The notes under the pieces are model-generated. The model was given only the letters and a program-made list of their open reading frames with translations, did not search any database and had not been told where the DNA came from. The position numbers and the translations under genes were made by a program. From positions 32,001 to 96,000 of IMG/VR virus record IMGVR_UViG_3300042882_000881: 64,000 bases of DNA. The stretch is one strand, 5' to 3'. This stretch comes from a virus. Shown one piece after another: positions 1-64,000 of the stretch. Each line of letters opens with the position of its first letter. Position 1 is the stretch's first letter.

Positions 1-1
1 C

Positions 2-583
2 ATGGGATCCAGCATTTTCCCAGATGATATTCCTGGTGTATCAGCTCAAGTATTCGCTGGTGGCTCATGTTCTGATCCAAGAATTTGTGGAACTTACGTT
101 TCTGGTGGTGTTAACGCTCGCGTAACTGGCGAACAAGTTCAACAGGGCTTGTCCGCTGGTCACTCTGTACACTTTTCAAATATAACCGTTTCTTGTGACT
201 TTGGTGGTCGTGAACCAATCTATGAACTAGGTTCATTAAAGCCATATTACAGATATGTTTCTTTCCCAATCGAAGTAACATCAGAATTTGAAATTACTGG
301 TGTTCAAGGTGACTGCGTTGTTGTTGACGATGATCTTGGTGATGATGGCTCATACTGCCCAACAGAAACATCCAATCTAAGGAATCAAAAGATTGCGATT
401 GTAACTTGCGAAGGCACAAGTATTGATCTTGGTCACAAGAATAAACTTCAATCAGTAAATTATACTGGTGGAGATACTGGTGGCGGTAATGTTACCATAA
501 CATATAGCTATAGTAACTTTAATGATCTAGTTGTTGTTCATAATAGCTCAGATTCATTCCCAGGTCTTGGCGAAGGATCCTGA
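2..583 (+). CDS. Tail tube / major tail protein, C-terminal part (5'-truncated by the window)
   Basis: Beta-rich sequence with REPIYELG..PYYRYVSFP motif typical of tube proteins; lies upstream of chaperone-like genes and the tape measure gene. Confidence 0.6.
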   Translation: MGSSIFPDDIPGVSAQVFAGGSCSDPRICGTYVSGGVNARVTGEQVQQGLSAGHSVHFSNITVSCDFGGREPIYELGSLKPYYRYVSFPIEVTSEFEITGVQGDCVVVDDDLGDDGSYCPTETSNLRNQKIAIVTCEGTSIDLGHKNKLQSVNYTGGDTGGGNVTITYSYSNFNDLVVVHNSSDSFPGLGEGS

Positions 584-609
584 TAAATAAAAACTAGGAC
601 GATTGTGAT

Positions 610-1659
610 GTGGATAAGGACAAATTAATATTATCAAGAATTATTTCTGGGTCTTTAATCTTTAGATTTAAGGATCAATTACTATACTTGGTATATCCGT
701 CATTATCTATAAAATATGAATCAGAGATATATTATGAGGACTTATATGATAAATATAAATTCTCTGATTGGATAGTAGAATCTGACATATTAAATATACT
801 CAAGGAAAATAGATTGTGGTCGGATATGAATGAAAAGGAAATGTCTAATCTACAGAAGCAAATTGATCAAGTTAAAATAGAGTTATTTAAAAGCTTCTAT
901 GCTACTAAAAAACAAAAAAGCATAAGAGCCAAATTAAATAATCTTAAAGAAACTTATCAGAAATATTATAATGTTCGTCATAGTCTTGACCATCTTACCG
1001 TAGAAGGTTTTTGTGAAAAATACAAAAATGACTATCTACTAATTCATAGTATATTTAAAAAACAAGATGGTGAATTAATTAGATTCTTTGATAATTTAAA
1101 TCCAGATAGTAAATTATTAGAAGATGTTACATATGAAATAGGCCAACATTCTATAGATATTCCAGTGTTTAGAAGAATAGCAAGAGGAGATCTATGGAGA
1201 ACATATTGGTCAGCCAATAAAAATTTCTTGTTTGAAAAAGCATCATCAGAATGGACAGATGAACAACGAACACTAGTAGTTTTCAGCAAGATGTATGACT
1301 CTGCTCATGAAAGTACTGAGCCTCCACCAGATCCAGTATTCGATGATGATGATATGTTTGATGGTTGGATATTATTGCAGAATGAAAATGCTAATAAAGA
1401 AAAACAAAAGAAAACTGAAGATAAAGCTCTTGGATCAAAAATGTCAAAGGCTCAGGAAGTATTTTTCATGGCTAATTCATCAAATGATGCTTCAGATATA
1501 CATGATATGAATTCTAGTGTTACTAAAGCTATTATTAATGAAAGAAATACATCCATATTGAAACATAAAGATATTGATGCCACTAAATTACCAGATACTC
1601 AAAGAGAAATTGCTAGCATGAATCAAGAAGCATTTAAAAATAAACTAAGGAATAAATAA
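610..1659 (+). CDS. Hypothetical protein, possible tail assembly chaperone
   Basis: 349-aa charged helical ORF between tube and TMP; its LKENRLWSD..EK coiled segment resembles LVEQGLWDD..QK in the ORF at 1949. Confidence 0.45.
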   Translation: MDKDKLILSRIISGSLIFRFKDQLLYLVYPSLSIKYESEIYYEDLYDKYKFSDWIVESDILNILKENRLWSDMNEKEMSNLQKQIDQVKIELFKSFYATKKQKSIRAKLNNLKETYQKYYNVRHSLDHLTVEGFCEKYKNDYLLIHSIFKKQDGELIRFFDNLNPDSKLLEDVTYEIGQHSIDIPVFRRIARGDLWRTYWSANKNFLFEKASSEWTDEQRTLVVFSKMYDSAHESTEPPPDPVFDDDDMFDGWILLQNENANKEKQKKTEDKALGSKMSKAQEVFFMANSSNDASDIHDMNSSVTKAIINERNTSILKHKDIDATKLPDTQREIASMNQEAFKNKLRNK

Positions 1660-1952
1660 TGAATAATAAAAATATAGAATATATACTAAGAAAAAAAATT
1701 GAAACAACAATGATTGGAGCATTAGCTAGATTTGAAGAAGGATTCGGAGATCTCTGGGGATATAATACAGATAATCCAAGTCAAGAGCAAATAAGAAATA
1801 AAATGATATGGGAAAGAATACGCAATGAAATATTAGATCATGGTAATAATCAATTGCGTAAAGGAATGTCAGAATTACAAGGAAACAAAGATTTTGACAA
1901 AGTAAAGTATTCGTACTATTATAAGTTTAATAACAAGGAGAATAATCAATGA
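1659..1952 (+). CDS. Hypothetical protein
   Basis: 97-aa ORF with TAATG and ATGA overlaps to its neighbours. Confidence 0.6.
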   Translation: MNNKNIEYILRKKIETTMIGALARFEEGFGDLWGYNTDNPSQEQIRNKMIWERIRNEILDHGNNQLRKGMSELQGNKDFDKVKYSYYYKFNNKENNQ

Positions 1953-2800
1953 AGTCTTTAGATTTTACATACTCAGTCAATGGTGTTGATAAGAAATTTT
2001 CAGTAGTATTACCATCCTCTGATGATCAAAAAGAGGCCAATAGGGTATACAATACCGCGTTTAGTGATGCTATAAAAGCCAAGGCTTTGGTCAGAGCAAA
2101 ATTAGACGATGTTCTTGTTGAACAAGGATTATGGGATGATAAAAAGCAAAAAGATTTCAATGATCTGCAAAATTCTATTCTTGAGGGAGAGAGAAGATTA
2201 GCTAAGGGTGGTATACAACTAACAGAAGCTAAAAAGGTGGCTCTACAAATGAAAAAAGATAGAGCAGACTTAAGAGATTTAATTTCGGTCAAAACCAATC
2301 TAGATACTCATACCGCAGAAGGTCAAGCTGATAATGCTAGATTTAATTATTTAGTATCATCCTGTTTGGTGTATTCTGATACTAAAGAGACTTACTTTAA
2401 AGGATATCAGGACTATTTAAGTAGGGCTGCTGAACCTGTTTCTATATTGGCTGCTCAGCATTTGGCTTCTATGTTGTATGGCTTAGACAGCGACTATGAA
2501 GAAAAATTGCCAGAGAATAAGTTTTTGATGAAATATAAATTTGTTAATGATAAATTAAGATTAATTAATAAAGATAATCAACTAATTGATGAAGAAGGCA
2601 GGCTAGTAGATGAAACCGGAAGATTCATTAATGACAAAGGAGAATTCGTTGACAAAGAAGGAAACGTTGTTAATGAAAAAGGAGATTATCTCTTCGAATT
2701 TCAGCCATTCTTGGATGAAAGCGGAAAGCCTATTGTCGAATCTGCTCCAATTAAAGAGTCAGAACCAGAAGAACTATCCAAAGAAGAATCGCCAACTTGA
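1949..2800 (+). CDS. Putative tail assembly chaperone with C-terminal 7-aa beta-hairpin repeats
   Basis: Immediately upstream of TMP; AAGGAG RBS; repeats LINKDNQ/LIDEEGR/LVDETGR/FINDKGE/FVDKEGN/VVNEKGD. Confidence 0.5.
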   Translation: MKSLDFTYSVNGVDKKFSVVLPSSDDQKEANRVYNTAFSDAIKAKALVRAKLDDVLVEQGLWDDKKQKDFNDLQNSILEGERRLAKGGIQLTEAKKVALQMKKDRADLRDLISVKTNLDTHTAEGQADNARFNYLVSSCLVYSDTKETYFKGYQDYLSRAAEPVSILAAQHLASMLYGLDSDYEEKLPENKFLMKYKFVNDKLRLINKDNQLIDEEGRLVDETGRFINDKGEFVDKEGNVVNEKGDYLFEFQPFLDESGKPIVESAPIKESEPEELSKEESPT

Positions 2801-2828
2801 TATCAATATACTAACTTTTAATCAAAAG

Positions 2829-2865
2829 ATCCCATCTTCTACATTTAGAGGGTGGGATTTTTTTT
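2829..2865 (+). terminator. Rho-independent terminator upstream of the tape measure gene
   Basis: Stem ATCCCATCTTCT / AGAGGGTGGGAT (with G-U pairs), 6-nt loop, followed by a T8 tract. Confidence 0.8.
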
Positions 2866-2876
2866 GGAGATAATTA

Positions 2877-5800
2877 ATGGCCAAAACCTTTAATCTTACT
2901 GCACAAATAAACTTACAAGGTCCAGCTAATATAAAGCCTATTGTAGCACAAATTAGGCGAGAGCTAGGAACCATAAATACTGCTATTGATATTAAGTTTG
3001 ATACTAAAGCAGCCAAAGGTGTTGACAATTTATCTCAAAAAATACAAAGTTTAAATAGCATATTAATTGAAACTACTAAAAATAGTCAAATATTAGCTTC
3101 TTCATTAAATAATCTTGGAACATCTATTAAAGGATTAGGATCTATTGGTAAGGTTAATAGTTCAGTTAGTAAAACCGCACAAAGTATAACTTCCACAGCA
3201 AAAGCTGTTAAAACAGCAAGTTCAGAAATGGAAGAGTTTGGTAAACAGTCTGCTCTTGCTGTACGAAGATTTGCAGCATTTAGCGTTGTTAGTGCTGGAG
3301 TATTTTCATTAGTTAATGCTGTTAGAAATGGAACTAAGGCTTTTATTGAATTTGATAAACAGCTTATTAGATTACAACAAGTTACTGGTGGTGGTAGCGT
3401 TGGTATCAAATCATTGAGAGACGAAATTATAAACTTAGCAACCACTCTTGGTGTTAGTAGTGAGTCATTAACAGAAGTTGCTGTTACTCTTGCTCAGGCC
3501 GGTTTGAGTGCCAAGGAAACTCAACAAGCACTTGCTGCTTTAGCTAAGACAGAATTGGCTCCGTCATTCGATAATATGACAGAAACCACAGAAGGTGCTA
3601 TTGCTGCAATGAGACAGTTTTCTATAGAAACAAAAGATTTAGAAAAAGTTTTAGGCTCTATTAATGCTGTTGCAGCAGCATTCGCTGTAGAATCTAGCGA
3701 TATCATTACCGCTATTCAAAGGGCTGGTGGAGCATTTGCTGCTTCTAGCAAGGGTGTTAGTGAAGGGGCTGATGCATTAAATGAATTTATTGCTATCTTT
3801 ACTAGCGTTAGAGCAACAACTCGTGAAAGCGCAGAAACTATTGCTACTGGCTTAAGAACAATTTTTACTCGTATTCAAAGAGGAAGCACAATTGACTTCC
3901 TAAGAGAATTTAATGTTGAATTAACTGATAGCGAAGGAAAATTCGTTGGTCCATATGAAGGAGTTAAAAGATTAAGTGAAGTATTAAAAACTTTAGATCC
4001 TAGAGATTTAAGATTTTCTCAAATTGTTGAAGAGCTTGGTGGATTCCGACAAATTGGTAAGGTTATTCCTTTAATTCAACAATTCGGAGAAGCACAAAAA
4101 GCATTAGGTGTTGCTCAAAGAGGACAAGGAAGCTTAACAGATGCTCAAGTTAAAGCTCAACAATCATTAGCTAATCAAATTGCTAAGGTTAGAGAACAAT
4201 TTCTAGCATTATCATATGCTGTAGGTGAAAGTCAAACATTCAAAAGCTTATTTAAAATAGTTATTGGTTTAACTAGTGGACTAATTAAATTAGCTAGCGT
4301 TTTTAAACCATTATTACCACTGATAGCAACACTTGGTATTATTCAAGGTGGTAAAGCATTAACTAAATTCGGTAGCGGTTTTATTAGTGGTATTAAAAAA
4401 GGGGGAGGAGCAGGAGGAGTTGGTACAAATCTGGGAGAAAGTCTTAGTGGCGTTAATAGCGAAAAAACTGCCATAGCAGCAGAAAAAACAGCATCCGCAT
4501 TAACAGATAATACTAAATCAATAACAACATTAACAGCAGCTGTTGAGTCTTTAACTCAAGCTATTAACTCTAGAGGCCCAGCCACACTTAATAATGGTGG
4601 AAAAGTAATGGCTTTTGCTAGAGGTGGAAGTGTTCCTGGATCTGGTAATAGAGATACTGTTCCAGCAATGCTTATGCCAGGAGAATTCGTTATACGAAAG
4701 AAAGCTGTTGAAAAACTTGGTGCTGATAATTTACACAAGATGAATAAGTATGCTTATGGTGGCACAGTTAAAGATTTAAGCAAATATTATAAATCTATTC
4801 CCACCAAAAAGGGTTATGAAAATCTTGAGAATCAACCAATAAGAGACAATTCTATATTTAAAGAAGTTAAACCAACTGATTTAACAACAGATCAGATAGA
4901 AGAGTGGAGAGGCAGCGATATTCCAAGATGGAAAAAATTTGAATATGTATTATCTAAAAACTATAATCTAGGACCACCAGCAGCTGAACAGTTTGCTTTA
5001 TTAGATTTTCCACAATCTAGATCAGAAGCAAAATTTATGAAGAAGGGCGATACATATGATGATTATGATTCTATTAAAGGTAATAATGAAGCAACCATAG
5101 CGGCTAAAAATTTTCTTTATGAAAATAGTTTACTATCAGGAAAAGCAAATCTTAAGCCAGACCAACTGCTGACCAGAGCAATAGCCAACAAACCAGTTAC
5201 TACATACTGGGCAGATCCAACAAAATTTGCCGCACAAGGTTTGAATAAGGGTGGATTAATTCAAAAATTCCTACTTGGTGGAACAGTAGAAGAAACCTCT
5301 AAGTTAGAGAATATGACTGTTCAAGATTCTGTCATAGCATGGCTAAAAGAACTTGGAGGAATTCAAGGAGTAAAAGATATTAGTGGCGTTGCTGGTAATG
5401 ATAGATCATTAGATAGCATTTTAAGATTAAATAATATCAAATCTGGAGACAATACTAAATTAAGTAAAGCTATTGAAGCCGTAGACAGAGCATTAGCTAA
5501 TAAAACTGCTAAAAAAGCTAGAGAAGCACAATCTATTAATAAGGCACTTAAGCTTGGTATTGTTGGATTAGAACCATTAGGATTTAGTCAAGATAGAGTA
5601 TTTGATACTGGATTTGGTAAAGCTGCTTTATTACTCAGAGGATTACCTAATAGTCCTGAGTATACTGATTTAGTTGGTAAAACCAGAGCCGGCGTTGCTA
5701 AATTATCAACAGATCTTGCTACTGGATTTCAAACTGCTACTGCTTTTGGAGGAAGTCAACCAATAGCATTAGATTTTGATGAAACATTAGTTAAAGGAGC

Positions 5801-8800
5801 AGATATTTTTGGTCCAGATGGAAAACCAGATATTCCAGCATATGACGATCTTAACAGAGTTAAAGAGGCTCTTCAGAATGGACAACCAACAGAACTAGCA
5901 CAAAAATTAAAATCTATTATGGATTTTGATCCATCATTTATAGATAGAATAAGAGTATTAACAGCCAGACCACAAGAGAATGCTAATCTTTTAGCTGAAA
6001 AACTAAACTCTATCGGATTACCAATTCCAGCATCTAAAATACAAGGAACACGAGGTGGTGGATCAACAAAGGCTTCTAAACTTGGTGTTGCAGAAAAATT
6101 AATAGATGATAATTATGATAATATTTTAGCTGCAATTGCTCAAGGTAAAACAGCTAAACAATATGCTGAATTAAGAGAAATACAAGATGCTGAACAAAGA
6201 GCTGGAGGTATTGCTAATGCAGAAGGAGCAGTACTACAATTAGCCTTGTCTCAACTGGGCGCTCAAGGAGGAACTATAAAAGAAGCTGCTATAGACTTTG
6301 AAAGAGGTCTAGGTTTACAAGCCTCACAAATATTTGGTCTTCCTCCAGATATTCCAACAGAAGTTAAAAGAACTCTTAGTAGCGCTGCTATTGGGCGAGC
6401 AGAAGATGAATTTACTAGATATTTTAAAGAAAACTACGGCCCATTTCCTAAAGGATCTGATGTTTATGGTTTTAATAAAAGTACTGGCTTACCAATAAGT
6501 AAATTTGCTGACGGTGGAGAAGTTTATAGTGCAAAACAATTGGTATCATTAGCCAAGTATAGAACAGGTAACGGCCCTGGAGGTGGAACTAATAGTGAAT
6601 TTATAAATAGATATTTAGAAGATAATGACTCTTTCATGGAATATCTTAAAACTTTCCATGCTGATCCACCCAAAGCGTATGACGCTACAAAGAATGCCGC
6701 AAAAGATTTATTGGAAATGTTTAGTAGCCAAGAATCAATGAGTGGATCAAAACGTTCTGGTAAACTATATTCTACAGTTGCTGGAGGGAAACTAAAGACT
6801 CTTTTAACTCAAATTGGTAATCCATTAAATTCTAATAAAGATATTTCTGATGCTATTGGAAAAACTTTTAATTTAAATGGCTCATTATTATCAACCAGTG
6901 AATCACCAGACACTGCTAGTATGTTCCAGCCAGAAAATGGCTCTAGTGCAATGTTAAGTATTATAAGAAATAAAAATATCCCATCTATTGATGTTGATAA
7001 AACAGTATTTGATACTGCTACAGAAGACGATGTTATAAAAGCTCTATCAAAATACATGGATCCTGTTTCTGGCAAAAGTGGAGCAGATTATCTAAGTAGA
7101 AGTCGCTCAGGCACAAGGTTAGAGAGAGAATTCATTCTACCACCATCTTCAAAATTTAGAATAGATGATATTGATAGAATATATACTAAGGACCAAGAAG
7201 ATAAATTATTAGGTGGAAATATTCGTCATATAGAAGGAATGAAAGTTCAGCAGTTTAAAGATGGAGGAATGGCATTTGGTAAAGAAAATGAATTTGAAAA
7301 AATCAGACAAAAAATATTAAATCAATATCCAGATATTAATTTTAGAATTTCCAGACGAAAGAATGGTTTTGGATACAATATACTAGGCGGACTAAAACAA
7401 GAAGGTAGTAATATTGGTAATTATGCAGAATTTAAGCAAGCTGGTAATCTTTCTAAATTACAAGAAGTTGCTGATAATATGGCGTCCTCTCTGCTATATG
7501 AATATGGTCCAAATATAGATCCGTCTCTTCTCAAAAAGATGCAAAATAAAAGAAAATTTGCAAACGGAGGGTCTGCACAGGATACCGTACCAGCATTATT
7601 GACCCCTGGTGAATTTGTTATCAATAAAAAAGCTGCACAAAAAATTGGATATAGTAAATTACATCAGATGAATAAAGCTGATAAAATACAAGGATATAAT
7701 AAGGGTGGTTCTGTAGGATTAGTTCAAAAATTTGCTGATGGTGGAGACGTTAGGGAAACTCAAGATTGGGCAGATGCATTGCGAGCAATTGGAAATAGTG
7801 CTCTACCAGACTTAGATGATGCTATAGAAGATGTTGCTAAACAATTTGAAGCTCTTGGTAAATTAGATGTGTCTAAAGCTCTTAGGGAAGCTATAGATCC
7901 AAGTCTTAACAGAGATCAACAATCGCGAGCCATAGGAGGAAGTGCAAGAAATACTGCTATATATGAAAATAATTCAGTAAAAGACTCGGCAGGAAATATA
8001 ACAAATGTTAATCCTGGACTAGATGCTCTTGCTGCTAGTATAGAACGTAATATTGAAGCTCAAAAGATTTTTACAATTGAAGCAGAAAGAGCCGGTATAA
8101 GTTTGAAGGATTTTGAGTCCAAAGTTAAATCTCAAAATTTAGAAAAAGCACTATCTGGCATAAATCAAAGACAAGACTCTAGAGGTTTATTAAGAAGAGA
8201 TTTTATCAAATCTAAGCTAACTGGCCTAGACACTCCTGATAAACTATCTGATGCCAGAGACACATTAATTTCTAGCTTATCTGAACTGTTAAAACCAGAT
8301 GAAGTTGAAAAAGCTATTGATGCTATAATTAGTGGAGCAGAAGCTGGTCAAAGTTTAGAAGATGTTGCTAAAACTTCTGACGAAGTTAAGAAAGCTCTTG
8401 ATGCTTCTATAGATAGAACAGAAGCTCTTAGCAAAGCAGAACAAGATTTAATTGATAATTTTGGAGAATTAACTAATAGTGTTAGAATAACAGCAGAAGA
8501 ATTAGCGGCTTTTGAATATAAAAAATCAGGTAGAGCACAAGAAGAATTTGGGATGTTGGGTGGCTTTAATCCTAGTGGAGCATTAGCGTTTAAAAATAGT
8601 AAAACCGGAGGAGGACTATTATCAGCCGCTCAAAACTTCCAACAAACCGCTGGATTAGGCAAATTGCCATTTATAGGGAAAAATATTGGAGTATTTACTA
8701 AAGCTTTAGAAGGTCTTCCTGGTCCAATTGGTAATGCTATTAAATCTATAGGAGGATTACCAGGGGCATTGGCTGCTGTTACATCTATTATTGGTAGTGA

Positions 8801-11800
8801 AGTTATACCACAACTATTAAAAGCTACTAATATGGGAACTAGTGAAATTGGTGCTGGAGTAGGAGGAGCATTAGCTGAAGGAGGTAGCAGAGCAGTTAGC
8901 TTAGGAACAATAGGAAATCAATTAGCAGGACCAATAGGTGGACTAATAGGGTTAGTAACAGGAGCATTATCTGGTGCCATAGATGGTTTTGTTAAAGCAT
9001 TTCAAACTAAAAAATTAGAAAATAGTATAGCTCAATTAGATAAAAGTATAGAACTAGTAGATAAATCATTTGAAAATTTAGCTAAAAAAGATAATTTACA
9101 AAATATTACAGCTGCACAAAAGTCTTTAGGTGGAATTTCCAGTAGTTTTTCTGATTTGAAAACTCAATCAGAAATTAGTCCAATGGAAAGAGCTGCTTCT
9201 GGTGCTTCTACAAGTGCTCTAGTGGCTGGAGGCGCCGCTATTACAGCATTAGTTGCAGTATTAGCTGGTATTCCTACTTTTGGATTCGGAACAGCAGCAG
9301 TATTAGGAACAGCAGCAGTTGTTGGTGGTGTTGCTGGTGGAGTTTATGGCTCAACAATGAGAGCTCCATCTGAATTAGATGATGAAGCACTTCAATCATC
9401 ATTAAGAGCTGCTGAAAAATATATTGAAGGATTGAATAGACTAGCAGAAAGAGATATTAAATTAAAGAGTCTTTCCCAGTTAGAAGAAGTGACTAGTGAG
9501 ATAGATCAAATTAATAAAGATCTTGCTGGTGGTAAAATTGGATCAGCTGATGCTGAAGCATTAAAAAAGAATAAATTTATTGAACTTGGTGCAAAAAGTG
9601 CTCAAATTGAAAATGCTCAAAGAAGCGCTCTTGTTAATAGTGGAATAAATATCAGAGCAGATCAGCCATTAGCTCAACAAATAAATGGTAATGATCAGGC
9701 TATGAAAATTGCGGCGGCAGCAGCAGAACAAGCAGCATACATTGCTGGTATGGATAAGCTTAAAAGGCAATATGGTGATAATAACGCTATGCTTAGGAAA
9801 GAAAGTGCAGACAGGCAAAAGGTCATTGCTCTTGGAAATGAAGAATTAGGTATGCAATCTTATCAAATGGCATCAACAGAAAGATTGATTAGATTAACAA
9901 AAGATATGGCAAAAGAAACAGAAGCTTTAGTAGAAGCTTATAATAGAGCATTAGCTGGTATAGGTCGCTTTAAGAATGAATTAGAAAACTTTGTATTAAA
10001 AACAGAACAAAATGCTTCATTCTTTACTGGTGAAGGTGGAATGGGTCAAACTGATAGAACTCAAGAGCAAATGCTCAGAAATATGACAGCTTATACTGCT
10101 CAAGAATTAGCTCCAGTATTAGATAATGTAACATCGTTGGCAGGAGGTGGTGAACAAGGTAAAAAATTAACTGATAGTATTAAAGCTAGTAAAATTATGC
10201 AAGATATTTTACCAGGAATATTAAGAAATGCTGACGCTAGAAATGTTGGTGATGTAACAGCAAAAGTAGATCAAGCATTAGCTGGACAAGGCATAGGAAA
10301 GACTGTAAGAACAACTCTTGTGGATGAACTTAGAGAATACCTAAAAAAAGAAACTGGCAACAGAAGCGGAGATAGCTTTCAGGAAGTATTAGCCAATTTC
10401 CCTGCACTAGCAGACGCAATAAATACTGCTAAAAAAGCACAAGAAGTTGGAATAGCCATATTAGAAGCTCAAAATGATGCTCTTGATCAGGTTAATAAAC
10501 AACTAGATCAATATAACAAATATTTAAAACAATCATTACAATGGAGCATCAAGGCTGATCAGATACGTTTACAAGGAGCTATTGATCTTGATAGGGCTCT
10601 TGGTCGCACAGTATCACTAGATAGATTAAATGCTCCTATTGAGAACGAAATTAAAGCTTTAAGCGGCATTAATTCATCAGATCCTGTTGCTATAGCCAAT
10701 CAAATCAGAGCAGATCAAGCCAGAGCAGAAGCTATAAATGGTACTAATGGTCAGAGAGGACTAATGGATCAAGCTAAAGCAAGAGGCGAAGCTGGAAAAG
10801 ATGAAGTTGCTAAATTAGCTAAAGAACAAGCTGATCTTGCTAGAGCTTCAAGTAATGCTTACGAAGCTCTTGAAAAACTTGCTACTAGTGGAGATATTGC
10901 ATCTAATGTGTTGAGTAAAATTGAAGAAGAAAGACAATTAGGTAAAAACTTTATAGATTTTGCTAGGAAAGTATCAACACAAACTGCTGAAGAAGCTATT
11001 CGTATGAATAGATCTTTTGCGGCATTCGAACAAACAATTGCTGGTAATATGAATTTTGGTAATAGAGAAAATAGACAATTAGCTTATGAAGGAATGGATA
11101 CTCTACTTCCATTACTAAGAGGATCAACAGAAGGCAATCAAATCATAGCAAGATTTACTAAAAATATGCTTGCTAACCAAGGTGTCGATCTTAATAAGAA
11201 ATTTGGTAATACTGGAAGTACTATTGGAGAATTAATAGATGCTGGTACAACTGGTATTGATCCTGGCACACAAAAATTAATTGATCTATATACCAAAGCT
11301 AAAGATGCCCAAGAACAAGCAGCAAGAGAATTAGCTAATCTTAATGGATCAGCAGCAAATAAGTATCTTGAAAGTACAGCAACAATACTAAATAATCTTT
11401 ATAATAGTTTACCAGCAATCATAGCTAGCGCTCTATTAGATCCTCAAAAAGCGGCTAATGGTCAAGTTCAAGCTCCAGCACTACAAAATAATGCTCAATT
11501 ACCAAATGTTCCTCCTGATCCTAACAAGCCAATTCCAGTTGTTGTGCAAAATGCTCAACAAGCAGGAGGATTAGCTAATGGAGCACCAGTAGTTGGTCAA
11601 AATATTGCTGGGCCAGCCAATGCTCAAGCTTTTAATGCTATGGCCACAACAGTTCCAAAATTAGATCTAACAATGTTAAATACTATTAGAAGTATCGATA
11701 CATTAAATGTTGGAATAGTGAATCTTGGCACAACAGTTAAAGATTTAGCAGATAAATTAGCTGATTCTTCAGCAATGGTTGATGCTATGACAATTTTTGA

Positions 11801-12092
11801 TAAGTCTACCATAGTCTTTGGGTCAAAGGTTGATATTTTTGATAAAGCCACGCTATCTTTTGGATCTTATGTTGACAAATTATCTACTACCGCAGGATTA
11901 CTGAGCGATGCTAAGATTACTATGGGTGGTAATTATACTGTGGATGTTAAGGTTAGTGGAGCAGCAGCATTCCAAGCTATTGAAGAAGGCACACAAAAAC
12001 TAATAGATAAAGAAATTGGATTGGCTATGAGAAAATTAGTGAATAAGATTAAAAAAGTAACCGGCATGGATCTAGACTTAGATAGGAGATGA
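2877..12092 (+). CDS. Tail tape measure protein with an internal multi-domain cargo cassette
   Basis: 3071 aa, Ala/Gln/Lys-rich helical; N-terminal TP901-type TMP core (AIQRAGGA..RESAETIATGLRTIFTRI); Gly/Ala-rich hydrophobic segments around 8760-9350; cargo region 4590-7745. Confidence 0.92.
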   Translation: MAKTFNLTAQINLQGPANIKPIVAQIRRELGTINTAIDIKFDTKAAKGVDNLSQKIQSLNSILIETTKNSQILASSLNNLGTSIKGLGSIGKVNSSVSKTAQSITSTAKAVKTASSEMEEFGKQSALAVRRFAAFSVVSAGVFSLVNAVRNGTKAFIEFDKQLIRLQQVTGGGSVGIKSLRDEIINLATTLGVSSESLTEVAVTLAQAGLSAKETQQALAALAKTELAPSFDNMTETTEGAIAAMRQFSIETKDLEKVLGSINAVAAAFAVESSDIITAIQRAGGAFAASSKGVSEGADALNEFIAIFTSVRATTRESAETIATGLRTIFTRIQRGSTIDFLREFNVELTDSEGKFVGPYEGVKRLSEVLKTLDPRDLRFSQIVEELGGFRQIGKVIPLIQQFGEAQKALGVAQRGQGSLTDAQVKAQQSLANQIAKVREQFLALSYAVGESQTFKSLFKIVIGLTSGLIKLASVFKPLLPLIATLGIIQGGKALTKFGSGFISGIKKGGGAGGVGTNLGESLSGVNSEKTAIAAEKTASALTDNTKSITTLTAAVESLTQAINSRGPATLNNGGKVMAFARGGSVPGSGNRDTVPAMLMPGEFVIRKKAVEKLGADNLHKMNKYAYGGTVKDLSKYYKSIPTKKGYENLENQPIRDNSIFKEVKPTDLTTDQIEEWRGSDIPRWKKFEYVLSKNYNLGPPAAEQFALLDFPQSRSEAKFMKKGDTYDDYDSIKGNNEATIAAKNFLYENSLLSGKANLKPDQLLTRAIANKPVTTYWADPTKFAAQGLNKGGLIQKFLLGGTVEETSKLENMTVQDSVIAWLKELGGIQGVKDISGVAGNDRSLDSILRLNNIKSGDNTKLSKAIEAVDRALANKTAKKAREAQSINKALKLGIVGLEPLGFSQDRVFDTGFGKAALLLRGLPNSPEYTDLVGKTRAGVAKLSTDLATGFQTATAFGGSQPIALDFDETLVKGADIFGPDGKPDIPAYDDLNRVKEALQNGQPTELAQKLKSIMDFDPSFIDRIRVLTARPQENANLLAEKLNSIGLPIPASKIQGTRGGGSTKASKLGVAEKLIDDNYDNILAAIAQGKTAKQYAELREIQDAEQRAGGIANAEGAVLQLALSQLGAQGGTIKEAAIDFERGLGLQASQIFGLPPDIPTEVKRTLSSAAIGRAEDEFTRYFKENYGPFPKGSDVYGFNKSTGLPISKFADGGEVYSAKQLVSLAKYRTGNGPGGGTNSEFINRYLEDNDSFMEYLKTFHADPPKAYDATKNAAKDLLEMFSSQESMSGSKRSGKLYSTVAGGKLKTLLTQIGNPLNSNKDISDAIGKTFNLNGSLLSTSESPDTASMFQPENGSSAMLSIIRNKNIPSIDVDKTVFDTATEDDVIKALSKYMDPVSGKSGADYLSRSRSGTRLEREFILPPSSKFRIDDIDRIYTKDQEDKLLGGNIRHIEGMKVQQFKDGGMAFGKENEFEKIRQKILNQYPDINFRISRRKNGFGYNILGGLKQEGSNIGNYAEFKQAGNLSKLQEVADNMASSLLYEYGPNIDPSLLKKMQNKRKFANGGSAQDTVPALLTPGEFVINKKAAQKIGYSKLHQMNKADKIQGYNKGGSVGLVQKFADGGDVRETQDWADALRAIGNSALPDLDDAIEDVAKQFEALGKLDVSKALREAIDPSLNRDQQSRAIGGSARNTAIYENNSVKDSAGNITNVNPGLDALAASIERNIEAQKIFTIEAERAGISLKDFESKVKSQNLEKALSGINQRQDSRGLLRRDFIKSKLTGLDTPDKLSDARDTLISSLSELLKPDEVEKAIDAIISGAEAGQSLEDVAKTSDEVKKALDASIDRTEALSKAEQDLIDNFGELTNSVRITAEELAAFEYKKSGRAQEEFGMLGGFNPSGALAFKNSKTGGGLLSAAQNFQQTAGLGKLPFIGKNIGVFTKALEGLPGPIGNAIKSIGGLPGALAAVTSIIGSEVIPQLLKATNMGTSEIGAGVGGALAEGGSRAVSLGTIGNQLAGPIGGLIGLVTGALSGAIDGFVKAFQTKKLENSIAQLDKSIELVDKSFENLAKKDNLQNITAAQKSLGGISSSFSDLKTQSEISPMERAASGASTSALVAGGAAITALVAVLAGIPTFGFGTAAVLGTAAVVGGVAGGVYGSTMRAPSELDDEALQSSLRAAEKYIEGLNRLAERDIKLKSLSQLEEVTSEIDQINKDLAGGKIGSADAEALKKNKFIELGAKSAQIENAQRSALVNSGINIRADQPLAQQINGNDQAMKIAAAAAEQAAYIAGMDKLKRQYGDNNAMLRKESADRQKVIALGNEELGMQSYQMASTERLIRLTKDMAKETEALVEAYNRALAGIGRFKNELENFVLKTEQNASFFTGEGGMGQTDRTQEQMLRNMTAYTAQELAPVLDNVTSLAGGGEQGKKLTDSIKASKIMQDILPGILRNADARNVGDVTAKVDQALAGQGIGKTVRTTLVDELREYLKKETGNRSGDSFQEVLANFPALADAINTAKKAQEVGIAILEAQNDALDQVNKQLDQYNKYLKQSLQWSIKADQIRLQGAIDLDRALGRTVSLDRLNAPIENEIKALSGINSSDPVAIANQIRADQARAEAINGTNGQRGLMDQAKARGEAGKDEVAKLAKEQADLARASSNAYEALEKLATSGDIASNVLSKIEEERQLGKNFIDFARKVSTQTAEEAIRMNRSFAAFEQTIAGNMNFGNRENRQLAYEGMDTLLPLLRGSTEGNQIIARFTKNMLANQGVDLNKKFGNTGSTIGELIDAGTTGIDPGTQKLIDLYTKAKDAQEQAARELANLNGSAANKYLESTATILNNLYNSLPAIIASALLDPQKAANGQVQAPALQNNAQLPNVPPDPNKPIPVVVQNAQQAGGLANGAPVVGQNIAGPANAQAFNAMATTVPKLDLTMLNTIRSIDTLNVGIVNLGTTVKDLADKLADSSAMVDAMTIFDKSTIVFGSKVDIFDKATLSFGSYVDKLSTTAGLLSDAKITMGGNYTVDVKVSGAAAFQAIEEGTQKLIDKEIGLAMRKLVNKIKKVTGMDLDLDRR
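4587..7745 (+). repeat. Ten protein-level [FYL]xxGG motifs and a duplicated DTVPAxLxPGEFV module within the TMP
   Basis: LNNGG 4587, AFARGG 4611, KYAYGG 4746, GLNKGG 5238, KFLLGG 5265, KFADGG 6501, QFKDGG 7251, KFANGG 7554, GYNKGG 7692, KFADGG 7728; DTVP modules at 4653 and 7581. Confidence 0.9.
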
Positions 12093-13930
12093 TAATGACA
12101 GATTTAACTACTGATAATACAGCAGCCAGAATGTTCTATGTAAAAATGACAGAATCTGCTGGAGAAACAGATAATGAACTTGTTCCATCTCCCAATATTA
12201 ATTTAAGTATAGAAACTTTCTATGCTAATGAGAGCATAATAGGATATACTTATAATATCACCTTAACAGGATATGCGGCCTCAAAACAAGATAGAAATCA
12301 GGATCATGTTCCATCTATCGGCTATGTTGTTGGTAGTATTGCTAAAATACAAAACATATTTGATAATGTTGGAAATGGAGGTAAACTAATAGTTACAACA
12401 CCAGGAACTGGTGCTCCAATGATGATATTTAAAGGAGGTAAAATAAAAAGTATAAATTTTGCCCCTAGTAATAATCAATGGGTTAAATATAGTGAATATA
12501 CTATAGAATTAGAATTTAATGATGTTGAATTATTTGGATGTAATCATGAGACAGTAAAAGGATGCGGTTCAACATTATTTGATGCCGGTAGCAACTCGGA
12601 ATCAACAGGATTGCTCACTGTTCAATCTCAACTTGTTGATCATGGAGCAAATGCTCCTATTGGTTATAAAATCAAAAGCTTTAGTGATAAATTTACTATG
12701 GATTTACAAGACGAAATTTATGACTGGGCTAGAATTGATGATAGTTTAGAATTAAATAATAAAAGATATAATGTTCAGTATACTATAAATGCTGTTGGTC
12801 AACATTATTGGGATGAAACTGGAAATTTATTTCCAGCATGGAAACAAGCTAAAGCATTTTGTCAAGATAGATTAGTTAAACAAATTAATGGTTTGTATAC
12901 TAATATGGCTATGCACTATGCTGGTCCAGAAGAAGAATTTTGTGGAAGCTCTGAAGATTTAACAGAAATTCATAAAATTGAAAGTCCTAGCATACATACT
13001 ACTATTGGGGCGTACAATATATTTGATGAAAAAATTACATTCGGACCTTCAGAATCTGATGGAAGTTTTGAAATCAATTATAGTTCGATCTTAAAACGAA
13101 ATGTTAATACTTGTGTTACACACTCTGATTGTACTCATACATTAAATATAACAAGAGGTGGAACTAAAGAATTTGGTAAACCACAAGCAAGAAGCGCAAC
13201 ACTATCAGGTACAATACAAGGATTATTACGATATACCAATGAGGGTTCAATTATTTGGCCAAACGCCGAAGGATTCAGAATACCAGATAGTCCAAATTCT
13301 ATGGTATTTTTACCACCAAAGGCTGATTTTAAATATAAGTGGAAAGTGGCCAAAGAATTATTAGATAGATTTTTAAATGAATGTTCAGGAGAAATAACAT
13401 GTTCAGCATTAAAAGATATTGTGGTTAAATGTTTGGCACCAAGCTGTTTTCATATTTATCCTGGCCAAGATTCTGTTGATGAATTTAATCCAGCAGATTT
13501 ACTTCCTACTAGCTTCACTATTACACATAACTATGGTCAAGGCTCCATAGATTATTCTGTTGAATTTAGTCCAGAGTCTAGATCAAGGTGTAATGTAACT
13601 ATAAGTACCGAAGAACCAGTTCCAATTACGGCAGAGTTTACTATTCCAGGAAAAGGTATTTATTATCAACCTTTAGGAGGATGTACTCCTAAAAAATGGA
13701 CAATTAATGCTGAAGGATTAGTAGGAACTCCAATGGGATGTAATATGGGTTCTGGAGGAATATCAATTTGTAGTGATCCAATAATAGGATGTGAAGAATA
13801 TATGCCAGATGATAGTCAAGGAACTTATTTACTAATTTCTAAACAGAAAACATATAATCCAATTGATGGATCTTTTAGCTATAATGCTACATGGGTATGT
13901 ACTAATTGCGGTGGATACGGAGGCTGCTGA
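12089..13930 (+). CDS. Putative virion structural protein (distal tail / baseplate)
   Basis: Directly after TMP; beta-rich with tube-like strands (YNITLTGY, YTIELEF, SFSYNATW); start may be 12095 given AGGAG spacing. Confidence 0.55.
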   Translation: MIMTDLTTDNTAARMFYVKMTESAGETDNELVPSPNINLSIETFYANESIIGYTYNITLTGYAASKQDRNQDHVPSIGYVVGSIAKIQNIFDNVGNGGKLIVTTPGTGAPMMIFKGGKIKSINFAPSNNQWVKYSEYTIELEFNDVELFGCNHETVKGCGSTLFDAGSNSESTGLLTVQSQLVDHGANAPIGYKIKSFSDKFTMDLQDEIYDWARIDDSLELNNKRYNVQYTINAVGQHYWDETGNLFPAWKQAKAFCQDRLVKQINGLYTNMAMHYAGPEEEFCGSSEDLTEIHKIESPSIHTTIGAYNIFDEKITFGPSESDGSFEINYSSILKRNVNTCVTHSDCTHTLNITRGGTKEFGKPQARSATLSGTIQGLLRYTNEGSIIWPNAEGFRIPDSPNSMVFLPPKADFKYKWKVAKELLDRFLNECSGEITCSALKDIVVKCLAPSCFHIYPGQDSVDEFNPADLLPTSFTITHNYGQGSIDYSVEFSPESRSRCNVTISTEEPVPITAEFTIPGKGIYYQPLGGCTPKKWTINAEGLVGTPMGCNMGSGGISICSDPIIGCEEYMPDDSQGTYLLISKQKTYNPIDGSFSYNATWVCTNCGGYGGC

Positions 13931-15609
13931 TGACAGAATGTGTTTCTTGTATAGGAGAATGTGAATTTCTAGGATGTAGTGTTCTAGGATTTAATGGAAC
14001 AATAGGATGGGGAACACAAGAAAGCTCTGTCAATATAGATTTAATAGAATATCAGTGTCCTCCTAATGAGATACAAATATTTCAAGGAACAAATCTAATC
14101 GGCTATCCAGTATATTTTCTTTGTGGAGATTTTTTCTTTGGAGGATTATTACAAAATTGGACATATACTCAAAACAGTGGTGGCAAAACATATAACGCTA
14201 GAGTAGTAGATCCTCGTCAAATTTTAGAACAATGTGTTCTTATAACAGATACTTATGCTGGTCCTCCTGTGAGAAGCCTTAATTATTTTGATGTTTATGG
14301 ATATTTTGAAGAGGACGTTTATCTAAACAAGAATTGTTCTTTATTTGGTACGGCAGAAGTTACTGAAAGAGGTATGCCATATACTAAAATAATGGAAGCT
14401 TTAAGGAATATGAATCCCACAATCTGTACTCCTGTGGGAGCCAATTTGGTTATTGATTGGTCAACATTTGATATTCCAGTTCCACAATATTTTAAAATAG
14501 CTGGTCCAAGTATTACAATATTACAATTAATATCTGACATATGCGATGAAGCAGGATATGATTTTTTTGTAACATTAGAACCGGGAAATATTGTTAGAAT
14601 CTATCCTGTTTCACTAAAAAGATATGATCCCATAGAAGATAATTTATTCTTTGGATTTGATAATATTATAGATTTTAGCTATGGTAAAGAATTAAGAATA
14701 ACTAAAACAAGGAATCTATTATTTGGTGAGCAACAACACTATCTTGATGTTATTCCGGCAGAAGATAATTTTGAATTTTATTTTGGAGAACATCCGGTAA
14801 CCAAACAACCAATAACACCATATAAGCGACAATATGGTCAGTTTTGGGTCAACATTGATATTAGAAAACTAAATGTTACTTTAGTAATGCCATTGCCTGT
14901 TGATTATCTTGATATATGCGAATATGACATAAGAACAGCTATGCACAGTGCAGAATCATTCTGGTCTTGGACTGAGAATACAAATACAGTATCAGAACTT
15001 GGTAAATTCATACAATCAACATATGGTACATTATATACTGCTGATAATATGATTGCTGCTGCTGATAAAAGTGCTGTTAATGTATTAAATGCAGTATCTG
15101 ATATAGCATCAATAGCAAATAGCGATAGAGCAAAATCAAATATATTAAATTGGCCACCAATAGCAGAAGATAAACAAAAAATACACGAATGGATAGCAGA
15201 ACTTGGAAGAACATATTATGGGCGCCAATATTTAGTTAAACTCAAAGAAAAAGTATGCATAAGACCTCATCCAGAAGAATTTGGTGAAAAAATGTATACT
15301 GATACTCCAACTAATGATGGAGGTTGGGTAGAACCAGGCATACCAGTTTTAGGATTAGATGATCCAGAATTAGATATGTTTAGAACTGATGATAGTAGAG
15401 TTGGAGCTATGGCACTATTTAGTGCTAGTGGAGACTGCTCATTAAGTGGAACATATAGTGGTAATGGTGGCGGAGAATATGAATACACACTAGGCAGCGG
15501 AGCAGAAATACCAGATGGTGGTGGAACACAATGTACAGATCCTAGCGGAAATCCATGTATTGGTGACCCATATCATCCAGATTATGTCCCAGGATGTGTT
15601 TGTCAATAA
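13930..15609 (+). CDS. Putative baseplate hub / tail tip protein
   Basis: ATG overlapping the upstream TGA; ILQLISDICDEAGYDFFV resembles hub-protein helices; Cys clusters at both termini. Confidence 0.5.
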   Translation: MTECVSCIGECEFLGCSVLGFNGTIGWGTQESSVNIDLIEYQCPPNEIQIFQGTNLIGYPVYFLCGDFFFGGLLQNWTYTQNSGGKTYNARVVDPRQILEQCVLITDTYAGPPVRSLNYFDVYGYFEEDVYLNKNCSLFGTAEVTERGMPYTKIMEALRNMNPTICTPVGANLVIDWSTFDIPVPQYFKIAGPSITILQLISDICDEAGYDFFVTLEPGNIVRIYPVSLKRYDPIEDNLFFGFDNIIDFSYGKELRITKTRNLLFGEQQHYLDVIPAEDNFEFYFGEHPVTKQPITPYKRQYGQFWVNIDIRKLNVTLVMPLPVDYLDICEYDIRTAMHSAESFWSWTENTNTVSELGKFIQSTYGTLYTADNMIAAADKSAVNVLNAVSDIASIANSDRAKSNILNWPPIAEDKQKIHEWIAELGRTYYGRQYLVKLKEKVCIRPHPEEFGEKMYTDTPTNDGGWVEPGIPVLGLDDPELDMFRTDDSRVGAMALFSASGDCSLSGTYSGNGGGEYEYTLGSGAEIPDGGGTQCTDPSGNPCIGDPYHPDYVPGCVCQ

Positions 15610-15619
15610 GGAGTAAATT

Positions 15620-18600
15620 ATGGCATATATACAATATCCTGGCGCAAAATGTGGACAGTTAGATTTAACAAAAATACCAATTGATGACTATTTGGTCATG
15701 GGTAATTCTGCTTGGGTAAGAGCATCCGTTGAGGAAAAGGTTTATTCTGCTGGTACTGACAGAGGCAAGGTAATATTTAAATTCAATGATCCGTGCGTTG
15801 TAACATTATGTCCAAATGATTTTATTGCTGGACAGAATATTGATGCTGCTAGCGAAGCGATAGTATTTGGTCTTAATGTTGCCAACATACCAAGTAATTC
15901 AGCTACTGAATATCAATCAAACTCAAAAACAGAATATTTTCAGGTAGACGCTAGTGATATTACAGTCTCATCTAAAAGAAGAGTAGATTCTGCAAATGCT
16001 AATCAATATAGTATGTTTCCTGCTGCTATTATGCCTTGTGCAGTTGCTGTTCCATTACGATCTAATATCAGACCATATGGTCCATATGCTACTAGTAATT
16101 TTCACAATAGTTGTGGCGGCATAAATGTTGAAGTAGATAAAGATATTGCTCCGTGGGTATTTGGCTCAGTAGACCTTATGAATACTGCTGCCATGATAAG
16201 ACTATCATCTATGGAAACTGATCCATTAGTAATTGGTACAACTGGTAGCGTAACTGTGCCATGTTTACCACAGGTTAGTCTTGGATATTCCATGTTGAGT
16301 GAGGGGCCAGTTTTAAATGGTCTTAGTGTTAATTTTGGTGCAGGAGGAGCATCAACAACATATTCATATCAAACTTTTACTCCAAAGTTCGGATCATTTT
16401 CTGCTAGTACATTAGATAGAATTAAATTAATAGCAAAAAATAGAAGAGAGCAATTAAAATTAATTAGGAATCAACAAATTCTTAATAATAGAATAGCCCG
16501 ACAAAGATCAAAGGTTGATTATAGATCAAATCCAATATTTACAAAACATGACGGTATTGCCAAACAAGCCTCTCTTCACAGAGTCTTTATTGGCGAAATG
16601 ATGGATTGGTGGAAAGACGTTAATTGTTCTGACGGAGTTGGTACTTGTAGCGGTTGTAGCAGTATTGCATTATATGGTCCTTATCAACCGGTATTAAGTA
16701 TTGCTTATGGAAATAGATTAAAATCTAGTCCTAATTTTCGTTCTGGGCCAATGGTTGAAGCAAGACATAATTCTCAGAGAACTGTTGTTGGTTCAGAAAC
16801 ATTAAGTAAACAAACATTAGAATTAAGATGGGACTATGAAAATAAAGCATTCATGAGTATGGATGGCTTACTTGGCCCAATATCAGTCAGTGGAGACGGC
16901 AATCTTCCTCAATATGCAAGATATAATCCAAAATGCCATAGACAAGCCCCATTATCACCACAGCCACCATTCGGTAAATGTTCAACTGTAACAAAAATTG
17001 AATGTAATGATGGATTTAGTAACCAAGGCTCACCAGTAGAGTCGTTGTACTATAATCAAAAAATAGAACAGAAGTTTGAAAATCCTGTTCAAAATCCAAC
17101 AAGTTGCCACCACCATTTGGGCACAGTTCATGGACATATTATTGATATTTTAGGAAGAAAGAAAAGTATCTCTGATCATATGATCATGAATCTGCATAGC
17201 AATCAAGATTATGCTGAAGATTATAGATTCCTAGGATTAAGAGGACCATTAGTATTACACAGTTGGGGATATGATACTTGGGGCAAACCAATACCAAACG
17301 AAGCAGATGTTGAAGCTGATGCTATGGATGGTATATTTAAAGAAGAAAATCTAAAAGATAGATTCTTCTGTGAATGGTTATCAAAGCCAGCAACATGGCC
17401 AGTTGGTCCTATTGATTTAAGATTTGATAGAGACAGAGGAGTTTGGGTTGCTCCACCACAAGACTATAAGGTTATTGTTGTTGAATTAATTCAAAACTTG
17501 GAACCATTTGGTACAGCATTAGCTCAATTAATTAATAAAGATAATGAAGCAAATAAAGATTATGGTCCTAAGCTATGGGACTTTGAAGGTAATGAAATAC
17601 ATGCTACTTCAGACTCATCATCTGATTATGTAGTTACTGTAGAAGATAGAATTAAAGCATCTTATAAGTGTGGCACAAGATTATATGCTCATTATGATAC
17701 ATACTCTTGTAAGTATATAGTATTTGGTCAAGTTCCACCTACTGAAACAACAGATATCATCAGATTCAGATTATACGATAATGCTTGTGCTCCAACAGGT
17801 AGTGGAGTTTGTGATTGGAAAGAATATGCTGGATACAGAGATAAGTTTTTAAATAATCATACTTTTGGAGTTCGTATTAATTGCGATGGTGCTCCAATAG
17901 ATATTGATAAAAAAGTAATTGGACAAGCTGATATAGAAAATACACAAAAGAAACAGCAAGTTCTTGTTAACCTATATGATACTGCTGGTCAACATGGTCC
18001 AGCATATGCACTATATACAACATACGAAGAATGGAAAGAAAAAGCTCATACTGGTTTTGCAGCAAGAATATTTGGATCTAGTCAACCCAATATAGCTCCT
18101 AGCGGACAACAATCTTCTCACGTTTGCGGAGATTGTATTCCTGAAAGTGGATCATCAGTATCTGAATGTGAAGAACTTTGTATAACATTTACTGAAAACG
18201 AAACTCCAGAGCAGGGCAGAGACGAGGTATCTTCATGTGCTTGCACAATGGGATCCACAGAGTGTGGATGTCCAGACCCCAATTTGCCAAACTATGATAT
18301 ACTATTCTTAGAAGGATATGCTAGATTTATACATGCTACACTATTAGAAGATTTATATCCATCTGCTTGTGGAAATAAAACTACTTCTTTTAGTTCAAGC
18401 TGCCCATGTGGAACTGCTGCTGCAAATATAGATGGTGAATTATTCTACGGCAATAGTCCAAATGGTCGTAAGCCAACATTCTATACATCATCAGGACAAA
18501 CCGAATTTAGAATTTTTGATCCATTTCAAGATAGAGAATTCCATAGTCCATTTAAGGATTTAAAAGCAGGACATAGAGTTTTAGCAATTTTTAATGAAAA

Positions 18601-20659
18601 AGAGAAAAAATATTATATATATCAATCACAAACTTTAGATAAATTTATTAAGTTTGCATTAATAGAAGATAAAAAAACTGTTAATCAAATTTGTACAAAA
18701 GCAATTAGAGTTGATAAATTTAATAGACCCATTAATTCTGATGGTAAATTAATACTATCTGATAGTGAATTAGAAGCTCATAAAATTGTAGTTGTAGACC
18801 CAATAGCTGAAAAAGCCTCTTTATATCAACAGTCTCTAAATTTCTCTACTTTAGGTCCAGCTCTAGGATCGTCAAAATATATAGATCATTATAATGGAGA
18901 AACTTTATATAGCTATAATAGAGGAAGTTATAGTGGTAGCATTATTAAACCATTCACTGGCTATGCAAAATATAGAGATACTCCATGCTCAGATGATTGT
19001 GATAATTGTAGTGGACTATCTCCAAATTTACCATCTTATGATATAGTAACATTAGAAAATTTTGCTAATTTTATTGAGTTTGAAGCAGCAGAAGACATAA
19101 TAGCCTGTAATGGTAAAGGTCCATTATGTTCATATTCACCACCACATTATGCTGCTAATTTTTATCATTATTATGATGGTACAGTTCCTGTTGGTCGTAA
19201 GCATACAGAAGGATCTTATCATCATGATAGATTAGTTAATATTAATATATATGATGTTATACCAGACACTGAAGAATATAAAAAGCGTCCAAGTTATATT
19301 GTTGGTGAAATAGTAGGAAATCTCGGACAAGGCTGCAAAGGTATAGCAAAATTAGATTCGAGAAAATCTACCACTGACGAATTAATATATAATATTGTTG
19401 ATGCTCAAACACAAGCATTATTTGGTAAATTTAAAGTGCTTGATTGCACAGGGGCTGGACAATTAAATAATGAATGTGAAGCTTTTAATGACGTTCAATG
19501 TGATCCTAAGCACGTTAGACTATATTGGTTTGGCGGAGGTTTTGAATGGAGTGAAGACGATCCATTAACATGTGCTAGAAGAGGCAATGTTAAAATTATT
19601 AATAAGCATGAGTGGTGCGGCAAGTGGTATCATGAACCATCAAACCATAATGGATCAGTTATTAATACTGATTTAGATGAATATTATATTGATGATGCTT
19701 ATCCAATAGCAAATGTCAAATTTGGCACATACGATGGATGTGGTGTTCCATCAGGATGTGAAGATGCTTGTGATTATCTGGATGGTATTCATCCAACCTG
19801 TTGTCACCCAACTAGTGAAAATTGCATAGGTCCATTCTTATCTTATTCTGGTGCTCAATATGTGGCACAATGGAATGAAGATTCTGCACAATACAATATA
19901 ATAAATGCAGAAGAATCTCCAATTTTAATAGAAGGAACATTATTAAATAATATTGGATGTTGTGTCGGGAATGCTGATGTTGAAGTATATGCAGCAACCA
20001 ATAATGAGGATGGCTTAGAAGCAGAACCAATTAAAACGCTTGTACATAGTTGTGAAAATCCAAGAGGTTGGTGTGGTAATGCTGGAGATCAAATAGTAAT
20101 ACATAGAAGACAAGTTAATAACTGTTATACATATAAAGTATTGAGTATTGGTAAAGTATGTACTCCTGGAGCATCTGTTGAGAGCGGTAATTGTTTATTA
20201 GGACCAACAGAAACTCCTCATGAAATAGCCGGTTGTGATTATAGATATTTTAATGCTAGAATTGAATGTTTCCCAGGATTTGACGAGAGCATAACACAAC
20301 AACTTATGCATGGAAAAGGCTTTGGTTTGATGTGGGAAAAGATTCAATCTTACCAAACAAGAGTAATTCATGGTTGCTGGAATGGATCATCAATTAGCGT
20401 ACAAGGATTTTCTGGCTATGATGGTAAAGATAGTAATGGTAATTCTATTATTGGTCAATCTATAGGAGTAACTAATCCAAATTCTTGCTGTAATTCTGAA
20501 TGTGGAGAAGGTTCTGTATTTAGTGTTCCAGAAGGAGGAACAGCATGGGCCACAGCAACATATATGAATACTGCAAGCGGATGCTTTTGGACATTAACTA
20601 ATGCTGAATGCTGTAATTCTTGCGCCTTCTCAGGATGTGATGAATGTGAAGAATGTTAA
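15620..20659 (+). CDS. Large Cys-rich putative baseplate/tail tip protein with internal duplicated modules
   Basis: 1679 aa, AGGAG RBS, position in the tail module, repeated beta modules. Confidence 0.5.
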   Translation: MAYIQYPGAKCGQLDLTKIPIDDYLVMGNSAWVRASVEEKVYSAGTDRGKVIFKFNDPCVVTLCPNDFIAGQNIDAASEAIVFGLNVANIPSNSATEYQSNSKTEYFQVDASDITVSSKRRVDSANANQYSMFPAAIMPCAVAVPLRSNIRPYGPYATSNFHNSCGGINVEVDKDIAPWVFGSVDLMNTAAMIRLSSMETDPLVIGTTGSVTVPCLPQVSLGYSMLSEGPVLNGLSVNFGAGGASTTYSYQTFTPKFGSFSASTLDRIKLIAKNRREQLKLIRNQQILNNRIARQRSKVDYRSNPIFTKHDGIAKQASLHRVFIGEMMDWWKDVNCSDGVGTCSGCSSIALYGPYQPVLSIAYGNRLKSSPNFRSGPMVEARHNSQRTVVGSETLSKQTLELRWDYENKAFMSMDGLLGPISVSGDGNLPQYARYNPKCHRQAPLSPQPPFGKCSTVTKIECNDGFSNQGSPVESLYYNQKIEQKFENPVQNPTSCHHHLGTVHGHIIDILGRKKSISDHMIMNLHSNQDYAEDYRFLGLRGPLVLHSWGYDTWGKPIPNEADVEADAMDGIFKEENLKDRFFCEWLSKPATWPVGPIDLRFDRDRGVWVAPPQDYKVIVVELIQNLEPFGTALAQLINKDNEANKDYGPKLWDFEGNEIHATSDSSSDYVVTVEDRIKASYKCGTRLYAHYDTYSCKYIVFGQVPPTETTDIIRFRLYDNACAPTGSGVCDWKEYAGYRDKFLNNHTFGVRINCDGAPIDIDKKVIGQADIENTQKKQQVLVNLYDTAGQHGPAYALYTTYEEWKEKAHTGFAARIFGSSQPNIAPSGQQSSHVCGDCIPESGSSVSECEELCITFTENETPEQGRDEVSSCACTMGSTECGCPDPNLPNYDILFLEGYARFIHATLLEDLYPSACGNKTTSFSSSCPCGTAAANIDGELFYGNSPNGRKPTFYTSSGQTEFRIFDPFQDREFHSPFKDLKAGHRVLAIFNEKEKKYYIYQSQTLDKFIKFALIEDKKTVNQICTKAIRVDKFNRPINSDGKLILSDSELEAHKIVVVDPIAEKASLYQQSLNFSTLGPALGSSKYIDHYNGETLYSYNRGSYSGSIIKPFTGYAKYRDTPCSDDCDNCSGLSPNLPSYDIVTLENFANFIEFEAAEDIIACNGKGPLCSYSPPHYAANFYHYYDGTVPVGRKHTEGSYHHDRLVNINIYDVIPDTEEYKKRPSYIVGEIVGNLGQGCKGIAKLDSRKSTTDELIYNIVDAQTQALFGKFKVLDCTGAGQLNNECEAFNDVQCDPKHVRLYWFGGGFEWSEDDPLTCARRGNVKIINKHEWCGKWYHEPSNHNGSVINTDLDEYYIDDAYPIANVKFGTYDGCGVPSGCEDACDYLDGIHPTCCHPTSENCIGPFLSYSGAQYVAQWNEDSAQYNIINAEESPILIEGTLLNNIGCCVGNADVEVYAATNNEDGLEAEPIKTLVHSCENPRGWCGNAGDQIVIHRRQVNNCYTYKVLSIGKVCTPGASVESGNCLLGPTETPHEIAGCDYRYFNARIECFPGFDESITQQLMHGKGFGLMWEKIQSYQTRVIHGCWNGSSISVQGFSGYDGKDSNGNSIIGQSIGVTNPNSCCNSECGEGSVFSVPEGGTAWATATYMNTASGCFWTLTNAECCNSCAFSGCDECEEC

Positions 20660-20671
20660 TAGGACTATAAT

Positions 20672-21418
20672 ATGCCATCTCAATTAGGAAACTGTAACTG
20701 CTGTAAATGTGACGATTGTAGATGCAAGGTGATACTATATAAATGTGGAGGATCATGGGCCCCAGCTCCCACTGTTAAATGCGGCAGAAACAGCGTTAGT
20801 GGTCGATTTGTGTTTGAGAATTCTGCCGATTGCGGAGGCTGCAAGTGTTGTGTACAAGAAGGCTGCACAGTAAGTAAAATTTGTTTAGATAAAACATATG
20901 TTTTTAAATTTAGAGTATATGGTCATCTAGAAACATCTAGAGCCGGTATGCATATTGGAGAAATATATTATAGAAAAATATGCTGTAATGGAAAAAAGAA
21001 ATCATGGAAAAGAGTAGTACATGTAGAATCTGAAGGAGGAGGACTTCCATGTTGTAAGAGTAGACCAGTTGATGTTTGTAAAATAAAATTAGCTAGAGGA
21101 AAATATGAATTTAAATTTAAAGCTAATTCTGTAGATGGTTTGGATCATTGTGGCAATTTTTTACAATATGATGTTAAGTGGTGCAAAAATGTGATAGGTA
21201 AAAGTTGCTGTCCTACCTTACCAGGTATGGAAGAAGTATCAGATTTTTGTTGTTCTGTCACAAACAATCCATGTTGTCCTCCTCCTACATGTATACCATT
21301 AGGTAAATGCAATCAGGAGGATCCATCTTGCGATGAATGTCCTCCTGGCTGCGGCACAGATCCATGCGTAGCACACGGATGGATTATAATTCCATGTGAC
21401 AGTGTTAATCTTGCTTAG
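20672..21418 (+). CDS. Very Cys-rich hypothetical protein (34 Cys in 248 aa), probable virion component
   Basis: AGGA RBS; last gene of the + strand tail operon; central beta-sandwich-like stretch. Confidence 0.55.
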   Translation: MPSQLGNCNCCKCDDCRCKVILYKCGGSWAPAPTVKCGRNSVSGRFVFENSADCGGCKCCVQEGCTVSKICLDKTYVFKFRVYGHLETSRAGMHIGEIYYRKICCNGKKKSWKRVVHVESEGGGLPCCKSRPVDVCKIKLARGKYEFKFKANSVDGLDHCGNFLQYDVKWCKNVIGKSCCPTLPGMEEVSDFCCSVTNNPCCPPPTCIPLGKCNQEDPSCDECPPGCGTDPCVAHGWIIIPCDSVNLA

Positions 21419-21728
21419 GCGTATACTTGTGCCAGCCCTTATTTGATAGATAGTTACCAGCATCATCCTTACGCTTTGGAAATAATGTTCCACCCTTCTT
21501 GTGCTGACCAAATCCTAATATTGCCCCACACTCAGCACATCTGAGTTCAAAGTAGTCATTTCCATCAACATTTCTAACAACAAACTTTAGATTTGTGCTT
21601 CCGCACATTCCACACTTTTCTTCTCCAAAGATTTCTTGTATAGAAGCTAACTCTTTGAATAATTCCTTTTGGCCCGCGCCCTCTAATTCAAATTCTAATC
21701 TATCTCCAACTTTATATTTAACTTTCAT
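21405..21728 (-). CDS. Zn-ribbon hypothetical protein
   Basis: CGMC...CAEC; AAGGAG RBS; adjacent to the annealing protein gene. Confidence 0.65.
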   Translation of the reverse strand: MKVKYKVGDRLEFELEGAGQKELFKELASIQEIFGEEKCGMCGSTNLKFVVRNVDGNDYFELRCAECGAILGFGQHKKGGTLFPKRKDDAGNYLSNKGWHKYTPKQD

Positions 21729-21738
21729 TATTTACTCC

Positions 21739-22452
21739 TTATTTCCACGAGGGGTTATATGACTTGACACTATCTGGTATAGTAGTCATATCTTGTTGAT
21801 AAGCAGTTAATTTTTGCACTATTTCTACCGCTTTATCATGTTCTATAGTATAAATCTTAGATGACTCTATATCCATACTATTTAATAGTTTAACAACATC
21901 AATGTCCAATCGTTTTGATATTACATCAATAAAATTAATTTGATTATTATTAATCTTATTTATATTATGACCATTAATATCATCTTCAATATCTTTAGAT
22001 AATTCTTCTGCAGCAACAACTTTTCTTAACTTTAATGCTCTTCTTAAAGCTCTTCCTTCTGCTCTTGTTTCTGCTACAGCAACAGGATGATTTCTATAAA
22101 TCTTGTCACAGTTGCCCCAATAAACATCTGCTGCTCCACTCACAGTTCGCTTATTTAAAAGTGACTTGTCTTGATCGTCAGAATTTAAAATAAAGCCTAG
22201 TGTGTGAAGCACGGTGGCTCTCTTATCATTATTATTGTCCGGACTCTGAACAACTTCGCTTGTGGACTCAACAACCGTACAATTTAGTGCAATTTCAAAT
22301 ATTCTTCTTAAGCCATCTGTTGTTGGATTACCGGCTATTTTTTCATCATCAGATAATAAACTTAGCACATGATCAGTCCATTCCAGACTATTAGGTGTTA
22401 CAGTTTGAATATCTTTTTCTTCCACTTTTGTTTTTTTAACTGGCGCCATCAT
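21739..22452 (-). CDS. Rad52/Sak-like single-strand annealing protein
   Basis: VAETRAEGRALRRAL motif after a beta-hairpin region. Confidence 0.6.
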   Translation of the reverse strand: MMAPVKKTKVEEKDIQTVTPNSLEWTDHVLSLLSDDEKIAGNPTTDGLRRIFEIALNCTVVESTSEVVQSPDNNNDKRATVLHTLGFILNSDDQDKSLLNKRTVSGAADVYWGNCDKIYRNHPVAVAETRAEGRALRRALKLRKVVAAEELSKDIEDDINGHNINKINNNQINFIDVISKRLDIDVVKLLNSMDIESSKIYTIEHDKAVEIVQKLTAYQQDMTTIPDSVKSYNPSWK

Positions 22453-22458
22453 TTCTTC

Positions 22459-23652
22459 TTAGTCTCCATCTAAACTTGGGGTTACGTTTTGGTTATCAAT
22501 TAAATCTAAACAATCTTCACAATTTTGTAAACTTTCATCAGAATCTAATTCGTATTGGCTATACCTAAATGGTATACAGAACCCAGCATTATGCCATTTT
22601 ATAAAGTATACAGCTCCTAGTAGGTTAACATTTGTTACTGGTAAGTTAGCTGCCTTATTATCGCATGAGTAGTTATATTTATGTATTGGATCAGGATGAG
22701 TAGTTCGTCTTATGTTAGGCATCATTGTTTGGTGCCATAAGATTAGATCTGCATAATAATCATTAACTGCTACTGTATTCAAAAAGCTTGTGTATTGAGC
22801 ATTTGTAACCAGTGTGGGCCTCATGTTAAATCCAACATTAACGTAGCCATTTCCATAATTATCTGGTTGTATTCGTGGAACCTGAATAAAATCTTCTTCT
22901 TCACAAGGCTCAGAAGCTGATGGACAATAATCCTCATATCCAGTATCTATTATAGGATGAAGACAGAAAAAAATACCTTTATCAGGACACTGTATGCAAT
23001 AGGGATGGTAGTTTGGGTGGCCTCCTTCACAAGTTGTTGATCCCCACCTAAATCCTAATCTTGGACCTCTTGTATGTAAACCATCATGCTTAGGATATAT
23101 GTCAGATCCTCTACCGTGACCAAATATTGCTCCAAACTCAAAAAATGTATCACCAGGGAATAAAGCCCATTCTTGAACTCCAACCATTCCTATATCACCA
23201 ATACCATATTTTGATGCTGATGATCCAGTTTCAATATTAGCAGTTACACAAGATTGTCCAGTTGGAGTTTCTAACAATCCTCTAAATGGATTTGTTCCAG
23301 ATGGACATAATGATAGTTCTTGTTCTGATGCATACGTTCTACATCCCTGACTATCTGTGTAATAAGCCCATGTTCCCTGACCAGGATTAGCATTATAGAA
23401 TTCGTCTACAGTACCACCCTCTGGGACCTCCAAAGAAGAAGCAAAATTATTCCATTCATATATAACTTCTATAAGATTCTGATTAGGTTTTTCTACTATA
23501 GAATAACCACCATAATAAAAAGCTTTCGTCAGCGTGTTAATATCTGGTAAAAAACACACATGAGAATGTGAACATTCTATACAAGGAAATCTTTCAGCAT
23601 AACCTTCATCATTCCTGGGACATCCTCCACTATCTAAGGCTGGGTTTGCCAT
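22459..23652 (-). CDS. FGE-sulfatase (SUMF1)/C-type-lectin-fold protein, circularly permuted, Cys-rich
   Basis: Motifs FLPDINTLTKAFYY, YGIGDIGMVGVQEW, LGFR, then VTNAQYTSFLN and LPVTNVNLLGAVYFIKWHN. Confidence 0.7.
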   Translation of the reverse strand: MANPALDSGGCPRNDEGYAERFPCIECSHSHVCFLPDINTLTKAFYYGGYSIVEKPNQNLIEVIYEWNNFASSLEVPEGGTVDEFYNANPGQGTWAYYTDSQGCRTYASEQELSLCPSGTNPFRGLLETPTGQSCVTANIETGSSASKYGIGDIGMVGVQEWALFPGDTFFEFGAIFGHGRGSDIYPKHDGLHTRGPRLGFRWGSTTCEGGHPNYHPYCIQCPDKGIFFCLHPIIDTGYEDYCPSASEPCEEEDFIQVPRIQPDNYGNGYVNVGFNMRPTLVTNAQYTSFLNTVAVNDYYADLILWHQTMMPNIRRTTHPDPIHKYNYSCDNKAANLPVTNVNLLGAVYFIKWHNAGFCIPFRYSQYELDSDESLQNCEDCLDLIDNQNVTPSLDGD

Positions 23653-23654
23653 AA

Positions 23655-24425
23655 TCAGTACTCCACAATATTTTTATTAGATTGCATATTTTTGATTAAA
23701 AAGGGCTTTATATTTTGATATAAAAGATACGCCCTAGTTTCTGAGAAATCACAAGACTGCTTGACTCTTAATATTGATATTCCTTTTCCTATCAATAAAC
23801 CTTCTTTTTTTAAGTCATATTTTTGATTTCTTGATAATGATTGATCGCCCCAAATATTCTCAAAATGAGATGGGCCGTCAACCTCTATCGCCAGATTTAT
23901 ATTAGGAAGAAACAGGTCAATCTGCAACTTGGTATTTGATAAGATATGTTCTTTGTGGAAATCTACCTTGTGTCCATCTTCTATCAGTTTTACCAACAAA
24001 TATTTCTCTAATTTTGACCCTACCTTACTACTCTCTCTAACTGCTCTATTAGCTTTACTTATCATTTCTTGTTTTTCATCTTCACTTTTCTTATTCCAAT
24101 TATCTCTGGCTTTTTCTTTCCTAGAGTCCAAATCCTCATCAGATAAATTTTTCCAATTTTCTAATATCGATAATCCTATTTTATGTTTAGTCTCCGATGA
24201 TCTTTCTGTTCCTTTTGTTGGATGTTTATGTGTTCCAACTGATATAGCATTAGATTGAGCCTCACTCTTTGATCGTACATTAACTCCTAATCTTTTAGCA
24301 TCTCTTCTGATCTTGTTAGCATATGTACTATATTCTTTTGCTATAATCTGGAAGCTTTTCTTATTTTCAATATATTCTTTATTTATAATTTCTATTTTCT
24401 TATCATCAGATAAATTTTCATACAT
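23655..24425 (-). CDS. Vsr/DUF559-like endonuclease with HTH and NUMOD-like DNA-binding region (putative homing endonuclease)
   Basis: SKLE...IDLFLP..NLAIEVDGPSH..DLKKE; HPTKGTERSSETKHKIG; start taken at MYENL. Confidence 0.7.
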   Translation of the reverse strand: MYENLSDDKKIEIINKEYIENKKSFQIIAKEYSTYANKIRRDAKRLGVNVRSKSEAQSNAISVGTHKHPTKGTERSSETKHKIGLSILENWKNLSDEDLDSRKEKARDNWNKKSEDEKQEMISKANRAVRESSKVGSKLEKYLLVKLIEDGHKVDFHKEHILSNTKLQIDLFLPNINLAIEVDGPSHFENIWGDQSLSRNQKYDLKKEGLLIGKGISILRVKQSCDFSETRAYLLYQNIKPFLIKNMQSNKNIVEY

Positions 24426-24804
24426 ATGATAGTTCCTTTGTATAATTAAAAACAATATTCATGAATTCAGTAGATATGTTACTAGGTATAATAACCTCAT
24501 CAATATTTTGAATAAAGGATGAAAGTTGCTTATAACTGATATTATGATTGGGTGAGTTTGACATATAGTAGATTATCCTGTTATTCTTATCTTTTAGTCT
24601 TTCATATAAAGATAAATTATCAATCACGATATCATACCCTAAGTTATTAACTTCGGTATAATGAAATCTTGGTAAATCATATTCGCCTTTTGAGGATAGA
24701 TTGTCATATAGCAATATTATATTTTCATATTTTTCATTACAATAATTAATTAGTTTATTATAATTATGATCGCAATAAATAGCTACTGTATTATTTTGAG
24801 GCAT
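24418..24804 (-). CDS. Hypothetical protein (glycosyltransferase island)
   Basis: ORF overlapping neighbours in a very AT-rich operon. Confidence 0.5.
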   Translation of the reverse strand: MPQNNTVAIYCDHNYNKLINYCNEKYENIILLYDNLSSKGEYDLPRFHYTEVNNLGYDIVIDNLSLYERLKDKNNRIIYYMSNSPNHNISYKQLSSFIQNIDEVIIPSNISTEFMNIVFNYTKELSYV

Positions 24805-25396
24805 TTGAAAAAAATAGTTCCATGTTATTAATTATAGCGTCACTATTCTCATTCCATGAAATAGCGCCCCTTGGCTTGAATATGCCGTAGGTTTTATTAT
24901 AGAAGCCACACAAGCTCTTTCCAATATTATTATCTATTAAGATCTTAGAGCTACCAACTATTATATCTGTTAAATCTCTACATGTTTTAATTTGTCCACA
25001 ATATTGTACATGATTAAAGTTCTCAGATGATGCATTATAAAATCTAACGTATGTATCATCATATTTGTATATTTTATTATTCACAACGTCAGGAGAATTA
25101 AAAAAAATACACGATATTATATTTTCAACCTTATGATCTTTTTTGGCCATAGAGTTCGGTATTATAAAAGGAATATTATATTCGATAATTTTACTAGATA
25201 TACTTTTAAGATTATAGTTATCTAATGATTCAAAAGCCTTATTTATCCAAATAGTATCAGGATTAATACTATCATAATTATCATAGAATGATAGTTTTGG
25301 ATTTGAAGAATAGAACTTAGTAGAACTATCTATTTGTGAGCACGATGATAAGCTTTCAATATTAAACTTATGATCATAAACTAAAATTTTGCGCAT
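24791..25396 (-). CDS. Hypothetical protein, possibly a degenerate GT-B fold
   Basis: Alternating beta/alpha pattern; context. Confidence 0.4.
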   Translation of the reverse strand: MRKILVYDHKFNIESLSSCSQIDSSTKFYSSNPKLSFYDNYDSINPDTIWINKAFESLDNYNLKSISSKIIEYNIPFIIPNSMAKKDHKVENIISCIFFNSPDVVNNKIYKYDDTYVRFYNASSENFNHVQYCGQIKTCRDLTDIIVGSSKILIDNNIGKSLCGFYNKTYGIFKPRGAISWNENSDAIINNMELFFSNASK

Positions 25397-26057
25397 AATA
25401 TCTTTTTATTTTCTTAAGTGTATTGTTATTTTCAATATGTATTATGTTTTTAGGATTCTCTATATACTTTGATCTAAACTCTCCGCCAGATGAGATTATC
25501 TCATTAATAACTTCAAATATAAAAAAATTATCATTGATATCTATAGATTTTAAAATATCTAACTCAGACTTTGCTAATCCATAAATTCCACAGGTTTTAT
25601 TTGGCAAGTTATAGAACAGGTTCTCTATGCTGTCGTTGTCGTTTAATATGCACCCAATATTATAGGTATTAGAATCATTATCATTTATAAATACCGTTGA
25701 ACTGTCATAATCAAATCGATTGAAAATCTTGTGACTAAATAATATCTTATTAAATAATATTAATACATAATCACTTTCTATATGTTGTAATGCTAGTTTT
25801 AAAGAGAAAGCGTTGTTCTTAATATCATATTGATTATTTTCTATAATATTTATATTTTTGCTCTCATATATTTTAGATGATTGAAATCCACCCACATATA
25901 TAATATTATTAACATTTAATTTTTTCTTTAAATTATATACTTGACTATCAAGAATATTTTGATATTTGTTAATCTTAATATTCGAGAATGCTCCAAGAGA
26001 TTTCATTCCTTTGATAGGCTTGGCACCTAAGATGATAATATCAACTAATTTCTTCAT
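25374..26057 (-). CDS. Divergent sugar/choline-phosphate nucleotidyltransferase-like protein
   Basis: N-terminal IIILGAKPIKGMKSLG..IKI...ILDSQ, IYVGGF, NNAFSLKLAL pattern of the NTP_transferase fold. Confidence 0.6.
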   Translation of the reverse strand: MKKLVDIIILGAKPIKGMKSLGAFSNIKINKYQNILDSQVYNLKKKLNVNNIIYVGGFQSSKIYESKNINIIENNQYDIKNNAFSLKLALQHIESDYVLILFNKILFSHKIFNRFDYDSSTVFINDNDSNTYNIGCILNDNDSIENLFYNLPNKTCGIYGLAKSELDILKSIDINDNFFIFEVINEIISSGGEFRSKYIENPKNIIHIENNNTLKKIKRYYAQNFSL

Positions 26058-26790
26058 ATTTGGTATGCATATCTTTGTTCGTTAATAGATTTGAATCATT
26101 CAGACTCTTCACATAGTTAAGTGTTAGATAAGAGAAAAATAAATTATCATTAATATTAATACATCCAAAAGAATGTCCATTCTGTATATAAGAATTAATT
26201 TTTTCACTAAAATTATAATCTTTATACTGTGATGGATAAATTAAAAAGTAGAATCTATCCACCGGAGCACTTTTTATGATAGCTCTAACTCTATGATCAA
26301 AAGTCATTTCCTCGTCAATAAAGTTCTGTAGTCTCCAAGGAATCTTAAGATCATTAAGTATTGGGGATATATCTTTTATTGAAGTACTATATGTTTTATA
26401 TTTTTCTCTAATAACCATTATACCTTTTGGTTTAATCTTTTGATTTATTAAAGAATCTATTATTTTATTAAAATCATCCAAAGATGTACTTTCTTCAAAA
26501 TATATAACGGCTATATACTTTAGCTCATTCTCTTGAACTACTAAACTTTTAGCATCATTGATAGAAGTTAAGTTTTTTTTATCATACCATTCCTTATTTC
26601 GTAAAGATAAACATCTCTTTTTATTTAATACAAAGAATTCTTGCGAATCATCGTATACCTCAAGTACTTCAACACCCATATTTCTATAGTGTTCAATCTT
26701 ATTTAATTCACAAGAAATTTGTGTTTTTCCATTATAAATAGCAAATACGCATGACTTACATGGAGTATGAATAATATCAATTTTGGTCAC
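26041..26790 (-). CDS. Hypothetical protein with N-terminal Cys motif and GT-A-like stretch
   Basis: CKSC..C..C; IIDSLINQKIKPKGIMVI resembles the GT2 N-terminus. Confidence 0.4.
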   Translation of the reverse strand: MTKIDIIHTPCKSCVFAIYNGKTQISCELNKIEHYRNMGVEVLEVYDDSQEFFVLNKKRCLSLRNKEWYDKKNLTSINDAKSLVVQENELKYIAVIYFEESTSLDDFNKIIDSLINQKIKPKGIMVIREKYKTYSTSIKDISPILNDLKIPWRLQNFIDEEMTFDHRVRAIIKSAPVDRFYFLIYPSQYKDYNFSEKINSYIQNGHSFGCININDNLFFSYLTLNYVKSLNDSNLLTNKDMHTKYEEIS

Positions 26791-27190
26791 TTTGTAATCT
26801 CCCGCATTCTATATAATATAGTAGTCGATCTGTTTTTACAGTATTAACTTTATAGTTATTATCAACTAATAGTTTGATTACTTCAGATAATGGATATATT
26901 GTTTTATTCTTTATCAGTCCATTAAACTCTTTAAAATTAAAAAATTTATCAATATATAGCTCACAGATTTTATTTAGATCAACCCCAATCAATGATACTA
27001 CTCCTTTTAACCTTAGCTTTGATAATAGAAGTTTTAATGTCTCATTTGGTTCATCCAATAATTCGATAGTGTTATATATATTAATACTCTCTATACTATG
27101 ATCATTTAAGCTCTGTATATTAGATAATGATATTTTTTCAATATCTGGCTGATAATCTTTTATTGACTCATGTTGTATTTGATATTTCAT
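26777..27190 (-). CDS. Degenerate SAM-methyltransferase-like protein
   Basis: DHSIESI...TIELL....LSKLRLKGVVSL resembles class I MTase motifs; start taken at MKYQ. Confidence 0.4.
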   Translation of the reverse strand: MKYQIQHESIKDYQPDIEKISLSNIQSLNDHSIESINIYNTIELLDEPNETLKLLLSKLRLKGVVSLIGVDLNKICELYIDKFFNFKEFNGLIKNKTIYPLSEVIKLLVDNNYKVNTVKTDRLLYYIECGRLQSDQN

Positions 27191-27612
27191 ATTAACGATC
27201 TCCAAGTTTGTTTATCTTCTATGTCTATTAGTAAGTTGTGAGACTGGTTTGAATTTAAATATTCGTACTCGTTTAATGCCACGAATATGGACGTATAATT
27301 ATTATTGTATAGCGAATATGTCGAGCTTAATTCTGTCCAATAAGATATTTCACTTCTGGCAACGCTGTGAGAAATATTATCTATGATAATTATATTAGAC
27401 AAGAATCTTCTATAAAATCCGTCTATCTTATTTAGATTAGTTTGATCTGTAATAATACAATCAAAATTATTAAAAACCTGTAATCTATCTAGTATGGTCA
27501 CATCATATGCGTCAAAGTGTTTTAATAATACGTTTGCATATTCTGTATCTAATAATATTTTTTTAGTTATATTTTTTGTAGCGCTTCTAATTAATGAATT
27601 AATTTTAGTCAT
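27187..27612 (-). CDS. Hypothetical protein
   Basis: ORF with ATGA overlap to the upstream gene. Confidence 0.5.
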   Translation of the reverse strand: MTKINSLIRSATKNITKKILLDTEYANVLLKHFDAYDVTILDRLQVFNNFDCIITDQTNLNKIDGFYRRFLSNIIIIDNISHSVARSEISYWTELSSTYSLYNNNYTSIFVALNEYEYLNSNQSHNLLIDIEDKQTWRSLI

Positions 27613-28661
27613 TTAAAGAACCCATTCTCCTCAAAAGATTCATAGCATTTATTTGAAGCAATTTTATTGTTAATATTTTCATAGATTTTTACCAGTTTAT
27701 CCTGGATAGACATATCATTAATTTTTGGATAACTATTTAGTTCATTGAAATAGATTTTATCTCCATGAAAAACTCTATAATTTGAAGGGGTAGTTTCAAT
27801 AAGGCTATCCAATGAATATGTAAGTATATTTTTAATGTTTATAATAGATAATATATATTTACCAAGATATGATGCCGTGAATATATCTGGATTTATTATA
27901 TAATCTATATTGATATAACAATCTCCTAAAATATGACACTCAATATGTTGCTCAAAATCAGAATATGGGTTGCCTGATATTATAGTTAATAAACTATCTA
28001 TTACAGATGAATCTATAAATTTAAATTGATTTTTTATTTTTTCTATAAGATTCTTTATTATATCATCTAATTCTGAGCCATTCTCATTTTTCAGATATAT
28101 TGTTAAATTGGCATTAACCTTATGAAATACTAATATAAAATTAAAGATTAAACTCTCTATATTCTCAATATTAGATATATCAGTTATTGTATAAAAAATT
28201 TGTTTATCATTTTTAGTCTTTTTCTTATTATCAAATAATTTTGCTATTCTATCCTTGGAATATGGATATCCAATAGTTTTAGTCTTGTCTTTTAAAGAAT
28301 CCCCAAGAAAATCTTTATATTGATCATCAAAAACCCATATTTCATCAGCCAAGGATAACTTGTCTAATCTTGATAAATTTCTTTTTGGAAAATGTTTAAT
28401 ATCTGGAATAAATATATTTTTATAACCAGAGTGATATTCCATATCATCGATTGGTACATATTGAATAATAGTATCAATATCGTCAGACTTTTCTGATGTT
28501 AAAGGACTTAGTATTTCGTCATATTGATTTAATGATAAAAAATCTGGTAAGTTTCTAATCACGCAATCATTTTTTAATAATAAACCATCACACAATCCTT
28601 TTGCCCAGAATCCATTCTCTGTGCATGATTCAAAACTTGTTATTAATAATTTATTTTTCAT
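27609..28661 (-). CDS. Divergent GT-B glycosyltransferase-like protein
   Basis: ADEIWV, FYTI..., H..GDCYI pattern parallels the GT4 at 62013. Confidence 0.5.
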   Translation of the reverse strand: MKNKLLITSFESCTENGFWAKGLCDGLLLKNDCVIRNLPDFLSLNQYDEILSPLTSEKSDDIDTIIQYVPIDDMEYHSGYKNIFIPDIKHFPKRNLSRLDKLSLADEIWVFDDQYKDFLGDSLKDKTKTIGYPYSKDRIAKLFDNKKKTKNDKQIFYTITDISNIENIESLIFNFILVFHKVNANLTIYLKNENGSELDDIIKNLIEKIKNQFKFIDSSVIDSLLTIISGNPYSDFEQHIECHILGDCYINIDYIINPDIFTASYLGKYILSIINIKNILTYSLDSLIETTPSNYRVFHGDKIYFNELNSYPKINDMSIQDKLVKIYENINNKIASNKCYESFEENGFFK

Positions 28662-30244
28662 TTAATATAATCTTCGTTTATTTTACCAGGTGTTGTTCTA
28701 ATATGTTCTATCATAGCCTTTTGACGTGCAAATCTTTCAAGATTTTCTGCCGCATGTCTTTTAGTATATTGTTCAATATTCGATCCATTTTTGGATGTTC
28801 CATGATCTAAAGAATGCAGAGTATGTTGTATCATTTGTGTCTTCATTAATCCTGGCTCTTTAATTATATTGCAGCAAATATCATTAATGAAATCAAAATT
28901 GCTTAATGAATAATCTAATCTTATATTATCTGGCAATTCATATTTATCAGTACTGTTCCAGTCTTTTGATGTTGATAGATCTATTGAATCTATAGCATCT
29001 TCCCAAACCTTAACAATGTTATTCCAAGAATAATATTCTATAGTCTTTGTTCTTGTATTATTTTTTATAGTATTTTTATCATCATCACTAAGATTTCTAT
29101 ATTCATTTATTAAATCTATAGTTTTATCAATATCTGGATATGCTCTTTTTGCATGACTTTCCATTTCATATTGTAGATTAGCTAGTGGTAATGGGAAACC
29201 ATCTATATTTCTTACAACCTCTGACATAGCACTATAGTCTACTGAAAATACAGGAATTCCACAAGAAGAAGCCTCAATTTGAGGCATGCCAAATCCTTCG
29301 CAAACAGCATATTGTACATATATATCAAATGTGTTATATATCTCAGATAATTGCTCATCAGTTATTCCGCTTGATGTGGTAGCAAACATTGAACTTGGTT
29401 TTGAACAATATTTACACACAGTATTAATACCAGAATAATGAGAACAATAATGTTTTTTACATAATCGACACTTATATGTAAAATAAACCTTATTCATAAC
29501 ATTAAACTGTAATAATAATGATGGAATATTCCAACCATTTAATTCAGGATAAGTTGTATGTAAATAAAGTATACAATTATCCAATTTGCTGATCATCTCA
29601 AATAAAGCTGGTATAAGTTTTCGTTTTTGGTTTCTCATTACAGCACCAATAACAAAAGAGTCTTTTGGTAGTCCAAATTCTTCTTTTGATACCTTCTTTG
29701 ATTTGAAAGTATCATGATCAACACCAGCCGGACTAATCTTATTAAATAATTTTAAGTTCTTAAAATAAGATAGATAATCCTTTGCCCAATTTGTATAAGG
29801 AATGACTAAATCCGCATTACTAAATATGGTAATCCATTCGTTCCTTTGTGGTATAGAATCCACTGGTGGCATTATGATCCATTTGAAATATCTTCTAAGA
29901 GGAGAAAACGATTGATAATCAAACATCCAAGGATCACGAAAATCAATTACTATATCTGGTTTAAAGTCCAAACAAACAGCATCAAATCTCCATTGACCAA
30001 AAGCATTATTAGGATTTGACTTATATGTTTTGTATCTTTCATCAGAAGGTATTACTGAGTTTGGATATATTTTCCATTTGGTCTTAATTGACTTCAAATC
30101 ATTTATGCTGCAAAAACATGCGAATTCTGCAAGTTCGTATTTATTAGAGCTATGTAAGCCTTCTAATAGATTTCTACTCCAATTAGCATAACCAGAGTTT
30201 AATCCGCTATATTCGCCACACAGTAGTATTCTTTTTTTTGTCAT
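28658..30244 (-). CDS. Glycosyltransferase family 4 (GT-B) with an inserted Zn ribbon
   Basis: RNQKRK, DIYVQYAVCEGFGMPQIEA (ExFG-x4-E), insertion CRLC...CKYC. Confidence 0.85.
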   Translation of the reverse strand: MTKKRILLCGEYSGLNSGYANWSRNLLEGLHSSNKYELAEFACFCSINDLKSIKTKWKIYPNSVIPSDERYKTYKSNPNNAFGQWRFDAVCLDFKPDIVIDFRDPWMFDYQSFSPLRRYFKWIIMPPVDSIPQRNEWITIFSNADLVIPYTNWAKDYLSYFKNLKLFNKISPAGVDHDTFKSKKVSKEEFGLPKDSFVIGAVMRNQKRKLIPALFEMISKLDNCILYLHTTYPELNGWNIPSLLLQFNVMNKVYFTYKCRLCKKHYCSHYSGINTVCKYCSKPSSMFATTSSGITDEQLSEIYNTFDIYVQYAVCEGFGMPQIEASSCGIPVFSVDYSAMSEVVRNIDGFPLPLANLQYEMESHAKRAYPDIDKTIDLINEYRNLSDDDKNTIKNNTRTKTIEYYSWNNIVKVWEDAIDSIDLSTSKDWNSTDKYELPDNIRLDYSLSNFDFINDICCNIIKEPGLMKTQMIQHTLHSLDHGTSKNGSNIEQYTKRHAAENLERFARQKAMIEHIRTTPGKINEDYIK

Positions 30245-30249
30245 AATAT

Positions 30250-30288
30250 AAAAGAAGCCCCCTCACCACTAGGATGAGAGGGCCTCTT
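30250..30288 (-). terminator. Rho-independent terminator after ssb
   Basis: Minus strand AAGAGGCCCTCTCA-loop-TGAGGGGGCTTCTTTT. Confidence 0.75.
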
Positions 30289-30301
30289 ATTTGATTATAG
30301 A

Positions 30302-30676
30302 TCAGAATGCAACAGCTTCTTCTTCTGATACTGAAGTGTTCTTCCTTGGTAGCTTTGGAATCTTAGCAAAGTTATTTACTCTAATCTTTAATGTTGAGTG
30401 CTTAACTCCATCCTTTTCCCAACTATCATTTCGGATAGAACCCTCAACAAACACAAGATCACCCTTCTTGAATGTTTGAGAAATATTCTCCGCTCCAGAA
30501 TCCCATGCTTCACAAGGAATAAACGATGTAATCTTATCCTTGGTTCCATCAGCCCTTGTAAACTCCCTTGATGTTGCAACAGTAAAGTTAACAACAGAAG
30601 TAGCCTTGTCTCCTGTACCAACCTTGCGTAGTTCAGGATCTCGTGCCAAATTACCTCTTAGTGCTACCATATTCAT
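30302..30676 (-). CDS. ssb: Single-stranded DNA-binding protein
   Basis: MNMVALRGNLARDPELR, KKGDLVFVEGSI; acidic tail EEEAVAF. Confidence 0.95.
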   Translation of the reverse strand: MNMVALRGNLARDPELRKVGTGDKATSVVNFTVATSREFTRADGTKDKITSFIPCEAWDSGAENISQTFKKGDLVFVEGSIRNDSWEKDGVKHSTLKIRVNNFAKIPKLPRKNTSVSEEEAVAF

Positions 30677-30726
30677 ATAAAGTTCCTTATCTTAAAAAAG
30701 TTGATTCCAATACCAAACACAAACTT

Positions 30727-30754
30727 ATTATAGGATGACCACAGGAGTAGTCAA
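30727..30754 (-). promoter_or_regulatory. Sigma70-like promoter for ssb
   Basis: TTGACT-N16-TATAAT in the intergenic gap. Confidence 0.75.
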
Positions 30755-30756
30755 GC

Positions 30757-32397
30757 CTACAACTGCCACATCTTTTTAATAATCAAGCTAGTGCCTTCCT
30801 TGTTTTTAGACCCGGCAATCAGAACAGTGTTACCGGTATCTAACAGATGATTATATTCCAAATGTTGCTCTGGAAAACATACAACACAGTCCATTCCTCC
30901 AGTAGAATCAGATATGCTGATGAATGACATTTCTTGTCCAGGATTTTTTCCCTTTTTTGTTTTTATAACATTTATATCTTGTAGTTCACAAGCTATAACT
31001 ATTTCTTTTCTGTTAGTATTTTTAAATTCTTTACATGTTGTATTAGCATTAAGAATATCACAACCATCAATTTTAGAACATGTTATAGATGTTCCTAGCA
31101 AACTATGTTCATTATCTGCTATCCATTCTGGAGTATCAATTAAACTATATGGCGGATGTTTCAAAATATTATATATGTCTTTAACAACTATTAGTCTTTT
31201 TGCCGATGCTATACAGGATTTTTTGCCCACTTCGCAAGTGAGAATAAACTCTAATACATCTTGTAAATTTTTAAATTCTGCAAGCTTAAGATTGGATATG
31301 ATCCATGATCGTTCTCTGTCTGTGAATCCAGAAACAGCATTATATATTGCCATCATATAATTTCTGTTCATCTTTAGAAAGTCTAATGATCCAGAACATA
31401 TCAAAGATTTGGCTGCTGTTGAGTTTAGTTTAATTAGTACATTAAAACATAGCTCTATGAATGTCATATTACTAATGTCATAATTATTCTCTTTAATTAT
31501 TACCATTAGTTTATCATACATTGAGTCTCCAAAACCTTTGATGTTAGTTAGTCCAAAATATACGATATTCTCTTTAAGGATAAAATTTTTATTTAACAGT
31601 CTGAGGTCTGGAACTTTAATAGATATGTCCATCTCAATAGCATTATTTACCAATTCCCTAATTTCTTTCTGAGGATCTATTTTATCTTTAGCAAACATGA
31701 GATATGATGTAAAGAATATCTTAGGAAAGTGGGCCTTCGCATATGCTGATAAATATGCATTAAACGCATAACTAACGGCATGACTTTTATTGAATGAATA
31801 TCTTTGAGATTTTTCAATCCAATTAAATAGCTCGTTAGCCTCAGGCTCATTTACTGTTTTTAGCTTTTTTGATCCTTCCAAAAACATTTGTTTAACTTTT
31901 GCCATTTCTTCTGGCTTCTTTTTACCAATAGCTTTTCTTAACATGTCCGCTTCTTTAAGATCGAACCCTGCTATTTTTTGTGCTATTTGCATAGCCTGTT
32001 CTTGGTAGATCATCTCCCCATATGTTTTATTCAGAATTGGCTCAAGAGAACTATGGAAATAGTCTATAGACTCAAGATGATTCTTTTTATCAATATAATG
32101 ATGAGTTACACTTTTACCTTCTCTAAAAGCTTCCAAACATCCTGGCCTCATAATACTAACCAGAGCAGCAAGTTGTTCTATGTTCTCTGGTTTGAGTTTT
32201 TTGGCCAAGGATTGGCCTAGTCTAGACTCTAGCTGAAAACATCCCTTTGTATTACCATCTGATATAATCTGCCAAGTTTTTTTACAGTCTAGATTAATAT
32301 TTTCAATATTTAAATCGAAAACTATACTAGGTCGCTCCGGACCCACTTTTGTAATATCAAAAGAGCATCCGCAGTCCTTATATGTAAATTTTTTCAT
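30757..32397 (-). CDS. dnaE: DNA polymerase III alpha subunit, C-terminal half (fingers, HhH, OB)
   Basis: GCFQLES, SIMRPG, IYQEQAM, AD.LRKAIGKK, YSFNKSHA, C-terminal OB fold. Confidence 0.93.
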   Translation of the reverse strand: MKKFTYKDCGCSFDITKVGPERPSIVFDLNIENINLDCKKTWQIISDGNTKGCFQLESRLGQSLAKKLKPENIEQLAALVSIMRPGCLEAFREGKSVTHHYIDKKNHLESIDYFHSSLEPILNKTYGEMIYQEQAMQIAQKIAGFDLKEADMLRKAIGKKKPEEMAKVKQMFLEGSKKLKTVNEPEANELFNWIEKSQRYSFNKSHAVSYAFNAYLSAYAKAHFPKIFFTSYLMFAKDKIDPQKEIRELVNNAIEMDISIKVPDLRLLNKNFILKENIVYFGLTNIKGFGDSMYDKLMVIIKENNYDISNMTFIELCFNVLIKLNSTAAKSLICSGSLDFLKMNRNYMMAIYNAVSGFTDRERSWIISNLKLAEFKNLQDVLEFILTCEVGKKSCIASAKRLIVVKDIYNILKHPPYSLIDTPEWIADNEHSLLGTSITCSKIDGCDILNANTTCKEFKNTNRKEIVIACELQDINVIKTKKGKNPGQEMSFISISDSTGGMDCVVCFPEQHLEYNHLLDTGNTVLIAGSKNKEGTSLIIKKMWQL

Positions 32398-33083
32398 ACA
32401 AATGAATCTTTAAACTTTATCTTCTCAAATAATTTTCTGTGTAGTTTTAGAAACCTGATCAAAATCTCAGCAGTATCTTTAACGTCCTTCAGAGCGTCGT
32501 GTGACCCCGCTGTTGATATACCAAGATAACCTCTGAGGCTATCCATTGTCAAGTTCTTTATTTCTTTAGATCCTTCAAACCAATAAAAAATAAGATTCAT
32601 CACATCAATTGTATCTCTAGGATAAAATATAGATGATGTTCCATCATTGGTAACATTGTCATATTTTTTAGATAGTCTTTCTGTAATCTTAAGATCAAAT
32701 CTAAAGATGTTATATCCTGCCGCTACTGGAGCACTAAACATACTCTTTCTAGTTGATCTAGAATGATACTTATCTAAATAATTGATAAATGTTTCCCACG
32801 ATTTATTTTGTGCAGGATATGTCTTCCATTCTGATAAAATTTGTTCTGGCGAAGATCCTTTGACTTTTGCATGCCAGTCTAATATATCAGAATCAGTATA
32901 TGGATTATCAACTATATCTTCTAATTTTTCTGGTTTTAAATTAATATTAAACTCAGAATCTTTAATAATTTCTAACCTTGTTGGATCCACCATTATTGCG
33001 GCCAATTGAACTGGGCTACAAGAATACGGATCGCTTCCGTCCGTCTCCATATCGAAGACGCAAATTTTCCTATTATTTAACAT
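32394..33083 (-). CDS. DEDDh 3'-5' exonuclease (epsilon/RNase T-like)
   Basis: FDMET, GYNIFRFD, HDALKD motifs. Confidence 0.9.
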   Translation of the reverse strand: MLNNRKICVFDMETDGSDPYSCSPVQLAAIMVDPTRLEIIKDSEFNINLKPEKLEDIVDNPYTDSDILDWHAKVKGSSPEQILSEWKTYPAQNKSWETFINYLDKYHSRSTRKSMFSAPVAAGYNIFRFDLKITERLSKKYDNVTNDGTSSIFYPRDTIDVMNLIFYWFEGSKEIKNLTMDSLRGYLGISTAGSHDALKDVKDTAEILIRFLKLHRKLFEKIKFKDSFV

Positions 33084-33087
33084 TTAA

Positions 33088-33273
33088 TTAGTTTTGTGCT
33101 GGTGCCTTCACAACGTCTTGTAGTGGTGTGACAACAATCTTGCTGGCTTCATCACCAACAATCTTGGCATTACATCCAACCTTGCAGCATGAGATGCGTT
33201 CTTCTTTAACCTTAACGTGCTTAATATCATTTAGTACGAATTCATCACCAACGGCCAATTCAAAAAATTTCAT
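33088..33273 (-). CDS. Small hypothetical protein
   Basis: 61 aa, AAGGAG RBS, follows a promoter; SCCKVGC. Confidence 0.65.
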   Translation of the reverse strand: MKFFELAVGDEFVLNDIKHVKVKEERISCCKVGCNAKIVGDEASKIVVTPLQDVVKAPAQN

Positions 33274-33305
33274 ATTTAACTCCTTTGAAATTTGTAGTTA
33301 TACTT

Positions 33306-33333
33306 ATTTTAGATACACTATAGAAAAAGTCAA
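33306..33333 (-). promoter_or_regulatory. Sigma70-like promoter between the dnaE halves
   Basis: TTGACT-N16-TAAAAT overlapping the dnaE-N stop. Confidence 0.65.
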
Positions 33334-35168
33334 TCAACCAGAAAATCTCTTATCTGCATTATTTTGTCTAATAATGCTACACCTAATATATCAAACTTTA
33401 CAATTCCCAATGACTCTAGATCACCCATCTCTAATCCGGCTATATTTTGACCAGTTTTTGTATCATGAATCATTGGACATAATTCGTTCAAACCTAATGC
33501 CGAAATAGCCACACCAGCAGCGTGTTTAGACTGATGGCATTTTGTCCCCTCAAGTCTAATAGCCTGCTCAAAACGCTTTGCCAGAGGCCCAGCAAGCTGA
33601 TTGGAGTCATCCACATAGCACCATTGTTTTAGCTTTTCTGAATTATTTTCTAATGCCCATCGAATAATTGAGGCTTCGCCGTATTCTTCTTTCATTTCTT
33701 GAAGTTCATCTGCTATTTTTGCCTCATCTGGTATATTTTCTGTTATCCTATTTGTTTCTTCGAAAGAAATATTACCATATACCCTTAATACTTCTTTTAG
33801 GGCACCTCTACCTTTAAGAGTATTAAATGTGATCATTTGGCTTACTTTATCAGAACCATACTTTTGCTTAATATAATCTATAACGCTTTCTCTTTTGTCA
33901 ATAGGAACGTCAACATCAATATCTGGCATGGATATTCTTTCTGATGTATTTCTTCCACTATTGTAAAATCTTTCAAAGATCAAATCATATTTAATAGGAT
34001 CAATAGATGTTATTCCTAATAAGTATGATATTAAACATCCAGCCGCACTACCTCTTCCTGGTCCTGGTAGCCAATTATTGGATTTTATATAGTCTATAAT
34101 ATCTCTTACTATTAAGAAATACCCAGCAAGTTTAGCCTCTTTTAGAACAGTCAACTCTTGATCAAGTCTAGACGAGTATTCTTGTCCAAGTTTTAAATCA
34201 AGCAGCTTTTGTTTTGTTATTTGAGTTAGATATTCATGTTCAGAAATTCCATTAGGACAAGAGAATGGTGGAAGTCTAGGATTACTCAATATATCATATT
34301 CTTCTATCATATTTGAGATTTTAATAGTGTTAGATAATTCTACCTCTGAATGTAATGCTTCCATCTCTTCATTACTTAGTATATGATAATTATCTGATTT
34401 AAAAAAGATATCCATACCAAATTTCTCATTGCTGATTAACTTTTGATTGATATCACTAAAGGTTGTTTTTAGATTATTGCACAATAAAATCCGCTGATCA
34501 ACAGCATCTTCCTTCTTGCAATAATGAGCATCGCATGTTGCAACAAGATTTATATTATTCCCAATTTTTCTATAAAATTCGGTCAAAGTTTTTTGTACAG
34601 GATTTATGTCTTGATCCATGAGTTGACACTCTAAAAATACGTTCTCAGATCCAAAGATTTTATTTAATTCATTTATTTTATTCAATAGGAGTTCAACAGC
34701 ATTATCTTTTAATGTCTCACCATCAAGCATATCGTCTGCGATCACAGATCCAGGGTGACCAGTTATACAGATAAGATTTGAGCAGTCAAATTCTGCCAAG
34801 TCTTTGAGAGATAGTCTTGGCTTATAATAAAAGAATTCTGAACTATTCGATCTAGAAACCAATTCAATAAGAGTTTTCCATCCCTTATAGTTCTTGCAAA
34901 GAACCACCATATGGGACAGTTCGGCATTTTCTTTAGTTTTAACTAATGCGTCTTCTTTACAGATATAAAGTTCTACCCCAAGAATTGGCTTTATTCCAGC
35001 CTTTTTCATTTTCTGATAAAATTGGATTGCTCCACAAATATTACCATGATCTGTTATGGCACAGGATTTAATTCCTAATTCTTTACATCTATCTGCAATT
35101 TGATCTGGCTTAGATAATCCATCCAATAAACTATAGTGACTATGAACGTGAAGTGGTATATATGGCAT
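33330..35168 (-). CDS. dnaE: DNA polymerase III alpha subunit, N-terminal half (PHP + palm)
   Basis: LHVHSHYSLLDG, AITDHG, GRGSAAG, PDIDVD, HAAGV, KFDILG. Confidence 0.95.
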   Translation of the reverse strand: MPYIPLHVHSHYSLLDGLSKPDQIADRCKELGIKSCAITDHGNICGAIQFYQKMKKAGIKPILGVELYICKEDALVKTKENAELSHMVVLCKNYKGWKTLIELVSRSNSSEFFYYKPRLSLKDLAEFDCSNLICITGHPGSVIADDMLDGETLKDNAVELLLNKINELNKIFGSENVFLECQLMDQDINPVQKTLTEFYRKIGNNINLVATCDAHYCKKEDAVDQRILLCNNLKTTFSDINQKLISNEKFGMDIFFKSDNYHILSNEEMEALHSEVELSNTIKISNMIEEYDILSNPRLPPFSCPNGISEHEYLTQITKQKLLDLKLGQEYSSRLDQELTVLKEAKLAGYFLIVRDIIDYIKSNNWLPGPGRGSAAGCLISYLLGITSIDPIKYDLIFERFYNSGRNTSERISMPDIDVDVPIDKRESVIDYIKQKYGSDKVSQMITFNTLKGRGALKEVLRVYGNISFEETNRITENIPDEAKIADELQEMKEEYGEASIIRWALENNSEKLKQWCYVDDSNQLAGPLAKRFEQAIRLEGTKCHQSKHAAGVAISALGLNELCPMIHDTKTGQNIAGLEMGDLESLGIVKFDILGVALLDKIMQIRDFLVD

Positions 35169-36229
35169 TACTCTACTGATCCTGGGTCTTTGTACTTACT
35201 AACATTATGGCCAAGATGAGTGTAGTTGTCAATTACAAAATCTAGACCATGCAAATCAGTGTCATGTTTAATCTGCTCACACTTGCACATAGCGTATCCA
35301 GGATTTGTTTTCATCCTGTCTCTGTATTCTACTATTGGATCGATATTAGTATCCTCAAATGTTGTTTTTCCAAAATGACACAGCTTATTACATTTCCAAG
35401 TTTTATTTAATCTTGGTCTTTGTGTATTTTTAATAGTTTCAAATTTTTGTCTTAACATATTCTCAGTTTCTGGAATATCGCTTTTATCAAAACAAACAGA
35501 AAACGCTCCACCGTCGTTGATAAAGTTAATTGATACTATTATGTGTTGTATTTCTGGAAATAAAATACTCACAGCATAATGATACATTCTTAATTGTGGA
35601 TCTTTTTGCAGTTTGGCTAATGTTTTTTCTTCACCTGTTGCCCAATCTAATCTTCTTCCTGTTTTCCAATCTATTATCTCTAAAGTATCATCTTGTATTT
35701 TAGTTATAAGATCAATAGTTCCTTTGATTCCAAGATTTCCAGAGATTTTACCTTCATTTGTATCAAACTCATATTTAGCCCATGGTTTATTAATAACGAT
35801 GTCAAATTTTTGTTCTGGTTGAACTATATTTCTTAGTCGTGGGTCAAACATTCTATTATTATAGACAAGAGCTTGATTAATCCACTTTATACAATCCTTC
35901 TTATCTTTCTCTTCCCATTCATGATGAGTAAATTGTGAAGTGTAATAAGAGTAAACCTTATTTATTAATGAATGTATGAATGTTGCATCAAACATACTAT
36001 TTTCTTCTAGATCTATTTGTCCAACAATATCATCTATTATAAAAGATTCTTTTTTCTGTTCCCCATGTTTCATGATAGCTAATATTTCTAGTACTTTATG
36101 TACTATCGTTCCTTTATCAGCTTTTTTATTCGACGGAGATCTATGTCCAAGAACATACTCTATAAAGTATTGTTGCTCGCACATTGAATGAGTATTAAAT
36201 GAACTACTTCTCAAGTATGTTATTATAAT
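35168..36229 (-). CDS. Cas4/RecB-like PD-(D/E)xK exonuclease with a Cys cluster
   Basis: N-terminal SSS..C, GTIVH, IDL..IIDWKT, QLRMY, C-terminal C..C...C; start uncertain (TTG 36214 or ATT 36229). Confidence 0.8.
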   Translation of the reverse strand: MIITYLRSSSFNTHSMCEQQYFIEYVLGHRSPSNKKADKGTIVHKVLEILAIMKHGEQKKESFIIDDIVGQIDLEENSMFDATFIHSLINKVYSYYTSQFTHHEWEEKDKKDCIKWINQALVYNNRMFDPRLRNIVQPEQKFDIVINKPWAKYEFDTNEGKISGNLGIKGTIDLITKIQDDTLEIIDWKTGRRLDWATGEEKTLAKLQKDPQLRMYHYAVSILFPEIQHIIVSINFINDGGAFSVCFDKSDIPETENMLRQKFETIKNTQRPRLNKTWKCNKLCHFGKTTFEDTNIDPIVEYRDRMKTNPGYAMCKCEQIKHDTDLHGLDFVIDNYTHLGHNVSKYKDPGSVE

Positions 36230-36816
36230 GGTAATATTCCTTTATTTACTAAATAATTATATAAGAATTTATTCTGTTCATCAATAGTCATTAAGCTATT
36301 TTGAATAACAAGATCAAAATTTTCCATAGGATAATTCGCTATATCTAGCGCTGTTTCGCTTTCATGATCCGAATTATATGGATTTCTAGTCAACTTTATA
36401 ACAGCCCCACCAGCATCTTGTATGGCTTTAACTTCATTTGGAAATCTACAGTCTGCTATTATGGAAAGAGGCTTTTTTTCAGAAGTTATTTTATTTATTG
36501 TAGCATCTACCCACACACTATTTTTTAACTTTCTAAAAAAGTCTGTTCCAACAAATTGCATAACTTCTCGTGCAGTAAGATTTTTACCTTCCCAAAAACA
36601 ATCTGTCATAGTATTTTTATACTCATCAGATCCATAGCATTGGTCATGCGTGAGTCCTAGTATGTTTATACAAATATCTTTTTTAAGAGCATCTGCAAAA
36701 TTATATACCTGTGCCTTTTGTCCACACATCTTAGATATGTATTGTTCTGCAACAAAGTTTGCACATGTTGTTTTTCCAGACTGTTTTCTTCCAGCAAATG
36801 CTATAATTTTTATCAT
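36223..36816 (-). CDS. Deoxynucleoside monophosphate kinase
   Basis: GRKQSGKT, FADALK, REVMQFVGT, DCRFPNE, HESE. Confidence 0.9.
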   Translation of the reverse strand: MIKIIAFAGRKQSGKTTCANFVAEQYISKMCGQKAQVYNFADALKKDICINILGLTHDQCYGSDEYKNTMTDCFWEGKNLTAREVMQFVGTDFFRKLKNSVWVDATINKITSEKKPLSIIADCRFPNEVKAIQDAGGAVIKLTRNPYNSDHESETALDIANYPMENFDLVIQNSLMTIDEQNKFLYNYLVNKGILPL

Positions 36817-37958
36817 AAAATTTTCCCTAAATAATTTTTAATTTCAGAATCAATTTCTTCTTTTGTCATATCTCCAACATCATTTTTTGAAATTTTTGGA
36901 GAGAATATCCTATATGTTTTTGAACACTTACTAATGATTTGTTTTTTTGCTGTTTCACCAGCACTATCATTATCTGTTAATATAACCAGTGTCATAGCGC
37001 CTGCAAGATCAAGCAATATTTTCTGCTTATCGCTTAATGTGGACCCAAACATTGCTACGCTATTATGTATTCCACTTTCTTCTAATCTCCAAACATTGCC
37101 CGGACCTTCTACTAGAATAGCAACTCCTGATGATTTAATATGGTCTTTAGCAAACCAGTAATTATAAAGATTCTCTTGACTTTTAAAATCAAAATTGTGT
37201 TTCCATTTTGAGTATTTATATCTGTCCTTAACGTCTGGACAAGGATTGCCCGAATTATGATGAGACTTACAGTTTTCACACTTTTCAAATATGCTACGAC
37301 CAGTGCATCCTATCATAAACTTATAATCATTATCATAAATAGGAGCAACAATTCTATTGTACATCTCCTTACCTTTTGATAAACATACTCCAATATCATA
37401 TTTATCTAATATTTCTGATGAATATCCTCTATCAAGATAATATTGACAAGGAAAACTTAATAGTTTCCTAACCTTATCTCTTGGCACACCCATGATTTTT
37501 TTATTAGCATTGGGTCTTAAATTAGTAACTATTTGATTAAACTTATTCTTTTCTGTATTTTTAGGTTTTGATATTTGAGGACTATCATTAGATAAAAACT
37601 TTTGTATAAAGACTAATGTGTCAGCAAAAGAAACTACTTGGTCGCCCTTTTGTTTCCAATTCTTACTCCTATTAGATAGTACTCCTCTTATAAAGCCTAT
37701 TATTGAACCCATAAAAACTTGTTCGCATTTATGAGTTCTACATTTCCAGTTTCCTCTATATGAGTCCCCATACGGATATATATTAAATGCTGAAGGATTA
37801 TCTCCACCATGTATTGGACAATTACAGATGAACATCTTGGATGTTTTTCTGGCATCTATCTCAAAGTATTCAAATAGATCATCTATCTTATCACACAAAG
37901 AATCTGAGATATTTTTCAGATCTTCTGTATTATATGAAGGAGATGTTGTCGTTGTCAT
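36813..37958 (-). CDS. dnaG: DNA primase (CHC2-type Zn finger + TOPRIM)
   Basis: CPIH..C..C, ILVEG, DND.AG; start taken at MTTTT. Confidence 0.85.
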   Translation of the reverse strand: MTTTTSPSYNTEDLKNISDSLCDKIDDLFEYFEIDARKTSKMFICNCPIHGGDNPSAFNIYPYGDSYRGNWKCRTHKCEQVFMGSIIGFIRGVLSNRSKNWKQKGDQVVSFADTLVFIQKFLSNDSPQISKPKNTEKNKFNQIVTNLRPNANKKIMGVPRDKVRKLLSFPCQYYLDRGYSSEILDKYDIGVCLSKGKEMYNRIVAPIYDNDYKFMIGCTGRSIFEKCENCKSHHNSGNPCPDVKDRYKYSKWKHNFDFKSQENLYNYWFAKDHIKSSGVAILVEGPGNVWRLEESGIHNSVAMFGSTLSDKQKILLDLAGAMTLVILTDNDSAGETAKKQIISKCSKTYRIFSPKISKNDVGDMTKEEIDSEIKNYLGKIL

Positions 37959-39399
37959 CTTGTGCTTCTTCTTTGTCTTCAATAACAAATCCATCAGATT
38001 TACTTCCCTTATTTTTCATCAACTCTATCCTAGTTTTACCTTCAGTTATCTTAGCACACCAACCCTTCATATGACAGTTGATGTAATCATTCTCATCAAG
38101 TCCTCCGCCGTGCCTACTAATTAATGGTACTAATTTACGATTACCATTTTGAGGACCGTCTTCCGCCATCTCTTCGTCAGTTTTTCTTTTAAAGATCGTA
38201 AAGTTACTACACAACCAAACTATTCTATCAGATCCGCTTGCAGTATCTGTACTTTCTTTATTGATTCCATCCCTATTTAATTGTATAAATGCTACAACTG
38301 GTATTTTGTATTTAACAGCGAAGTTGTGAAGTGATGTCATCATGAATCCCAATAGTTGATACTCTTTAAGATCCTGGCTCATTCCTTGGGTATCCATAAG
38401 CTTTAAATAGTCATAAAATATAACACAGTCTTTTGCAGACCCATCATTATTCAATCCTACAACTTTTGTTACCCATCTTCGCATAATGCCTAATTGTTCA
38501 TCAAATGCTTTTCCTGCAATTGACTTATAATATATGGGAGCATTTTCTAATTGCTTTGTGGCATTATATATCTTTTCTTTTTTCGCTGGTGATTGTGCGA
38601 ATTTGCCAGTTTCTATATCTCTTAAATCATTTTCAGAGATCATACCCAATAAGCGATTAATATGATCTTCTCTGGTCATTTCTGTATCTAGATTAAGAAC
38701 AGGAATATTTTTATTAGCAATATTCCAACCCATATTATCTACAAGCAATGTTTTACCAGTTTTTGGTCTTGCTGCGATAACATTAATAGTTCCTCTTCTA
38801 AGGCCGCCACCTATTGCTTCATCATAAACAGGAAATCCTGTTGCTATACCAATTTGATCTACAGGATTATTTTCTAAATCTTCTATATATGATGTTGCAT
38901 TTTCTCCCACAAGACACGGATTGTGTTCGCCATCATTTAATAAACTTGTAAAATCAAATACAGTATCTTCTGCTAATGATAGAATTTGATTAATAGATTC
39001 GCTTCCGCTAACATCTAAAAGCTTATCTTGAGCTAACTCAAGTTGCTTATGTAATAGTCTAGCTATTTCTAGCTTTCTTATTTTAGCCGCAAATTTTCTA
39101 ACGTTATCTTTATTAACAGGAAAATCTATAATAGATTTTAAGTGTATTGTTTCGTCATTTTTAGATAAGATATGATAAAGATTTAATTCTTGAGCAACTG
39201 AATATATAGATGCTATATCTACAGTCTTAATTTCTTGTATTTCAAATAATCTTTTTAAACACTTATATATGATAGTATTACTATCAACACTAAATGTCGC
39301 CTCTTGTATTATATCAACAACATCCAGATATGACTCATTTCCATATTGGATAATTCCCGAAAGAACAGCTCTTTCTGCTGCTGGATCACTAAGTATCAT
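37930..39399 (-). CDS. dnaB: Replicative DnaB-like helicase
   Basis: AERAVL, AARPKTGKT, DTEM, DYLKL, QLNR. Confidence 0.93.
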   Translation of the reverse strand: MILSDPAAERAVLSGIIQYGNESYLDVVDIIQEATFSVDSNTIIYKCLKRLFEIQEIKTVDIASIYSVAQELNLYHILSKNDETIHLKSIIDFPVNKDNVRKFAAKIRKLEIARLLHKQLELAQDKLLDVSGSESINQILSLAEDTVFDFTSLLNDGEHNPCLVGENATSYIEDLENNPVDQIGIATGFPVYDEAIGGGLRRGTINVIAARPKTGKTLLVDNMGWNIANKNIPVLNLDTEMTREDHINRLLGMISENDLRDIETGKFAQSPAKKEKIYNATKQLENAPIYYKSIAGKAFDEQLGIMRRWVTKVVGLNNDGSAKDCVIFYDYLKLMDTQGMSQDLKEYQLLGFMMTSLHNFAVKYKIPVVAFIQLNRDGINKESTDTASGSDRIVWLCSNFTIFKRKTDEEMAEDGPQNGNRKLVPLISRHGGGLDENDYINCHMKGWCAKITEGKTRIELMKNKGSKSDGFVIEDKEEAQDDNDNISFI

Positions 39400-39400
39400 T

Positions 39401-39796
39401 TTAGCCTTGTGTTGAAGAACAGTTGTTGCACTTATATCTATCGGCGGATTCTGGTAATAACTTTGGACTTACTTCATCAGTTTTGCCACAGATTCTGCAT
39501 GTTACATTGATAAGAGAAAATTCTCTTGATCGTGGAGTTGGTGGGAATTTTTGTAACTGTTTGTCAATACTAGTATCAGACTTATGCATATTCATTTCTG
39601 GCATAGATAAGAATTTGTTTTGTCTTTCCTGATCAACTATCCTTTTTGACTTTGTTACACTTTGAAGTTTTTGTTCTTTTGCTTTGGATTTAGTCTTAGA
39701 CTTTTTTGGAGTAGCTTCTTCCTTGGGAAGCATTTGTTGTAAAAGCCCAATTAATTGGTTTATTTGAGTAGGATCAAGATCGCCTAAATTAGCCAT
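39401..39796 (-). CDS. Zn-ribbon hypothetical protein
   Basis: C-terminal CRIC...CNNC. Confidence 0.65.
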   Translation of the reverse strand: MANLGDLDPTQINQLIGLLQQMLPKEEATPKKSKTKSKAKEQKLQSVTKSKRIVDQERQNKFLSMPEMNMHKSDTSIDKQLQKFPPTPRSREFSLINVTCRICGKTDEVSPKLLPESADRYKCNNCSSTQG

Positions 39797-40268
39797 TCTT
39801 CACCTTCATTTTTTGAATATTTAGTAGGATATTTGACATATTATTGATTGACGTTGCTAAGTATGATAGTCGATTTAGCCTCTGCTTCGCATACTTTCTT
39901 ATTTTCTCAAGGGAACTAGCTTTTTCATTATGTTTGATAGCTTGTAATGATTTTTCCACATATCCATAACCCTTATATGAATTGATTTCATCTGCTATAA
40001 TAGACTTAATAGTATCTTCTGACCAATCATATCTTGCTTGTTCTCTATTAATTGTTCTTTGTGTATGAAAGCTAAACTGAGACAATCTATATGCGATCTG
40101 TCCACAATCTTCTGGAGTAAGCTTTTCTATCTCATCTCTATTCATAGATAAATATTTACTTAATTCCTCTTCGGACATTAATGCCGCATTATATTTTGGC
40201 AGACCAATAGAGTTCTCATATTCATCCAGAATATTATCCCAATACGATACTTCGTCTTTTGAATTCAT
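39789..40268 (-). CDS. Helical hypothetical protein, possibly a UvsY-like recombination mediator
   Basis: Coiled-coil ORF near recA; ATGA-coupled start at 40268. Confidence 0.4.
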   Translation of the reverse strand: MNSKDEVSYWDNILDEYENSIGLPKYNAALMSEEELSKYLSMNRDEIEKLTPEDCGQIAYRLSQFSFHTQRTINREQARYDWSEDTIKSIIADEINSYKGYGYVEKSLQAIKHNEKASSLEKIRKYAKQRLNRLSYLATSINNMSNILLNIQKMKVKNG

Positions 40269-40669
40269 ACTTTTATTATTCGCTGTTTCCATTCTTCTAA
40301 GCTTTCATTAAATGGTAGTTCTATATATTCTATATTATTTATTTCGCACCATTCTTTTTTCTCATTATCTCTTTTTTTATGCTTTATAAAACCCATAGCA
40401 TTATTATGATAATAAGCCACAAATTTATAATGTTGTTCACCATGAACTTCTATAGCTTTTTTTAAAAGAGGAATATAAAAGTCTAAATATAGGGTCTCAT
40501 TTCGCCTTAATGGTATGCCAATTTCTTGTAATAATGGAATTGTTGGATATATTTGTATCAATAGTTGATTAGCGGCCTTATGAAGACCAGAGACATTTGA
40601 CCTTAAATTTTTAATCTTTCCTAATAAAGACCAATTGTGCTCATGACCATCAAGATCTTTTATGATCAT
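40265..40669 (-). CDS. Vsr/DUF559-like endonuclease
   Basis: LDFYIP..AIEVHGEQH...RDNEKKEWC. Confidence 0.75.
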   Translation of the reverse strand: MIIKDLDGHEHNWSLLGKIKNLRSNVSGLHKAANQLLIQIYPTIPLLQEIGIPLRRNETLYLDFYIPLLKKAIEVHGEQHYKFVAYYHNNAMGFIKHKKRDNEKKEWCEINNIEYIELPFNESLEEWKQRIIKV

Positions 40670-41685
40670 TTTAATCCCATAACAGACTTAATTTGCTTAT
40701 ACAGTTCATTATATGCTTCTGGATTGTCCACTAAAAATTGACGAACTTTCTCAACTCCTTGAAACTTCTCTTTTGACCCTGTTAAAAATGACATGGTATA
40801 CCAAGCACCAGCTTTTGTAATAAGTCCCATATCTGTTCCTAGGGTGGTTAATTCCATTGCCTTGTCTATACCTAGACCATATCGAATGAAACTTTTTATG
40901 CTGCCGCCAGGAGGTCCAAGAGCAGAACATTGAGCATTCCAATCTATTTCTTGGCCAATTTGGGTTTCATCATCTTTTGATCCTACCTTCCAAGGCTGAT
41001 GATATTTGGCTCTTAATTTTATATCTGTTTGATATGCTATTGCTTGTCCGCTTTTTTCTTTCCATTCGCTATGTCCCATTCCAGGGTTACCCATAAGATG
41101 AGTAATTCCAATTACAATGTTTTTGTTAACAGGAATAACGTTAGCAACTTTTCTACAGAACTTTGCCAATAGTTTGGCTCCGTCTGCTCTTTGCATCTTA
41201 CTCATATCTGTTGTAATTTCTGCTTCTGTGCATAGTGCTGAGTATGAGTCTATTATAAGAACACATTCAGGTTCTTCATTAATTATTCTTTCTGCAATTT
41301 GAAGGTATTCTTCTGCATGCAGAATCTTCCCTGTTTGAGATCCTATAATATGAAACCTATCTAGATCGAGTCCTGGTATTCCTTCTAAGTCCCTTTTCTT
41401 TAGTCTACCTTCAATGTTTAGGTAAAACACTTTCCTTGGACCTCTTTCTCCATTATATTCTGGCTTTTGTGCTGTAGCACAGAAGTCTAAGGAAGTTGTG
41501 GTTTTACCACACTTTGGTTGACCTGTCAATATCACGAAACTTCCTTCTGGAACACCACCGCTCAAGATAATATCAAGAGCAGGGCTGATAGGAATAGTCA
41601 TAACCTTCTTATCAACCAGAGACTTTCCTGACAAAATAATATTATCACCAAAATCTTTTTTGACAGCTTCTTTTAAACTACTCAT
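40666..41685 (-). CDS. recA: RecA/UvsX recombinase
   Basis: LDIILSGGVP, GQPKCGKTT, IIDS, GLITKAGAWY. Confidence 0.92.
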   Translation of the reverse strand: MSSLKEAVKKDFGDNIILSGKSLVDKKVMTIPISPALDIILSGGVPEGSFVILTGQPKCGKTTTSLDFCATAQKPEYNGERGPRKVFYLNIEGRLKKRDLEGIPGLDLDRFHIIGSQTGKILHAEEYLQIAERIINEEPECVLIIDSYSALCTEAEITTDMSKMQRADGAKLLAKFCRKVANVIPVNKNIVIGITHLMGNPGMGHSEWKEKSGQAIAYQTDIKLRAKYHQPWKVGSKDDETQIGQEIDWNAQCSALGPPGGSIKSFIRYGLGIDKAMELTTLGTDMGLITKAGAWYTMSFLTGSKEKFQGVEKVRQFLVDNPEAYNELYKQIKSVMGLK

Positions 41686-42094
41686 TATCTAAATCCTCTA
41701 ATGTTGTAAGAATATTTTTACTAACGCTATGCTTTTTAATATTTGGATTCTCAATCCTGTTAATATTCAAATTGGCAGAACTAGCCTTGAGATCAGAACT
41801 CTTGGATTGTTGTTCAAGTATCATAGGGATAAAATGCTTTGCTCGCAAAGAATATATTCTTTGACCCTTTGGTGTTTTTAGGGCCTTAATAATATCCAAT
41901 GGATCGTACTGCTTAAGTAACTTATTTGCTGATGCAATTTGATCTCTATAAAACTTTGCCCATTCTTTATTATTCCAGAATCTAAAATGAAGATCTTTTT
42001 TGTCTACTTTTGCTTTGTTTTCACAAATTAATTCTGTAATAAATTGTGCCGCTGATACTTCTTTGTTATTAGAATATTTTGAGATAAAACTCAT
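41678..42094 (-). CDS. Hypothetical protein
   Basis: Coupled ORF in the operon. Confidence 0.6.
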   Translation of the reverse strand: MSFISKYSNNKEVSAAQFITELICENKAKVDKKDLHFRFWNNKEWAKFYRDQIASANKLLKQYDPLDIIKALKTPKGQRIYSLRAKHFIPMILEQQSKSSDLKASSANLNINRIENPNIKKHSVSKNILTTLEDLDNE

Positions 42095-42408
42095 TTGATC
42101 CTATAAATATTGGGATTAGACTCAGCACTTTTCCTCTGTATTGTTGCTCTGTTTGCATCATTTAATTCTGATGCTTCTTTAGTCATTATGGCAACAGAAT
42201 TGGCTTTCTTTGCAGAAGTTTCAGTAATCATTAGGTCTTTACTCGTTGGCTTCTTAATCTTAGTATACTGATGATAATCAGTGTCTAAAAATCCTTGAAG
42301 TCTTTCTTGAGATATTCCTAGTTCTTGTGCTATATTTTCTATTTGAAGATTGTTAACATCTTTTAGATAAAGAATCGCATATATTTGACTTTTGTTTAAA
42401 GCTTTCAT
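42091..42408 (-). CDS. Hypothetical HTH protein
   Basis: IENIAQELGIS helix-turn-helix-like; AAGGAG RBS. Confidence 0.55.
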   Translation of the reverse strand: MKALNKSQIYAILYLKDVNNLQIENIAQELGISQERLQGFLDTDYHQYTKIKKPTSKDLMITETSAKKANSVAIMTKEASELNDANRATIQRKSAESNPNIYRIK

Positions 42409-42418
42409 AATTTTCTCC

Positions 42419-42802
42419 TTAGTTCATTTCTCTTTGTGCGGTATTAAGCCATGCTACGTTTTTTGTTTTCAGAAAATTTAAATACATATCAAACACCTTA
42501 GGATTAACTTTGGTAAATTTCCACTCTGGTTTACCAAGTTTAGCAAGGAACTTGTTGTGATTGCCCTCAGAAAACATTCCTATAGGATTATATATTTTTC
42601 CATTTGGCCCTACCTTGATATAATAGGTTAATTGTCCCTTATATACTTTTTTAGCAAACGCTCTTGATTCTTCCTTTGTTATTGGATATCCGTCTGAATC
42701 AAAAGTATTATCTTTGCCTATGGCTGTATAATAGGTTATGGTAGGTTCACCGATATCATCTTGTTCTTTAGTTGAATATATACTCATTTGTTTTTTGTCC
42801 AT
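42419..42802 (-). CDS. Hypothetical protein
   Basis: 127-aa ORF in the operon. Confidence 0.6.
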   Translation of the reverse strand: MDKKQMSIYSTKEQDDIGEPTITYYTAIGKDNTFDSDGYPITKEESRAFAKKVYKGQLTYYIKVGPNGKIYNPIGMFSEGNHNKFLAKLGKPEWKFTKVNPKVFDMYLNFLKTKNVAWLNTAQREMN

Positions 42803-43134
42803 TTAATTTTAGGTGGTTTCTTTATGCGACTCATACCCTTTGGTAATTGCTTTTCTGAAACATCTTCTTTATATGAATTATGTTTACGATATAATTCATT
42901 TCTTTGATCCTCACTCATTCTATCAGTATTACGTTGTGCTAAATGACCAATAGTTTTTAATTCATTATCCCCCAGTTTTACAGAAGCGTTTAATGTTGAT
43001 AAATCTTCTAAATAGTCTCTTTTACAATCTGATCCACATTTATCGCAAAGATGATCTTCTCTATATTCTCTCATAGAGCATACTATTGAGAATGTTATAT
43101 TGCAGGAATCACACCTATATGAGTATTCTGGCAT
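42784..43134 (-). CDS. FmdB-family zinc-ribbon protein
   Basis: MPEYSYRCDSC...CDKCGS. Confidence 0.85.
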   Translation of the reverse strand: MPEYSYRCDSCNITFSIVCSMREYREDHLCDKCGSDCKRDYLEDLSTLNASVKLGDNELKTIGHLAQRNTDRMSEDQRNELYRKHNSYKEDVSEKQLPKGMSRIKKPPKIKWTKNK

Positions 43135-43138
43135 TATA

Positions 43139-43702
43139 TTATTTTGTATTTAAATACATACTCCACTCGCTTGGTATATCATCCCTTATTCTAGATAAAA
43201 AGTGGGTGATTGGCAAGTATTTTGTATGCTTAGTTGGTATATATGGGTGATTTAAAAGTTTCATTTTAGCTTGTTCTGGTGTTCTATTTCCTTTTTTATT
43301 ATTGCACTTTACACAAGCTGTTACTATATTTGTCCATGTTGTGGGTGAACCATGTTTTCTATTCCAAACAGACTTTGGAATAATATGATCATATGTTAAT
43401 GATGCTTCAGATACATCTAGTCCACAATATTGACAAGTAAAATCATCTCGTATAAATACATTTTTCCTAGAAAAGTTTACTCGTTGACTATTTAATCTAT
43501 AGTAAGTTTTGCTTTTTATAACTGATGGTATTGGATATTTTTTGCCACATGTGCCTTGTATATAATCATCTTTATAGAAGTCTATTATTTCAATATTAGA
43601 ATTTTCTTTTGTTAACCACGTTATTGCTCTTTTCCAATCAACAATTATTAATGGACTATAATCTCCATTTAAAACTAAACACCTAGTATTTTCCTGTTTC
43701 AT
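43139..43702 (-). CDS. HNH endonuclease (McrA-like)
   Basis: RDDFTCQYCG, TYDHIIP, NIVTAC..CNNKKG. Confidence 0.9.
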   Translation of the reverse strand: MKQENTRCLVLNGDYSPLIIVDWKRAITWLTKENSNIEIIDFYKDDYIQGTCGKKYPIPSVIKSKTYYRLNSQRVNFSRKNVFIRDDFTCQYCGLDVSEASLTYDHIIPKSVWNRKHGSPTTWTNIVTACVKCNNKKGNRTPEQAKMKLLNHPYIPTKHTKYLPITHFLSRIRDDIPSEWSMYLNTK

Positions 43703-44420
43703 TTTCGTAAATTTCTAATCTTTCTAATATTTTTATTATTATAGGATTTCTAACTATATCTGATGATTCTAATTTAATAATACCAACATTATCTATACTG
43801 GTAAGAGTATTCATCAGATCATTAAAGCCACCTTGCATATGCCTACTAAGATCAGATTGTTTAATATCACCAGTTAATACCATTTTACTATTTTGGCCAA
43901 CTCTGGTTAGTAACATTTTTAATTGATCATATGATGCATTTTGACATTCATCAGCAATAATAAAAGCGTCATGAAAATTTCGACCTCTCATGAGTCCTAA
44001 TGGAACAACCTCTATTTTATTATTCAACTTTAATGAAGCATATTGAGATACTGGTATAAAGTGTAAGATTTCATCAACTATTGGTAATAGATAAGGATGA
44101 AGTTTTTCCTCTGCTGTTCCTGGTAGATATCCTATTCTTTCTCCTGCTTCTATAACTGGTCGTGTTATAATTATCTTTTTAACTTTTTCTTCTAATAAGT
44201 ATTCAAGTCCAACACCAACTGCAATATGTGTTTTACCACTACCAGCGAGTCCTTGGCAAAAAGTTATTGTGTTCTTATTGATTTCTTCAATATATTTTTT
44301 TTGATTAAGCGTTCTAGGCTTTAATTTATTCCTATAAGCATAACCACTATTAGAATTTGGATTTAAAGAATTTGTAGCATCAATAACATTTTTTTTCTTG
44401 TTCTTATTATTTTTTCTCAA
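43683..44420 (-). CDS. phoH: PhoH family ATPase
   Basis: GLAGSGKT, ITRP, GYLPG, MRGR, DECQN, GD..QSD. Confidence 0.95.
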   Translation of the reverse strand: MRKNNKNKKKNVIDATNSLNPNSNSGYAYRNKLKPRTLNQKKYIEEINKNTITFCQGLAGSGKTHIAVGVGLEYLLEEKVKKIIITRPVIEAGERIGYLPGTAEEKLHPYLLPIVDEILHFIPVSQYASLKLNNKIEVVPLGLMRGRNFHDAFIIADECQNASYDQLKMLLTRVGQNSKMVLTGDIKQSDLSRHMQGGFNDLMNTLTSIDNVGIIKLESSDIVRNPIIIKILERLEIYENETGKY

Positions 44421-44442
44421 TGATATACCCTTTAGTATAGAG

Positions 44443-46638
44443 TTAAATTAGACAGGCGCCGCCAGCACAACTAATTTCCTCTATCCCGGCAGTATTATCT
44501 TCTGTTTCTAATAGTTGTGTATAATCAACTTTTTGAAAACTATTAAATAGATCACAATAAAGCTTCCAATTATAAACATCTTTCATACAGTATGTTAATC
44601 GTTTAACATCTCCATCAAAATATTTACCAGCAAAATTCTTCATTTTGGTAATAAATACTAATTTATCCTCATTATCATTTTCTTTGGCTTGATTTAAACT
44701 AACATAATCACATGCTGCCCATAGATTATGATTAAAAGCATTTAAAGCTAGTTCTATTAATCCTGAACACCATAATGCAGCATCACCATATTCTTTAACA
44801 ATTTCACGGCTAGTATAAACTGTTGTGAATGGTGCTTGTGGATAATCTTTATCTCCACTTTGTGGAATCAAACTTATTCCAGCAAAATATTTACGATTAT
44901 CATAAATGTATTTTGTAACAGAGTCCCATTCATCTGGCTTTACTGTTACAGTATTGCTAACATTATGACTAAGATAATCTTGGGTACATAATGATTTATT
45001 TTTACCAGAATTTACCCAATATCTTTGAGTATCTTTCACAACACTAAGCATTTCCACAGCAGGAAGTTGGTTCTTTAATTTTGCTCCGTCTGGAACTTCT
45101 ATGGGGAATTTAACCACTTCATCAGTGTCATTAGCAGACCATGAAGATTTTTCACATGCTTGAGGATTAACTTTCTTAAAGTGTTGATATGGTGCCTCTA
45201 ATATATTGGCCTGAACATGACGAATATATCTTTTAGCATGATGAGGATGAATACCAGAACTTGTACCAAGCATGCTTGAACTTGTTCCTTCTGGTTTTAA
45301 ACAGGTAACTCTAGCAGCCTGATTTATACCTATCTTTTTTGATATTTCCTTATTTGTTTCAACAGCTATTTTTGCTCCTGCCCTAAGAACCTTTTCAGAT
45401 AACACAAGATCGTGTTTTTCCATTGTTCCAGTTAGTGATACTCCTAACAGAGCTTCTCTTTCAAAGATCTTTTCACTAATTTCACCAAGATAATCTAACT
45501 TAGTAAATCCAGCTTGTAGAGTACCTATTATAGCAGCAGCACGGCATCTTTCATAAAAATCTTCTTCATCTTCAACGCTAGAACAGTTAATTGTTGATAG
45601 GTTGCATCCTTGCCAGCCACTCTTGCCACTAGCCTCGTCAACGGGCCACATGCCAATTTCTACGCATGGATTAAAAATCATTTCGGTAGACTCACTCCAG
45701 ATAAAACCGGGCTCTCCAAACTCTTTCACGCTTTCCATGAGAGTTTCAAATTGTTCCAATGTTGTTTCATCTTTTAATAGCAAAGCAGAGTTATTACTTC
45801 GTGCCCTTTGTGGATTTTCTATATACCAGTTGCCCGTTTTTGCCTTTGCCATTTCTTCATCATCAGGACTAAATAGTGCTAAACTGGCTGATCTACGAAC
45901 TCCACCACTTAATACAGCATCACTGCTATGCATAACTATATCATATGCGTCTATTGGTCGTAGTTTCTTTTGACCATTCTTGATACATCTGTCAAGTAGT
46001 GTTCTGATCTTTTCTAAGCCCTTTTGAAGAGGTTCAAATCCTGGGGCTTTGCCAATGCCAGAACTTAATTCTGAACCTTTTTCTCGTATGTTAGAATAGT
46101 CAAATACAACATAACTATTCTTATACATCTTAAATTCTTCAACAGGCTTGCTAGAATAACTGCTTAATAAGACCCCAAGAGCATCTGCCCAGCCTTCAAT
46201 ACTATCTTCTATGGTATATTTAATACCTTCATTATTTTCTGGAATATCATGTTCTAATGTTGGAAGTTTTGAAACATGATGCTTTTGAACACTAAATCCT
46301 GTTCCGCTTCCGCACAATAATAACCAAAAACACTCTTGAAAAAATCGTAATCTGTCACAATATGAACTTGTGCAGTTATATATTTTTGCGTGTCTTTTAA
46401 GAATAGGATCACCACCAAATTGTAATCCTCTTTGACTACCAAGAACCTTTTTCTTATACATTATTTCGTATGCCCAATCAATATTTTCAGAAATATTTTT
46501 ATCAGCATATTTAGTATGCATCATATTCTTAACTCTTTCAACCGCCTCTTTCCAAGTTTCCCTTCTATTCTTATCTGAGAGCCAGCGAGCATATTTACTA
46601 ACGAATGTATAGTTCTGTAATTCTTGTAATGATGACAT
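44443..46638 (-). CDS. nrdJ: Class II (adenosylcobalamin) ribonucleotide reductase, RTPR-like
   Basis: YNC, GGVRRSA, NPCVEI, GCNL, KPEGT, C-terminal CAGGAC; no beta subunit gene nearby. Confidence 0.88.
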   Translation of the reverse strand: MSSLQELQNYTFVSKYARWLSDKNRRETWKEAVERVKNMMHTKYADKNISENIDWAYEIMYKKKVLGSQRGLQFGGDPILKRHAKIYNCTSSYCDRLRFFQECFWLLLCGSGTGFSVQKHHVSKLPTLEHDIPENNEGIKYTIEDSIEGWADALGVLLSSYSSKPVEEFKMYKNSYVVFDYSNIREKGSELSSGIGKAPGFEPLQKGLEKIRTLLDRCIKNGQKKLRPIDAYDIVMHSSDAVLSGGVRRSASLALFSPDDEEMAKAKTGNWYIENPQRARSNNSALLLKDETTLEQFETLMESVKEFGEPGFIWSESTEMIFNPCVEIGMWPVDEASGKSGWQGCNLSTINCSSVEDEEDFYERCRAAAIIGTLQAGFTKLDYLGEISEKIFEREALLGVSLTGTMEKHDLVLSEKVLRAGAKIAVETNKEISKKIGINQAARVTCLKPEGTSSSMLGTSSGIHPHHAKRYIRHVQANILEAPYQHFKKVNPQACEKSSWSANDTDEVVKFPIEVPDGAKLKNQLPAVEMLSVVKDTQRYWVNSGKNKSLCTQDYLSHNVSNTVTVKPDEWDSVTKYIYDNRKYFAGISLIPQSGDKDYPQAPFTTVYTSREIVKEYGDAALWCSGLIELALNAFNHNLWAACDYVSLNQAKENDNEDKLVFITKMKNFAGKYFDGDVKRLTYCMKDVYNWKLYCDLFNSFQKVDYTQLLETEDNTAGIEEISCAGGACLI

Positions 46639-46640
46639 AT

Positions 46641-46772
46641 TTATTTCTTTAAAAGAGATATTATTCCTAGTATAATTGTTGAAAAAATTGAGACTTGTAC
46701 GTTTGAATTATTTTGTATAATATTATATAATGTTATGAATAATGATATAATGAATATTGTTTTATATATCAT
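46641..46772 (-). CDS. Small two-TM membrane protein (43 aa; absent from the ORF track)
   Basis: MIYKTIFIISLFITLYNIIQNNSNVQVSIFSTIILGIISLLKK fills the gap between the deaminase and nrdJ. Confidence 0.55.
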   Translation of the reverse strand: MIYKTIFIISLFITLYNIIQNNSNVQVSIFSTIILGIISLLKK

Positions 46773-47229
46773 CTATACACCTTCTTAGCCACGACAGATC
46801 AGGAGTAACTCTGAATATTTTTATGCCACTCATTGAAACAAATGTGTCAAAAATCTGTTGTTGTTTTTCATCAAACAATTTTGTACCGTGACTATTAGCC
46901 ATTACAACAGTTTTTATTCCTTCTTGCCACAATGCCATGATGCAATCATTACAGCATTGACCAGTTACATAAGCTATTCCATTCTCTGGACGTATTGTAC
47001 AATTGGATAACGCATTTCTTTCAGCATGAATCATCCAGTTATATTTTTCTGGACGATTTGTTGGTAGAGATTCATCATCTAGACCTCTTGGAAATCCATT
47101 GTATCCTAATCCCAGAATTCTATTGTGAGAGTCTGTAATGATACAACCATGCTGAGTATGAACGTCGTGGCTTTTTTTAGACGCGACCACTGCGAGTCCT
47201 AAGAAATAATTTGTCCACGAAAGCTTCAT
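46762..47229 (-). CDS. dCMP deaminase
   Basis: W..YFL.LA, GYNG, HAERNA, CCNDC; start at MKLSW. Confidence 0.92.
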   Translation of the reverse strand: MKLSWTNYFLGLAVVASKKSHDVHTQHGCIITDSHNRILGLGYNGFPRGLDDESLPTNRPEKYNWMIHAERNALSNCTIRPENGIAYVTGQCCNDCIMALWQEGIKTVVMANSHGTKLFDEKQQQIFDTFVSMSGIKIFRVTPDLSWLRRCIDDI

Positions 47230-47234
47230 GTTGT

Positions 47235-47262
47235 ATGATAACGTGATCAGGAAAAAAGTCAA
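47235..47262 (-). promoter_or_regulatory. Sigma70-like promoter, probably giving a leaderless dCMP deaminase mRNA
   Basis: TTGACT-N16-TATCAT, ATG 5 nt downstream, no SD. Confidence 0.65.
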
Positions 47263-47277
47263 TTGGCCTTAGTCTTA

Positions 47278-49257
47278 TTAAAAACTAAAATCTTTACAGC
47301 TATTAATCTCTTTAACATCTTCTAATATAGACTTTATTAGATCTTGAACTTTCTTTTTGATATCACCAAATAATTCCGATGCTTCATCTGCTTCGTTTTT
47401 GATATTTAGACTGGGTAATACTATTGATATTAAAAATAAGAATTCAATAAAACCAAATCGTTCTTCTTGCATATATATACTTGGATATCCCAAGCAATTA
47501 TTTGGCATTGCGTATTCACCACAATTTACAGGACCATTTTTTTTGTCATCTTTTGGATTTGGATCATTTCCCCAGTTTTGGTCGGTTCTATTTGGCCAAG
47601 TATATTCGCAAAATGAACCATCTACACCTCCTATTCTTTTGAGTGGTCTACCAAGATCTTGTGATGTTCGTATTAATCTATCTAATGGAGACAATCCACA
47701 CGAAGGTAGTCTTGTTGCATTCAAAACTTTTACCAAATCACCCATTAAACTAGCTATATCACCATTATCACAACTTTTTGTATTACCATTTTCATCTATA
47801 TAAGTAACTACATTTTGACCCCTATTCCATGCTATACTTGGCTTAAATTCGTATTGTATAGCTAATTGACCATCTGTTTTTGTTATTCCTATTATTTTTG
47901 TGACCCCACTACACTGAGTATAAGGATCATTTTGATTTTTAATTAAATTTTGAGCATCAGCTATTGTAAAATCATCATCTATTGATCGTCCCATATTTTC
48001 AAGATCATTCGCAGTGAAATATTGTGTACTTATTACTCTGCAATTAGGATCTAATGTTTCCATTATTGGTTTAATACAAGCATTTGCTTCGGCCACCTCT
48101 TTCCAATAGACTCCATTTGGTGGAGCAAAAGTCTCAGAGTGTCTTTTTCCGCACAGATTTCTTGATCCTTGACAAGCCTCCAGTGCTCTTCCAGACAGGC
48201 CTGCACAATTATGTCTTTCATAACCTCCAAGGCTATTTCCTATTGTTAAAGTTAAATATTGTCTTAAAGTATAATTAGTGTTACCTCCCGCTCCCGCTAG
48301 TAGCCCTAGAGCACCTTTTAAATTACTTAACCATAGTCCAGAATTTAGATTAGCTTTATTAAATTCTTCGCTTAAGGCGCCGTTTATAAAGTCGTTTACC
48401 ATTGTGGTATATGCTCCGACTATTCGTCCGGGCAAACTCTTTAAAAGGGCTGCTTTTGCTTCTGGGCCATCATATTTTTCAAGTAACTTAAGATATATCT
48501 TCTTAGGAGCAGGGTCAGAAATCTTTCCTATATATGAGTCTCCTTGTTCTTGCACCCAGATATCTCCACGAGTAACAGTTTCGTAAACAGCAACGAAAAT
48601 TTGACCTTTGCATGTTGAACTTAGAGAAGGAAGATCCTCGAATTTTATTATGAATTTAGAATCACAAACTGTTCCTATTTGTATTTCAGCATCTTCTGTT
48701 AATTCGAAAGTTGTATACGTTACCTCATTATGAAGAGTTTCATCACGTACCTCTACCCAATTTTTACTTATTGTATAAATTCCATTCATACAATTATTAG
48801 GAACGGTCCATCCAGCAAAAGGACTAATGCAGCTATTCTCATATGCAGGACAATCACTAAACCAATCAGCATCTGCCCAGGCTCCTATGTTATCACATAA
48901 TGTGACCGGAGATCCTGTAGCATCTCCACCAAAATTCCCCTCACGAGTACCACATAATTTATTACGCATATAATCTGTAATAGCTTTCTCAACGAGGAAG
49001 CAATTATTAAGACCATTATACCCTTTTGTTCCAAGTGTTGCTTGAATTACAGCTTTAACTTTAGCTTTTCCTGATTTTATATTATCTTCTGTGCAAACAT
49101 TTCTATTTCCACAAAAAGCATTTAGTTTACTAGCAATTAAAGATACTCCTTGTGGGCCAGTAATAGCCTCTATTATTTGTGGATGAATTACACCTGTGAT
49201 ATGATTTATGATAGCGTCTACGCAAGCTTTTAGAGGACCAGAACAATCTGTTGCCAT
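47278..49257 (-). CDS. Cys-rich hypothetical protein
   Basis: 659 aa, AAGGA RBS, >20 Cys, hydrophobic stretch near the C-terminus. Confidence 0.6.
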   Translation of the reverse strand: MATDCSGPLKACVDAIINHITGVIHPQIIEAITGPQGVSLIASKLNAFCGNRNVCTEDNIKSGKAKVKAVIQATLGTKGYNGLNNCFLVEKAITDYMRNKLCGTREGNFGGDATGSPVTLCDNIGAWADADWFSDCPAYENSCISPFAGWTVPNNCMNGIYTISKNWVEVRDETLHNEVTYTTFELTEDAEIQIGTVCDSKFIIKFEDLPSLSSTCKGQIFVAVYETVTRGDIWVQEQGDSYIGKISDPAPKKIYLKLLEKYDGPEAKAALLKSLPGRIVGAYTTMVNDFINGALSEEFNKANLNSGLWLSNLKGALGLLAGAGGNTNYTLRQYLTLTIGNSLGGYERHNCAGLSGRALEACQGSRNLCGKRHSETFAPPNGVYWKEVAEANACIKPIMETLDPNCRVISTQYFTANDLENMGRSIDDDFTIADAQNLIKNQNDPYTQCSGVTKIIGITKTDGQLAIQYEFKPSIAWNRGQNVVTYIDENGNTKSCDNGDIASLMGDLVKVLNATRLPSCGLSPLDRLIRTSQDLGRPLKRIGGVDGSFCEYTWPNRTDQNWGNDPNPKDDKKNGPVNCGEYAMPNNCLGYPSIYMQEERFGFIEFLFLISIVLPSLNIKNEADEASELFGDIKKKVQDLIKSILEDVKEINSCKDFSF

Positions 49258-49280
49258 TTTTAATTCCTTTTATTAATTTA

Positions 49281-50162
49281 TTAATTTGGTTTTGATATAT
49301 TTATTGTTTGACTTGGTTTATCATAAGTTCCATTTTTTGTAATAACAGTTAATGGCTTATTATTTGAATCAACAGACAGATTAAAATCACTATTTAGAAT
49401 ATTAGTAATGCCTACCTTGTCAAGAGAAAAACCAAATAGATATTGCTTAGCAGTAAGAGATAGTGCTGGTAACTGATTAACAAAGTCCCAAACATAAGGA
49501 GCTAATCCATTATTTGGCATTAAATTTGAATTAAATTTTAATAAGCTTTCAATAAGAAATACTTCTTCTGTTGATAGTTCTAAATCATTTTTATAATTGT
49601 TCTTAATTTTAAAGTTATAATTTGAATCTTTTGTGGTTATTGAACTTAGTAAGTTTAATGATAGATCATCTACTATCCAAGATTTAACTCTGTTAGTATC
49701 AATATTTAATTTATTTCTGATAAATCCACCAGAAGTTTGAAGAGTAAAATCAACAAATACATTAAGTCCATCACTATACATAGTATCTGATAGCGTATTA
49801 TAAAGTTGATCTAATAAATCTCTGTCTGATGCTGATTCAAATGATAATTCTGGAAATACTGAACTATGATAATTATTACCTTGCTCTAATGTTATATTAT
49901 ATTTTGATTCTAAAAAATCTAACCATTGATCACCAGTAATTACTGATGTTGATGATGGAGCCAAAATATTTAATAGATCATAGTAGTACGATCCGTTGTT
50001 GTTTCTTACAGCAACATTAGATTTAACATAAATATCTGCATTAATGACAAATTTATATGTGGGGTCAGTTTTCAAAACTCTATGCTTTAAGATCATGCAT
50101 GGAATTCTGGTTTTGTGCCATTCGCCAGATGTGAGTTTTATATTTGTATTTTTAGTATTCAT
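49281..50162 (-). CDS. Hypothetical protein
   Basis: 293-aa ORF. Confidence 0.6.
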   Translation of the reverse strand: MNTKNTNIKLTSGEWHKTRIPCMILKHRVLKTDPTYKFVINADIYVKSNVAVRNNNGSYYYDLLNILAPSSTSVITGDQWLDFLESKYNITLEQGNNYHSSVFPELSFESASDRDLLDQLYNTLSDTMYSDGLNVFVDFTLQTSGGFIRNKLNIDTNRVKSWIVDDLSLNLLSSITTKDSNYNFKIKNNYKNDLELSTEEVFLIESLLKFNSNLMPNNGLAPYVWDFVNQLPALSLTAKQYLFGFSLDKVGITNILNSDFNLSVDSNNKPLTVITKNGTYDKPSQTINISKPN

Positions 50163-50401
50163 AGTCTAGACTCTACAACCTTTGGTGCATTATTTAATAA
50201 TTTGTATGACACATAACCTTTTACTAATGATCTATTATGAGTATAAATTGGGTCTAAATTAATAGTTCCCTTATTATATGTATTTTGATTAGAAGTATAA
50301 GAAGAAGCCACAGCACAACAATTTAAACCATCAGATGCTGACTGCATTCTGGAAGTTCCTCTTGTTGGTGGTCTATCGGGTGATGGACTATAAGAAGACA
50401 T
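50159..50401 (-). CDS. Hypothetical protein
   Basis: 80 aa, ATGA-coupled to the next gene, downstream of a GGTGTA motif. Confidence 0.55.
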   Translation of the reverse strand: MSSYSPSPDRPPTRGTSRMQSASDGLNCCAVASSYTSNQNTYNKGTINLDPIYTHNRSLVKGYVSYKLLNNAPKVVESRL

Positions 50402-50438
50402 AGTTTGACCTATTTATTTAGAGAATTAAATCAATGTA

Positions 50439-50447
50439 TAATACACC
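50439..50447 (-). promoter_or_regulatory. Putative phage late promoter GGTGTAWWA
   Basis: GGTGTATTA about 40 nt upstream of the ATG; same motif at 56384 and 57299. Confidence 0.55.
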
Positions 50448-50454
50448 GGCATAT

Positions 50455-50700
50455 TTATTTTTGTAGTTTATTGTACACTACTAAGGCTAGTACTGATCCA
50501 ATAATACCCATAAAAATACCAGCAGGAGAAACTGCATCATATGTTCCTAATAGGTACAATATTGAACCCCCAACATATGATCCAGCAACACCAAGAGCTA
50601 TTGTTTTTACAAATCCGAAATTTTCTTCACCAGGAACTAGAGCTTTGGCTATAGCACCAGTAAATATACCATAAACACACCATACTAAAAGATTAAACAT
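50455..50700 (-). CDS. GlsB/YeaQ/YmgE (transglycosylase-associated) membrane protein
   Basis: G..AKALVPG....GF..TIALGVAGSYVGG; three TM segments. Confidence 0.88.
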   Translation of the reverse strand: MFNLLVWCVYGIFTGAIAKALVPGEENFGFVKTIALGVAGSYVGGSILYLLGTYDAVSPAGIFMGIIGSVLALVVYNKLQK

Positions 50701-51085
50701 TCGCGGCCTCCACTAGGGTTGAAACTTCCTCGTCCGTGAGATTCTCTCCTATATCAAGCAATGCTTCAGTTAATTTAATACCATATTTATTAAATTCATC
50801 TTGAGTTAATTCTTTTCTGATTACTCTTTTAATTCTCATACGAGTAAACCAGCCTCTTTTTTTGCTGAAAGATCTTATACTTTCACCATAAGTGGCACAC
50901 TTATCTTGAGCAGTCATATTCTCTGTTTTATTCTTATTACATTCTTGTAAAACTCTGATAACAGTAAGAATAATACTTATAACCATTAAGATAGCTATAA
51001 TACTGCCAAATTTTTCGTCCTCATTAATATTAACTCTTTTCAATACTTTTTTAGCTAATTCTTTTAGTTCTTCATTTTCTGACAT
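50693..51085 (-). CDS. Single-TM hypothetical protein
   Basis: FGSIIAILMVISIILTVI. Confidence 0.6.
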   Translation of the reverse strand: MSENEELKELAKKVLKRVNINEDEKFGSIIAILMVISIILTVIRVLQECNKNKTENMTAQDKCATYGESIRSFSKKRGWFTRMRIKRVIRKELTQDEFNKYGIKLTEALLDIGENLTDEEVSTLVEAANV

Positions 51086-51086
51086 A

Positions 51087-51431
51087 TTATCTCCTAATAA
51101 TTTTGGAGTTTGATGAACATGAATTATCTTTACATTGTGGTTGTTGTGGCTGAACTTTTAATACTGTTGGAGGAAGAGGACTAAGTAGTTGTTGTTCTGG
51201 TTCGCAGTATCCACAATCTACTTTTTTAATACCATCACCACTAATATACCACCCTTTACCCTCACATACCGGACAATCTTTTCTTTTATACTTTTTAACA
51301 CTAACTACTGTTCTACTTTTTAGAATACCACCAGCTAATGTTACAGCCGCTTTTGTTGATCCATCATATTGTGATGAACCAAATATTAAAGAGGCTAATA
51401 ATAATATTGACAAACTATTGTTTAGTGTCAT
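51087..51431 (-). CDS. Exported protein with a CxxCxGxG Zn-finger-like motif
   Basis: Signal-like N-terminus; CPVCEGKGW...CGYC. Confidence 0.6.
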   Translation of the reverse strand: MTLNNSLSILLLASLIFGSSQYDGSTKAAVTLAGGILKSRTVVSVKKYKRKDCPVCEGKGWYISGDGIKKVDCGYCEPEQQLLSPLPPTVLKVQPQQPQCKDNSCSSNSKIIRR

Positions 51432-51585
51432 CTTTGATAAGATTAGGAAATAATCTTTTCCTTTTTTTAGGTTTAGTATCTATATTATCTACACTATTTG
51501 GTGCAAATATTTTTAAAATTCCAACAATAAAATTAAGAATCATAGAAATTAATCTATTTAGTACAATCTGATCTAGAATTTTCAT
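51415..51585 (-). CDS. Small membrane-associated protein (56 aa; absent from the ORF track)
   Basis: MKILDQIVLNRLISMILNFIVGILKIF...; ATGA overlap with the peptidase stop. Confidence 0.55.
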   Translation of the reverse strand: MKILDQIVLNRLISMILNFIVGILKIFAPNSVDNIDTKPKKRKRLFPNLIKDDTKQ

Positions 51586-52508
51586 AAATAATCATCAAAT
51601 CCATAAGTAGGAAGTTTTTGCACAGGAAAACCGTCAAAATTACTAAAAGCATAACTACCATTTGCTGCTAACATTCCAGCAGCAACTTCAGCACGAATAA
51701 GAAATGATCCATCAGGAATTGGGCCCCATTCTGGATGACCACCATCATTCCATTTGCCCCAACTATTTTGTACTAAGAATAATGGTTCACTACCAGTATC
51801 ATCACACGCTATCCAGGCCATACAATGGGCCCAGTTTCCGCTAGTGTTAGAGATGCCCTTTTTATCTCTTTTATTGGAGAATCCATAATTTGAACATACT
51901 GCTAAACCATAACCATTAGCAAGAGCATCACGAGCTTCTTCTATTGTTTGTATCAAACTAACAGTTTTAATTTGATGATCATTAGCAAGATCAATAACAG
52001 GATCTGGTAAGCCTCGTCCTCCCCAACCAGCACCAAGGTTACCATTATATTTAGTAAAGTCAGCAACACCTTTGTAGTTTTGGCGTAACACTATACCACC
52101 ATTCTTGCTAACGAACTCTGCTGCTCTAGAGCAACTCATTCCTTGTCCACCATGTCCGCGAGCACCATAAATAGCCTCAGTTGCCCCTCTGGCCATCCAT
52201 GCTTCTCTTTCATTATGAACATCTATTTCTACTGCTCTGCTAACATCACAAGCGTTTCGTGTTCCGTGGGACACACAATCTCCAGTGGTTTGTCTTTCAT
52301 TATATGGATTACTATCAAATTTTAACACACTCTTGTATGGTGTTGATAGTTTACCCTTACCACTATTCTTAATTCTTCTGCTAGCATCTCCAAATAAAGG
52401 ATACTTGCTATTTTCCATTAGATGATCAAAAACGTGTTGTTCCCACAAACAACCACTAAATCCTTTGCGATAGTTATTATATAATTCTTCAGGAGATAGT
52501 CTAGCCAT
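51582..52508 (-). CDS. Papain-like (C1) cysteine peptidase
   Basis: Q-TTGD-C oxyanion/catalytic Cys, AHCM His, QNSWG..W Asn. Confidence 0.88.
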   Translation of the reverse strand: MARLSPEELYNNYRKGFSGCLWEQHVFDHLMENSKYPLFGDASRRIKNSGKGKLSTPYKSVLKFDSNPYNERQTTGDCVSHGTRNACDVSRAVEIDVHNEREAWMARGATEAIYGARGHGGQGMSCSRAAEFVSKNGGIVLRQNYKGVADFTKYNGNLGAGWGGRGLPDPVIDLANDHQIKTVSLIQTIEEARDALANGYGLAVCSNYGFSNKRDKKGISNTSGNWAHCMAWIACDDTGSEPLFLVQNSWGKWNDGGHPEWGPIPDGSFLIRAEVAAGMLAANGSYAFSNFDGFPVQKLPTYGFDDYL

Positions 52509-52993
52509 TATTTTGCCCCCTGATCACAAGCCCACGCTAAAGCCCTAAATCCATCTACAGCCTTAGCTCTTAAATCTTTGTTTAAAGGAACATTATCATC
52601 TCCAATTGATGATACAATAACTGCTTTTGCTGCTGAAGCCAACTCTGGATACTTGCCTTTGATATTCATCTTTAGCATAAGTCCGCTTAGACTATTAGCT
52701 TGACGAATATCATCAGTATTCTTAACTATTTGATCTTCTCCATCAAGTTCAACAAGAGATGCCATATCCATATATAATGAGGCTAATCTTTTTGATTCAG
52801 ACGATGAAGCCCCACCACTTTTTAATGCTTTTGTTACTAGATCACATTCATCTAATAGTTCGACATTAGTTGGCTTTGATATATTTAGATCAGAAGGACT
52901 GTTATTCTTAAATAGATTAGTTAGATCAGGCTTTAAAAGACCTATTGCTAATAATAATCCACCAAGAACTAATAATACTTTTTTGTTATTCAT
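52508..52993 (-). CDS. Membrane-anchored hypothetical protein
   Basis: KKVLLVLGGLLLAIGLL N-terminal anchor. Confidence 0.6.
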   Translation of the reverse strand: MNNKKVLLVLGGLLLAIGLLKPDLTNLFKNNSPSDLNISKPTNVELLDECDLVTKALKSGGASSSESKRLASLYMDMASLVELDGEDQIVKNTDDIRQANSLSGLMLKMNIKGKYPELASAAKAVIVSSIGDDNVPLNKDLRAKAVDGFRALAWACDQGAK

Positions 52994-53361
52994 AGAACTA
53001 CTCCATCTTTACCACAACCATTTGGACTTAGATACGGAAACATTTGATCAGCAACCTTAACGGCTTCTGAGCATTTGTTTTGAACAGCCAAGTCTCTGGT
53101 CTTTTTCCATGATGTTACTAATTCAAAAAACAAATCATCGCCAGCTACTGGTTCTGCTGTTACGACTGATGGAACAACAGCAGAAACTACTGAGGATGTT
53201 TTATTAGTTACATTATTAAATAGCTTAAGAACAGCGCTCTTTAATGGATCTAGCTTTTCTTTAAATAAAACATAAACAATTATGCCAGCACCAGCATATA
53301 GTAAAAGATCTGTTGGGCCTAATCTTGTTGAAAATTGCTCAAAACTTTCTGCGTAATTCAT
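52990..53361 (-). CDS. Single-TM hypothetical protein
   Basis: LLLYAGAGIIVYVLF; AGGAG RBS. Confidence 0.6.
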   Translation of the reverse strand: MNYAESFEQFSTRLGPTDLLLYAGAGIIVYVLFKEKLDPLKSAVLKLFNNVTNKTSSVVSAVVPSVVTAEPVAGDDLFFELVTSWKKTRDLAVQNKCSEAVKVADQMFPYLSPNGCGKDGVVL

Positions 53362-53741
53362 GATGTCTCCTCTTTCTTTTTGAAAATACCTACACTTTTG
53401 AATATTGTTACAGTAGCATCTATTGATGATCCAACCATAGTCATTAATATGCTCTTAACGTACCTATGTATAATAGGCTCAAAAACATTTGGAACAAATG
53501 GAATATCTATTACTACGAACACAGCATCATAAAAACCGTTAATTGAATTTAGGGCTAATTGTTTCTTATCTTTTCCAGCTAAATCAGTTGCTATATTTTC
53601 TATACGCTGTACAACAATTGCTGTTGTTAGTTGTAATATTTTCCAAGCCTCACTTAGGGCTATTTTTTGGACGTTTTGTATTGACTCTTTTGTTTGACTT
53701 GCTAGTTTTTCTACTTCTTGATTTAGTAACTGCTGGCTCAT
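53358..53741 (-). CDS. Hypothetical protein
   Basis: LAGKDKKQLA..IDIPFVP; start taken at MSQQ, overlapping the upstream gene. Confidence 0.55.
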   Translation of the reverse strand: MSQQLLNQEVEKLASQTKESIQNVQKIALSEAWKILQLTTAIVVQRIENIATDLAGKDKKQLALNSINGFYDAVFVVIDIPFVPNVFEPIIHRYVKSILMTMVGSSIDATVTIFKSVGIFKKKEETS

Positions 53742-53979
53742 TTTCAACCTTTTGTTCTGTAAAAGCTTTTTTAACTGTTGATCTACCTTTGATATATTTG
53801 TATAAGATAAATAACTGTCCACCAATTAATATACACGATTCAACACCATGACTAACATCTCTTATAAGATCTTCTTTTTGACCATTTTCCCCTATTATTC
53901 CCACCAAATACAGACCGCTGAATATAAAACTTACAAATGTAAACCAAAATTCACTAGTTCTATACCCTGGTTTTATCAT
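53650..53979 (-). CDS. Holin-like membrane protein
   Basis: KPGYRTSEFW N-terminus, two hydrophobic segments, YIKGRS and a highly basic tail. Confidence 0.55.
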   Translation of the reverse strand: MIKPGYRTSEFWFTFVSFIFSGLYLVGIIGENGQKEDLIRDVSHGVESCILIGGQLFILYKYIKGRSTVKKAFTEQKVENEPAVTKSRSRKTSKSNKRVNTKRPKNSPK

Positions 53980-56114
53980 GGACAACCTCCGGCTGTTGGA
54001 GCCTCATTTATATTGTCAGGACAGCAGTACCAGCCTTCGAAAGTGAGTTTTCCAGACGGACACTCTGTTGGCTCAGCCCCCCATGAAACTTTAAGAACAT
54101 TTCCATTGGCAGCATCTCTCCAAAGTCTACCAGGAACTAGAGGGTCTATACTAGGAACGGTGGTAAAATCGATATCATTAATATTAAAACTATATGGTTC
54201 CCATAATTCAGTAGTAAAATTATATCTTAATAATTGTTTATCCGTGACTCCAGTAACAGATACATTATGTAGTTCTTCTAATTCGTACCCATTTTGAACT
54301 CTAACTTCAACGACGCCTGCATTTTGATGTGTTCTTACTATAACGCCCATAGCAACCATATGATTTGGTGCTGAAGGCTTTGTGGTTGTAAATCCTCCAG
54401 CAACACTGGGACTTAACCATAGTGTTGTACCATTAACATTTCCTGTTGGTGCGGTAGGATTAAATTGATCTGTATTTATCCCGGTTAAGGCTCCAAATAC
54501 AATAACTTTTCCTGTGCTCATATGATTAATTGCTTCTGCTGTTATTCCATAAGTTTTACTACTGGTTGATTCTGTATTAGCTTGTGCTAAGCTAATTGTG
54601 GGAGTATCTCCTTGTCCACCGTTAACATATATAGCAGTAAATTTAGGAATAATACTTCCAGTTTGATTAAAAACAGTAGTAATAACAGATGCTGACTCTT
54701 GAACAGCGGTTGGGCCATCTAGCGTAAAGGCCCCATTCACCTCTGTAACAGTTATATTGCTTCCCTGAATAATATCATTAACAGGATAAGGAATATTTGG
54801 TATATCTCTACCATCAAGATTTAGTCTATATCCAGAACCAACATTGGTCCAATAGGTTGTGTCTGTAACGGGCAAGCTCTCATTATCAAAATTAGCCTTA
54901 TATAAAGTACCAGCATGATAAACAACATCATTGGCTAAATACCTAGTACCATCAGCAAGAGTATGATTAGCTGTCCACTGAAGAGCAGTATTAACAGACG
55001 CTGTGCTTTGCGTTGTATTATTTGGAAATGTTAAGGTGCCGTCTACACCAAAAGTCCAGTGATTATTATTTGAGTCGGTACCAATAACAACGTTCCCACC
55101 ATCTTTTTCGATCTTAACGTACTGATCATCATCTCCTAAATAAATATCAACATTTTCTGGATCTCCTGCCACAAGATGCACATGACTATGTTCTGAATTT
55201 GATATATCGTTATTCGTCACAGTAACATATTGACCAATGGGCATAGCATTTTCTTCAAAGTTATAATATAATGCTGGATCATTTTCTGTCTCTATATTAG
55301 TTGATCTTGTTCCATCAACACTTGTTATTGTTAAAGTAAATTCAGTAATCTGACTATCGACTGGTATAGTCCAAGTAATAGTTTCTGTGTCTGGACCAGA
55401 TGTGCTTACAAAAGTTAATTTACCGGTTAATGGTCGTCCCAATGATTGTTCTGTTACTCCACTGCCAGTAATAGTATAGTTTACTGTTCCAAAATAAGCC
55501 CAAGTTTGAAGAGTTACAGAAATTGTAATAGGACTACCATAGACTATAAAATCACTAGAGTTTATACTCCAAATAGCGGCAGTTGGTCGAATGACTAAAC
55601 TTTGTCCAGCGGCTGCTGTTGGAGGCATTAAAGATATTGTATTATTTGTTTCGCTTAGTATGCTACCATTGGGTAATGTTAGTTCACCATCTGTATTAAA
55701 AGTCCACTGATATGTGTATGTGTCGCTATTGGATTCTATTCTAACTTCACTTGCGGCCATAATAACAACATCATCACCAAGTGCTTCAAGCCATAGATCG
55801 TCTGCGGCAGAGATGCCAATGTCAGCATCTTGTTCACCATCAGTTCTAGTAGTCTTAATTTGAAAATCATCATCCACTGCACCCCATAGAGTTTTAGTTC
55901 CTTCTATTACTGGGAATGAAGTCATACCATCGCTGCCAAGTACCACTTGATATTCACCATTGACCAATCGATCATTAATAATGGATTTCAGTTCAGATAG
56001 TGATATCTTTTTAGTAATCCCACCACTCGAAGGACTGTCCATAAAAATGAAAACATCATCATTACTTAAGTTGCCACTACCTTCTGGTAATTCATTAATT
56101 CTAATTATAGCCAT
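53976..56114 (-). CDS. Fibre/adhesin-like virion protein with a CBM5/12-like module
   Basis: MAIIRINELP N-terminus, W.F..DG.LT.P repeats, W...Y..NDVVYHAGTLYKA...YW module, LEELHNV. Confidence 0.65.
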   Translation of the reverse strand: MAIIRINELPEGSGNLSNDDVFIFMDSPSSGGITKKISLSELKSIINDRLVNGEYQVVLGSDGMTSFPVIEGTKTLWGAVDDDFQIKTTRTDGEQDADIGISAADDLWLEALGDDVVIMAASEVRIESNSDTYTYQWTFNTDGELTLPNGSILSETNNTISLMPPTAAAGQSLVIRPTAAIWSINSSDFIVYGSPITISVTLQTWAYFGTVNYTITGSGVTEQSLGRPLTGKLTFVSTSGPDTETITWTIPVDSQITEFTLTITSVDGTRSTNIETENDPALYYNFEENAMPIGQYVTVTNNDISNSEHSHVHLVAGDPENVDIYLGDDDQYVKIEKDGGNVVIGTDSNNNHWTFGVDGTLTFPNNTTQSTASVNTALQWTANHTLADGTRYLANDVVYHAGTLYKANFDNESLPVTDTTYWTNVGSGYRLNLDGRDIPNIPYPVNDIIQGSNITVTEVNGAFTLDGPTAVQESASVITTVFNQTGSIIPKFTAIYVNGGQGDTPTISLAQANTESTSSKTYGITAEAINHMSTGKVIVFGALTGINTDQFNPTAPTGNVNGTTLWLSPSVAGGFTTTKPSAPNHMVAMGVIVRTHQNAGVVEVRVQNGYELEELHNVSVTGVTDKQLLRYNFTTELWEPYSFNINDIDFTTVPSIDPLVPGRLWRDAANGNVLKVSWGAEPTECPSGKLTFEGWYCCPDNINEAPTAGGCP

Positions 56115-56116
56115 AA

Positions 56117-56353
56117 TTATACTCCGAGAACATCTTCACCATAGAATCCGCCGTCGGTATCTCCACGGCCACCATAATAGTAGCTTGGATCATCAAATCT
56201 GTTATCATATTTAGATGATACTGATCCAATGTTTGGTCTATTGCTAGACGATGATAAATTTAATGAATATTTACCAGTTTTGGAGCAAGTTAATACTATG
56301 CTACCATTGTGAATACTTTTAGACGAAATAGAAAGTTGAACATCATTAGCCAT
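56117..56353 (-). CDS. Hypothetical protein
   Basis: AAGGTG RBS; downstream of a GGTGTA motif. Confidence 0.6.
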   Translation of the reverse strand: MANDVQLSISSKSIHNGSIVLTCSKTGKYSLNLSSSSNRPNIGSVSSKYDNRFDDPSYYYGGRGDTDGGFYGEDVLGV

Positions 56354-56383
56354 AAATCACCTTTAATTTGTTAAGACAATTTA

Positions 56384-56392
56384 TATTACACC
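56384..56392 (-). promoter_or_regulatory. Putative phage late promoter GGTGTAWWA
   Basis: GGTGTAATA in the intergenic gap. Confidence 0.55.
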
Positions 56393-56398
56393 AGAAAG

Positions 56399-56716
56399 CT
56401 ATTTTGATTCTATTCTATATTCTATGGCTTCAAGAGTTTTTGTGAGTGTAGCTATCTGAATTTTTAACTCATTCATAACATCAGTATTTCTTTGTAAAGC
56501 CTGAGAAAATGCTGCTTGAATTTCCTTATTAGAGTTCAATCTCTCCATAATAAATTGACGATCTTGAAGATATGGCGATTTGGTTTCTATAAGATCGCAC
56601 ACTTCTGCTTTAGTTGCCATATTTTTGCCTACGGCAACCCAAAAACCTATCATGGTAACAATAATGCCAACAGAAGTTGTGGCAATATGTTGCCAAAAAT
56701 TAGTTAATTCTGCCAT
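56399..56716 (-). CDS. TM + coiled-coil protein
   Basis: N-terminal hydrophobic helix and C-terminal heptads. Confidence 0.6.
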   Translation of the reverse strand: MAELTNFWQHIATTSVGIIVTMIGFWVAVGKNMATKAEVCDLIETKSPYLQDRQFIMERLNSNKEIQAAFSQALQRNTDVMNELKIQIATLTKTLEAIEYRIESK

Positions 56717-56723
56717 TATAAGC

Positions 56724-57263
56724 TCAATTAGTTTTTGATTGATATGGGACTACTGATATATTTCTGCCATTTTTGAAAAACATAGTGCCAGGATTTTTTC
56801 TACTTGGATAAGCAGCTTCATCAGAACCAAAATCATCCTGTTGATTATCTGGATATCCAAAATCATATTTACCAGTAAGAACATTCAACTTACCATTTAC
56901 AAATGCTGTATGCTGTAATCTGGTACGATATGAAATAATCGGATGAATAGAGGAAGTTAAATTTGGAGCAAGATTACCTGGTGATAGTAAAACGTCAGAA
57001 GATTGAGCGGCTATGGTTTTTGTTGCTCTTTTGATTAATGGTCTTTTGCTGTTATATGGAACTGGAGTTAAAACCGATTGTGTAGCATTGGTTACATTAA
57101 CACCATCGACTATTGTTGAAGCAAAAGGAAATTCATAGGTTCTTCTTTTGTTGTAGAATGTTTTTATTGACTGAGCATTATCTGAGTATGGAACACCAGA
57201 GTTTAGTGCGACTCCGCCATTATTTTTGATGCTATCATTGTATGATGGATTGTATATAGACAT
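56724..57263 (-). CDS. Hypothetical (possible virion) protein
   Basis: 179 aa, AAGGT RBS, downstream of a GGTGTA motif. Confidence 0.55.
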   Translation of the reverse strand: MSIYNPSYNDSIKNNGGVALNSGVPYSDNAQSIKTFYNKRRTYEFPFASTIVDGVNVTNATQSVLTPVPYNSKRPLIKRATKTIAAQSSDVLLSPGNLAPNLTSSIHPIISYRTRLQHTAFVNGKLNVLTGKYDFGYPDNQQDDFGSDEAAYPSRKNPGTMFFKNGRNISVVPYQSKTN

Positions 57264-57298
57264 ATTTTTACCTTTAGTAAGAGATACAATATAACTTG

Positions 57299-57307
57299 TT
57301 ATACACC
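57299..57307 (-). promoter_or_regulatory. Putative phage late promoter GGTGTAWWA
   Basis: GGTGTATAA in the intergenic gap. Confidence 0.55.
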
Positions 57308-57312
57308 CAATT

Positions 57313-57975
57313 TTATTTTTTGTTATTATAATTGAATAAGACGATATCTTTAATTATATCTATAGAGCCGCTTCTTACGGCGTAAAACTTTTGGCCAAAT
57401 ATCATTTCAAAATGATGATTATTCCAAAAATTAGCAGATAATATAACTTTTAGATTATCAAAATGACCTTTTAAAAATTGAGAGGCTATGATATAATCGG
57501 CTAAATTATCTATTCTATATCCTGATCCTGGAACAATGGTTGTAATATCTGCTGCTATAAGGATCTCGCACATCTTCTTTAAATAATTATGATCAAATAT
57601 TCTATATTCTAATATATATCTTATTTTTGACGGATCAATATGTTCTTTTTGACACTTGATATCTTCTCTAATCTTATCATATTTTCGATTGGTAAGATAA
57701 GATGCTGGTAATACGATATCTATCATATCCGCACCATTTTTTAATGCCCAAGATGTTAATGATGCTCTTGACTTTATATCAGAAAATCCTAAAGGATAAT
57801 CAATTACGCATGAAATTTTTTTATTCTCGGCCAATAAGCCCTTAGTTAATTTAAGAAAATATTGGGGAATTACTATAGTATCAATTTCATTAATTTTATT
57901 AATTTCGTCTTTAATCAAATTAGACAGTTCGTTATCTGTTAAATCGCATGATGTATTAACATATTCTAATTGCAT
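57313..57975 (-). CDS. DeoC-like (deoxyribose-phosphate aldolase) TIM barrel, catalytic Lys apparently missing
   Basis: CVIDYPLG, GADMIDIV, RYILE; TIVPGSG in place of FVKTSTG. Confidence 0.7.
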   Translation of the reverse strand: MQLEYVNTSCDLTDNELSNLIKDEINKINEIDTIVIPQYFLKLTKGLLAENKKISCVIDYPLGFSDIKSRASLTSWALKNGADMIDIVLPASYLTNRKYDKIREDIKCQKEHIDPSKIRYILEYRIFDHNYLKKMCEILIAADITTIVPGSGYRIDNLADYIIASQFLKGHFDNLKVILSANFWNNHHFEMIFGQKFYAVRSGSIDIIKDIVLFNYNNKK

Positions 57976-58637
57976 TTGAGACTTTCTATTGTAGGATATT
58001 TCTTTGATCCTAAAATACCATCCGCAAAACCATAATACACCGCTTCATCAGCATCTAATAACCAATCGCACTTATTTGAAATTTGACTCACAAGATGTTT
58101 TTTAATTATATGTGGACTATTCTTCCATTTTTTTTCTTTTGCTATTGGACTCTTTAAACATCTATCTACAAATATATTCACCATTTTATCAGTTTCTTTT
58201 TCGCTCCACTGAACGCTACTAGCAGCAGCCTTGCTATGCTCATTATCAAAACTGATACTTCCATAATGAATTAATAATGTTGCATTTGGCATCATTATTC
58301 TTTGATGTCCAGCTTGAAATAATACTCCGCTAGCAGATTGTATTTTTCCATATCCAAGAATTGTGGTTCTACATTTGGATAGTTTTAAGGTATCATACAT
58401 AGATAAGCAGTCTTCCCAATCTCCACCAGGAATATGCATGTGTATTAATATCGGCTCTTGAGAATTAAATGATAAGAATCTTATATTTTTTTCTAAAATT
58501 ACAGATGCTCTATAATCAACTCCACTATCTTCTTCTCCATCAAAATATGAATGTAAAAATATTTCCCTTTGTTCAGGTATAATACTATTATTATGTAAGC
58601 AATTTAATTGATCATGTATTGATAGCTGTTGATTCAT
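57966..58637 (-). CDS. clpP: ClpP-like serine protease
   Basis: HIPGGD, GKIQSAS (Ser), LIHYG (His), DWLLDADEAVYYGFAD (Asp). Confidence 0.85.
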   Translation of the reverse strand: MNQQLSIHDQLNCLHNNSIIPEQREIFLHSYFDGEEDSGVDYRASVILEKNIRFLSFNSQEPILIHMHIPGGDWEDCLSMYDTLKLSKCRTTILGYGKIQSASGVLFQAGHQRIMMPNATLLIHYGSISFDNEHSKAAASSVQWSEKETDKMVNIFVDRCLKSPIAKEKKWKNSPHIIKKHLVSQISNKCDWLLDADEAVYYGFADGILGSKKYPTIESLKCN

Positions 58638-59016
58638 TTTTATATTCTATATATGAGTATAGTTTACTATTTATATCTGACATTACATCTCTATCATTAA
58701 ATCCTTTGCCAACGCTTATTCTAAATCTATATCTTGTATAGATATCTAAAGTTTCAACTCCTTCTACATTTTCAACTAATGAAACAATATTATGTGATAT
58801 TGTAAAATTAGTATGACCTAACCAAAATTTAAAAATTTTAGAAGCATCTGTATTTTCTGACATTGGAATCAAACCCATAGGAGTTACCATAACTCTGGAT
58901 TTTGTTATTTCAATATCATCATTTTCTTCTTCATTATTCTCCCAATTGTTATCTTCTTCATCAGTACCATATGGATCCTTCCATTTTTCCCATATTATTA
59001 ATGGTTTATTATTCAT
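58612..59016 (-). CDS. Hypothetical protein
   Basis: 134 aa; FWLGHTNF, GVETL..YTRYRFRI. Confidence 0.6.
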   Translation of the reverse strand: MNNKPLIIWEKWKDPYGTDEEDNNWENNEEENDDIEITKSRVMVTPMGLIPMSENTDASKIFKFWLGHTNFTISHNIVSLVENVEGVETLDIYTRYRFRISVGKGFNDRDVMSDINSKLYSYIEYKNESTAINT

Positions 59017-59339
59017 TGAGAAAATACTTTGGTTGGACTTATATATGGATTATTGTTATTTAGATTTTTATTTTTAACCCAATAATGAATTATTTCTTCT
59101 ATGATAGTACTATATTGTGGATTTGATTTGCTAAAATCGACCAACATATTGGCAATAGGCTCTTCTAAATTACCAGAGTTTATACTATATAATAGTTCAC
59201 CAATAGATTTTCCAACATTCTCCATACTAGGATCAAGATCTAATGCTATTGATATTTTATTATTCTCATTAAGAGATAATATTATCTTATTAACAAATTT
59301 CTCTTTTTTATTTTTTTGGAAAAAATTGAGATTGAACAT
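59013..59339 (-). CDS. Hypothetical protein
   Basis: TAATG-coupled start at 59339. Confidence 0.55.
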   Translation of the reverse strand: MFNLNFFQKNKKEKFVNKIILSLNENNKISIALDLDPSMENVGKSIGELLYSINSGNLEEPIANMLVDFSKSNPQYSTIIEEIIHYWVKNKNLNNNNPYISPTKVFSQ

Positions 59340-59746
59340 TATTTTAAGTTTTGGCAAACCTCGAAAATATTTGAACTATAATCATTAGGTAATTCATAAT
59401 TAAATTCTATCCAATAAAAATCATCTTTTACAGGCGGAATTGGGTCAACTAGACACCCATATACTGTTTGAATATCAGTATCATTGAAATCTTTATTAAG
59501 TTTTTTATAAGCATTGGCCAAATTTGAGGAATGTAATGTTATAATTTGTGGTAAAATTCCAAGTGTATGCATAGGAATTATAGACCGTATATATTCTGAT
59601 AAAGAATTTTTAATCTTATTTTTATTAAGATCATCTAACGATATTTGTGGTATGCAAATTTCATTATTACATTTTGATAAGATATATTTCTTTTCTGTTT
59701 TTATATCAACAGAAATTATGAATAGATTAAGATAAATTTTACTCAT
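59339..59746 (-). CDS. Hypothetical protein
   Basis: 135-aa ORF in the operon. Confidence 0.55.
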   Translation of the reverse strand: MSKIYLNLFIISVDIKTEKKYILSKCNNEICIPQISLDDLNKNKIKNSLSEYIRSIIPMHTLGILPQIITLHSSNLANAYKKLNKDFNDTDIQTVYGCLVDPIPPVKDDFYWIEFNYELPNDYSSNIFEVCQNLK

Positions 59747-60377
59747 TTGGATTCACCATCATTTCTTTTAATTTAGCTATAGTCTTGTTTATATTTTGTC
59801 TAACGGCTTCTCTTGTTACTCCGAACTGATTACCGATCTTTTCTAATGTTAGACCCTTAAAATAGTATAATTCAATATATTGCTTCTGTTTATCACTAAG
59901 CAAATCGCTCTCTAATAGAGATTTTATATCATCGCACAAATCAGAATTAGTCTCTTTATCACAAAGAGCTTCTCCTGGATCTACACACCTTGTATCTTCA
60001 AGAAAATCAAAATTATTTCTATTATCACATGAGCTAATAGTTTCATCTAATGAAAATGTTTTTGGTCGTTTCTTTCTTTTTGAAACTAAAGTTTTTATAG
60101 CCCAAATAGCACATTGATTTCTATAAGAGTAAAGATCTTTCTTTCTTCCTTCTTTGCTTTGATATTCATTATCCCATCTCCAATCAGCCATCATTATAGC
60201 ATTAGCAACATAAGATATAACATCTTCTGTATTAAGAAGCTTTTTATTATACTGACTAGACAATTTTGATACTATCTTCTTAGCCATCAATATATAATCG
60301 TATAGTGGCAAGAATTCTGTGTCCTTGTATTCTCTATACTTTAGTTTCTGATCGCCTATACCACCTATATCTAACAT
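59739..60377 (-). CDS. Phage RNA polymerase sigma-70-family factor
   Basis: Region-2-like segment; region 4 HTH LTLEKIGNQFGVTREAVRQ. Confidence 0.85.
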   Translation of the reverse strand: MLDIGGIGDQKLKYREYKDTEFLPLYDYILMAKKIVSKLSSQYNKKLLNTEDVISYVANAIMMADWRWDNEYQSKEGRKKDLYSYRNQCAIWAIKTLVSKRKKRPKTFSLDETISSCDNRNNFDFLEDTRCVDPGEALCDKETNSDLCDDIKSLLESDLLSDKQKQYIELYYFKGLTLEKIGNQFGVTREAVRQNINKTIAKLKEMMVNPNE

Positions 60378-61015
60378 ATTTTTTTAATTCCTTTATTTAG
60401 TTTTTTCCATTTATTATTAACATTGTCCCAACATACCAACAGATTCTTATTTATTAAACACGCATCACTGTTATTGTATTTAAATAAATTTGTATTTGGA
60501 TTTATTATATATGTATTATTATTATAATATATTTCCTTCTTTTTATAAAAGTATGATTTCAGAAAATCTATAAAATTATCATCTAGATCATTGAAACATA
60601 AGAAAGTGCAAGATGAAGTCTTACAATTCACACAACCAATATTAGCAAGATGGCATATATTGCCGAATGTCTTATGATCTGATATAGAATTTTTTCTTAT
60701 AAATTCATTTATTGAAAGATTTTTTTCTTTGATCGTTATTGATTTTTTAGGAAATAGAACTATTGATTTTTTATGATGACATGGTAGAAAGAATATGTCA
60801 TTAAGATATTTTTTATTAAATAGTTTATCTATATTTATTAGACAATATCTATTTACAATTAAATTTATATCACACAAAGAGATATCTTTTAGCTTAGAAG
60901 CATCATTTATGATACTAATTTCTACATCATCCCTGTCAGCTATTTGTGCTGTTAAAAAACTAATAAATGGTATAAAATTTATATGTTGTTTATTAACTAA
61001 AATTCCTAATTTCAT
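60371..61015 (-). CDS. Hypothetical protein
   Basis: 214-aa AT-rich ORF. Confidence 0.5.
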   Translation of the reverse strand: MKLGILVNKQHINFIPFISFLTAQIADRDDVEISIINDASKLKDISLCDINLIVNRYCLINIDKLFNKKYLNDIFFLPCHHKKSIVLFPKKSITIKEKNLSINEFIRKNSISDHKTFGNICHLANIGCVNCKTSSCTFLCFNDLDDNFIDFLKSYFYKKKEIYYNNNTYIINPNTNLFKYNNSDACLINKNLLVCWDNVNNKWKKLNKGIKKIC

Positions 61016-61030
61016 TATCCTAAATTTATA

Positions 61031-61501
61031 TTACTTGGTTAGCTTTTTCCATTGCTCTGAATCTGGCCTGTCTTTATCACCTGGTTTTGCAGGTTTATAC
61101 TTCTTGCCTTCTCGTTCTTTTTTCTTTCTAATGTTATCCCATAACCCAGGTTTCGATCCAGCGTCACTATCATTATCGGATCCTTCTGATACGAACATGA
61201 CAAAATCGTGGATCGTTCTCATATAATCCTCAGTAATGGCGATTTTACCCTGTAGCCAGCTTTCTGTCAAGTTTTCTGCTACAGTTGGATCTTCAAGATT
61301 TTCTAATATTCTTTGAGCATGAGACATTATGGCTTTTATGGAACCAACACTCATATCATAAAAATCTTTTTTATATTCCATCATTTCCATGTCTGGACTT
61401 TCAATTTCGATATCTTCTACTTTTAGAAAGTCACCTTCTTCAGCTTTATTTTTAATAATTTCTTTTTGAATATTATTCATTATGGGTCTTAGTCTATCCA
61501 T
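61031..61501 (-). CDS. Hypothetical protein, acidic N-terminus and basic C-terminal module
   Basis: LTESWLQGKIAITEDY; GLWDNIRKKK..PAKPGDKDRP; GGAG RBS. Confidence 0.6.
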   Translation of the reverse strand: MDRLRPIMNNIQKEIIKNKAEEGDFLKVEDIEIESPDMEMMEYKKDFYDMSVGSIKAIMSHAQRILENLEDPTVAENLTESWLQGKIAITEDYMRTIHDFVMFVSEGSDNDSDAGSKPGLWDNIRKKKEREGKKYKPAKPGDKDRPDSEQWKKLTK

Positions 61502-61513
61502 TTTATATCTCCA

Positions 61514-62026
61514 TTACCATGCTTTACAGGACCAGTATTTTGCTTTCCACTTTGGGCCGGGGCTATCACAATTATGTCTTGCTCTAAAACTTTTTCTACG
61601 CTCCGGTATATTTTTCTTTATTTTCATATTTGGATCGCCAAAGTTCACTTTTACAATATTGCCTTTGTCATTCTTAACATAAACACTAGACTTTTTTGGT
61701 CCATCTGGTGTTCTAAAAGGCTTGTTTAGCTGAACCTTCCGTCCTTGGTATTCGGCAGCCTCTGACATGAATATTAAATGACGACCATTTTTTTGATAAG
61801 AACTTCTTCTTTCAAAGTAGTATATCTCATTTGTAACAGGATCTCTATATGCGTATTTTGCAATTGATAAGTCTATTTCTTCTACTTCTTCGCCAAGATC
61901 GAAATATTCTTCATCTTTGGGTATATACATCGTTTCTAAAGACTCAACATATTCTTCTGAACCATACATTTCATTATACAATGAATTCTGAACTTGTTCA
62001 AGTATTGATGATTTAGGTGTTGACAT
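61514..62026 (-). CDS. Conserved phage protein (DUF6321-like basic domain)
   Basis: EYQGRKVQLNKP..GPKK..VYV..VNFGDP..RRKSFRARHNC..YWSC. Confidence 0.7.
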   Translation of the reverse strand: MSTPKSSILEQVQNSLYNEMYGSEEYVESLETMYIPKDEEYFDLGEEVEEIDLSIAKYAYRDPVTNEIYYFERRSSYQKNGRHLIFMSEAAEYQGRKVQLNKPFRTPDGPKKSSVYVKNDKGNIVKVNFGDPNMKIKKNIPERRKSFRARHNCDSPGPKWKAKYWSCKAW

Positions 62027-63104
62027 ATATTATCTCCGCCGTATTATTCCATGAATATTTATTACTAGTATCAATACCATTAGGGTTTGATCTGATATCA
62101 TTATTATACACATATCTCATATGTTCAACAATATTATCTATCTGATTTTGACCTATTTTTGCCCATTGTCCTTGACCAAAGAACCATTTATTATCATTGG
62201 CCAATTCATCATCATCTATATCTACTAAAAATGAATTGTTTTGATCACAATAATGAGTATGTGCTGAATAATTAGTTACTATACATGGTTTATTCATACT
62301 CATAGCTTCCAATATTTCATTATTCCAACCTTCTGCTCTTGATATAAAAACTCCGCAATCACAATCAGCTATAATATTTGCTAAATCATATTGCGTTGGA
62401 AATCTATTAAAGACTTTAATTTTATTAGAGAGTTTGTTGTTATTCACAAGATTGAGCCAAAATCTTGTTTCTGACTCATTTAGGAATGGATTGTGAGGAC
62501 ATAGCCATAATTCTACATTATCATGACTATTAAAAGCTTGTTCAAAACATTGTAATAAAATATCTTGAGATTTTCTTTTTTCCCATTTTCCAATATGAAA
62601 AAATCTATACAAAGAATTAGGTTTTTTTGTGGATTGTTTTCTAAATTGTTGATGACTTTTTAAGGTTGGCAAAAATATTGATCTATCAACACCGAGAGGA
62701 CAAACAATAATAGGTATAGTAACTCCATTTTCAATTAAAACTTGTTTGGACCAATCAGTAGCAGTAAATACATTATCACAGGAATTTATTTGATGAACTT
62801 CTATTTTAGATAAAGTATCTAATTCAAAAAAAGGGAAGCTATAATATGTGCCTTTTCCTACTCTTGATGCTAGATCATGTTGATGCCATATTTTTAATGT
62901 TGATGCATTATAGTCAAAATATTGAGCATTATGAATACATTTTTTAATTACTGATACATCATGATCCGAATTTAGTCCACTAGGTTGATTTCCTATAGGA
63001 AATAACGATACTTCACATTTATTATTTAAATTATGTAATATATTTAATGATGTGATGCCGTATCCAGTATATCCTAATGGACACATTAAATTAATTTTTT
63101 TCAT
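62013..63104 (-). CDS. Glycosyltransferase family 4
   Basis: GYTGYG, GKWEKRK, SRAEGWNNEILEAM. Confidence 0.88.
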   Translation of the reverse strand: MKKINLMCPLGYTGYGITSLNILHNLNNKCEVSLFPIGNQPSGLNSDHDVSVIKKCIHNAQYFDYNASTLKIWHQHDLASRVGKGTYYSFPFFELDTLSKIEVHQINSCDNVFTATDWSKQVLIENGVTIPIIVCPLGVDRSIFLPTLKSHQQFRKQSTKKPNSLYRFFHIGKWEKRKSQDILLQCFEQAFNSHDNVELWLCPHNPFLNESETRFWLNLVNNNKLSNKIKVFNRFPTQYDLANIIADCDCGVFISRAEGWNNEILEAMSMNKPCIVTNYSAHTHYCDQNNSFLVDIDDDELANDNKWFFGQGQWAKIGQNQIDNIVEHMRYVYNNDIRSNPNGIDTSNKYSWNNTAEIIYVNT

Positions 63105-63996
63105 ATATTTTATTATGAGTATTATTTACTTGTATAAATGTTGTTTTTTTACCAAAGTCTTTGATCTTATTAGCTCCGATATATGTACAGGCACTTCTTA
63201 ATCCACCATAAATATCTTGAACAATTTCTTCTGCTTTACCTTTATATGGTACAGTAACACACTTTCCTTCTGCTGTTCTATATTCAGCAACTCCATTGTG
63301 GTGTTTATTCATAGCTTTTTCAGAGCTCATACCATAATATTTTAGAGATATTTTTCTTTTTATATTATCATGTTCTGGATCAATTGGTTGCCAAAATCCA
63401 GGAGCACATGATCCTGCTTCTACTAAATATTCATATTTCCATTCTCCTTCGCACTCATCTGTACCAGCAAATATGCTGCCCAACATGACAAAATCAGCAT
63501 TTGCACCAAATGCCTTACAAATATCGCCGACTACTTTACATCCTCCATCAGAACAAACGTGTCCACCAAGACCATGAGCAGCGTCAGAACATTCCATTAC
63601 AGCACTCAATTGAGGGTATCCAACGCCAGTTTTTAAACGAGTGGTACATACACTACCCGAACCTATACCAACCTTTACTATATCAACTTGACCATGAATA
63701 ATCAATTCTTCTGTCATTTCCTGAGTAACAACATTTCCGGCCATAATAATCGACTCTGGATATAAACTTCTTATTTTATGAGCAATTTTAACAAATTGTT
63801 CTGTGTAGCCATTTGCAACATCCAAACATATATTCGGGGTGGGAAAGTTATATTTATGAATTTGATTAAATACTTCAATTAATTTTTCCAAATCCTTTTG
63901 ACTTGTGCCAATAGAATAAAATGCAAGACTTTTATTTATAACACTAGGATCTGTATAAAAAGCAACATATTCATTAATCTTATAGTGCTTGTGCAA
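63091..63996 (-). CDS. guaC: GMP reductase (5'-truncated by the window)
   Basis: DVANGY, KVGIGSGSVCTTR, SDGG, YGMSS, EGK, GGLRSACTY. Confidence 0.93.
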   Translation of the reverse strand: MHKHYKINEYVAFYTDPSVINKSLAFYSIGTSQKDLEKLIEVFNQIHKYNFPTPNICLDVANGYTEQFVKIAHKIRSLYPESIIMAGNVVTQEMTEELIIHGQVDIVKVGIGSGSVCTTRLKTGVGYPQLSAVMECSDAAHGLGGHVCSDGGCKVVGDICKAFGANADFVMLGSIFAGTDECEGEWKYEYLVEAGSCAPGFWQPIDPEHDNIKRKISLKYYGMSSEKAMNKHHNGVAEYRTAEGKCVTVPYKGKAEEIVQDIYGGLRSACTYIGANKIKDFGKKTTFIQVNNTHNKIYEKN

Positions 63997-64000
63997 ACAT

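Follow-up and report, generated by a model that had tools for sequence, protein, structure and literature searches.

The tape measure protein (TMP) encoded in this window, the whole 64,000-nucleotide stretch of viral DNA that we analysed, probably carries effector cargo in a hypervariable slot behind its conserved N-terminal domain and would deliver that cargo at the site of DNA entry; we put the probability of this reading at roughly 60%. The slot contains a cassette lying between two copies of a repeat module, M (aa 575–1625), and the proposal in a first-pass annotation that this insert consists of units that fold separately and are delimited by GG boxes was borne out.

The tape measure protein, its M modules and its GG boxes

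The 3,071-residue ORF product is a TMP of the PF10145 (TP901) type, based on domain score, tail gene module, length and hydrophobic segments. In Pfam, PF10145 (PhageMin_Tail) scored 76.5 bits against a gathering cut-off of 33.2 (E = 3.4e-21), in a region that is collinear among relatives at 45–76% identity, and several PHROG tape-measure families matched the protein, down to E = 1.5e-32. The phage genome is a single contig of 113,950 bp, on which genes for TerL, tail fibres and a candidate major capsid protein lie upstream of the TMP gene. Downstream of the cassette are glycine-zipper-like hydrophobic stretches, which are usual in membrane-inserting TMP segments.

2877–12092, + strand: TMP gene, from the ORF listing and translation; 3,071 aa
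3417–4034, + strand: N-terminal conserved TMP domain PF10145, aa 181–386
4245–4346, + strand: hydrophobic, TM-like stretch directly upstream of M1, aa 457–490 (Kyte-Doolittle windows >1.5)
4599–4763, + strand: M1 module, aa 575–629, with boxes beginning at aa 580 and 625 inside it and another, at aa 571, immediately upstream
5238–5282, + strand: double GG-box linker (NKGG..QKFLLGG), aa 788–802, of low pLDDT, where homology breakpoints cluster
6504–6518, + strand: FADGG box, B/C junction
7254–7268, + strand: FKDGG box, C/D junction
7542–7751, + strand: M2 module and the two GG boxes after it, aa 1556–1625 (HMM E = 5e-25)
8925–9350, + strand: hydrophobic glycine-zipper-like stretches, aa 2017–2158

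Two flanking repeats were found where the first-pass annotation had placed them, at aa 593–624 and 1569–1600 (22 of 32 residues identical), but each of these 32-aa repeats forms the core of a longer, ~55-aa module. A profile HMM of M matched aa 575–629 (E = 1.8e-31) and aa 1559–1603 (E = 5e-25) and gave 630 matches in 205 TMPs, with two to nine in each. M1 and M2 share ~70% nucleotide identity, and many of the differences are synonymous. The flanks are not specific cassette ends, because M is a general TMP element that is also present in the ordinary TMPs of cultured phages, flanking a lytic transglycosylase. For example, gp18 of Gordonia phage Yeezy has a Pfam SLT domain between two M modules with the same F/Y-A-x-G-G boxes, indicating that the slot is a general feature of TMPs.

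All ten [FYL]xxGG boxes listed from the sequence were recovered (starting at aa 571, 580, 625, 789, 798, 1210, 1460, 1561, 1607 and 1619), compared to a mean of 1.7 in shuffled sequences, and none of 2,000 shuffles reached ten. Domain limits predicted by AlphaFold2 coincide with the boxes, which sit in linkers of pLDDT <50, and boxes were present at 59 of 69 to 20 of 20 domain ends versus a background of ~17%. Our preferred reading of the boxes is as conserved joints between domains, doubling as in-frame recombination points.

An alternative that we consider unlikely is that the F-x-x-G-G boxes serve as protease sites of a polyprotein TMP, whose cleavage upon or after injection would free the enzymes. 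Consistent with this, the boxes lie in disordered linkers at each unit boundary, and their peptides were kept while the DNA diverged, which implies constraint on the peptide itself; the Tal tail proteins of Tuc2009 and TP901-1 also self-cleave at Gly-rich sites. However, no protease candidate for box cleavage was found. Pfam, PHROG and NCBIfam scans detected no peptidase family in the TMP and, with 0 Cys in 3,071 aa (genome median 1.6%) and four His, none of them conserved, a built-in cysteine, HExxH or Ser-His-Asp protease is unlikely. Cys is also absent from the TMPs of Yeezy and S-SM2. Yeezy has three or four boxes within M of an ordinary TMP, where multi-site processing is not known, and to our knowledge phage maturation proteases cleave C-terminal to Glu or Lys rather than to Gly-Gly. 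While polyvalent injected proteins have been argued to be processed (Iyer et al., PMC5512222), that paper is silent on tape measure proteins (the word 'tape' occurs 0 times). Cargo release through box cleavage is a possibility that the present results do not support.

Cargo units between the boxes

4764–5237, + strand: cargo unit A, aa 630–787, with a conserved FE...LDFP...[ED]AKF motif
5283–5747, + strand: cargo unit B, part B1, aa 803–957; helices and a three-stranded sheet (AlphaFold2 pLDDT 77–95)
5748–6173, + strand: cargo unit B, part B2, aa 958–1099; predicted HAD-superfamily phosphatase
6174–6500, + strand: cargo unit B, part B3, aa 1100–1208, with a conserved E..IDFP..PTEVKRT motif
6519–7250, + strand: cargo unit C, aa 1215–1458; ADP-ribosyltransferase (ART)-fold domain with LYS, GK-x-F..STS and E-x-E motifs
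7269–7553, + strand: cargo unit D, aa 1465–1559; small alpha/beta domain

Unit B, previously described as one globular segment, is indeed bounded by GG boxes but is a composite of B1, a HAD domain (B2) and B3. Its AlphaFold2 model is confident over aa 805–1184 and includes long helices, making 'non-helical' a loose term for the insert. A portion of B1 is present without the HAD domain in other TMPs. Based on modelled fold and on motifs, B2 is a HAD-superfamily phosphatase, with its activity predicted, in agreement with the phosphatase-like motifs reported earlier: the predicted structure has the Rossmann-like HAD fold, and all four HAD motifs are present (D966-x-D968-x-T970, here D966-F-D968-E-T970; T1029; K1065; and D1077-D1078). 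Among 41 sequences no variation was seen in the columns for Asp, Thr970, Lys and Asp-Asp, and T1029 was conserved in 90% or more.

The top fold match of B2 was a polynucleotide 3'-phosphatase and the second was AphA, a class B acid phosphatase, with class C acid phosphatases also ranking high; rows differing by Z <1 were treated as tied. B2 shares 15–17% identity with the 3'-phosphatase domain of T4 polynucleotide kinase-phosphatase (5uj0, 1ltq) and with AphA. In contrast to the T4 enzyme, a kinase domain is absent and B2 sits between B1 and B3, for which no counterpart is known. AphA is periplasmic and class C acid phosphatases are envelope-associated. Their high rank would suit a function of the cargo in the cell envelope rather than the cytoplasm, as for the peptidoglycan hydrolase domains of TMPs, and so would the SLT transglycosylase in the same M-flanked slot of Yeezy and the absence of Cys, which fits transit through an oxidising compartment. 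We find this very unlikely: the leading HAD match is the polynucleotide 3'-phosphatase (though within ties at a Z difference <1), the ART-fold domain requires NAD+, a cytoplasmic cofactor, and Pfam and structure searches found no cell-wall-degrading fold in this cassette.

The AlphaFold2 model of unit C spans ~aa 1239–1459 at a mean pLDDT of 58, and its ART fold is supported by structure matches, Atlas matches included; those from BFVD include ModB, ModA, Alt and ARTs fused to head-morphogenesis (MuF) domains. The earlier description of this segment as ART-like holds for the fold and for the STS and ExE motifs, but not for the canonical aromatic-Arg motif or the Pfam gathering score (PF03496, 13 bits versus 23.4; E = 0.067). 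For some relatives a PF03496 match is precomputed. The central S-T and both Glu residues are invariant in eight sequences and conserved in 13 of 13, the third STS position is S in 12 of the 13 and T in the other, and an invariant Lys lies ahead of the STS motif. At the canonical Arg position, all 13 sequences have L-Y-S (T in one). Because this position is Ser/Thr, C is filed as an ART-fold or ART-like domain and not as a canonical R-S-E member, and catalysis by C is uncertain. Sequence searches with C gave four matches among 1.8 billion representatives, and similarity to phage ARTs was undetectable by sequence. The AlphaFold2 model of unit D spans ~aa 1469–1562.

The nuclease-like assignment of A and B3 reflects the order of conserved E..D..[ED]xK motifs, and PDB profiles and structure models gave it no support. 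In unit A, the E, D and [ED]-A-K are invariant in six aligned sequences, and the AlphaFold2 model shows no confident fold (pLDDT 30–68). Unit A had no match in Pfam, NCBIfam, PDB or Atlas, and its HMM matched 20 of 503 pooled sequences. B3 is found alone in other TMPs; in a 21-sequence alignment its D is invariant and its E, K, R and T are at least 90% conserved. It was modelled by AlphaFold2 with one or two strands of its own, and the HAD domain filled the structural match lists. PDB profile searches with A and B3 gave no matches, and hhalign of A versus B3 gave a probability of 10.7%. We regard the PD-(D/E)xK-like reading of B3 and the nuclease call for A, both made from motifs, as unproven.

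Exchange of cargo units among relatives

The relatives comprise >1,000 metagenomic giant TMPs with parts of the cassette, on contigs of 60–240 kb. Their alignment, proposed in the first-pass annotation, revealed that cargo varies precisely at the conserved boxes: homology breakpoints of 120 relatives cluster there, and presence or absence goes unit by unit. In P0003 the end of B is joined straight to M2 through a single box (FADGG), and in P0002 C alone is missing. P0006 has a C that is 87% identical and starts at the FADGG box, compared to 57% for the N-terminus and 32% for B3. D is missing precisely from the FKDGG box to M2 in P0006, P0009 and P0031, and in some relatives the unit order differs, with C ahead of B. 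Overall, these sequence comparisons show that units have been gained, lost, reordered and recently exchanged between phages exactly at the boxes. No Pfam match was found for 20 other cassettes, so most cargo may not be enzymatic.

These comparisons also bear on whether the cassette works for the phage itself, on its DNA or in its tail, either as a pilot or end-protecting module on the leading genome end (HAD plus nuclease-like) or as a tail-length filler with vestigial motifs. The N-proximal part of the TMP lies closest to the head and to the end of the DNA, phosphatases of the T4 Pnkp type work on nucleic-acid ends, and B and C were found inside TMPs only, with no free-standing homologues at the sensitivity used. 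However, the HAD and ART catalytic motifs are invariant across sequences of 22–45% identity and are therefore not vestigial, and close relatives lack C, D or A, so these units are dispensable for tail assembly. We hold a role in the phage's own DNA or tail to be highly improbable and keep to the reading of injected effector cargo. The lack of free-standing homologues of B and C is odd for effector domains and counts against that reading.

Proposed delivery at infection and related systems

In the proposed mechanism, the cargo, being part of the TMP, would travel inside the tail tube, exit the tail before the DNA and arrive at the inner membrane or the cytoplasmic face where the DNA enters, acting ahead of all phage gene expression. 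The ART-like domain would draw on host NAD+ and the phosphatase would target a nucleic-acid or nucleotide phosphomonoester; the enzymes may act while tethered at the entry portal. During injection, labelling from the cytoplasmic side reached lambda TMP at ManYZ (PMC13190303), and we infer that the cassette may likewise reach the cytoplasm. Folded cargo of ~1,050 aa in three copies does not fit easily into a tail-tube lumen of ~4 nm and may therefore need unfolding there; the variable globular domains of TMP-related effectors of contractile injection systems (CIS) are thought to fit the tube lumen (PMC13277306).

Globular enzyme domains are embedded, as here, in TMPs with peptidoglycan-hydrolase motifs (mycobacteriophage TM4, other actinobacteriophage TMPs and T5 pb2). 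Those domains attack the cell wall, whereas intracellular substrates are expected for the predicted HAD phosphatase and ART-fold domain, and the units here are chained (~1,050 aa) and shuffled between phages. T4 Alt, ModA, ModB and the MuF-ART fusions likewise combine an ART fold with enzymes delivered at infection, as would happen here, but they ride in the head and have the full R-S-E triad, whereas unit C sits in a TMP and has Ser/Thr for Arg. The CIS effectors Sle1 and Tme (PMC13277306, PMC11126660) also have a TMP-like coiled coil bearing a variable globular functional domain and are ejected from a tail-like tube; they belong to bacterial CIS as cargo and have one C-terminal domain each, in contrast to a true phage TMP with an internal multi-unit slot.

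Polyvalent proteins, which occur in phages and conjugative elements, are very large, contain many unrelated effector domains, including ARTs, and have been proposed to enter with the DNA and act instantly (Iyer et al. 2017, PMC5512222). This TMP similarly has many effector-type domains in one giant phage protein, with delivery suggested by TMP biology. The phage polyvalent proteins described there are linked to head or packaging contexts and typically have an MPTase peptidase, an association called pervasive, whereas here the carrier is a TMP and the Pfam, PHROG and NCBIfam scans found no peptidase. If injected, the cargo would be analogous to T4 Alt and to the polyvalent proteins. A bolder version, which we find doubtful, is that the M-bounded slot and F-x-x-G-G boxes form a general programmable delivery platform of tailed phages: box-ended units would be recombined in, carried unfolded through the tail tube and freed at the boxes by a putative protease or self-cleavage, so that ART-like enzymes, phosphatase and hundreds of uncharacterised families would be let loose in a burst where the DNA enters and would counter membrane-proximal defences.

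Few proteins are known to be injected with phage DNA; acting before phage gene expression, they are leading candidates for counter-defence and for takeover of the host early in infection. Under the reading of TMP-borne effector cargo, structural models of this locus suggest that enzymes of intracellular type can be strung together within a TMP. Such an arrangement is common, with >1,000 giant TMPs in metagenomes and units shuffled at a five-residue box, which suggests a common, undescribed route for enzyme delivery into bacteria at infection and a large, nearly unannotated stock of candidate effector domains. The GG box provides a sequence rule for locating cargo limits and possibly a principle for designing phage tails that carry foreign proteins, and the arrangement joins the cell-wall hydrolase motifs of TMPs with the polyvalent protein concept.

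Tape measure gene and tail module

The source phage is represented by a single contig of 113,950 bp with 33% G+C, of which the window covers bases 32001-96000. In Pfam and PHROG scans the large terminase gene, a weak major-capsid match and the tail-fibre genes all fell upstream of the window. The cassette described here is carried by one long ORF:

2877-12092, + strand: tape measure protein (TMP) ORF, 3071 aa

With a PF10145 match spanning aa 181-386 (76.5 bits versus a cut-off of 33.2) and further matches to several PHROG tape-measure families, the product is, by profile matching, a tape measure protein. Hydrophobic stretches are found on both sides of the cassette, at aa 457-490 and aa 2017-2158.

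The surrounding genes yielded several further observations. Upstream of the window (locus L102 of this genome), two adjacent tail-fibre-like ORFs of ~540 aa each (L102:1413-3068 and L102:3133-4737; genome 19413-22737) both start with Mtd_N, the major tropism determinant N-terminal domain (E 1e-11 and 3e-13). Very Cys-rich tail/baseplate ORFs adjoin the TMP at window 15620-21418 and also occur at genome 1186-4610, outside the window. Just 5' of the TMP (window 1659-2873) are overlapping ORFs of 97 aa, 283 aa and 87 aa, the last of which (2610-2873) is in a different frame; their placement resembles that of a tail assembly chaperone pair with a programmed frameshift. The 97-aa and 283-aa ORFs had no PHROG match, and the eight ORFs flanking the TMP (window 2-21418) matched no PHROG family at E ≤ 0.001. 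By sequence, the tail module of this phage is essentially unannotatable.

A modular cassette with exchangeable units

The cassette comprises four cargo units (A, aa 630-787; B, aa 803-1208; C, aa 1215-1458; D, aa 1465-1559) bracketed by two copies, M1 and M2, of a conserved module, M. The first-pass annotation had described two ~32-aa repeats; these are present at aa 593-624 and 1569-1600 (22/32 identical) but are the cores of a longer, ~55-aa module, with profile matches on the query TMP at aa 575-629 (E 1.8e-31) and aa 1559-1603 (E 5e-25) and the consensus GG-x-I/V-x-x-F-A-x-G-G-x-V-P-G-x-G-N-x-D-T-V-P-A-M-L-x-P-G-E-F-V-I ... M-N-x-Y-A-x-G-G. Ten [FYL]xxGG boxes, as previously counted, were confirmed between aa 571 and 1623, compared to a mean of 1.7 in shuffled sequences, and none of 2,000 shuffles reached ten. 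The coding sequences of M1 and M2 agree at ~70% of nucleotides and show many synonymous differences, indicating that the peptide rather than the DNA is conserved; recent duplication or DNA-level homogenisation of the two copies was rejected on these grounds. Prediction of a complex with three M copies, based on the idea of a trimer clamp, scored 0.02, which speaks neither for nor against binding. Related TMPs carry 2-9 copies of M per protein (630 hits in 205 sequences), and the M1-M2 interval ranges from ~150 to ~1800 aa.

A word-indexed search with aa 560-1640 identified 1039 proteins of 1.7-5.4 thousand residues (E ≤ 0.001). Among the best 120 of these matches, nearly all contained PF10145 and cassette coverage ranged from 5% to 99%, with A found in about one third, B in most, C in about ten and D in about 15. 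BLAST alignment ends clustered at aa 620-639, 780-800, 1180-1230, 1450-1469, 1530-1569 and 1610-1629, which are the positions of the boxes. Individual relatives displayed the same junctions: P0003 is collinear with the query up to aa 1214 (76% identity) and lacks C and D, with one box linking the end of B to M2 (...S-R-F-A-N-G-G-S-S-Q-D-T-V-P-A...); P0002 is missing C as its sole absent unit; and P0006, P0009 and P0031 have no D, the gap running from the box following C up to M2. In P0006, C is 87% identical to the query over exactly aa 1206-1466, compared to 57% for the N-terminal domain and 32% for B3, the C-terminal part of B, a pattern that reads as the signature of a recent single-unit exchange. 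In some TMPs C is found ahead of B. Across the pool, boxes were present at 59/69 to 20/20 of tested domain ends versus ~17% of random windows. Based on these exact junctions and this enrichment, the relatives pass the check suggested initially: their cargo differs between the conserved GG boundaries, with units gained and lost at boxes.

In a tblastn search of 50,697 cultured phage records, M alone matched. The TMP of the actinobacteriophage Gordonia phage Yeezy (gp18, L104:1225-7554; 2109 aa) contains 3-4 copies with the same boxes (F/Y-A-x-G-G), two of which enclose a Pfam SLT transglycosylase domain (aa 1511-1601), indicating that the slot architecture already underlies classical TMP cell-wall hydrolase domains. 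The novelty of the query cassette compared to such slots is its content and chaining. A single copy (aa 333-381) was found in SSM2_012 of Synechococcus phage S-SM2 (L103:3002-5302), a Cys-free 766-aa 'transmembrane protein' that occupies the gp29 (tape measure / hub) position in this T4-like cyanomyovirus.

Predicted folds of the cargo units

Segments A, B, C, D and M had no above-threshold sequence match in Pfam, NCBIfam or PDB, and no Pfam family exceeded threshold in 20 other M1-M2 cassettes. With C as phmmer query, 1.8 billion representatives yielded 4 hits, the only distant ones being the giant proteins P0124 (7122 aa) and P0123 (2113 aa). When free-standing homologues were sought by word-based search, a single fragment turned up for C (134-427 aa range) and nothing for B (223-711 aa range); at this sensitivity neither unit has a detectable free-standing homologue.

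Cropped alignments were made from IMG/VR loci, and two AlphaFold2 models were computed. In the first (aa 625-1216), B was predicted confidently (aa 805-1184, pLDDT 77-98), and the LLGG and FADGG boxes flanking it had pLDDT ≤ ~50. Within B, the parts on either side of the predicted HAD phosphatase domain B2 (aa 958-1099), namely B1 (aa 803-957) and B3 (aa 1100-1208), are each found in other TMPs with no accompanying HAD domain. Segment A had no resolved fold in this model (pLDDT 30-68), and nothing was found for it in Atlas. For A and B3 the nuclease-like reading goes back to conserved E...D...[ED]xK motifs; neither folds nor profiles supported it, with PDB profile searches using both alignments coming back empty. 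A and B3 were not supported as paralogues (hhalign probability 10.7%).

In C, the initially noted ADP-ribosyltransferase (ART)-like motifs stood in part. Invariant positions in an 8-sequence alignment are the central S-T of S-T-S and the two Glu of E-x-E. A larger alignment shows the S-T and both Glu conserved in 13/13 sequences, but all 13 read L-Y-S/T at the place of the first-strand aromatic-Arg. Based on this replacement and an invariant Lys ahead of the STS motif, we call C a predicted ART-fold with an altered NAD+ site rather than a canonical R-S-E member.

Proposed delivery of the cargo and possible cleavage at the boxes

There is no Cys in the 3071 aa of the TMP, cargo included, compared to a genome median of 1.6% and 4-14% in neighbouring tail proteins (4.1% in a 1679-aa ORF and 13.7% in a 248-aa ORF). 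This absence is consistent with a long stay in a protein that crosses the tube and an oxidising compartment in extended form. It also bears on the original suggestion that the boxes are cleavage sites releasing several enzymes. Their location in flexible linkers and conservation as peptides are compatible with cleavage. Processing by MPTase peptidases has been proposed for polyvalent proteins, in a paper that makes no mention of tape measure proteins (PMC5512222). Pfam and NCBIfam scans of the query cassette found no protease family. With no Cys and four non-conserved His, the TMP contains no classical protease; none was found by Pfam or PHROG among 11 upstream structural ORFs scanned, and ordinary TMPs have the same boxes. 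We consider cleavage at the boxes unlikely.

Given the absence of Cys, the flanking hydrophobic stretches and the literature on lambda TMP and contractile injection systems, the best-supported reading is an effector cargo that the TMP carries and brings to the site of DNA entry; its delivery, targets and activity are inferred. In lambda, cytoplasmic-side labelling of the TMP has been shown at ManYZ during injection, and a membrane nuclease defence acts there (PMC13190303). In contractile injection systems, TMP-related effectors have variable globular domains, considered to adjust to the lumen and to fold once ejected (PMC13277306). Under the delivery reading, the cargo would travel extended in the TMP through the tail tube and oxidising compartment, would reach the DNA entry site as part of the TMP and would perhaps be active while still tethered there; the GG boxes would act both as joints between domains and as points of in-frame recombination.

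TMP-embedded hydrolases, polyvalent injected proteins and virion-borne ARTs are already known. Our literature search on TMPs in relation to ARTs, polyvalent proteins, cleavage and effectors did not find this architecture described, and a TMP slot in which HAD, ART-like and unknown domains are strung together and shuffled at a box of five residues is apparently new. The Yeezy TMP offers a tractable model for the role of M and the boxes, and the chained-cargo slot occurs in over a thousand uncultured phages.
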